This document shows, in pieces, positions 1 to 64,000 of a stretch of DNA of 64,000 nt. Source of the stretch: an uncultured Clostridia bacterium. Its GTDB lineage: Bacteria > Bacillota > Clostridia > TANB77 > CAG-508. The stretch lies in the NCBI GenBank assembly GCA_947629355.1, contig CANRDJ010000001.1, positions 20,585 to 84,584 of the forward strand. Reading direction: 5' to 3'. The notes beneath the pieces were generated by a model. That model saw nothing but the letters and a program-made list of their open reading frames with translations. It was not told where the DNA came from and searched no databases. Within the stretch, counting starts at the first letter, position 1. Each line of letters starts with the position of its first letter. Position numbers and translations under genes: made by a program.

Positions 1-782
1 TGTACCGTTTTATCAAATTTATTTGAAATAAAATCTAATGTACTGTTACTTGATAATACATTACTATATCTTAAAAAGTCACTTTCTAAATTCTTAAAAT
101 CCTCCTCTGTATTCCAATTATCTTGATCTATGCATGAATAAGTATACACAAAAAATCTTTTATTATATAAATCTACACCTTTTAATTCTACTGTATTATT
201 ATTTACTCCAATAATGCTATCAATAAAATCTGAAAGTTCATTCATATTACTAAATTTATCTGTTTGTATCTTTATATTTGTAAAATCATTTAATTTACTA
301 AAATCAGAATTTATTTCTTTAAATCTATAATTAAAATTTAATAAATCTGAAAATTTTTCACTATTTTCTATATCTGTTTTTATAACTAAAAAACACTCTC
401 CTGTGTCAAAGCAAATTATCTCCATTTTCTCTATATTAAAGAATATTCCATCTTTACAACCAACTTTTCCTTGTACCTTTGTATCAAAATTATATTCAAA
501 AATATTACAATGAAATTTAGATAGTATTATTGATTTCATTTTGTTATTTAATCTATCTAAACTATTTATTTTATCTCTATCAAATGAGAACGTGGGAAAA
601 AAATACTCTCTTACATTTTGAATAAAATATGAATATAAATTAAAATCTCTTTCTTTTTCAAATATTTTTAAGTTGCAATTTTTATTATTCAATAAATTTA
701 ATAAATATTTTTCATATTTATTTTCTTTAATTAAAAATGGTTTTATAAAATATGTATATTGATATTTAACTTTTAATTCCAT
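1..782 (-). CDS. hypothetical protein, partial (start codon at 782..780, runs off the window start)
   Basis: Hand translation of the minus frame gives 260 codons with no stop down to position 3. ATG is preceded by GAGGTG RBS. Absent from the ORF track only because it lacks an in-window stop. No recognisable domain. Confidence 0.5.
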   Translation of the reverse strand, partial: MELKVKYQYTYFIKPFLIKENKYEKYLLNLLNNKNCNLKIFEKERDFNLYSYFIQNVREYFFPTFSFDRDKINSLDRLNNKMKSIILSKFHCNIFEYNFDTKVQGKVGCKDGIFFNIEKMEIICFDTGECFLVIKTDIENSEKFSDLLNFNYRFKEINSDFSKLNDFTNIKIQTDKFSNMNELSDFIDSIIGVNNNTVELKGVDLYNKRFFVYTYSCIDQDNWNTEEDFKNLESDFLRYSNVLSSNSTLDFISNKFDKTV

Positions 783-808
783 TATATATCACCTCATTAG
801 TTAAATAT

Positions 809-837
809 AAACAAAAGGGGGTTGTCCCCTTTTGTTT
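809..837. terminator. REP-like hairpin AAACAAAAGGGGG-TTGT-CCCCTTTTGTTT; likely terminator of the WG-repeat gene
   Basis: Perfect dyad of GGGG/CCCC flanked by A/T runs immediately 3' of the 841..2352 gene. Same architecture as the REP family elsewhere in the window. Confidence 0.5.
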
Positions 838-840
838 AAT

Positions 841-2352
841 TTATTTTTCGTAATAGAGGCCACTATCACTTAAATGCCATTTCCCTATAAAATCTATATA
901 AATGCTATTATCTAAGTTAACTGATGGCTCACAAGATATAGCTCCTACTTTATCTATACTTCCCCATACTCCATCTTTTTTTACTGCTGCAAATCCTTTT
1001 GAATTTTGCTCTGTTCCATCTTCGTATATATAATCTAGTACAACCCTACCAGATTTATCTACATATCCATATTTTCCATCTTTTTTACTTAGGAATAATG
1101 TATTTGATGTTAATAAATCAGATGAACTCTTTTCTTCTAATTTAAAGTTATAATATTTATATTCGTTATTTGTATATATTTTAATATATCCCTTATCTGT
1201 ATTTACTTCTGATACTATTCCTGCAACTTTCTGTCCTAAGTTACTGTCAAATATAATTGTTTCTGTATCTGTTTTATCAGCTTGAATGAAACTACCATTT
1301 TCAACATATACCATATTTTTATATTCAAAGTCTATTATTTTTTTATTGTCTAAATTTATTATTCCATATTTTCCATCTTTTTTTGCTATGTAGTAAATCG
1401 AAAATGCATATTTTAAGTCTTCATATTGTGGCTCTATTTTTTCTTCATTAGTTTTAGTTACTATACCATACTTACCATCTTTTTTTACTATTATATTATC
1501 AGACTTAGCTTCTATAATATTTTCATATTTGCCATCAATTATTATTTTCTTTTCTTCTGTATCCATCAATTGCCATTTTTTACCTTTTTTTACCGCAAAT
1601 AGGTTTGAACTACCTAGATATTTTATTCCTTCATATGTTGGTTCTATTAAAATCGTTCCACTTGTGCTAATTAAACCATACTTATTATCTTTACTTATAA
1701 CTATATATTCACTTTTATATCCTTCTTCTAATGTAAGTATATCTTTGTATTCTGTATTTATAATTGTTTGACCTTTTTCATTTACCAATCCTACATTACC
1801 ATCTTTTTTAACTATTAAATTACTTGTTGTGCCTCTTAATGCTGTTATTTCACTATATTCACATGGCAAAATTTCTTGTCCATCAAAGTCTATAATTCCA
1901 TATTTTCCATTTTTGCTTACCCTTAATACATTATCTTCATACCAAATATTTTGTTTAGAGTCAAAGTTATCTATTGCTTCTATTTTATCATAACCTGTTA
2001 AAATCTCTTCATTTTTCTCATTAATAGCTTTTGTTTTATATTTTCCAGTTGCATCGTCAACATCATATGTACATATAAATATAGGTTTAGAATTATTAGG
2101 TATTGCTATCATTTCATCATATGATGGCTCTATTACTGTTTCTCCATTATTATTTATTACTCCAAACTTTCCATTTTCATATGCTGTATAATATGAATAG
2201 TTGTTTATTTCTACTTTTTTATCACTATTTTTTACTATGTTAATAATTGATATTACAATCATAATGATAACTATTAAAGCTACACCTACACCTATAACTT
2301 TTTTGAAATTTAGTTTTGGCTGATCGTCATATCTCCTACCTCTGCTACTCAT
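841..2352 (-). CDS. WG-repeat-containing protein, N-terminal membrane anchor
   Basis: 503 aa. N-terminal hydrophobic segment. About 9 reiterated KDGKYG(I/L/Y)(I/V)(D/N)xxG(K/E)x(I/V)(I/L)EP(Q/T/S)Y(D/E) units, typical of the WG/KWG-type repeat family. Confidence 0.7.
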   Translation of the reverse strand: MSSRGRRYDDQPKLNFKKVIGVGVALIVIIMIVISIINIVKNSDKKVEINNYSYYTAYENGKFGVINNNGETVIEPSYDEMIAIPNNSKPIFICTYDVDDATGKYKTKAINEKNEEILTGYDKIEAIDNFDSKQNIWYEDNVLRVSKNGKYGIIDFDGQEILPCEYSEITALRGTTSNLIVKKDGNVGLVNEKGQTIINTEYKDILTLEEGYKSEYIVISKDNKYGLISTSGTILIEPTYEGIKYLGSSNLFAVKKGKKWQLMDTEEKKIIIDGKYENIIEAKSDNIIVKKDGKYGIVTKTNEEKIEPQYEDLKYAFSIYYIAKKDGKYGIINLDNKKIIDFEYKNMVYVENGSFIQADKTDTETIIFDSNLGQKVAGIVSEVNTDKGYIKIYTNNEYKYYNFKLEEKSSSDLLTSNTLFLSKKDGKYGYVDKSGRVVLDYIYEDGTEQNSKGFAAVKKDGVWGSIDKVGAISCEPSVNLDNSIYIDFIGKWHLSDSGLYYEK

Positions 2353-2403
2353 TCCAAAATTCCCCCTATTTTTACATATATTTCTTTATTAATATATCAT
2401 AAA

Positions 2404-3679
2404 CTAATTATTTTTCCAATAGTTTTCATATAGTTTTTTTGCAGTATCAGGACTATCATTTCCAATAATGTTTTTTACAGGTGCAAAGTCCTCTTCTCTT
2501 TTACCTCTAAGTATTGCAATGTCATCAAATATTTTAAAACTATCAAATATAAATTGTTCAAATTTATATGCATTTTCCTCTTTTGGTTCAATTAAATTTC
2601 CTTTTTTATCTACATAGTTAGACTTCTTAAATGCTATATGATATTCTAATTCTTTATTACTCAATCTCTTTAATGCACTTATATTAAATAAATTACACAT
2701 AATATGTGATTCTCCAAATACTAGTTCACCATTTTCATCTGTAATACCTGCTATATCATCAGGTAATTCTGTATATTCTATTACTCTTACCTTATTATTT
2801 TGTTTGCAAAGTACACCTACTTTTTCATCTGGACTCCTTTTAAGTACAGTTCTAGTTCCTATTTGATTACCTTTTGATGCAGTTAAACCTAATAATAAAA
2901 TATCTACATATTTTAATAAAATATTATCAACAGAGCCTATAAATAGCCATTCTATGCCTCTTTTTTCCATATCTGCTATTACTCCTTTTTTTAGCATAGA
3001 ATTAAATATTCCTCCATTGCCATTTGATGCTTCTTTTATAAGTCCATTTTCTCCTATTAATAGCTTTCCTTGCTCATTTAATAATGGTAACTCTCCTTGC
3101 TCAAATATATAAACATAATCTTTTGGATACCCAAAATAATTGTGTTTTTCTAAAAAATTTACTGTATCATCATTGTTTTCTTTGCTAGTCATAATATACC
3201 ATGGAATTATTACATTATATTTGTCGTTTGCTCGTTTTAAAGTATCTATTATTATTTCAAATAAATATTTTGATTCATTTTCAAATTCTATTTTGTATGT
3301 ACCTTTAGCCCCTGAACATCCGAAGTCTAGTGCCCTGACCTCCTGCCATTGTTGCAATAGCGTATTTATTGTTTCTTATAATATCTGTACCTATTTTTTT
3401 ATAATTTTCTAGTTCCTCATTATTTAATCTATCTGGATTAATTCCTGTAATTGGGTGTAGTTCTTCTAAATCTACATATGCGTCTTCAAATGTCTTTTCA
3501 TATAATTCATTTAATTCATCAAAATCTATATTTAGCACTTGGTTTATTAGTTTGTTTTTAATATTTGAAGATGACTTATCAATAAATTCTATAATGTGTT
3601 CTTGTTTGTATTTTTTTAATATTTCTTTTGCTTCTTCATAATTATTTCTCATTTTATAATCCTTTCTAAATACCTTCAT
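2404..3679 (-). CDS. UDP-sugar / UDP-N-acetylglucosamine pyrophosphorylase (UDPGP/UAP1 family), disrupted by 1-nt insertion near 3322
   Basis: N-terminal part ends ...ATMAGGQGTRL. Removing G3322 restores GQGTRLGCSGAKGTYKIEF, the canonical UDPGP glycine-rich motif. The two ORF-track pieces 3305..3679 and 2404..3357 overlap. Confidence 0.7.
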
Positions 3680-3730
3680 AATATAACATTATTTTCATAT
3701 TTTGTCCACTATTAATATTTTTGTTTAAAT

Positions 3731-3990
3731 AATTGTAATTTGTTGGGTTAAATTTGTTTTCAAATCCGTAGGGGTCGCACCCCTGGGCGACCCGCGATTG
3801 TAATTTATTTGATAACCTTTTACGCGATTTAGGGCAATTCCTTCGATGTATTCGGGTCGCCGAGGGCGGCGACCCCTACAACATTTGCAACAGATTTAAT
3901 CGTCTGGAAATTCAGGACAGTCCCCTTTTTTTCCTTTTGGAAAAAAAGAGGGACAGTCCCTAGAATTTCCTCTCACAAACAACAATTTAT
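3731..3990. mobile_element. MITE-like element, copy A: TIR AATTGTAATTTGTTGGGTTAAATT, GC-rich three-way-junction core (outer stem GTAGGGGTCGC/GCGACCCCTAC), plus GGACAGTCCC hairpin module
   Basis: GC-rich island in an AT-rich divergent intergenic region. Flanks CCGTAGGGG ... CCCCTACAACATTTGCAA are shared with the copies at 28826 and 45908. Stems differ from those copies by compensatory changes. Confidence 0.6.
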
Positions 3991-4060
3991 CTAACTAATT
4001 AATATGAATTATAACATATATTTTTTATATATTTAATATATATGTCTTAGGGGTGCGAGC

Positions 4061-5110
4061 ATGTACAAAATGAAAATAATTGTATTTAAATTAAAAAATA
4101 TATTTATTCCCATTTGTATTTGTCTATTTACTATTTTTCTATTAGTATTTTCAAATGCGAATCTTTCATCTGCAAAAAATGGCTTGTTATTATGGGCAAA
4201 TTCAGTAGTTCCATCTCTACTTCCTTTCTTTATAGCCACAGAACTGCTTGGATATACTAACGTGATTTCAATTTTAGGTAAATTATTAAATAGATTTATG
4301 AGACCTATTTTTAATGTTCCTGGAGAAGGTGCATTTCCTTTTATAATGGGAATTATTAGTGGCTACCCAATGGGTGCAAAAATAGTTTCAAACTTTAAAA
4401 ATCAAGGCATCTGCACAAATGAAGAAGCAGAAAGATTGCTTGCATTTACTAATAATTCTGGCCCTCTTTTTATAATAGGAACGGTTGGAATAGGATTATT
4501 TAAAGATACTAATACAGGAATTTTGCTTTTTATTACTCATCTATTGGCATGCCTTACTGTTGGTTTTTTGTTTAGATGGTGGAAAACATCAAAAAAAAGA
4601 AATGCATCTTTAGAAAAATCTTCTAATACTATATCGCCAAAAATATCTTTATCAAATCTAGGTGAAGTTTTGGCAAATTCTATAATGAATGCAATTAACA
4701 CTATATTTTTAATAGGTGGATTTATAGTTCTTTTTTCTGTAATTATATCTATATTAGAAAATAGTAAAGTATTATGCATACTTACAAATTTTATATCGCC
4801 TATTCTTAATGTTTTTAGGATTCCGCTTAATTATGCTGATGGAATACTTACTGGAATATTAGAACTTACTAATGGAGTTTGCTTGGTTGCGGAAATTAGC
4901 AATAAATCTATTTCAACAAATGTTATAATTTGTGCATTTCTGTTAGGATTTGGTGGGATATCTATATTGCTCCAGATTTTGAGTATTACATCAAAAGCAA
5001 GAATCTCTATCAAGCCTTATTTAATAGGAAAACTCTTACAAGGAACTTTCGCAGCTATTTATACTTATATATTTTTAAACACATTTTGGTTCTTGAATTT
5101 AGATTTGTAA
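4061..5110 (+). CDS. ylbJ: sporulation integral membrane protein YlbJ-like (nucleoside-recognition Gate domains)
   Basis: 349 aa polytopic membrane protein. Motifs LWANSVVPSLLPFF and GIISGYPMGAK resemble the YlbJ/spore_ylbJ family. Confidence 0.55.
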   Translation: MYKMKIIVFKLKNIFIPICICLFTIFLLVFSNANLSSAKNGLLLWANSVVPSLLPFFIATELLGYTNVISILGKLLNRFMRPIFNVPGEGAFPFIMGIISGYPMGAKIVSNFKNQGICTNEEAERLLAFTNNSGPLFIIGTVGIGLFKDTNTGILLFITHLLACLTVGFLFRWWKTSKKRNASLEKSSNTISPKISLSNLGEVLANSIMNAINTIFLIGGFIVLFSVIISILENSKVLCILTNFISPILNVFRIPLNYADGILTGILELTNGVCLVAEISNKSISTNVIICAFLLGFGGISILLQILSITSKARISIKPYLIGKLLQGTFAAIYTYIFLNTFWFLNLDL

Positions 5111-5219
5111 TATATTGCAATTCACATAATTTTATGGTAGAATGCTTTTATAATTAAACACTTTTAGTGTTTATTATGTGATGTCATTTAAAATTTTATA
5201 ATTGCTAGGAGGACTTATG

Positions 5220-5459
5220 ATGGCTAAAATTTTAGTACACTTAAAACTTTCAGGTGGTGACACTTTCGTAGAAATAGTCAATCTAAACCGTATTTGGATC
5301 AACCGGAATAATCCTTTTGGAAAGTGGGCATTAATGTATTCTGATGATAAATACATTTACAATACTCTTTTCTATTGTTCTGAATATGATGTAGTTAACT
5401 CTGCACGAAAAAGACTTGTTGAAGCACACATAAATGGAGAAAAAAACGTTTCATTATAA
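5220..5459 (+). CDS. hypothetical small protein (80 aa)
   Basis: ORF with AGGAGGA RBS 6 nt upstream of the ATG at 5220. Followed by a hairpin terminator. Confidence 0.45.
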   Translation: MAKILVHLKLSGGDTFVEIVNLNRIWINRNNPFGKWALMYSDDKYIYNTLFYCSEYDVVNSARKRLVEAHINGEKNVSL

Positions 5460-5474
5460 ATTTAAATGACAATG

Positions 5475-5501
5475 AAGGGAACCTTTTAATAGGTTCCCTT
5501 T
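5475..5501. terminator. bidirectional hairpin terminator AAGGGAACC-TTTTAAT-AGGTTCCCTT between convergent genes
   Basis: 9-bp perfect stem, located between the stop of the 5220 ORF and the stop of pyrG. Confidence 0.6.
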
Positions 5502-5517
5502 AACTTTATAAATTTAA

Positions 5518-7113
5518 TTATTTTTTTGCGGCTGCAATTAATCCTTTAAATAATGGTCCAGGTCTATTTGGTCTTGATTTAAACTCCGGATGGAATTGTC
5601 CAGCCACAAAGAATGGATGATCTTTTAATTCAACTATTTCAACTAATCTTCCATCTGGTGATGTCCCGCTACATATAAGCCCTGCAGCTTCCATTTTTTC
5701 TTTATAATCATTATTATACTCATATCTATGTCTGTGTCTTTCAGCTATTTCTTTAGTTCCATATAAATCATATGCTTTGCTTCCCTCTTTTAAAATACAA
5801 GGATAACTTCCAAGTCTCATTGTCCCACCTTTTTTATCTATGTTCTTTTGGTCATCCATTATATGTATTACTGGATTTTTTGTACTTTCATCAAATTCTT
5901 CTGAATTTGCATCTTTTAACCCTAATACATTTCTTGCAAATTCTACTACTGCCATCTGCATTCCTAAGCATATACCTAAAAATGGAACTTTATTTTCTCT
6001 TGCATATTTTATGCAAGCAATTTTCCCTTCTATTCCACGATTTCCAAATCCCCCTGGAACTAAAAGTGCATCATATTCTCCTAATTTTTCTTTTGCATTC
6101 TGATCTGTTATCTCTTCTGAATCAACAAATCCAATATCTACTTTAACATTATTCTTAAACCCTGCATGTCTTAGGCTTTCTGCAACTGAAAGATATGAAT
6201 CTTCAAGAGAAACATATTTCCCTACTATTGCAACTTTAACTGTTTTTTCACCTATATTTCTAATGTGGTTTATCATTTTTTCCCACTCTTCATTTTTTGG
6301 CTCTATTTTATCTAAATTTAAAGCTTTGCAAACCTCACGTGTTAAACCTTCTTCTTCAAGCATTAAAGGCACTGCATATAAATTATCTACTGTAGCATTT
6401 TGTATTACACTTTCTGGTCTTACATTACAGTAAAGCGCTATTTTATTTCTCATTGAATCCGTTATAGGTAACTCTGATCTACATACTAAAATATCTGGCT
6501 TTATACCTAATGATTGAAGTTCTTTTACAGAATGTTGTGTTGGCTTAGATTTTAATTCATTTGAACCAGAAATATATGGAAGTAATGTTACATGAACATA
6601 AATCACATCTCCCTTTGGTTTTTCTATTCCAACTTGTCTTATAGCTTCTATAAATGATAGCCCTTCAATATCTCCAATAGTTCCACCTATTTCTGTAATT
6701 ACTATATCAACATCCTCATTCTCAAAACTATAGATGTTTTGTTTTATTTCATTAGTAATATGAGGTATTACTTGAACAGTCTTACCTAAATATTCACCTT
6801 TTCTTTCTTTTGCAATTACACTAGAATAAATCTTTCCAGTAGTTACACTAGAATTTTTAGTTAAATTTTCATCTATAAATCTTTCGTAGTGTCCTAAATC
6901 TAAATCTGTTTCTGCTCCATCATCTGTTACAAAAACCTCACCATGTTCAATTGGGCTCATCGTTCCTGGGTCAACATTAATATATGGATCCATTTTTTGT
7001 ATTGTAACTTTATAACCTCTATTTTTTAAAAGTCTTCCAAGTGATGCAGCAGTTATTCCTTTTCCTAATCCCGATACTACTCCACCTGTAACAAAAATAT
7101 ACTTTGTGTTCAT
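5518..7113 (-). CDS. pyrG: CTP synthase
   Basis: 531 aa. N-terminal [16 protein letters not shown] and a C-terminal glutamine amidotransferase domain (GICLGMQ). Confidence 0.95.
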
Positions 7114-7145
7114 TAAATTTTCCTCCTACTTACAAAAACAAAAAT

Positions 7146-7191
7146 AGATTTAAAAAAGTCTCCCCCGAAAAAAGGGGTTTTTTTTAAATCT
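7146..7191 (-). promoter_or_regulatory. extended hairpin in the pyrG 5' leader / pyrD 3' region; candidate attenuator or terminator
   Basis: Imperfect 46-nt palindrome AGATTTAAAAAA..CCCC-loop-GGGG..TTTTTTAAATCT, then a U-rich tract on the minus transcript. It lies about 40 nt upstream of the pyrG RBS. A candidate sigmaA promoter (TTGCAA-17-TAATAT, + coords 7217..7245) lies upstream of it. Confidence 0.35.
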
Positions 7192-7315
7192 ATTATTTTA
7201 ATATTAATATATAAATATATTATCATTTTTTGTTTTTTTTTGCAAGTATTTTTAAAAATCTTTTTGGAGAATAAAAATAATAAAATTAAATTACCAGTTT
7301 TAATAATTTTTAAAA

Positions 7316-8225
7316 TTAATTCATTTTCACTTTCCCTACAATATCATTTATATCCTCTATATTATGATTTTTCATATATTCTTCAATACCTTTTACTGTG
7401 TTTACGCTTGTGTATGGGTCTATAAAATTACCAGCACCAATAGATACAGCCGATGCCCCTGCAAGCATAAATTCTATTGCATCACCTCCATTTATAATTC
7501 CACCCATACCAAGAATTGGAATATTTACTGCTTGAGATACCTGATATACCATTCTTACTGCAACTGGTTTTACACAAGGTCCTGATAATCCTCCCGTATT
7601 ATTAGCAAGATATGGTTTCCTTGTATTTATATTAATACTCATTCCAAGTAATGTATTAATTAATGATACTGCATCCGCTCCAGCATCTTCTGCTCCCTTT
7701 GCCGGAAGTGTTATGTCCGTTACATTTGGAGTAAGTTTTACAATTAGTGGCTTATCTAAAACTTTTCTTACTTTACTCGTAACTTCCTTCACACCTTCAT
7801 AGGTTGTTCCAAATGCTAGGCACCCTGCTTTAACATTTGGACACGATAAATTAAGTTCAACTCCATCTATATCTGCTTTATTTAATATTTTACAAAGTTC
7901 AACATAATCTTCTATCGTACTTCCACACGCATTTACTATAACTGCAACATCTTGATTTTTAAGCCAAGGCAAATCATATTCCATAAAATATTCTACACCT
8001 GGATTTTGGAGGCCAATACTATTTAGCATACCACTTGGAGTTTCGTAAATTCTAGATGGTTTATTACCATTTCTTGGCTTTAAAGATGTACCCTTTGTAA
8101 TGATTCCACCGAAGATTACTTAAATCAAAAAACTGACTATATTCTCTTCCATATCCAAATGTACCTGATGCAACTGTTACAGGATTTTTCATTTTAATAC
8201 CTGCGAAATTAACTTCCGTATTCAT
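7316..8225 (-). CDS. pyrD: dihydroorotate dehydrogenase catalytic subunit (class 1B), 1-nt insertion near 8111
   Basis: C-terminal 237 aa are in the ORF track. N-terminal [38 protein letters not shown] continues into ..[16 protein letters not shown] only if G8111 is removed. Confidence 0.85.
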
Positions 8226-8250
8226 AAATTCAACACCTCTTATTCTTTTT

Positions 8251-8283
8251 TGGTGAAAAAGGGGCCAGGCCCCTTTTTCACCA
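8251..8283. repeat. REP hairpin variant TGGTGAAAAAGGGG-CCAGG-CCCCTTTTTCACCA, pyrK-pyrD intergenic
   Basis: Same architecture as the TGGCAAAAAAGGGG...GCCA REPs, with compensatory GTG/CAC instead of GCA/TGC in the outer stem. Confidence 0.7.
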
Positions 8284-8287
8284 ATTT

Positions 8288-9062
8288 TTAAATTACTACT
8301 TTATTACTGTCAAATACTGGTCCTTGTTTGCATACATGCTCATATCCGCCATCTACTACTTCTACTGCACATCCCAGGCATACTCCAAGTCCACATCCCA
8401 TTTTTTCTTCTAGTGATATTTGACATGGAATATCTTTTTCTTTTGCTAAGTTTTGAGCTGCTTTAAGTAATGGTAGAGGTCCACATGCAAATATTGCCTC
8501 TATTTTGCCTGCTTCTAAATCTTTTTTTAGCTCATTTATTGCAAATCCATGTATTTTATAACTTCCATCATCTGTTGTAATTACTAATTTGTTTGATACT
8601 TTTTCAAATTCCTCTTCTAATAATACCGCTTCTTTATTTCTAAAACCTAAATATGTATTTACTGTTATAGCTTTTGAGGCATTTTTAGCAAGTTCATATA
8701 AAGGAAATACTCCTATCCCCCCACCGAAGTATCGCTATATTTTTATATTCTTCAAATTTAAATGTACCATATCCTAATGGTCCTACTATATCAACTAAAT
8801 CTTCTTCTTTTTTTCTTGATAGGATTTCTGTTCCTCTTCCTTGAACTCTAAATATTATCTCTAAAACTCCATTTTCCTTATCCATGTTATATATACTAAT
8901 TGGCCTTCTTAAAAATGGATCAATTCCTTCTGTAACTCTTATTTCTATAAATTGACCTGGTTTTGCAATATTTACAATCTCTTTAGCTGACAAAGAAAAC
9001 TTGAATATGTCTGTCTTTAACTGCTCTTTTTTAATCAATTTAGCATGTAATTGTACTGGCAT
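8288..9062 (-). CDS. pyrK: dihydroorotate dehydrogenase electron-transfer subunit, 1-nt insertion near 8726
   Basis: N-terminal FAD-binding part is ORF 8694..9062. The C-terminal part ([14 protein letters not shown]...CGLGVCLGC Fe-S motif) is in another frame. Deleting G8726 gives [14 protein letters not shown]. Confidence 0.8.
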
Positions 9063-9082
9063 GTTATTCTCCCTTCTAAAAT

Positions 9083-10019
9083 TTATTTTAAAATTTCTTT
9101 ATTTAATTCATCTCTCATTCTTATTGCTTCTGCTCTTGTTGCTTTTCCATATTCTTTATCTGAATATTTGTCTTTCCATCTGTCAGATTTATATGCAGTC
9201 ATTAGACTTCTTGAGGCGTTTACAATTCCACCTATTCCATCTTTAAATCCTAGAGCTATATCTTCTGCTTTTCCTCCGTTGTGCTCCATATCCTGGAATT
9301 AGAAAAAACGTTTTAGGCATAATTTTTCTTAATTCTTTTATTTGAATAGGATATGTAGCTCCAACTACTGCTCCTACACTACTATATCCATATTTTCCTA
9401 CTAATTCTTCTCCCCAAGAGCTTACTAAATCTGCTACTTTCTCATATATTGTTGTTCCATCTTCTAATTTTAAATCTTGCAATTCACCAGATGATTTATT
9501 AGATGTTTTTACTAAAATAAATATTCCTTTTCCATATTCCTTGCAATCATCTATAAATGGTTTTACTCCATCAATTCCCAAATATGGATTTACTGTTACA
9601 AAATCGACATCATACATTGATACTTTTTTGTTATCTATTAAAGTTTTACCTAAAAATGCATTAGAGTAACCTTCAGCAGTTGAACCAATATCCCCTCTTT
9701 TAGCATCTACTATTACATATATCCCTTTTTCTTTAGCATATTTACATGTTTCATTTAATGCTTTTAGTCCTTCTATTCCAAACATCTCATAAAAAGCAAT
9801 CTGTGGTTTTACAGCAGGTATTATATCGTATACACTATCTATTAATCCTTTATTAAATTCTAATATAGCCTTGCAAGCACCTTCTATATTTTTTTCATAC
9901 TTAGATTTAATACTATCTGGTATCATATCATACCTTGGATCTAACCCCATAACTGTAGGATTATTTGTCTCCTTAATTTTGTTAATTAATTTGTCCATTG
10001 CATTTTCCATATTTATCAT
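9083..10019 (-). CDS. pyrF: orotidine 5'-phosphate decarboxylase (type 2), 1-nt insertion near 9278
   Basis: Two ORF-track pieces (9243..10019 and 9083..9289). Removing G9278 gives the contiguous LIPGYGAQGGKAEDIA. Confidence 0.8.
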
Positions 10020-10040
10020 TCTCCTTCTAATTTATACTTT

Positions 10041-10073
10041 TGGCAAAAAAGGGGTCTGTCCCTTTTTTTGCCA
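10041..10073. repeat. REP hairpin TGGCAAAAAAGGGG-TCTGT-CCCTTTTTTTGCCA, pyrC-pyrF intergenic
   Basis: Near-identical to the hairpins flanking the RAYT gene. Confidence 0.75.
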
Positions 10074-10075
10074 AA

Positions 10076-11347
10076 TTAAAACTTGTAAACTACTTTTCCA
10101 TTTACTATTGTATATCTTACTTTCCCTTTTAGTTTCTTTCCTATAAATGGTGTATTTTTTGATTTTGATACTATACTTTCTTTTATATATATATATTCTT
10201 TATTTGGATCGAATATTGTTATATCAGCAACTTTGCCTTCTTCTATTACTCCTCTATCAATTCCAAGTAGTTTTGCTGGATTATAACAGCTAAGCCTTAC
10301 TAAATCTAAATAATCAATATGTCCTTTATCAATAAGATTAGTAATACTTGCGGCAAGTGCTGTTTCAAATCCTATTATTCCATTTGGTGCTTTCGATAGC
10401 TCCTGATTTTTTTCTTCATCAGAATGTGGAGCGTGGTCTGTTATTATATTATCAATTGTTCCATCTTTTAATCCTTCCACTATTGCGTCTAAATCTTCTT
10501 TTGTTCTTAATGGTGGATTCATTTTTGCATTTGTTCCAGACACTAATACTTCATCTTCTGTAAAGCTATAGTAATGTGGACATGTCTCACAAGTTACATT
10601 TACTCCTCTTTTTTTAGCATCTCTTATCATATTAACGCTTTCTTTTGTACTTATATGACATATATGTACGTGTTTTTTATTTGTTTCAGCAAGCTCTATT
10701 TCTCTTGCAGCCATTAATATTTCTGCCTCTGGATACACACCTTCTACATTTAACTTTTCTGATATTTTTCCTTTATTTATTGCACCTTTTCCAAGCTCTT
10801 TATCTTCACAATGTGATGCTACAAATGTACCTAACTCATTTGATTTAATTATTGCTTCTCTCATAATTTTACTACTTACTACTGGCATACCATCATCTGA
10901 AAAAGCAATTGCTCCTGCATTTTTTAAAGCTTCAAAATCTGTTAGTTCTTCTCCCTTTTCTCCAATTGTTACACTCGCATATGGAAACACATTGCAAACT
11001 CCCACTCTTTTTGCTTCCGTCTGAATTTTTTGCAAAATAAAAACACTATCACAAGCTGGTTTCGTATTTGGCATTGGACAAATAGAAGTAAAACCACCCT
11101 TAATAGCGCTTTTCATTCCTGTTTCTATAGTTTCTTTATGTTCAAATCCAGGTTCTCTTAAATGACAATGAACATCTATCATACCTGGTATAATAAATAG
11201 GTCTGTACAATCAATAATTTCATCAGCAGTTTTATTTATTTCTTTAGAAATTTCTTTTATAATTCCATTTTCGATAAAAATATCAAAATAATCATTAATA
11301 TTAGTTTTATAATCTATTAATCTACCATTTTTTAATAATGTTGTCAC
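10076..11347 (-). CDS. pyrC: dihydroorotase
   Basis: 423 aa. DVHCHLREPG metal-binding motif. GTG start with AGGAGG RBS. Confidence 0.9.
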   Translation of the reverse strand: MTTLLKNGRLIDYKTNINDYFDIFIENGIIKEISKEINKTADEIIDCTDLFIIPGMIDVHCHLREPGFEHKETIETGMKSAIKGGFTSICPMPNTKPACDSVFILQKIQTEAKRVGVCNVFPYASVTIGEKGEELTDFEALKNAGAIAFSDDGMPVVSSKIMREAIIKSNELGTFVASHCEDKELGKGAINKGKISEKLNVEGVYPEAEILMAAREIELAETNKKHVHICHISTKESVNMIRDAKKRGVNVTCETCPHYYSFTEDEVLVSGTNAKMNPPLRTKEDLDAIVEGLKDGTIDNIITDHAPHSDEEKNQELSKAPNGIIGFETALAASITNLIDKGHIDYLDLVRLSCYNPAKLLGIDRGVIEEGKVADITIFDPNKEYIYIKESIVSKSKNTPFIGKKLKGKVRYTIVNGKVVYKF

Positions 11348-11413
11348 TTTTCATCCTCCTTTTTCTGTTTTTACAATATTATCATTTTATACTATTTTTT
11401 TCAAGTTTTTTAT

Positions 11414-11442
11414 TTGACTTTCTTCTATTTTTGATTTATATT
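11414..11442 (+). promoter_or_regulatory. sigmaA-type promoter TTGACT-17-TATATT for the PRTase-like gene
   Basis: Consensus-like hexamers with 17-nt spacer, 50 nt upstream of the 11495 start. Confidence 0.5.
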
Positions 11443-21787: not shown

Positions 21788-24700
21788 CTATATTCTTTCT
21801 TCCAGTACTTTTTTATTTATAATGTATATTCCAAATCCTAATATAAGCATACTTACTATTACTATTCCTATATACATTACTGGTGAACCTGTTGCTATTG
21901 ATACTATTAAGCTTGCTGTGCTTATATCATCTTCACCTAATTGTTTGTTCCCTGCTACAGAATCAAATTCTGTTATTCCTTGTAAGTTAGTGTTTTCTCC
22001 TATTTCACCTATATTTTCTATTGTTCCTGTACTATCTGATTTTAATGTTTTTGTTAATACTAATGTTACAGTTTTTGTTTCGCCTGCTTTTATTACTTGT
22101 TCTGATAATGTTTTGTTGTGTAGTACTTTATTTCCATCCATGTACCAATCTTTATTAGCTTCTGATGTAAATACTAGTCCATCTGGTAAATAGTCTATTA
22201 CATCACCTACATAGCCATCAACATCACCTTCATTTGTTACAGTTAAATCATATTCTACTAGCATTACTGTTCCTTCTATTTTCTTTGCTGATATTTCTAC
22301 TTTTGTAAAGTTTGTGTCTTCGTATTCGTAGGTGCTTGTTCCTGCACTATTTGTTAATACTACTTTGCTTATGTATTTATCTAATCTTAAATCGAATTTT
22401 GCATTTTGTATTAATCCTATGTCTATATTATTAATATCTTCATCTTGTAATGTAATTGTATCTGTTATTCCTACTGTTTTCGTCTCACCATTTATTTCTA
22501 TTTGTTTTGATATTGCATCTGAATTTGTTTCATCTGTTGCATCTGATGTTTGATATTTTGTTACTGCATATTTACTTGTATCATATTCAAATACTACTGT
22601 GTATTCACCTTTTTTGATGTTTTCAAATTTATATGTTCCTGTAAGTGATGTTGTGCTTTCAGCTATTTGTTTTCCTTCTTTATCTAATAGTATTACTTTT
22701 ACTGCTTGAAGAATTTGTTCGTTTTCATCTCTTATTCCATCTTTATTTTCATCAAGCCATGCAAGTCCTGAAATGCTATTTGACTCTTTTTCTTCTGGAG
22801 TATCACTTGGGTCTGTTGGATTGCTTGGGTCTGTTGGATCCGTTGGCTCGTTTGGATTGCTTGGGTCTGTTGGCTCGGTTGGATTGTTTGGGTCTGTTGG
22901 ATCCGTTGGCTCAGTTGGATCTGTTGGCTCAGTTGGATCATCATATTGAATTTGATCACTTACTATTGTATTTGTAATTGCATTTGATTCTAAGAAATCC
23001 TTATCGCCCAAATTAACTTTTGCAACATTTGTTATTTGTTTTGAATAAACACCATCATCTAAATCTAACACAGTTCCTGTAACCTCTATTGTCATAGTGT
23101 GTCCACCTAAGACTTCGGCTATGATATTTAATTCATTAGAAGCATAAATATCTTCTGAATCATCAAATACAGCTCCAGAACATTTTATATCATCAACAAA
23201 AATCTCTTCTGGAATATTATCAAATATATTAACTGGATATTGATATTCTGTTTCATTTGTTACTTTAATAGTATATTTAATTTCATCACCTACGTTTAAA
23301 GTTTCTGGAGAATCTGATTCCATTTGTATTTTCCAAACAGGATTTAATACTTTACTTGTATATACATTTGATGCATATTCTTTTTTATTATAAATTGCAA
23401 TAGCAGAGTTATCTATATTTATTTGACTAATATTGTTACCTAATTTATCAACAGATACTACAAATCTTTTTTCTAGTGTTTGACCTGCTTGTAAGTTATC
23501 AATAGTATATGTTAATTCTTGAGTTTCTTTATTATATTCCCAATCTTGATTGTATTCACGTTCATCTTCCCATATTGTTTGGTTTGGTACTTTAGATTTT
23601 AATTCTACATTATTCATGTCAGTACCTGTATTATTTTTTACCATTACTATATATTCGATTTCATCGTATTTAGTTAAAGATATAACCATATTAGCACGTC
23701 TTGATAAGCTAACAGTTAAATCTCCTTTTATTACCTGCACAGGTTCTGTTGTTAAGCTTGCTATTTCTGATTTATCTGTATTTTTTAAAGTTACTTTATT
23801 TACGATTTGTGTTGCTTGTTCTTTTACTTTTATTGTAACATCTTTTGATATTGTTTCTTCTGGAGCTATTGTTTCTATTTCCCAAGTTTTGTTTTTTGTA
23901 TTTTCGTCATCTGTGTATGTCATGCTTGTTCCTTGTGCTTCTGTTAATTCTGTAAGTATGGCATCACTTGGAACTATATAGTCTAAAGTAACATTGTTTA
24001 AAGCCTGCCCAGTTGTATTTTTTACTTTTAAATTATAAGTTATAATTTGTCCTTGATGAATAGTATTAGTCATTGTTTTTGCTTCTAATGCTATGTTTAT
24101 TCCATTTATATTTTGTTCAGCTGCTATAGCTTGTTCAGCATTTGTTATAAATTTTAGTGTTTCTTGTTTTTCTTCTTTTGCTACTGTTCCACTTACTTTT
24201 ATTGTACTTTCTTCAGCATTTGCTGTTTTTAATTCATATTTGTAGTTTAGTGTTACTGTTTCTCCTTGTTTTATATCGTTTTGTGGAACTATTTTAAATG
24301 ATTTTAAGCTTTCTAAGTTTTGTGCTTCTGTTTTCCAGCTATCTGAGTCTACTTGTGGATTTTCTTCTTCTGAATAATATACTTTTGCATCTTTTATGTT
24401 TGTTGCAATTTCAGAGCTTAATATTGCTTCTTGAGGAATTGTTCCTACTATTGCTTCGTTTGATAGTGCATTTTCATAGTTGTTTATCATTTGAGCACTT
24501 ACTTCTACTTTTTCATTTTGTTTTGCATTTACATTTACTGTAGTTTGATTTATTTTTTCTGCTACTTTTTCTCCTACTTTAATAGTAGATTTTGTTACTA
24601 ATCCTGATTTTGATACTATATTTATGTTGTTTGTTTTTTCTACTGTTTCTGCATTATTAATACATGTAGTTTTTATTTCTACATTTTTGTTTGCTATAAA

Positions 24701-26647
24701 TGAATCTGTTTTTAATTTTGCGTCTATAACTATAGTTGCTGCATTTGAAGAATATGCAACTTGCTCTCCTTTTAATTGAATTGCTATTACTTGGTTTCCT
24801 TCTTCATTTGTTGTTAAATTGTATGATTTTATGCTAAGTTTGCTATCTCCTACTACTGGTGTTATATGTTCTATTGATGCTTCTTTTATTTCTTTTGGTA
24901 ATACTATGTCTATAGTTGGATTTACAAAAAGTTTATTACTTTCGTCTTTTGATGTTAATTCTGCTGTTATTTTTACATTGTTTTGGCTTAAAGCTGATAT
25001 TGATGTTTTATCTAGTGATACATTAAATGTTGTTTTTGGTTCTAATAGTTTTGCTGTGCTTTCAATATTAGAATTTACTACTACATTATTGTTTGCATCT
25101 GTTACTGTTAATGTTTTATTTGTTTTTAATTCTGCTGATGATTGAGCTACAGCTGTGTTTGATATTTTTACTGCTTTTTCGTTTGTAATTTCTATTTTTC
25201 CTTCTGTTTGTGCTTTACTCATTTCTATTTCTATTTTATTTATATTGTTATCATAAGAAATTGTATAATAATCATCTTCTGTTTCTTCTGATAATGCTAT
25301 CTCTTTTATTGGAGTAGTTTTATTTTCTGCATTATATACTGTAATTGTACCTTCATTACCTAATAGTTTTAGAGCTTCTGCTTTGTTTATTTTTGTTGTT
25401 TTATAATATGTAGATATTCCTTCTTGTAATTGTTCTTCCGAATCTTTAAGTACTATACTGTTTGCTATTTTGCTATATGGTACATATATATTAGATGTTT
25501 CCTTATAATTTGTGTCTTCTCCAATATACATTTTTCCTTTATATATATTTCTTGTTATATTGTTTTCTAATTTTGCAATGTCTCCAGTTTCTGCTAATTC
25601 TTTTTGCTTAATTGTATTTGTTTTTTCTATTGCTCCTTTTGTTCTTCCATAAATTTCTGTTGTACTTTTTACATTAGAAACAAATGGAAGTATTTTTGTA
25701 CTTTCATTATATATATATGTAACTATAAATTTATCTTCGGCATTTTTTGCCCATGTAACGGCGTTTTCTTCGTTTGCATTATTTAATATTTGTATAAATG
25801 TTTTTCCTTCTTCTGAATTATATTCCCATGTGCTATTTTCTCCATTTGCAAATTCTAAATTTGTTTTTCCATTAGTAGCTTTAGTTGTATATCCTGCTAC
25901 TTTTACTTCTTCTGGTTCCATTCCTACTTCTGGATTTACTACTTCTATTAAACTAGATTTTACAGGGGCAACATTTTCTTTAAGTTTTGATGTTATTAAA
26001 ACTTGAATTACTCTTTTGTTGTTTCCGTCTATGTTGTATATTTTATTTGTAATTACTTCTTGGTTTAGTGAAATGTTTTCTTCTGTTAATTCATCTAAAG
26101 TCCATGATGCTTTTATTGCTTTAGTTGTATTAATATCTGTTACATTTCCATTCTCATCTATATATTCTCCTGTTAATTTTATTTGGCTTTGCATGTCTAA
26201 TAAGCTTAAATTGTATGATTCATCTTTTTTTGCTATTATTGGCAAGGCTACTGTTGTTCCTCTTTCTGATTGTACTGAATCTAATTTAAACTTTGTTACT
26301 TCTGAGTTGTTTTTTAATCTAAAGTTTGTATCTACAAGTTCTATTTCCGGATTTTTTAAATATCCTTTACCTTGTACTGCTACTGATATATATAGTTGCA
26401 TTTCCGATTCTATTTTTGCTGTTTTTTCTTTTACATTCCTATCATTTTCATCAAGATAAACTTCAAATTTTACATTCTTACTATTTGTTTCATTTCCTTG
26501 ATTCGATAAACTAATTTCTACTGCTATTGATTTTCCAATGTATGAACCGAAGCAAAGCAAAATTAGCAAATGTTAAAGTTAATATCAATATCGTTGCTAA
26601 TATTTTTACTCTCATCTTTCCAGTATTTAAATTTTTTAGATTAAACA
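21788..26647 (-). CDS. giant cell-surface protein (~1620 aa) with Ig-like/DUF11-type repeats, PT-rich linker and SdrD-B-type domain; 1-nt insertion near 26549
   Basis: True start is MFNLKNLNTGKMRVKILATILILTL.. (signal peptide, GAGGAA RBS). It joins ORF 21788..26569 after removal of G26549 (..ANFALLGSYIGKSIAVEIS). Contains a PTEPTDPTD linker, AWLDENKDGIRD...GEYTVVFEYD, and a C-terminal TM plus basic tail. Confidence 0.75.
22780..22960. repeat. in-CDS tandem 9-nt/18-nt DNA repeats encoding the Pro-Thr-Asp/Glu linker
   Basis: Reiterated GGxTCxGTTGG units. Spurious antisense ORFs 22645..22977 and 22732..22959 arise here. Confidence 0.7.
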
Positions 26648-26707
26648 TACCAAATTCCTCCCAAATAAAATTTAGTTTTATTGCATATTTTATATTTTTA
26701 TAGCATT

Positions 26708-26736
26708 ATTCTTACATTTTTATCTTTTATTGTCAA
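26708..26736 (-). promoter_or_regulatory. candidate promoter of the adhesin gene pair (TTGACA -35 with weak extended -10 TGtAAGAAT)
   Basis: Minus-strand TTGACAataaaagataaaaatgTAAGAAT about 60 nt upstream of the 26647 start. Confidence 0.4.
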
Positions 26737-26764
26737 TAGATGTTTTTTAGTATAATAGGTTTAA

Positions 26765-26791
26765 AAACATGTTTAGTAATAAAACATGTTT
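26765..26791. promoter_or_regulatory. two tandem perfect palindromes AAACATGTTT separated by 7 nt (candidate operator)
   Basis: AAACATGTTTagtaataAAACATGTTT lies just upstream of the adhesin promoter. A 12-mer TTGTCAATAGAT is duplicated at 26730 and 26972. Confidence 0.35.
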
Positions 26792-27002
26792 ACGGAAATA
26801 CAAAACACGTGCCTACAATTTATAAAAATTACATTTGTATGACATTTTTATTTCTAACAATTTTCGCTATAATAAATATGTGTATATATTTATTATATAC
26901 GGTTATGTAAACTTTTTCAAGTAATTTTTGAACTTTTTTTATGGTTTTTTGGAAAATAATTGAAAAAATTTGTCAATAGATTTTAAAAATAAATATAAAT
27001 TT

Positions 27003-27069
27003 AGGACAGCCTTTTTTTGTTTAAAAACAAACAAGATACTGTCCCTATAATTTTTTACACAAACAACGA
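27003..27069. repeat. MITE-family hairpin module (GGACAGCC...CTGTCCC) plus right arm ACACAAACAACGATTATTTT; 3' of patatin gene
   Basis: Shares the hairpin and the ACAAACAA..AATT arm with elements at 3890, 37629, 46996 and 50708. Confidence 0.5.
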
Positions 27070-27907
27070 TTATTTTAATGCTTCTTTTATTTTAATTATA
27101 TTATCTAATGTTTGTATGTAACCTTCTTTATAGCAAAATTCTAGTTTACTAATGCTAAAAGGTTTTATATCTTTTAAATCAATGTCTACTACATAATCAC
27201 TTGCTTTTATAGATTCTCTAATTAAGTTTTCGGTCATTAAGTCTAGCGATCGCATAGCTATATTATACATACTGTTTTGTTTTCTTGGATTTTTAAATTT
27301 AAATTTTATTGATATTACTTTATCTACTCCTAATTTTTTAGTTTCCTCAGTTGGTAAATTATCGAATATTCCTCCATCTACGAATTGATATTTTTTATAT
27401 TCAAATGGGGCATACATTCCAGGAAATGTTGAACTGGCTCTTACGGCTTTCCCAATTTCTATATCATGTATATATTCTTTACCTTTTACATCTGCACAGC
27501 TTGTAAATATTATTTCTTTATCTGATATTAAGTCAGTTGTAGGAATAGATATAGGCATCTTTATATCTTTTATGTTTTTTATTTCTTTTAATTTTGCAGC
27601 TTCTTCGATTGCAAGTTCTATATTGTGACTTGAAGTAATTCCCCCTAATCTTACTCCTCTTACTTCTTTCATACCATAAAATATATCTTTTGGAGATATT
27701 GCCATAACATATTTTGAAAAATAGTTAAATATTTTTAACATTTGATCTGTTTGGTATCCCATTGCATATAAAGCTGCAACCATACTTCCTGCAGATGTTC
27801 CTGCAATTGCATCTATTTTTATATTATTTTCTTGAAGAGCTTTAATTGCTCCAATATGTGCTGCTCCTCTTATTCCTCCGACCTGATAATGCTAATCCTA
27901 TTTTCAT
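27070..27907 (-). CDS. patatin-like phospholipase, 1-nt insertion near 27880
   Basis: Removing G27880 restores MKIGLALSGGGIRGAAHIGAIKAL... (GGxR oxyanion motif and GTSAG serine motif). AGGAGTG RBS. Confidence 0.75.
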
Positions 27908-28061
27908 ATTTCACTCCTTTATTTGTAGGGAAATGCATCTTTTACTTAGCATTTAGTTTAAGTGATAAATCTCAGTCATATGTATTACTTATAAATTGAT
28001 GAATATCCCTTATTTTACAAACCCACACTTGTGAATTTTGTCATTTTTTATTATCATCTTT

Positions 28062-28805
28062 TTAATTCTTTTTTTTTACTAACTTACTTACTACTTTTGC
28101 TGTGATTTTATCTGGTACAATTTTACTTAAAAACCTTATTATTTTATTATTGCCTCCTGGTAAAATTATATATTTACCTTTAAACATATTGTCTATTGCA
28201 TATCTTGCTACATATTTACTTGTCATTAATTTAGTTTTAAATTCTACGTTTGCTTTATTTACAAATGGAGTTTTTATAGGCCCTGGACATAAGGCACTTA
28301 CTTTTATGTTATAACCTTCTTGTTTTAATTCTTCATATATACTTTGCGTTAATTTTAGTACATATGCTTTAGTAGCATGATATGTTGCCATTTGTGGCCC
28401 TGGCAAAAATCCTGCAATTGATGACACATTTAATATATATCCAAAATTTTTCTTTTTCATTTCATAAAGGAATAGTTTGGTAAGTGTATGAACTGCACAT
28501 ATATTTGTATTTATCATGTTTAATTCTTTTATTAGATCTGTTTGCGTAAAGTTTCCACATATTCCAAACCCGGCATTATTTATTAATATATCAATATCTC
28601 CTATTTTTTTATATAATTCTATACAGTTTTCTGCATCTCCTAAATCCATACATATAATTTCTGATTTTGTTTTTATTTGCTTTTGTACTTCTTGTAATTT
28701 TTCTTGGTCTCTTGCTACTAATACTAAATCTATTCCTTGCTCGCTTAAATACATAGCCATTTCTTTTCCTATTCCAGATGATGCACCTGTTACTAATGCT
28801 TTCAT
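28062..28805 (-). CDS. SDR-family short-chain dehydrogenase/reductase
   Basis: TGASSGIG cofactor motif, NNAG, YxxxK (YHATKAY). Confidence 0.85.
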   Translation of the reverse strand: MKALVTGASSGIGKEMAMYLSEQGIDLVLVARDQEKLQEVQKQIKTKSEIICMDLGDAENCIELYKKIGDIDILINNAGFGICGNFTQTDLIKELNMINTNICAVHTLTKLFLYEMKKKNFGYILNVSSIAGFLPGPQMATYHATKAYVLKLTQSIYEELKQEGYNIKVSALCPGPIKTPFVNKANVEFKTKLMTSKYVARYAIDNMFKGKYIILPGGNNKIIRFLSKIVPDKITAKVVSKLVKKKN

Positions 28806-28825
28806 ATAATTCCTTCTTTCATTTT

Positions 28826-28975
28826 AATAAATTGTTGTTTGTTGAATTAAATTAATTTTTATATCCGTAGGGGCAGATTCCATATCTGCCCGCGAATTAT
28901 TTATTGTTTTTCGGGCGGAAATTGATTCCGCCCCTACACATTTGCAATAAATTTAACAAAACAAATTACAATTTG
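28826..28975. mobile_element. MITE-like element copy B1 (~150 bp): TIRs AATTGTTGTTTGTTGAATTAAATT / AATTTAACAAAACAAATTACAATT around a GC-rich three-way-junction core
   Basis: 100% identical to 45908..46058. Core = outer stem GTAGGGG/CCCCTAC enclosing hairpins GGGCAGAT-tccat-ATCTGCCC and GGGCGGA-aattgat-TCCGCCC. Confidence 0.7.
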
Positions 28976-29081
28976 TACATATATTGTGGTTATTATATCA
29001 AATATTTATAAAAATTAATAGTTTTTGCTTTATTTATTTTATTTTTTGTTATATAATCCTACTAATATTTGTTGGGGGTAA

Positions 29082-29396
29082 TTGAATTTGAAAAATTTTG
29101 GTTTGAATGAAAATGTTATGAATAGCATTAAAAATGTTTTTTGTAAATATCCACAAATAGATAGGGCTTGCATTTTTGGATCTCGTGCAAGAGGAGATTA
29201 TAAAGAGACTTCTGATATTGACATAGTCCTTTATGGAAATGATTTAACTCATTCTTTAAATACTAAAATTTTTTATGATTTAGAAGATTTATATATAATA
29301 TATAAAATTGATTTAATTAATTTTAATTCTTTAAAAGACGATGATAAACTAAAAGAAAATATTATAAATGAAGGGGTTGAAATTTATGCCAAATAA
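29082..29396 (+). CDS. minimal nucleotidyltransferase (MNT, Pol-beta superfamily); putative antitoxin of an MNT-HEPN module
   Basis: GSRARGD...SDID nucleotidyltransferase motif. The start may be the internal TTG at 29088 or the ATG at 29118. Confidence 0.7.
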   Translation: MNLKNFGLNENVMNSIKNVFCKYPQIDRACIFGSRARGDYKETSDIDIVLYGNDLTHSLNTKIFYDLEDLYIIYKIDLINFNSLKDDDKLKENIINEGVEIYAK

Positions 29397-29775
29397 TTTA
29401 ATTCAATCTTACGAAGTATTTAAAAATGCCTACCTGAAATTAGAACAGTTTATAAATGAAGATGATTATTCTGAAATTGCTAGGGCTGGTATTCTTCATG
29501 CTTTTGAATTTACGTTTGAACTTTGGTGGAAATTTTTACAAAGATACCTGGAAAACATATATGTGTTGGAAGAACATGGTCCAAGTAGTGTTATTAAAGT
29601 AGCATTTCAAAATGGAGTTATAAAAGATGGTCAGATATATATGGATATGTTAAGAGATAGAAATCTAATCTCACATACATATAAGGAAAATATGGCAAAA
29701 GAAATTTATTTAAGAATAAAAAATGAACATATTAATACATTAAAAATATTTGTAGAAAAATTTGATTTGATATAA
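29386..29775 (+). CDS. HEPN-domain protein (HI0074 / NTase-substrate-binding family); putative toxin
   Basis: R(x4-6)H motif RDRNLISHTY. Overlaps the MNT stop. AAGGGG RBS. Confidence 0.7.
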   Translation: MPNNLIQSYEVFKNAYLKLEQFINEDDYSEIARAGILHAFEFTFELWWKFLQRYLENIYVLEEHGPSSVIKVAFQNGVIKDGQIYMDMLRDRNLISHTYKENMAKEIYLRIKNEHINTLKIFVEKFDLI

Positions 29776-29800
29776 AATAGTTGCTCGAATGGAGGTTTTT

Positions 29801-32209
29801 ATGGAATATAATCATAAAAAAATTGAAAAGAAATGGCAAAATTATTGGGATGAGAAACAAACTTTTAAGGCAGTTACAGGAGATAAAAAAGAACCATATT
29901 ATATATTAGTAGAGTTTCCTTATCCTTCAGGTGCAGGTCTTCATGTTGGTCATGTGAGAAGTTATACTGCACAAGATGCTCTTGCTAGAATGAAAAGAAT
30001 GCAAGGATATAATGTTTTATATCCAATGGGCTGGGATGCTTTTGGGGCTCCTGCTGAACAATATGCAATTAAAAATCATATTCATCCAAAGGATGCTGTA
30101 AAAGAAAATATTAAAACCTTTAAAGGGCAAATGAAGGATTTAGGTTTTTCTTTTGATTGGTCTCGTGAATTTTCTACAACAGATCCAGAATATTATAAAT
30201 GGACACAATGGCAGTTCCTACAATTTTATAAACATGGAATGGCATATAAAGATACAATTCCTGTTAACTGGTGTCCTACTTGTAAATCTGTTTTATCTAA
30301 TGAGGACGCAGCAGGCGGAGTTTGTGAAAGATGTGGCACTGAGGTTGTTCAAAAAGAAAAATCTCAATGGATGCTTAGAATGAGTGATTATTCAGAAGAT
30401 TTATTGAAAGGACTTGATGATACTAATTTTGCGGATAGAGTAAAACTTGGTCAAATTAATTGGATTGGTAAATCTACTGGTGTTGAATTAGATGTTGAAA
30501 TAGTAGGTGGAGGCAAGTTTTCAATCTTTACAACTTGTATTGAAACAGTTTATGGTATTACATTCTTTGTTATTGCACCAGATGGAAAACTTATAAAGGA
30601 ACTAATGCCTAGAGTTAAAAATAAAGAAGAAGTTAATAAATATATTAATGAAACAGCAAAAAAATCAAGTATGGATAGAACAGAGTTAAATAAAGGAAAA
30701 ACTGGTTGCAAAGTGGAGGGAATTATGGCTATTAATCCTGTTAATGGCATGGAAGTTCCTATCTTCTTAGGTGATTTTGTATTAGGAGATTATGGTACAG
30801 GTGCTGTTATGGCTGTGCCTTCTCACGACCAAAGAGATTTTGAATATGCTGTAGAACATAACCTAGAAATGATTCAAGTTATAGATGGTAGAGATACAAC
30901 TGATAGTGCATTTGAAAAGCATGATTATTTGGGCAAAGGTTGCAAACTTATAAACTCTGAGGAGTTTACTGGTCTTACAGTTGAAGATGCAAAAGAAGCA
31001 ATTACTGAAAAACTAGTTAATAAGGGAATTGCAAGACGTGTAAATAATTATAAAATGAGAGATTGGATATTTTCACGCCAAAGATTTTGGGGTGAGCCAA
31101 TTCCTATGATTTATTGTGAAAAATGTGGATGGCAACCAATGGATGAGAAGGATTTACCATTACTTCTTCCTGATGTGGCTGAATATGAGCCTACAGAAGA
31201 CGGAGAAAGCCCACTTGCAAACATTAAGACATGGGTCAACACTACTTGTCCACATTGTGGTGGCAAAGCAAAAAGAGAAACAGATACTATGCCTAACTGG
31301 GCTGGTTCTAGCTGGTATTTCTTAAGATTTATGGATGCTCATAATGATAAAGAATTTGCTTCAATGGATGCTATGAAATATTGGAACAGAGTAGACTGGT
31401 ATAATGGAGGAATGGAACATACTGCAAGGCACTTATTATATGCTAGATTTTGGGTTCAGTTCTTATATAACATCGGTTTAGTTCCTAAAAAAGAAATGAT
31501 TTGGACTCGTGTTAGTCATGGTATGGTTTTGGGTTCTAATAACGAAAAAATGAGTAAATCTAAGGGAAATGTAATTAACCCTGATGATATCGTAAAAGAA
31601 TTTGGTGCAGATACATTAAGAATTTACGAAATGTTTATGGGAGATTATACTCAAGATGCTCCTTGGAGTACAGACTCTTTAAAGGGTTGTAAACGTTTTA
31701 TAGATAAAGTTATTCGTTTAAAAGATAAAGTTGGATCTGGAGAAGGATATTCTAAAAAATTAGAGCCTATTATCCACAAAACTATTAAAAAAGTAGAAAA
31801 TGATTTAAGTACAATGGCTTATAACACAGCTGTGTCAAGCCTAATGATTTTGGCAAATAGTTTTGATGATGAAAAGAGTATTACTAAAGACGAATACCAT
31901 TTGCTACTTACTTTGCTTAATCCTATTGCTCCTCATATTACAGAAGAGCTAAACGAATCTTTAGGATTTAAACCAATTTGCGAATCTTCTTGGCCAAAAT
32001 ATGATGAGTCAAAAACAATTGATTCAGAAATAGAAATTCCTGTTCAATTAAATGGAAAAGTAAAGGCTACTATAAAAATAGCTTTAGACAGTGAGGAAAA
32101 TATTGTAAAAGAAAAGGCTCATAGCGAAGTAGCAAATTTATTAGAAGGAAAAACTATTGTAAAAGAAATATATGTAAAGAATAAGATTTACAATATAGTA
32201 GTTAAATAG
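29801..32209 (+). CDS. leuS: leucyl-tRNA synthetase
   Basis: HVGH class-I motif (PYPSGAGLHVGHV) and KMSKS. Start is the ATG following the conserved TTGCTCGAATGGAGGTTTTTAT motif. Confidence 0.95.
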   Translation: MEYNHKKIEKKWQNYWDEKQTFKAVTGDKKEPYYILVEFPYPSGAGLHVGHVRSYTAQDALARMKRMQGYNVLYPMGWDAFGAPAEQYAIKNHIHPKDAVKENIKTFKGQMKDLGFSFDWSREFSTTDPEYYKWTQWQFLQFYKHGMAYKDTIPVNWCPTCKSVLSNEDAAGGVCERCGTEVVQKEKSQWMLRMSDYSEDLLKGLDDTNFADRVKLGQINWIGKSTGVELDVEIVGGGKFSIFTTCIETVYGITFFVIAPDGKLIKELMPRVKNKEEVNKYINETAKKSSMDRTELNKGKTGCKVEGIMAINPVNGMEVPIFLGDFVLGDYGTGAVMAVPSHDQRDFEYAVEHNLEMIQVIDGRDTTDSAFEKHDYLGKGCKLINSEEFTGLTVEDAKEAITEKLVNKGIARRVNNYKMRDWIFSRQRFWGEPIPMIYCEKCGWQPMDEKDLPLLLPDVAEYEPTEDGESPLANIKTWVNTTCPHCGGKAKRETDTMPNWAGSSWYFLRFMDAHNDKEFASMDAMKYWNRVDWYNGGMEHTARHLLYARFWVQFLYNIGLVPKKEMIWTRVSHGMVLGSNNEKMSKSKGNVINPDDIVKEFGADTLRIYEMFMGDYTQDAPWSTDSLKGCKRFIDKVIRLKDKVGSGEGYSKKLEPIIHKTIKKVENDLSTMAYNTAVSSLMILANSFDDEKSITKDEYHLLLTLLNPIAPHITEELNESLGFKPICESSWPKYDESKTIDSEIEIPVQLNGKVKATIKIALDSEENIVKEKAHSEVANLLEGKTIVKEIYVKNKIYNIVVK

Positions 32210-32213
32210 AAAT

Positions 32214-32242
32214 TCTGGCAAAGAAAAAATTTCTTTGCCAGA
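32214..32242 (+). terminator. intrinsic terminator of leuS
   Basis: TCTGGCAAAGAAA-AAA-TTTCTTTGCCAGA followed by TTTT. Confidence 0.7.
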
Positions 32243-32352
32243 ATTTTATATTTTTTAAAATATATTGACATTTTAGAACATTTGTTCTAAAATTGAACAT
32301 ATTAACACAAAATTAAATTTATATGATATAATAGTTAAGGGAATAATTATAT

Positions 32353-42685: not shown

Positions 42686-43928
42686 TATAATGATTTTTGC
42701 ACCAAGTTTGTTTAGCTTTTTGTCTAAGTTTTCATAGCCTCTTAATATATATTCTATATTATTTACTTTTGTTTTTCCTTTTGCTACTAATCCTGCTATT
42801 ACAACAGCAGCTCCTCCTCTTAAATCTGTTGCTTCTACTACTGCACCATTTAATTTTCTTACACCTTTTACAATAGCAATTTTACCTTCTATGTTTACTT
42901 TTGCTCCCATTCTTTTTAATTCATTTATATATCTATACCTGTTTTCAAATATATTTTCTACTATAACTGAAGTTCCTTTTGCTGTGCAAAGCATTGCTGT
43001 GAATACTGATTGCATATCTGTTGGAAATCCTGGATATGGCATAGTTTTTATGTCTATAGATTTTAATTTTTTAGGTGCATCTATTGTTACACTATTTTTA
43101 TTAATTTCAAACTTACATCCACATTCTTCTAATTTATTAATTATCGGACCTATATGTTCTGGAATAACATTATTTAAATGCACTTTCCCATAAGTTGTAG
43201 CTGCTGCACAAAGAAATGTACCTGCTTCTATTCTATCTGGCATTATATTATAGCTTACATCTTTTAATTTTTTTACTCCTATTATTTTTATAACATTTGT
43301 GCCAGCACCCTCTACTTTTGCTCCCATTTTATTTAAAAAGTTTTGTAAATCTTTTATTTCTGGTTCCATTGCAGCATTAGTAAGAATTGTTTCTCCGCTC
43401 AGCTAAAACTGATGCTAAAATAACATTTTCTGTTGCACCTACTGATGGAAAATCTAAGTGTATTTCTGCTCCAATAATTTTATCACATTTACATTTTATA
43501 TATCCTGATGTTTCGTCTATATTTATTCCTAGTTTTTTTAGTGATTTTAAATGTAAATCTATTGGTCTTGGACCTATATCACATCCTCCTGGATATGTAA
43601 ATACTGCATTTTTAAATCTTGCAAGTATTGCTCCTGCAAGGACTACAGAAGATCTCATTTGCCTCATTAAATCTTCTGGAATTTCATGATTATCCATTCT
43701 ACTTGAGTCTATTATTATTTTACCATTCTTCTTATCTACTTTGCAACCTAAAATCTTTAATATTTTTAAAGTTATTTGAGTATCATGTATATTGGGTACA
43801 TTATATAGCTTACTAACACCTCCATTTAAAATACTTGCAGCTATTATTGGAAGTGAAGCATTTTTAGAACCTGATATATCCACAACTCCTTCTAATCTAT
43901 TTCCACCTTCTATTATGTAACTAGACAT
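42680..43928 (-). CDS. murA: UDP-N-acetylglucosamine 1-carboxyvinyltransferase, 1-nt insertion near 43389
   Basis: ORFs 43377..43928 and 42680..43369 join as ..ASVLAEGETILTNAAMEPEIKD.. when G43389 is removed. Confidence 0.9.
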
Positions 43929-44135
43929 TCTTTATTCATCCTTTCTAAATCTAATTAACTTTTTGCTATATTCTATGAAGGGTTTACAGAAATTGTGAAT
44001 ATAAGTAAAATTTATATTTTACTCTATTTTTTTATATAATTTTTCTTTCTATAAATTTTATCAATTTTATGTTTAGTTTATTGACTTTATTCCTCATATG
44101 CTATATAATTCATATATATGAAAGAGGGAATATTT

Positions 44136-44531
44136 ATGGATTTATCTAAAGAAATTGAAATTGCCAAAAATGTTAGGAAAAATGCATACGCACCATATTC
44201 AAAATATTATGTAGGTTGCGCTTTAAAAACTTCAACTGGAAAAATATATTCGGGATGTAACATTGAAAATGGTGGCATTCAATCAATTTGTGCAGAAAGA
44301 GTGGCTTTTGTAAAAGCTATTTCTGAAGGTGAAAAAAGTTTTGAATATATTGTACTATGTGGTGGAAGTGATTTAAATTCATTAGATAATTGCCTTCCCT
44401 GTGGTTATTGTAGACAATTTATTAATGAATTTGTAGATAAAGATTTCAAAATATATGCACTTTCTGAAAATGATAATATAAGAGAATATTCTATGGAAGA
44501 TTTACTTCCAAATAGTTTTAAATTATTATAA
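44136..44531 (+). CDS. cdd: cytidine deaminase
   Basis: CAERVAF and PCGYCRQ zinc-binding motifs. AGAGGGA RBS before MDLSKE. Confidence 0.85.
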   Translation: MDLSKEIEIAKNVRKNAYAPYSKYYVGCALKTSTGKIYSGCNIENGGIQSICAERVAFVKAISEGEKSFEYIVLCGGSDLNSLDNCLPCGYCRQFINEFVDKDFKIYALSENDNIREYSMEDLLPNSFKLL

Positions 44532-44632
44532 AAGAAGGTCCTGTACCTTTTTTTCTATTGACTTTTTTAATCTTTTATATGATAATAAATATGTTCTTCT
44601 TAAAAAGGGAGAAACATATTTTATTTTAATAG

Positions 44633-46058
<1,426 letters not shown>

Positions 46059-46059
46059 T

Positions 46060-46080
46060 AAGACCTTATGGTCTTTTTTT
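46060..46080 (+). terminator. intrinsic terminator AAGACC-TTAT-GGTCTTTTTTT after purA/MITE
   Basis: 6-bp stem plus T-run. Confidence 0.6.
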
Positions 46081-46173
46081 TGTAACCTTTTTTATTTGTT
46101 TGAATATCATATGTTATTAACACATATATTTTAATAGTAGTGTATTATTTTAGTTCTTAGAATGGGGGTTTTT

Positions 46174-46326
46174 ATGAATACTAATAATTTTGATATGTCA
46201 AAAATGATGGAAATGCTATCTAAAATGGATAAAAAAGAATTGGAAGCTGGAATTGCAAAAGCTAATCAAATCCTTAAAACTAAAAGTAAGGATGAAATTT
46301 TAAGGGAAATAAACAAAAATAAATAA
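46174..46326 (+). CDS. hypothetical small protein (50 aa)
   Basis: Below the ORF-track threshold. ATG preceded by GAATGGGGGTTTTTATG, a variant of the conserved TTGCTCGAATGGAGGTTTTTATG motif. Confidence 0.4.
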   Translation: MNTNNFDMSKMMEMLSKMDKKELEAGIAKANQILKTKSKDEILREINKNK

Positions 46327-46340
46327 GGGGATTGATAATC

Positions 46341-46778
46341 TTGAATAATGAGGATATGTCACATGTTTTTGATAAATTAAATAATGTTGCTAGTCAGAAT
46401 AATATTTCACCTGAAATGGTAAATAATTTATTTAGTATGCTTAATAATTCTAATAATCATAACAATGATACAAATTCTAGCAGTGATTTTTGTGATAACT
46501 CTTCTCATCAAGATTATAATGATCAGTCATCGAGTTCTACAAACAATCAAAATAATCCTTTTGAAAGTAGTGGTATAGATTTTGAAACTATAATGAGAAT
46601 GAAAACTATTATAGATAAAATAAATACAAAAGATGATCCACGCTCCAATTTGTTACAATCTTTAAAACCATATCTGAAAGATAGTAGAAAATCAAAGGTG
46701 GATCAATACATACAACTTATTAATATGAGCAAAGTAATGGATGTGTTCCCTTTCATGGGTGGTGACTCAAAGAAATGA
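46341..46778 (+). CDS. hypothetical Asn/Ser-rich protein
   Basis: ORF 46332..46778. Probable TTG start at 46341 (GGGGA RBS) or ATG at 46356. Low-complexity N-terminal half. Confidence 0.45.
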   Translation: MNNEDMSHVFDKLNNVASQNNISPEMVNNLFSMLNNSNNHNNDTNSSSDFCDNSSHQDYNDQSSSSTNNQNNPFESSGIDFETIMRMKTIIDKINTKDDPRSNLLQSLKPYLKDSRKSKVDQYIQLINMSKVMDVFPFMGGDSKK

Positions 46779-46995
46779 TAGATAATATTTATAATGAATT
46801 TACTTTTGGAAGAAATGATAATCGTTTTGAAATTTTTGGTATAACTCTTTATTTTGACGATATTTTATTGATATGTCTTTTGCTTTTTTTATATAATGAG
46901 GGGGTTAAAGACCAGCTTTTATTTATATCATTAATTATGTTGTTGCTATCATAATTTGAATTTGATAGAAATTATTAATTATTAAATCGTTCAAA

Positions 46996-47072
46996 ATTTC
47001 AGGACAGTCCCTCTTTTCTTCCAAAGGTAAAAAAGGGGACTGTCCCTAGAATTTTTTCACACAAATTACAAT
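46996..47072. repeat. MITE-family hairpin module GGACAGTCCC-loop-GGGGACTGTCC plus right arm CACACAAATTACAATT; bidirectional terminator between convergent genes
   Basis: Perfect 10-bp inverted repeat. The right arm is identical to the TIR of the B copies. Confidence 0.6.
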
Positions 47073-47684
47073 TTATTCTAATATTATTTCGTTGTTGTCA
47101 TTAACATATGCAAATTTATATGGTTCTTCTAATTGTCCTTTTTCAATCTCTTTTACTATATTTGCAATTCTAAGTTGTGGACAGCCTATTCCATTTGTTG
47201 CTATGATTGCTTTTTTGTTTCCTTTGGCTCCTGCATGTGCTAACCCTCTTAAAATTCCCAATACAACTATATTCTCTCCTGCTATTGCTTCTGCACCACC
47301 ATTTAAATCTCCTAATATTACAAGACTTCCTTCAAATTCTATTTTTTGACCAGATCTTAGACTTCCTCTATAAAACTTAGTTTCAGATGTATTAATTTCC
47401 TCTTCAAATACTTTTTTTATGCCATGTAATCCTAATGTTTTAGGGCTATCAAACGTAACGTCAACATCAATTTCATCTGTAATTATTTTTTTTATTTCTT
47501 CTATCTCTTTATTTTTTAATACTTTACCTGATACACATATTGGTGTTTTTTCAGCTTTATATAATTTTTTTAGTGCTGGTATTTTCTTGTTTAAACATTG
47601 TATTGTTTCATCATATGTTGCTTTTTCACTTATTCTTATTACTATTTCATCTTTTTTCATACTAATTCCTACTGGGTTTCTCAT
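47073..47684 (-). CDS. minC: septum site-determining protein MinC
   Basis: C-terminal RSGQKIEFEGSLVILGDLNGGAEAIAGENIVVLGILRGLAHAG beta-helix motif. AGGAGGA RBS. No minD/minE downstream. Confidence 0.85.
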   Translation of the reverse strand: MRNPVGISMKKDEIVIRISEKATYDETIQCLNKKIPALKKLYKAEKTPICVSGKVLKNKEIEEIKKIITDEIDVDVTFDSPKTLGLHGIKKVFEEEINTSETKFYRGSLRSGQKIEFEGSLVILGDLNGGAEAIAGENIVVLGILRGLAHAGAKGNKKAIIATNGIGCPQLRIANIVKEIEKGQLEEPYKFAYVNDNNEIILE

Positions 47685-47715
47685 TTATATTCCTCCTTTA
47701 TTTAGTCATTATAGA

Positions 47716-47896
47716 GTTTGAGGGACAAGCCTTAAGTTATTAGCATTCCTCATAGATTGAGGCATGTCCTTTGCAATGTTTGAGGGACAAGCCTTAAGTC
47801 ATTAGCATTCCTCATAGATTGAGGCATGTCCTTTGCAATGTTTGAGGGACAAGCCTTAAGTCATTAGCATTCCTCATAGATTGAGGCATGTCCCTC
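47716..47896. repeat. hairpin-repeat array: three tandem 62-nt units
   Basis: GTTTGAGGGACAAGCCTTAAGT(T/C)ATTAGCATTCCTCATAGATTGAGGCATGTCC(TTTGCAAT) x3, final unit ends GTCCCTCTTTTTAAT. No spacers. Confidence 0.9.
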
Positions 47897-47899
47897 TTT

Positions 47900-49972
47900 T
47901 TAATTGTTTTGCTGTTCTGTATATGGCTTTGCTGTTACGTCTTCATTTATTTCTCCTTTTAAGTTGAAGTATTCTTCTATAATTTCTTTTGTAACTTCTG
48001 CTGTATATGAACCGTGTGCTCCATTTTCTACCATTACTACAATTGCGATTTCAGGATTATCATATGGTGCAAATCCTACAAACCATGCATTAACATTATC
48101 CCCTGCTTCCGCAGAACCAGTCTTTCCACCTACTTCGATATCAAAATCTTTAAATACGCCATATGCTGTTCCTCCAGTTTCTGTTGTAACTGATTTCATT
48201 CCTTCTAGTACTAAATCTAAATTTTCCTTTTTAATATCTAAGTCTTCATTATTTATCTCTGTTAGATTCAATTTTTGTTGAGAATATTGTTTAATTTTTT
48301 CTTTTCCTAATGATATACCATCTGCATCTATTATATCTTTTACAATACTGACTTTGACATTTTTTCCTCCATTTGCAAGCATTGCTATATATCTTGCCAT
48401 TTGAATAGGTGTAAAATTGTTTTCGGCTTGTCCAATTACTGCGGATAAAGAATTCCCATAATACCAGGTTTCTTTCAATTTATTGTATAGAGTTTTTCCA
48501 GCTAGTGTTCCGGATACTTCTCCTGGCAATTCTATATTGGTTTTTTGTCCTAGTCCAAAGTATGTTGCATATTTTTCCAAGTTTTCTATTCCCATTCTAG
48601 TTATTACTTCATAAAAGAAATAGTTACATGAATTTTTTATTGCCCCTGATACGTTTAAGGCACCATGTCCTCTGCCTTGACTAGAATAAATCCAGCATCT
48701 TGGTTTATACCCTCGTGGATATATTCCTGTATCATATATTGTTTCTGTAGGAGTTATTGCTCCTGTTTCCAAACCTGCTATTGCTGATACCATTTTAAAT
48801 GTAGATCCTGGTGCATATGCACTTTGTATTGCTCTATTTACTAATGCGCTTCCTTCCTCTTTAGTATATTCATTCCATTTTTCTGTGCTTATTCCATTAA
48901 CAAATAATTGTGGCTCAAAATCTGGATAACTTGCTATTGCAAGTACGTCTCCTGTTTTTACATCTAATACAACCGCAGCTCCAGATTTTACATCTCTAGT
49001 TTCGTAAAATCCACCTGTTTTTATTTTTTCTATATTATTTTTTAAAGCCTTTTCTGTTGTAGATTGAAGATTCGCATCAATTGTTAATATGACATTGCTT
49101 CCTTGAATTGCTTCTTCTGTTATATATTCTCCTGTTGTTGTTCCATCTATTGACATATCTGTTTGTTTTTTACCATTTTTTCCTCTTAAATATGGTTCAA
49201 ATACGTATTCTATTCCTGCTTTTCCTATATAATCATTCATAGAATAACCTTCCATTTTTTTTAGTTCTTCTTCATTTATTTCTCCTATATATCCAATTGC
49301 ATGTGATGCTAAGCTTTGTCTTAAATATTTTCTAACAGATGATGTTGATATTGATACTCCAGGAAATTCTAAATTTCTCTCTTCAAATATTGCTACACTT
49401 TTTGTACTTATATTTTTTGCTATGGTATATGAATTCATACTACTATAACCTTCTGTTTCTATACCATATCTCATAGCAATTATTTTTCTTGCTTCTTTTA
49501 TATTGTTATTACTTATTTCGTATTTTTCTTTATATTTTTGTAATACCTCTTCTGCTGATGAATTTTCATCTAAATTATTATCTTTCAACCAGTTTTTTAA
49601 TTTCTCATCACTTATTGTAAATTCTGTTGGATTTATTTTAACAGGGAATTCATCTTTATACTTATCTTCATTTGATTCTAAAACTTGTGCTACTTTTAAT
49701 AAAGTATTATTTAGAGTTTCTGTATCTATTTTACTTCTGTATATTTCGACATTATATTGATTTACTGTTCCTGCAAGAACGTTTCCATTTCTATCTAATA
49801 TATCTCCTCTTGCAGCAACAATAGTATTTTCTCTAGTTAATCTCGAACTAGATTTTTGTAAGTATTCTTCACCATGTACTATTTGAAGGTTAAAAAGTTG
49901 TACTAATAGTATGATACCTGTTATATACACAATTACTGTTAGTATATTGTATCTTACATTCTTTTTGTCCAT
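47900..49972 (-). CDS. mrdA: penicillin-binding protein 2 (elongasome transpeptidase)
   Basis: 690 aa. N-terminal TM and PBP dimerisation domain. Transpeptidase motifs STFK (PGSTFK), SxN (SCN) and KTG (GKTGS). Confidence 0.9.
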   Translation of the reverse strand: MDKKNVRYNILTVIVYITGIILLVQLFNLQIVHGEEYLQKSSSRLTRENTIVAARGDILDRNGNVLAGTVNQYNVEIYRSKIDTETLNNTLLKVAQVLESNEDKYKDEFPVKINPTEFTISDEKLKNWLKDNNLDENSSAEEVLQKYKEKYEISNNNIKEARKIIAMRYGIETEGYSSMNSYTIAKNISTKSVAIFEERNLEFPGVSISTSSVRKYLRQSLASHAIGYIGEINEEELKKMEGYSMNDYIGKAGIEYVFEPYLRGKNGKKQTDMSIDGTTTGEYITEEAIQGSNVILTIDANLQSTTEKALKNNIEKIKTGGFYETRDVKSGAAVVLDVKTGDVLAIASYPDFEPQLFVNGISTEKWNEYTKEEGSALVNRAIQSAYAPGSTFKMVSAIAGLETGAITPTETIYDTGIYPRGYKPRCWIYSSQGRGHGALNVSGAIKNSCNYFFYEVITRMGIENLEKYATYFGLGQKTNIELPGEVSGTLAGKTLYNKLKETWYYGNSLSAVIGQAENNFTPIQMARYIAMLANGGKNVKVSIVKDIIDADGISLGKEKIKQYSQQKLNLTEINNEDLDIKKENLDLVLEGMKSVTTETGGTAYGVFKDFDIEVGGKTGSAEAGDNVNAWFVGFAPYDNPEIAIVVMVENGAHGSYTAEVTKEIIEEYFNLKGEINEDVTAKPYTEQQNN

Positions 49973-50018
49973 ACTTGATTTTACCTCCTTCTTTTATGTT
50001 TAATTTGTGTTATTACAA

Positions 50019-50081
50019 AGTTTGAGGAACATACCTTAGCATACGGAGGATTTCTCATAGGTTGAGGTATATCCCCCGTTT
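50019..50081. repeat. single degenerate hairpin-repeat unit between PBP2 start and mreD stop
   Basis: AGTTTGAGGAACATACCTTAGCATACGGAGGATTTCTCATAGGTTGAGGTATATCCCCCGTTTTTAAT. Confidence 0.65.
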
Positions 50082-50616
50082 TTAATAGTATCTAGTTAAT
50101 ATTTTATTTTCTGTAAATATTTTTTCCAATAATACACCTAATCTATTAATTACTGGATATATAATGATTATTATCATTGCATTAAATATTATTTCTAATA
50201 GTATTATTTTTATAAATGCTAAAATCTCAAATGATAATTTAAATAATACCATTTGAATTATATATGATATTATTTCGCATATAAGTGTTGTTACAACTGA
50301 CATTAGCATTATTGTAATTCTACTATCTTTTGAAAGATTTTTTGTAAACATTCCTCCGCATTAATCCTGATATTCCTAATACTATTGCGTTTATTCCAAG
50401 TGCTTTTCCAATAAATAAGTCTAATGATAATCCAAGTATTATTCCTATTGATGCACCATATATTTTGCCTATAAATATTCCTATAAACAATGAAAGTAAT
50501 ATAAAAAGATTTGGTTTTACTCCTGCTATGTTAAACCAATTAAAGAAATTCGATTGTAAAAAATATATAAAAATAAATGATATAAATATAATTATAATAG
50601 ACAATATCTTTTTCAT
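50082..50616 (-). CDS. mreD: rod shape-determining protein MreD, 1-nt insertion near 50358
   Basis: ORFs 50323..50616 and 50082..50351 join as ..GISGLMGGMFTKNLSK.. when G50358 is removed. Polytopic small membrane protein directly upstream of PBP2. Confidence 0.7.
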
Positions 50617-50707
50617 TATGACCTCTTTATTTTAATTTGTAACTATTTTACATTATTTTTTTAAATTTTTCAAGGAAATTTCTACGGAAATAAGAATTTT
50701 AGAAAAT

Positions 50708-50808
50708 AATTGTTGTTTGTTTAGTTCTCTGGAAATTTCAATAACAGTCTCCTTTGTTTAAAAACAAAAGGGACTGCCTCCTTAAATTTTCCCAAACAAA
50801 TTACAATT
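50708..50808. mobile_element. MITE-family element with hairpin core: left TIR AATTGTTGTTTGTTTAGTT, core ACAGTCTCC...GGGACTGCC, right TIR CAAACAAATTACAATT
   Basis: Left TIR matches copy B (AATTGTTGTTTGTTGAATT) and right TIR matches B/46996. Confidence 0.6.
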
Positions 50809-51666
50809 TATACAATTAAATATTGCAACACTACTGTTGATATTACACCTATTAAATATAGACCTAATACTATTTTTATATTTTCTTTTTGATTATGATT
50901 TACTTTAAACAGTACTATTAATCCTACTCCTGCGTTTACTAATAGTCCTCCTATCATTAGTGCTAGGTTTAATACATTCGATAAATAAAGCTCTGTTAAT
51001 ATTACTGATGATGCACAATTTGGTATTAATCCAATTAATGCTACAATTAGCGAACTTATTATTGGTTTATATGACGTTAATTTTGCTAAGTTGTCTTCAC
51101 CAATATATTTTATTGCAAAATTTAATAATAAAGATATTACAAAAACAAATATAAATACATTTATTGTGTGTTTTATGGCCGACTTCCATATACTTTTTTC
51201 ACAATGACAATGGTCATGTTTACATATGCTTTCTATTTTGCTATTTTCATTATTCTTTTTATAAAATTTATTTAATAATAAATCTATTATTATACCAGCA
51301 ATCATGCCTATTAGTATTTTAATTCCTAATATTTTTAGTATCAAAGACCCTGATATGCCTTCCGATAATAATATTGGAAGCATCTCATCTGAGGTGGATA
51401 AATATACTGCAAATAATGTACCGAATTGTTATTACTCTTCCTGCATATAAATTTGTTGCTGTTACTGAAAATCCACATTGTGGAAAAGCACCTAATATAC
51501 TACCTATAAAAGGACCAAATCTTCCGGATTTTTTTATTGCTTCTCTTGTTTTATTCGTTGTTTTATGCTCAATATATTCCATTATTAAATATGCCACTAG
51601 TAAAAATGGAAGTATCTTTATTGTATCAATCAAAGTATCTTCCAAAATATGTAACAATTCGTGCAT
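50808..51666 (-). CDS. polytopic membrane protein with His/Cys-rich loop (KHDHCHCEKS); putative metal-related permease; 1-nt insertion near 51424
   Basis: ORFs 51385..51666 and 50808..51383 join as ..RVITIGTLFAVYLSTSDEMLPILLSEG.. when G51424 is removed. Confidence 0.55.
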
Positions 51667-51822
51667 TGTTTCCTCCTATTGAAAATTGCTTAAATCAATT
51701 TTGTGTTACCACATATTACCACTTTTTATGCATAAAGTCAAGAAAATATATGAATTAGGCTTCAAAATGTACATTGCAATATTAATTACAATTTACATTT
51801 TGCAAATGTTTTATTATTTTCC

Positions 51823-51851
51823 TTGACTATATAGAAAAAATGTGTTATTAT
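51823..51851 (+). promoter_or_regulatory. sigmaA promoter TTGACT-17-TATTAT for tRNA-Arg(UCU)
   Basis: Hexamers and spacing, about 20 nt upstream of the tRNA 5' end. Confidence 0.55.
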
Positions 51852-51872
51852 ATTACTTGCTTTAAAGAATTT

Positions 51873-51949
<77 letters not shown>

Positions 51950-52056
51950 AAAAAGTCTGCATACGCAGACTTTTTTATTTAAATTTTGTTCAATTAATTG
52001 ATATGGAATAGATATAAAATACCATTGATATTATAATCAATGGTATTTTTGTTTGT

Positions 52057-54246
52057 TTATCTTGATATTTTGATATTTTTTACACTCCAGTTTGAGTAGT
52101 AATTTACCTTAGAAATAGTTTTATAAGAACGAATACGTACATAATATTTTTTGTTTTTAGTTAGTTTAGTAATTGATTTTGATGTTGTACTGTTCTTTTT
52201 AACAGTTACTGTCTTTACATTCTTTTTGAATTTTTTATCTGTAGAATATTGAATTTGATATCCTGTTACTGCTTTATCTTTATTCCATTTTATAGTCATT
52301 TTTTTATTTGCAGTATTGCTTAGTTTAGAAATTTTAATTGCTGGTGGATTTACTATTATTGTTATTTTCTTTGATGCCTTATTGTATCCTTGTGTTTCAC
52401 CTGCTGTAATTGTAATTGTTGCTTTTCCAATAAATCCTTTTGCAACTGTTACTTTTCCACTACTGTTTACTTTTACGTTTTTGTTGTTACTGCTATATGT
52501 TAGTTTTGCATTACCTATTTGTTTAGCTACTATTTTAATAACTTGTGCTTTTTTAGAATAATTTGCTACTATATTTGCAGCTGTTATTGAATTATTTTTC
52601 TTAACAATTTTAAAGTTTTTTGTTATTGTTCCTGTATAGTGATTCTTTCCTGTAATAGCTACTGTTGCCATGCCAGCTTTAACATTATTACTATAATTTA
52701 CAGTATAATCTTGACCTTTAACTAAAGTTTTACTTTCATCTTTTACTATAACAGTTGGTTCTTTTTTCGTTCCATCATATACGTAGTTTGATGTAGATAA
52801 AGAAACTTTTGTATTTGCTATTTTTTCTGTTGAATCCCTTGTTTCAGTGTATCCACATCTAGTACAAGTATGTTTATCTTCAACTGCACTAGCATATGTC
52901 CAATTTCCAAAACTATGTCCTAATGCTGGATCTACTAACTTTTCAGTTCTTACTATTTTATTACATACTCTACACCTATATTCAACTTCATGATATCCAT
53001 TAGTTGTACAAGTAGCATAAATTCTTTTAACTTCTTCTCCACCTAAAGTAATGTGTCCATTGTTTGAAGTAAATTCAAATTTAGTATTATTTCCGTCTGA
53101 ATCTACTGCAACTATTGTTTTTTTAGCATCTAAGTATGTTGGTAATTCAAATGTTTTTTCTGTCCAACTATTATATTTGAATTTTGTAATTGTAATTCCA
53201 TTTACTTTAATATAATCAATTTCTTTATTATCTGTTACTGTAACAACAGGATTCTCACAATAGAGACCTTCTTGCTTAATTTCTTCTCCTGTGCTACTTT
53301 TTGCTGTAATAACAGGAGCTGTAGTATCTTTAGTTATTGATTTGTTTTCTTTTTTAGAAACTTCTGGTTTATTTTTTTCATGTTCTAATACTTCTCCAGT
53401 AGTTACAGTTAACTTATCTCTTCCAATAATACAATCAGCACTAATTGCTCCAGATTGTGCACGTTTTTCTCCTGCAGGTTCTGCAGTTATTTCTACTTTA
53501 CTATTCTCTGCAAATTTGATATCACCATTTACTATAATACCCCAATAATATGGGCTATTTATTTTAATTTTTCCTGTAGCCTCAATTATAAAACCTGAGT
53601 CTGGGTCATTATCATTTATTTTATCAGTTTCAAGTACAATACCTGGTACAATGTAGTCGGTTTGTTCTTCTGCTGTTTGTTCAGTATTCATATTATGAAC
53701 AGTTTCAGTCTTTCTTTCTAAATGAGCTTGAACATCTAAAGTACCAGTTCCTTTTATAGTAACACCTTTTGTGTAACCACCTGTTATACCATATCCTGTA
53801 ACTTTATTTGTACCTTCAAGTTCAATAGTAATATGTGTTTTACGTGCTAAATGCCTTTGTAAATTAGGAAAAACTGTCCTAGGATCTGTTCCTTTTTCTG
53901 CACTACTTTCAGCTACTTCTACATCTGAATCATCATAAGGTAATATAACTTTTTTTGCAGTCAAGTCTTTAAATTTAATTGTATAATTATGACCTACTTT
54001 TTTTATTTCATAGCCATCTTTAGTTAAATCACCATAAGAATCACGGTTTGATGATTTTGAAAAATCAAATTTTACTCTATTTGAAAAATCAAGAACATCA
54101 CCCTGAATATTATTTTTCGATTCGTATTCTGAATCATATCCTACTGTTGCAATAACTGTTGGAGCCATTACAGAAAACGTTAAAACCGAAACTAGTATAA
54201 GTGCTAAAAATGATTTTTTGTTAATATTTATTAAATTGCTAATCAT
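52057..54246 (-). CDS. secreted protein with Cys-rich segment, bacterial Ig-like (Big) and FN3-like C-terminal domains
   Basis: Signal peptide. Cys-rich CTTNGYHEVEYRCRVCN...CTRCGY. Repeated beta-rich domains (..TVAITGKNHYTGTITKNFKIV.. / ..ATITITAGETQGYNKASKKITIIV..). Confidence 0.5.
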   Translation of the reverse strand: MISNLININKKSFLALILVSVLTFSVMAPTVIATVGYDSEYESKNNIQGDVLDFSNRVKFDFSKSSNRDSYGDLTKDGYEIKKVGHNYTIKFKDLTAKKVILPYDDSDVEVAESSAEKGTDPRTVFPNLQRHLARKTHITIELEGTNKVTGYGITGGYTKGVTIKGTGTLDVQAHLERKTETVHNMNTEQTAEEQTDYIVPGIVLETDKINDNDPDSGFIIEATGKIKINSPYYWGIIVNGDIKFAENSKVEITAEPAGEKRAQSGAISADCIIGRDKLTVTTGEVLEHEKNKPEVSKKENKSITKDTTAPVITAKSSTGEEIKQEGLYCENPVVTVTDNKEIDYIKVNGITITKFKYNSWTEKTFELPTYLDAKKTIVAVDSDGNNTKFEFTSNNGHITLGGEEVKRIYATCTTNGYHEVEYRCRVCNKIVRTEKLVDPALGHSFGNWTYASAVEDKHTCTRCGYTETRDSTEKIANTKVSLSTSNYVYDGTKKEPTVIVKDESKTLVKGQDYTVNYSNNVKAGMATVAITGKNHYTGTITKNFKIVKKNNSITAANIVANYSKKAQVIKIVAKQIGNAKLTYSSNNKNVKVNSSGKVTVAKGFIGKATITITAGETQGYNKASKKITIIVNPPAIKISKLSNTANKKMTIKWNKDKAVTGYQIQYSTDKKFKKNVKTVTVKKNSTTSKSITKLTKNKKYYVRIRSYKTISKVNYYSNWSVKNIKISR

Positions 54247-54423
54247 AAAATCACCTCTTCTACTTATTATTATATATTTACTTGTTATTATTATATACTA
54301 ATTAACAGGTTTTGGTCAATACTTTTGTAATATTTATTCTAATTTCTATATATTAATTTTCATAATTACTCTTTTATTATTATTTTATTTATAAAATTTT
54401 TAGGATATGTTCTCTTTTAAAGT

Positions 54424-54650
54424 CCAAATACCCTCCTGCATCTGGGCCCTCAATAACTATCATATCTGGAACATAATTATATTTCTTTGTCCAATGCCTA
54501 ACTATTAATTCACAACATCTAAGAGATGAAACAATTGGTGCAATTCTTGTGTTTGTTCCATTTACGTATTCAGGTAAATCTTTTGGAATGCCTGCTCCTG
54601 AAATTATTAAGTCAATTTTTTGTTTTACACATTCCTTTACTACAGAATAA
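54424..54650 (-). pseudogene. remnant of a nitronate-monooxygenase/FabK-like flavin oxidoreductase gene
   Basis: Minus-strand translation VVKECVKQKIDLIISGAGIPKDLPEYVNGTNTRIAPIVSSLRCCELIVRHWTKKYNYVPDMIVIEGPDAGGYLDF matches the C-terminal NMO/FabK region (..IVEGPEAGGHLGF). No start, only about 75 codons. Confidence 0.5.
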
Positions 54651-54688
54651 AAAACAACCTATTAAATAGGCTGTTTTTATTCTATAAA

Positions 54689-64000: not shown

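Follow-up and report, generated by a model that had tools for sequence, protein, structure and literature searches.

The GC-rich core of a repeated element in a 64-kb window (the whole stretch of DNA analysed, 64,000 nucleotides from an uncultured Clostridia bacterium) is an inverted, head-to-head pair of canonical GTAG-tagged REPs, a doublet of the REPIN/BIME type. The element is a variant of this known REP class with an AT-rich palindromic shell added, and it is no new RNA. The shell extends ~38 nt per arm around the doublet and terminates in AAATTGTWRTTTGT, ends that are common to the type I copies, to the composite copy A and to the GGACAGTCCC elements. We see about an even chance that the element is a non-autonomous REPIN-type repeat that would move, shell included, through the action of a RAYT-type Y1 enzyme.

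The REP doublet and its shell

Type I copy 1 runs from AAATTGT to ACAATTT at 28829..28974 on the plus strand (146 bp). It occupies the region between two divergently starting genes, an SDR gene (28062-28805, minus strand) and a nucleotidyltransferase gene (29082, plus strand). Its left terminal repeat (28829..28843, plus strand) is AAATTGTTGTTTGTT, and its right terminal repeat (28960..28974, minus strand) is AACAAATTACAATTT as read on the plus strand. Between them stand REP1 (28867..28891, plus strand), composed of GTAG followed by GGGCAGAT / TCCAT / ATCTGCCC, and REP2 (28913..28937, minus strand), composed of GTAG followed by GGGCGGAA / TCAAT / TTCCGCCC and preceded on the minus strand by TTGCAAATGT. 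The 21-nt spacer between the REPs (28892..28912, plus strand) is GCGAATTATTTATTGTTTTTC, a form kept in relatives (GCAAATTGTGTTTTTTC in locus L023). Copy 2 (45912..46057, plus strand) is identical to copy 1, with REP1 at 45950-45974 and REP2 at 45996-46020. A previous sequence-only reading of this DNA had reported two identical copies of ~150 bp, and 148 bp are indeed 100% identical between 28827-28974 and 45910-46057; extending the match by the next three bases gives 151 nt at 99% (family D8). As that reading argued, such identity requires recent copying or gene conversion.

What kind of structure is the core? According to the rule of Quentin et al. 2018 (PMC6006769), a REP has GTAG or GTGG located 0-2 nt 5' of a hairpin whose basal stem of 7-20 nt is fully paired, with a loop of 2-5 nt and at least three G/C among the first four stem bases. 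In copy 1 GTAG is found at offset 0 for both REP1 (28867) and REP2 (28937, minus strand), and both stems are 8 bp long, fully paired, start with GGGC and close 5-nt loops. Dispersed extragenic copies are present as well, with three doublets in the 64-kb window, three in the rabbit-gut MAG Lapin-002 bin17 and one in Lapin-015 bin45. The REPIN that Bertels and Rainey reportedly described in 2011 consists of two inverted REPs with a short spacer that are able to form one long hairpin. In the element the head-to-head REPs are 21 nt apart, and the RNA structure of lowest energy is one long hairpin; for the whole unit this fold has an energy of -51.4 kcal/mol (z = -7.4 versus shuffles), and the corresponding DNA fold has z = -5.1 versus shuffles. 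The core had previously been read as a three-way junction, a description that gives way to that of a head-to-head GTAG REP dimer following the PMC6006769 rule, and it is no novel RNA fold.

Across all loci compared, 78 of 102 GTAGGGG sites have a perfect hairpin of at least 6 bp at offset 0, versus 211 of 6800 (3%) random control sites. This contrast was used instead of a covariation count because the hand-built REP rows had been selected for pairing, such that a count would be circular. The GTAGGGG hairpins comprise 17 distinct basal stems in which GTAG and GGG/CCC are invariant. Pairing between both arms was predicted by RNAalifold for 17 doublets, with 7 of 14 pairs changed on both sides. 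The stems do covary, as had been proposed from the letters alone, and the covariation is that of REP families under Y1 DNA-hairpin recognition.

Both parts of the element recur in the window. The string CCGTAGGGG has three exact matches (3766, 28865 and 45948) versus 0 expected by shuffling, and the terminal motif AATTGTWRTTTGTK, with at most one mismatch, has 13 versus 1.5 expected. The AATTGTWRTTTGTK matches form inverted pairs that bound short elements at 3731/3987, 28830/28973, 45913/46056 and 50708/50808, and single or degenerate ends are seen at 27058-27071, at 47060-47073 (whose left partner at 46951-46969 is degenerate) and at 55802-55815. The elements are 60-257 bp long with ends of 13-15 bp, and no ORF of at least 50 aa lies inside them.

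Variable cores and polymorphic sites

Composite copy A (3731..3987, plus strand; left end 3731-3744, right end 3974-3987) contains REP1 (3768-3793; GTAG GGGTCGC...GCGACCC), REP2 (3854-3879, minus strand) and a type II module (3906-3970; GGACAGTCCC ... GGGACAGTCCC), where type II denotes GGGACWGTCCC hairpins inside the same shell. It retains CCGTAGGGG and CCCCTACAACATTTGCAA, and its hairpins differ from those of type I and still pair (GGGTCGC.../GGGTCGCCG...). The earlier description of this copy as one with terminal repeats, conserved flanks, replaced yet pairing hairpins and both cores holds.

Four further sites (50708, 46996, 37629 and 27003) had been described as sharing the terminal repeats and a hairpin core, which is correct only in part. 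At the second, a type II element (46951..47076, plus strand) has a degenerate left end, TAATTTGAATTTGATAG, the core GGACAGTCCC / GGGGACTGTCCC, and a right end that overlaps the minC stop codon. Both ends are present in the 50706..50809 element (plus strand), whose hairpin core is type II-like and degenerate; with its right end the element overlaps an ArsP_2-family gene at the stop codon, and it is absent from the related locus L013. A partial type II-like element at 27003..27071 (plus strand) shares the right end only, with one mismatch. The remaining site consists of an isolated type II core palindrome, GAATTCAGGACAGTCCCTAGAATTC (37650..37674, no strand assigned), a core fragment with no terminal repeats. 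A solo terminal repeat, AAATTGTTGTTTGTA on the minus strand, is located at 55802..55819. The more general proposal of a dispersed, modular, non-coding family whose inverted ends are conserved and whose cores vary is borne out.

Copies of the copy 1 type occur at three other loci of Lapin-002 bin17 (96-99% identical) and in Lapin-015 bin45 (91% identical). Similarity among them stops at the AAATTGT/ACAATTT ends, and what is copied is the shell together with its doublet. The type I element is where three short-read contigs break, including the same-strain ENA contigs L001 and L002 (in copy 2), and no empty site was found in the same-strain contigs L020 and L021. The plasmid collection held no match to the element, the phage collection held only one 31-nt match that was treated as chance, and the viral contig scan and a first JGI metagenome scan with a strict right-arm pattern each returned 0 matches.

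Occupied sites are polymorphic between relatives. At the murA-cdd site, where flanks are 99.2-99.8% identical, a type I element is forward in L010 and inverted in L011, a single-REP form is found in L009 and a type II element in L012. A clean reciprocal inversion between L010 and L011 was considered and rejected, as end position 13 does not fit a single crossover and there are 6 differences over 183 positions between the forms. The minC site contains a doublet in L009 (a type I element), L011 and L012 and a single REP in L010; the alternatives include a plain GGGGCCTGTCCCC terminator-like hairpin in L013 and a 27-nt palindrome in L008. In L013, whose purA is 96% identical, the elements are absent at three window sites, and the intergenic site corresponding to 37650-37674 contains a 173-bp element (768-940) with the same ends and an AT-rich core. 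At the purA site the window has a copy identical to copy 1, and L008 (purA 93% identical) has a diverged element. Shells are found without REPs (L008 3343-3402, which is 60 bp and core-less, and L013 768-940), and REP doublets are found without a shell in other low-GC contigs (L024, L025, L031 and L036) and inside RAYT genes.

The purA site also bears on the consequences of an insertion. Copy 2 begins on the purA stop codon (45911-45913), which it had been said to supply. The overlap is real; however, relatives without the element have the same ...MI(I/V)R-TAA C-terminus, and the purA protein is therefore unchanged by the element. A terminator-like hairpin is present downstream of copy 2 at 46060-46075, and for this reason the copy probably lies within the purA 3' untranslated region. 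REPs in other bacteria provide a stable 3' stem that protects mRNA. Copies within a transcription unit, as at purA, likely add a stable 3' stem as a side effect, and any effect on the RNA would follow by analogy.

Y1 genes and hypotheses for movement

A fundamental question is which enzyme would move such a unit. The 64-kb window contains no canonical RAYT, and the only Y1 gene there is TIRYT-like. This Y1 (HUH) transposase-family gene of TIRYT / subclass 2.1 type (12394..13152, minus strand, 252 aa; Pfam Y1_Tnp E = 2.9e-13) has REP_Tyr_transpos as its best NCBIfam model at 60 bits versus a cutoff of 80, and reaches 16 bits to IS200. It is single-copy and syntenic in relatives, with the exception of a tandem duplication in L017. 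It is flanked by GGGGACAGACCCC hairpins, located at 12355..12387 (TGGCAGAAAAGGGGACAGACCCCTTTTTTGCCA, with a GGGGWSAS motif, family D3) and 13204..13236 (TGGCAAAAAAGGGGTCTGTCCCCCTTTTTGCCA), and GGGGACAG hairpins are found on both sides of the gene, in the window as well as in three related species. A TIRYT is a RAYT-related Y1 HUH protein with flanking inverted repeats that carry GGGGWSAS and are not GTAG REPs (PMC3733652), an arrangement that is present at 12394-13152. The sequence-only reading had stated that the window has no transposase with matching ends; none was found, yet this Y1 gene had escaped it.

The gene resembles the TIRtron/TIRYT of Di Nocera 2013 and subclass 2.1 (PMC6006769) in being longer than a RAYT through a C-terminal extension (252 aa versus the 146-position REP_Tyr_transpos model), in its single, syntenic copy with GGGGWSAS inverted repeats (GGGGACAG) on both sides, and in that its flanking hairpin belongs to a dispersed family that has 9 members in the window. 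Unlike in TIRtrons, the flanking repeats are complete hairpins resembling bidirectional terminators, the outer stems of this hairpin type covary between species (TGGCAAAAAA / AAACGAAA / GAGGATTTT), and purL contains one copy that is translated in frame. Its tie to the repeat runs only through the type II core, from which the top of the flanking GGGGACAGACCCC hairpin is one base off. We know of no TIRYT-type Y1 gene for which a function or mobile substrate has been shown.

RAYT-type genes are present in relatives. In locus L040 (28.7% GC), a RAYT-like gene shows NHVH, WQ and YIRNNP motifs and scores 67 bits to REP_Tyr_transpos, and two REPs inside it are 96-100% identical to REPs of copy A and of the L022, L023 and L010 elements. 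The REP1 region of copy A matches a REP in this gene at 32 of 33 bases, the sole difference being just 5' of GTAG. A similar RAYT gene in L042 carries REPs of the copy-A subfamily (GGGTCGC), and L016 has a truncated RAYT N-terminus beside a GTAG REP. The L040 gene is frameshifted after the second REP and those of L042 and L016 are truncated, such that no intact enzyme was found in the loci of low-GC relatives; the stems of copies 1 and 2 (GGGCAGAT, GGGCGGAA) lie inside none of the RAYT genes found. In a Desulfosudaceae locus (L005), six GTAGGGGC doublets are arranged around and within a Y1_Tnp ORF, and only 2 of the 6 copies have the flank ...CCCCTACAACATTTGCAA. Since this motif was also a requirement of the second metagenome scan, an extended head (TGCAAAYRYT-GTAG) conserved across phyla is no more than suggested. 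The genes of L040, L042 and L005 resemble RAYT subclass 2.4 (Quentin et al. 2018) in their NH[IFV]H, WQ and YIxNN(P) motifs and in containing REPs near the HUH motif; the differences are that they lie in relatives and not in the window, and that the low-GC copies are frameshifted or truncated. Type I elements as deletion derivatives of a RAYT-bearing element with the same ends were also considered and rejected, as similarity to L040, L042 and L016 extends no further than the REPs and a few bases beside them.

The hypothesis that we place at about an even chance is that the REP hairpins and their GTAG feet would be recognised on single-stranded DNA by a RAYT-type Y1 (HUH) enzyme encoded elsewhere in the genome, the candidate kind being a subclass 2.4-like RAYT such as those of relatives that carry copy-A-subfamily REPs inside the gene. 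The enzyme would cut and rejoin single strands, generating new copies without target-site duplication, and the targets would be AT-rich intergenic stretches, in many cases right at a stop codon. At occupied sites, cores may then be swapped, inverted or halved by recombination or gene conversion that uses the shared ends. Such end-bounded exchange would explain why the purA copy is identical to one 17 kb away and the relative's copy at the same position is diverged.

RAYT action is described at the REP itself, and it does not obviously explain copying of a shell of ~38 nt per side or the presence of shared 13-15-nt ends on unrelated cores. Ends shared in this way classically point to a DDE transposase with specificity for terminal repeats. 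An alternative hypothesis is thus a classical MITE, in which a DDE transposase acts on the 13-15-bp terminal inverted repeats and the REP, type II and AT-rich cores are carried along or were inserted later. The ends do bound elements as different as type I, type II, the AT-rich one of 173 bp in L013 and the core-less one of 60 bp in L008 (3343-3402), the end motif is over-represented as described above, TA is found directly outside AATTGT at roughly half of the ends, and terminal inverted repeats, non-coding content, intergenic location and a size in keeping with the 70-300 bp of MITEs all fit. However, a MITE should also have a target-site duplication at each copy, and none was consistent in six copies that are 91-100% identical with unrelated flanks, for which three possible boundaries were tabulated; chance flank matches of 2-3 nt were seen in only two of the six (L003 and L007). 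The sole target features were AT-richness and a one-sided TA enrichment next to the ends that may reflect a weak target preference or decayed duplications, TA being on both sides in only ~3 of 16 elements inspected. Moreover, no DDE transposase was found by Pfam scan among 20 window ORFs (the only transposase-family match being Y1_Tnp) or in the Pfam annotation precomputed for genes of the relatives' loci. The ~260 kb of low-GC sequence of related loci contains no long element with these ends at its borders, neither this sequence nor the window nor the plasmid and phage collections yielded a transposase-encoding insertion sequence that shares the ends, and the collections gave no credible match to the element. 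The MITE reading is for these reasons doubtful.

Could the shell instead be older than its contents? It would then be a pre-existing target palindrome, a landing pad into which RAYT-made REP doublets and TIRYT-made GGGACWGTCCC hairpins insert secondarily, and the identity of copies 1 and 2 would reflect end-bounded gene conversion and not transposition of the whole unit. Precedents are GTAG-15 dimers in long palindromes of Anabaena, CGTC-1 dimers in 41-bp palindromes of H. neapolitanus and GTAG-23 in small palindromes, some also unoccupied, of T. roseum (PMC3733652). The REP-free shells and shell-free doublets listed above are as expected, as are the differing contents of one site in strains with flanks >99% identical and a purA site that is diverged in L008 and filled by a copy 1 sequence in the window. 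However, the arms from end to REP are specific to REP subfamilies and travel with them, being the same at six loci for the copy 1 type and at two for the L009 type, and they are still recognisably related between copy A and L023; in addition, gene conversion of the RecA type would have very little homology to work with, the shared stretch being 13-15 bp. We consider a pre-existing landing pad unlikely. A bolder form of the idea, which we regard as decidedly improbable, is that the AAATTGT...ACAATTT shell is a dedicated gene-end docking or cassette site common to RAYT GTAG REPs and TIRYT GGGGWSAS-type hairpins, with cores inserted, exchanged, halved and inverted in place. If true, the docking shell would be a single-strand, HUH-driven cassette system that rewrites transcript 3' ends.

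A structured small RNA or cis-regulatory RNA gene with a three-way junction selected at the RNA level is very improbable, since the strong predicted fold, the covarying stems and the probable location of copy 2 in the purA transcription unit are set against a near-palindromic element expected to fold alike on both strands, unrelated contexts (3' UTR, divergent promoter regions, RAYT coding sequence), both orientations at the murA-cdd site, and a fixed GTAG foot with a freely varying stem that is a signature of Y1 DNA recognition (PMC3479197, PMC6006769). An Rfam match had been named in advance as grounds for abandoning the original proposal of a MITE-like family; at the gathering score the window yields two tRNAs only, and the element yields nothing credible at E up to 10.

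Known repeat systems and significance

To our knowledge, work on REP/REPIN-RAYT systems has dealt almost exclusively with Proteobacteria and Cyanobacteria. The element shares with REPIN/BIME repeats and their RAYT (TnpA-REP) partners the inverted REPs with a 5' GTAG foot, GC-first stem and short loop that can form one long hairpin, as well as the many extragenic copies that are often just past genes, the compensated stem variation with GTAG fixed, REP number and orientation that vary at orthologous sites, and RAYT genes with the same REPs (copy-A subfamily) in related genomes. It differs in its host, a low-GC (28%) uncultured Clostridia lineage, in a copied unit that reaches ~38 nt past each GTAG through an AT-rich shell to conserved 13-15-nt inverted ends, and in a window without a RAYT. 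A survey of GTAG/CGTC REPs does not mention Clostridia or Firmicutes (PMC3733652). The closest likeness to the shell is that of the Anabaena variabilis GTAG-15 dimers, where head-to-head GTAG REPs lie in the middle of a longer AT-rich palindrome with arms conserved between copies (PMC3733652); the palindrome sequence and host are different, and no REP-free palindromes were found in Anabaena (PMC3733652), whereas here the same ends also bound other cores or none.

Bacterial MITEs (Correia/NEMIS, RUP, ERIC and Nezha) are similar in being non-coding, 100-260 bp long and bounded by terminal inverted repeats of 13-20 bp, and in their insertion beside genes, co-transcription and strong predicted fold. 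Correia and RUP duplicate TA on insertion. In contrast, the element described here has no consistent target-site duplication and no matching transposase, and its core is a canonical REP doublet.

New here is a canonical GTAG REP doublet thriving in a 28%-GC uncultured gut Clostridia lineage within a conserved palindromic shell, and the same shell also hosts hairpins close to those that flank a TIRYT-type Y1 gene. In practical terms, the elements fragment short-read assemblies of these genomes, and their location on stop codons and in 3' untranslated regions matters for the annotation and strain typing of these MAGs. If the shell is a shared substrate or landing pad, it would help to explain the copying of whole REP units without target duplications, and experiments could address whether TIRYTs act on RAYT repeats and RAYTs on TIRYT repeats, a question already raised in the literature.

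Inverted REP doublets within an AT-rich shell

The sequence-only reading had described a MITE-like family with terminal inverted repeats, an observation that is confirmed here with small corrections. Its two identical copies are indeed 100% identical over 148 bp (28827-28974 and 45910-46057), and in the window, which has 28.4% G+C, the flank CCGTAGGGG occurs three times vs 0 expected and the end motif AATTGTWRTTTGTK 13 times vs 1.5 expected, mostly as inverted pairs spaced 60-260 bp. The composite copy A (3731-3987) retains the ends together with both flanks, CCGTAGGGG and CCCCTACAACATTTGCAA, and its hairpins are different yet still paired; as also proposed, it holds both cores, with a GGACAGTCCC module besides the REP-type hairpins. 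The related elements were said to share the terminal repeats, and this applies to those at 46951-47076 and 50706-50809, where both ends enclose a GGACAGTCCC-type or degenerate core, but the element at 27003-27071 has a single end and the fragment at 37650-37674 has none.

The structured GC-rich core exists, but rather than the three-way junction first envisaged it is an inverted doublet of REPs, the GTAG-tagged hairpins. REP1 on the plus strand reads GTAG-GGGCAGAT-tccat-ATCTGCCC and REP2 on the minus strand GTAG-GGGCGGAA-tcaat-TTCCGCCC, each with a GC-first hairpin directly after GTAG, and the two face each other with GTAG outermost. The core hairpins agree on every point with the canonical REP operational definition of Quentin et al. 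2018 (PMC6006769), and the doublet is what Di Nocera et al. 2013 (PMC3733652) describe as an HH dimer, a REPIN/BIME-type arrangement. Folded as RNA, the 152-nt unit forms a single long hairpin (-51.4 kcal/mol, z = -7.4); folded as DNA, the type I (doublet) unit is dominated by two local hairpins (z = -5.1). Across all compared loci, a perfect hairpin of 6 bp or more stands at offset 0 after GTAGGGG at 78 of 102 sites vs 211 of 6800 random sites, with 17 different basal 7-bp stems and with GTAG and GGG/CCC invariant. RNAalifold of 17 doublets from different genomes gives arm-to-arm pairing in which both sides have changed in 7 of 14 pairs. The hairpin covariation noted earlier is thus real, and by itself it does not tell DNA structure from RNA structure.

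Y1 genes associated with REPs and hairpins

The genome pattern scan also matched a Desulfosudaceae contig of 52% G+C (L005, CAXXDV010000003.1), in which six near-identical GTAGGGGC doublets surround a Y1_Tnp ORF or fall in frame within it. This arrangement (132-1015 and 3057-3284) is a REPtron with an ORF resembling RAYT, the Y1 transposase class of REPs. One doublet is translated in frame at residues 88-108, and two of the six share the GCAAATG(T/C)TGTAG flank of the Clostridia elements. In relative L016, a fragment homologous to the N-terminus of the L005 RAYT adjoins a GTAG REP, and homologues of this fragment are all short ORFs interrupted at REP insertions. Two loci among them were examined. 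The RAYT-like gene of L040 (28.7% G+C) has the motifs NHVH, WQ and YIRNNP, carries two REPs within its coding sequence and, with two reading frames joined, scores 67 bits against NCBIfam REP_Tyr_transpos; that of L042 resembles it but is truncated. Their layout corresponds to subclass 2.4 (Quentin et al. 2018, PMC6006769), whose members have REPs sitting within tnpA-REP. The internal REPs of L040 share 96-100% identity with those of copy A and of the L022, L023 and L010 elements, a similarity that in sequence comparison does not reach into the shell.

The Y1 gene of the window (12394-13152, minus strand; Y1_Tnp, E = 2.9e-13) is nearest to REP_Tyr_transpos, whose 80-bit cutoff it misses with a score of 60 bits; IS200 gives 16 bits. 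All relatives compared have one syntenic copy, save one strain with a tandem duplication; the gene lies after peptidase M18 and is followed by a 284-aa protein, dihydroorotase and OMP decarboxylase. Its protein diverges fast (72% identity at purA 96%, 57% at purA 90%). The strain with the duplication, L017 (1356-3259) of the L015/L016 species, has two tandem TIRYT-type genes of 271 and 252 aa, and the other strains have one. Every species has a hairpin on both sides of the Y1 gene, with a conserved GGGGACAGACCCC top and species-specific, covarying outer stems (TGGCAAAAAA, AAACGAAA, GAGGATTTT); on one side of the gene the loop is flipped relative to the other. Gene and hairpins together (window 12355-13236; L015, L016 and L018 around 2400-3300) are a TIRtron/TIRYT arrangement with the GGGGWSAS motif, matching TIRtron/TIRYT (PMC3733652) and subclass 2.1 (PMC6006769).

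This TIRYT-type hairpin family (D3) has nine window copies and is one base off the type II core GGGACAGTCCC; the two together give 14 matches vs 0.05 expected. A full hairpin (TGGCAAAAAAGGGGTCTGTCCCCTTTTTTGCCA) at 35686-35718 lies in frame inside the purL ORF 34294-37608 (minus strand), translated ...WQKRGQTPFLP... between the AIRS_C domain and later domains. The GATase_5 domain of purL is itself divided over ORFs 34294-37608 and 33816-34238 (region 33816-34296), where GICNGFQALIKLG reads through in another frame, and this split is a frameshift, assembly error or pseudogene. Two back-to-back hairpins of the TIRYT type at 33733-33775 and 33783-33825 adjoin RelA_SpoT-like and SocA/Panacea-domain ORFs (32353-33825) that look like a toxin-antitoxin pair.

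Persistent sites with changing contents

In a pattern scan that covered a single genome for each species, the element turned up solely in rabbit-gut MAGs bearing the label uncultured Clostridia. Outside the window, three loci of Lapin-002 bin17 and one of Lapin-015 bin45 carry copies with 91-99% identity to those of the window, the similarity ending at AAATTGT/ACAATTT. Same-strain short-read contigs terminate within the element, an effect that multi-copy repeats have on assemblies. Between the same 13-15-nt ends lie GTAG doublets, single REPs, type II hairpins or an AT-rich core (L013 768-940), and at L008 3343-3402 the shell is nearly empty (60 bp). In a second metagenome scan, low-GC contigs carried doublets with the shell (L022, L023, L029, L033, L035, L037) or without it (L024, L025, L031, L036), and contigs with a G+C content of 43-62% had doublets too. 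The arms, which link each end to its REP, go with the REP subfamily; for the type of copy 1 (28829-28974) they are the same at six loci, and for the L009 type at two.

At the purA stop codon, the window has a copy of this first type, L008 (purA 93%) a diverged type I element with other stems, and L013 (96%) and L009 (90%) no element, with downstream DNA rearranged in both. The murA-cdd site has flanks 99.2-99.8% identical among strains L009-L012; it holds a single-REP form in L009, type I in L010 (3255-3431), the L010 element inverted in L011 (3256-3432; 96.7% over 183 nt, flanks 99.6-99.8% identical), type II in L012 and the 60-bp shell in L008. A simple single crossover was considered for the inversion and rejected, since position 13 of the ends carries a base at odds with it. 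The minC stop codon carries type II in the window, a plain GGGGCCTGTCCCC hairpin in L013, a type I doublet in L009, L011 and L012, and a single REP in L010. The sites thus outlast their changing contents. Elements start repeatedly on stop codons (purA, minC and an ArsP_2-family gene) with protein ends unchanged, and copy 2 is enclosed by the stop codon of purA and a terminator-like hairpin.

MNT/HepT-like ORFs for a nucleotidyltransferase and a nucleotidyltransferase substrate-binding protein (29082-29775) directly adjoin copy 1. A further family of 58-62-nt units, often tandem after gene ends, combines GAGGGACA...TGTCCCTC outer pairing with an inner CCTCATAGATTGAGG hairpin (14660-14792, 38729-39014, 42612-42683, 47716-47901, 50015-50051); its 38729-39014 array is absent from L013, and one unit directly abuts a type I element in L008. 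Within the large surface-protein ORF 21788-26569, a TTGG(G/A)T(C/T)(T/C)G-like unit of 9 nt is repeated in tandem at least 11 times (22780-22956).

Mobility and place among known REP systems

How would such an element spread? No consistent target-site duplication or target motif was found in six copies at 91-100% identity, and no DDE transposase among 20 window ORFs scanned or the relatives' annotated genes. For this reason we favour, with confidence and doubt evenly balanced, a model in which a RAYT-type Y1 enzyme would copy the element by acting on single-stranded DNA and recombination or gene conversion at ends common to the elements would reshuffle their cores. The weakest point of this model is that it leaves the common ends on unrelated cores unexplained. 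Those common ends would fit a MITE mobilised by a DDE transposase, a doubtful explanation given the same two negative results, and they would also suit a landing-pad palindrome with secondary insertion of REPs together with conversion, which we consider improbable. That the element is a small-RNA gene is very unlikely.

REPs, REPINs, RAYTs, TIRYTs and GTAG dimers inside long palindromes have all been described already. New are the host lineage, as the 2013 GTAG/CGTC REP survey (PMC3733652) makes no mention of low-GC gut Clostridia, the shell with ends common to non-REP cores, and the closeness of a RAYT-type REP to a TIRYT-type hairpin in one modular family.

Follow-up and report, generated by a model that had tools for sequence, protein, structure and literature searches.

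The element analysed here is a hairpin-forming repeat unit of 58–62 nt (typically ~60 nt), which recurs singly or in tandem at gene boundaries of gut Clostridia. It is probably a lineage-specific family of small non-coding, non-autonomous interspersed hairpin repeats, of the kind represented by BOX, REP/BIME and MIRU. The family is new and its kind is well known; the strictness of its orientation and its association with stop codons are unusual. Literature searches turned up reviews covering small repeats in general and no account of this element family. The window is the whole stretch of 64,000 nucleotides that was analysed; loci in other assemblies carry L numbers.

Repeat loci in the window

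The element was found at seven loci in 64 kb, counting 38733 and 38830 apart, and all copies are on the minus strand.

47707..47902 (−): three units with a period of 62, between mrdA/PBP2 (47900–49972) and minC (47073–47684)
38830..39012 (−): three units with a period of 58, at the trmB 3' end
38725..38780 (read directly: 38733–38780) (−): one unit in the 5' UTR of purM that lost the apical motif through a 19-nt internal deletion
14666..14790 (−): two tandem units within the 5' UTR of the M18 aminopeptidase gene, whose true start is ATG 14637–14639
42615..42682 (−): single unit directly after murA; TAA 42680–42682 is the murA stop
50011..50084 (−): one diverged unit past the stop (50082–50084) of an 89-aa ORF, upstream of mrdA
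27947..28015 (−): decayed copy, 44 bits with the covariance model

An earlier note on this DNA had spoken of six loci and listed five starts. The listed sites are real, whereas the total had to be raised to seven with the decayed copy at 27947–28015. The G/C positions of this copy drifted to A/T, and it is orthologous to an intact unit in L041. Tandem repeat analysis (TRF) bore out the array of a dyad-symmetric direct repeat described at 47716, with a period of 62, 2.9 copies and 99% matches at 47716–47893, and the units folded as long hairpins. The second long array (38834–38996) had a period of 58, 2.8 copies and 92% matches. The core CCTCATAGATTGAGG (≤2 mismatches) matched the window 10 times, always on the + strand, with 0.04 matches expected by chance from shuffled sequence. 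Every strong window match of a covariance model of the element was on the minus strand. The flanking genes are encoded on the minus strand, and the element is therefore best read as the reverse complement of the + strand sequence given in the earlier note.

The window host has a G+C content of 28% and carries spo0A. The neighbours of the element (aminopeptidase, spo0A, purM, trmB, murA, minC and mrdA) are unrelated housekeeping genes. The gene at 42680 is murA and not trmB; trmB adjoins the 38830 array. Four of the loci begin exactly at or just past a stop codon, namely those of mrdA, murA, the 89-aa ORF and trmB. For mrdA, the TAA of the first unit (47900–47902) is the stop codon of PBP2, and the array ends 24 nt before the minC start. 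Two further loci lie in 5' UTRs, a few bases past promoter-like sites. The aminopeptidase array starts a few nucleotides after a conserved extended −10 promoter (TTGTAT-N17-(TG)TATAAT), and its first unit is kept at this site in 9 species, being as conserved as the promoter. The purM-proximal unit is located just 3' of a promoter-like TTGAAA-17-TATAAT and is intact in other strains (L145–L147, L149).

Sequence and folding of the unit

Read in the gene sense, which is the minus strand of the window, the unit is TAAAAC–GAGGGACATNCCTCA–(ATCTATGAGGAAT + variable 9–12 nt)–TGAGGYKTGTCCCTC–AAACCTTGTAAA. The finer arrangement of the full unit is TAAAAC–GAGGGACAT–N–CCTCA–ATCTATGAGGAAT–variable 9–12 nt (typically RCCNNTGAC)–TGAGG–YK–TGTCCCTC–AAACCTTGTAAA. 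The two ends are asymmetric, with TAAAAC at the 5' and AAACCTTGTAAA at the 3' side. The arms GAGGGACATNCCTCA and TGAGGYKTGTCCCTC form a 15-bp stem, and the hairpin ends are terminal inverted repeats (GAGGGACA...TGTCCCTC), as expected for a MITE. The apical motif AUCUAUGAGGAAU is nearly invariant, an invariance partly built in by the fetching pattern for the loci, which contained the motif; the variable stretch next to it is less conserved. Copies were indeed found to vary mostly in one internal stretch, the ~12 nt before the distal TGAGG. Each of the three frames of the consensus is closed by a TGA (codon 12, 6 or 10), and most unit lengths, such as 58, 61 and 62 nt, are not divisible by 3.

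Alignment of 60 distinct full units supported the stem. Standard pairs were present in 93% of the cells, as compared with 26–55% when the partner was slid by 1–3 columns. Changes compensated on both sides occurred in 7 of the 15 stem pairs, including A-U to G-C at the loop-adjacent pair and at stem position 10, and CC/GG to GC/GC in L029. At the aminopeptidase site, a G-C to A-U switch was observed between orthologous units. Stem position 9 is a conserved irregularity (T·G in 41 units, T·T in 45). Outside this position, there were 23 G·U and 26 A·C pairs, with no excess of G·U in this count for the structured strand. Folding of single units yielded −20 to −35 kcal/mol with z values of −3 to −8. 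An alternative local pairing, CCUCA/UGAGG, is possible in 96% of the cells and displayed only one-sided (G·U) changes. A three-way-junction or local-hairpin model was rejected: its proximal CCUCA/UGAGG pairing is compatible with the sequences, but compensatory changes were seen only in the distal pairing.

Tandem direct repeats with internal dyad symmetry and a regular period of ~60 nt are reminiscent of a CRISPR array or of the repeat-RNA (ToxI-like) array of a type III toxin–antitoxin system. The chance that the element is either of these is close to nil. In agreement with the earlier note, unique spacers were absent; the whole period repeats at 92–99% identity. The element occupies dozens of loci, with many in a genome and many of them single-unit, and neither cas nor toxN-like genes adjoin any window array. 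Rfam searches at the gathering score and at E values up to 10 returned no CRISPR-DR or other family for the element. The gathering-score matches in the window were two tRNAs only, and the best relaxed matches on the array were chance miRNA hits with E values of at least 0.17.

Orientation and stop-codon overlap

An HMM survey of the window and 57 fetched loci yielded 82 arrays of 1–6 units each. Both neighbouring genes were called for 72 of these, and 63 arrays were sense to both neighbours. Seven arrays were sense to one neighbour (divergent or convergent pairs, some being gene-calling artefacts), and a single one was antisense (L031 2514), in a 229-nt gap after a gene end. The family is ~98% sense-oriented and lies mostly inside co-directional gene runs. 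The TAA of the element, 6–8 nt before the stem, serves as the stop codon of the upstream gene in 27 arrays. In 6 arrays, trmB among them, the upstream frame reads into the element. On contig CANQVU010000004.1, arrays occur on both strands, each sense to its own genes; as a single case, this favours a link with transcription over a link with replication. Leading and lagging strands assigned from the gene-strand majority in the 8-kb loci were too noisy to separate replication from transcription bias.

A sense-strand intrinsic terminator was ruled out, because in this orientation AAACCUUG and no U-tract comes after the stem. Only on the antisense strand does the stem precede GUUUUAAU. The element might be a one-directional intrinsic terminator against antisense transcription entering operons. 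On the antisense strand, a complete stem ends every array and is followed by G/T-TTTTAAT, and the lone antisense copy (L031 2514) sits past a gene end, where a terminator would fit. However, the U-tract has 4–5 U and the loop region spans 22–27 nt, unlike the own terminators of this DNA at 33731–33819 and 8238–8295. A terminator scan, which limits the loop size, flagged only fragments of the element. Since the tandem units, the conserved loop and the stop-codon overlap would also be left unexplained, we consider this explanation very unlikely.

The same placement data bear on another alternative, namely that the element acts in cis as an RNA module which the host selects for at cistron boundaries and at the 5' ends of mRNAs. 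A trans-acting factor (RNA-binding protein or RNase) would act through the AUCUAUGAGGAAU loop, and the stability, processing or translation of many operons would be set together. The almost exclusive sense orientation speaks for it, as does the exact placement directly past stop codons and just 5' of ribosome-binding sites; the aminopeptidase and purM copies lie at the very 5' end of the mRNA, after the promoter. Up to 9 species keep copies at orthologous sites, with an intact stem and one compensatory change, the loop motif is more conserved than the neighbouring stretch, and sense-strand changes in the alternative CCUCA/UGAGG hairpin are limited to G·U. The opposing observations are that the neighbour genes share no common functional theme and that the unit number differs between strains of one species. 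Individual copies have become AT-rich remnants, have collapsed or nested, or have lost the loop motif by deletion, and close relatives are without the element at the same sites. Moreover, G·U (23) does not exceed A·C (26) outside the one stem position, leaving no clear RNA-strand signal. On balance, we regard such a regulatory role of the family as doubtful.

Growth, alleles and decay of the arrays

Only the 5'-most unit of an array keeps the whole left arm, in accordance with the earlier claim that the complete arm GTCCCTCGTTTTAAT is found only at the high-coordinate end of each array. Later units are 5'-truncated and start at a junction (e.g. TAAA/GACAT, TAAAG/GGACAT, with the slash at the junction, or TAACGAGACAT) that is constant within an array and different between arrays. 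The units of one array differ by 0–3 bases, and the similarity of the variable region is 0.88 within arrays versus 0.71 between them. Because of this difference, we take one local duplication followed by amplification as the main origin of each array.

The predicted copy-number variation between strains was also observed. Alleles of the window species were recognised by identical PBP2, MinC or PurM proteins. Depending on the sample, the mrdA–minC array consists of 1, 2 or 3 units, the one-unit allele carrying a linked C/A SNP, and the trmB–purM array of 2 or 3. Several contigs break off within the repeat. In their local growth and shrinkage, the arrays behave like VNTRs. Copies collapsed across the hairpin were seen in L022, L034 and L060, some copies are nested within one another, and the element is absent from L058 at purM and from L042.

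A subfamily carries an extra 5' module, (A)ACTGACATCAGT..CACAG, with a TAGGGACA/TGTCCCTA stem and a T-A closing pair. It was found in L014, L021, L028, L031, L032, L037, L038, L048, L050, L051 and L056. These copies are directly 5' of ribosome-binding sites at unrelated junctions, such as gatA–gatB, pyrB–pyrI, mcsB–clpC and the pheS leader, the last after a T-box-like terminator.

Host range and empty sites

With one genome per species scanned, 57 stretches in ~18 MAGs matched a 21-base pattern of the element. Almost all of these MAGs are labelled uncultured Clostridia or Clostridium, and they come from rabbit, goat and other samples. Viral contigs gave no match. Among 80 metagenomic minC loci, the element was present only in the closest, with 85% MinC identity; it was absent from the 79 loci with MinC sequences ≤79% identical.

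The empty mrdA–minC junctions are short, for example CAAAAC TAA TAAAGGAG..ATG and CAAAAC TAA TAAAGGAGCGATAAAT ATG. Comparison of filled and empty sites gave inconsistent boundaries: TAAA-like at mrdA–minC, an RBS-like ~9-bp duplication for L016 versus L042, and none at purM. Many copies are bordered by TAAA-like direct repeats, although in A-rich DNA. Neither a transposase for the element nor a target-site duplication or a recent insertion was demonstrated. A search of 0.78 Mb for an IS608-type TnpA, or for a parent IS sharing the termini of the element, likewise found none, a weak negative given the approximate queries.

One junction was captured in three states, filled (L016 1870–2160), empty (L042 1480–1580) and collapsed (L022 3800–3950). 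An RBS-like AAAGGRGA borders the array at either side in the filled L016 allele and occurs once in the empty allele. This doubling may be a ~9-bp target duplication or a re-created ribosome-binding site.

The RAYT-like gene and its flanking repeat

A tblastn search with transposase queries hit 12724–13152 and thereby revealed a RAYT-like Y1 transposase gene at 12394–13152 (−), encoding 252 aa from ATG 13152. The protein matched Pfam Y1_Tnp (PF01797) with 50.5 bits (cut-off 23) and NCBIfam REP_Tyr_transpos ('REP-associated tyrosine transposase') with 60 bits, the latter below the curated cut-off of 80. The gene is directly downstream of the aminopeptidase gene, as in five other species (syntenic in 6). 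It is flanked at 13200–13237 and 12350–12390 by an inverted pair of another hairpin repeat with the core GGGGACAGACCCC/GGGGTCTGTCCCC. The flanking hairpins in the window are ATGGCAAAAAGGGGGACAGACCCCTTTTTTGCCAT (ATGGCAAAAAGGGGGACAGACCCC..) and ..GGGGTCTGTCCCC.., neither being the element studied here. An inverted repeat pair around the gene is the canonical RAYT–REP arrangement (PMC2817692), and such a pair of the non-element repeat was found in all 6 species. Its stems match within a species and differ between species. The flanking core (GGGGACAGACCCC or GGGGCCAGGCCCC) goes with the RAYT type, and the studied element is unchanged in both backgrounds. These results point to the flanking repeat, not the studied element, as the cognate REP. 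The earlier assignment of the element to a distinct repeat family is upheld, the GGGGACAGACCCC family around the RAYT-like gene being separate.

The presence of the gene, syntenic in 6 species, nevertheless raises the question of whether the element is a REP/REPIN-type repeat mobilised as ssDNA by the RAYT-like transposase of the window, its stem arms being two inverted REP-like half-sites. The arms of the element (GAGGGACATACCTC/GAGGTGTGTCCCTC) resemble the flanking core (GGGGACAGACCCC/GGGGTCTGTCCCC) at ~10 of 13 positions, as judged by eye; the similarity is short and GC-rich. The conserved stem mismatch is also a feature of the hairpins recognised by IS200/IS605 and RAYT enzymes. Against this, another hairpin repeat surrounds the gene in every species, this repeat changes with the RAYT type while the element does not, and the NCBIfam score of the protein is under the curated cut-off. 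REPs have a GT(A/G)G head next to a 20–40-nt imperfect palindrome, and BIMEs alternate in orientation (PMC2817692). The element has no such head (5' flank TAAAAC, 3' flank AAAC), its palindrome is ~52 nt, it does not flank the RAYT-like gene, and all units of every array are head-to-tail rather than alternating. Mobilisation of this kind as the origin of the element appears improbable. Because the arms resemble the REP core, cross-mobilisation of the element by the RAYT is conceivable.

Further copies of the RAYT-flanking repeat were noticed in the window. One hairpin copy, TGGCAAAAAAGGGGACAGACCCCTTTTTTGCCA, is at 35680–35725, in frame within the purL (FGAM synthase) ORF (34294–37608, −), to which it adds ..WQKRGQTPFLPK.. 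with the frame unbroken. An inverted doublet (GGGGACAGACCCCC ... GGGGGTCTGTCCCC) at 33731–33819 forms a long, REPIN-like and terminator-like hairpin. Related GAGGGACAGTCCCTAGAAT motifs are found at 3948 and 47036.

Comparison with known small repeats

The element is not a sequence member of BOX, MIRU or REP/REPIN. BOX of Streptococcus pneumoniae is modular, its length varies between strains, it forms a stem-loop when transcribed, and its mobiliser is uncertain (PMC3049150). Like BOX (boxA–boxB(n)–boxC), the element is a small non-coding Firmicute repeat with strain-variable tandem modules, predicted stem-loops and copies nesting in one another. BOX has three different modules, whereas the element has one repeated unit and a 5' cap; no sequence relationship is evident, and the likeness is architectural only. 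Approximately 61% of BOX copies follow the coding bias, as compared with ~98% sense orientation here. BOX, RUP and SPRITE accumulate downstream of genes and between convergent genes, whereas the element is mainly inside operon-like runs.

In this latter respect, the element is closer to MIRU: both have 40–100-bp tandem units in operons, co-oriented with the flanking genes, and the copy-number polymorphism is also present here. MIRU, described by Supply et al. in 1997 and 2000, reportedly consists of tandem operon repeats that abut gene boundaries and are polymorphic in copy number between strains. It is oriented and inserted in operons (PMC12548453). However, the short ORF of MIRU couples to the start codon of the neighbour, whereas the frames of the element are closed and its contact is with the upstream stop. 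MIRU is not built on a 15-bp hairpin.

With REP/BIME/REPIN, the element shares an abundant extragenic imperfect palindrome kept by compensatory changes, frequent (for the element, predicted) co-transcription at gene 3' ends and a RAYT-like gene in the genome. It differs in the missing GT(A/G)G head, the head-to-tail units and the RAYT-like gene being flanked by the other, co-varying repeat. Correia/NEMIS (Neisseria) and ERIC (enterobacteria) are co-transcribed long hairpins with possible orientation-dependent effects on mRNA processing or stability (PMC3049150). Their terminal inverted repeats form a stem, as in the element, but they are 100–170 bp long, occur in both orientations without head-to-tail arrays and, for Correia, are accompanied by a TA duplication.

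Proposed behaviour and significance

As an interspersed hairpin repeat, the element would be transcribed within the operon mRNA, where a strong hairpin is predicted. With no U-tract 3' of the sense hairpin, transcription would be expected to read through. In the reverse orientation, the 15-bp stem before GUUUUAAU would act like a terminator, and such copies would be removed by selection. The near-absence of the reverse orientation inside transcription units may be due to this terminator-like effect. Selection alone may be insufficient for a 63:1 ratio, and an orientation-specific insertion mechanism is possible. Effects on the host would be by-products of the hairpin, such as protection of the 3' or 5' mRNA end or the provision of a processing site. 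Stem-loops at the 5' terminus and at the 3' end are mRNA stabilisers in Firmicutes.

Among the observations at odds with the repeat-family interpretation are the inconsistent boundaries of filled and empty sites, the nearly absolute orientation within operon-like runs, and the conservation of the first aminopeptidase unit across 9 species, which fits a selected role better than neutrality. Two more far-reaching proposals can be made, and we consider it unlikely that either holds: an 'operon punctuation' RNA module read by a protein or RNase through the AUCUAUGAGGAAU loop, or insertion coupled to transcription or to TAA stops. If true, the punctuation module would tune expression within operons at dozens of loci. 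The insertion-coupled version, e.g. ssDNA entering the non-template strand, would explain both the near-absolute sense orientation and the stop-codon overlap.

Taken as a repeat family, the element joins a REP-like hairpin to a MIRU-like, strictly sense placement in operons. It offers a natural system in which to ask whether an orientation bias arises from selection against terminators or from the insertion mechanism. The RAYT gene with a different cognate repeat in the same genome is a possible internal control. For the annotation of gut Clostridia MAGs, the element explains contig breaks inside the repeat and strain length polymorphisms, and it is usable as a VNTR-like strain marker. It also explains spurious ORF extensions and altered C-termini, TrmB being an example.

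Effects on the adjoining coding sequences

The earlier note had proposed that two arrays became coding. For the aminopeptidase, the proposed extension did not hold up, as it is only an open frame 5' of the real start. The NCBIfam match begins at residue 44, and a ribosome-binding site is followed by the ATG at 14637–14639; the 14666 array is therefore 5' UTR, and the 'extension' is an ORF-calling artefact.

The takeover of the trmB C-terminus, on the other hand, was confirmed. The frame enters the first unit of the 38830..39012 array, reads ..ALIAIKTRDMPQSMRNACD for 14 codons and stops at TGA 38967–38969, although trmB is frameshifted in the window. Most orthologues among 120 relatives end in ..KA(L/I)IA(K/R)xx or similar (e.g. 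..KALIAKLK), unlike the window protein; a natural occurrence of its end residues in TrmB, which the earlier note had named as a refutation, was thus not borne out. Other element-bearing trmB alleles end in IKRGTYLNL or LK before the stop codon, which are other frames of the same element.

Two genes next to the element are split in the window. The murA gene is divided into ORFs 43377–43928 and 42680–43369 (junction 43369–43380, −), apparently by one additional C (GAG C GGA) within the conserved ..LAEGETILTNAAMEPEI.. segment. An assembly error, a pseudogene and a second paralogue are the candidate explanations. The trmB gene (38967–39666, −) is split by a frameshift into a 50-aa N-terminal ORF (39514–39666) and a remainder in another frame. 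A genuine pseudogene is more probable than a sequencing error, because the same 50-aa fragment was called in an independent assembly (L145).

In a related species without the element, L061 3160–3260 is the region downstream of trmB. Here, classic GTAG-headed REP-like palindromes, GTAGGGGCGAATTGCATTCGCCC and GTAGGGGTCGGCGCCCAGGCGACCC, occupy the position of the window array. The repeat family at this trmB site appears to differ from lineage to lineage.
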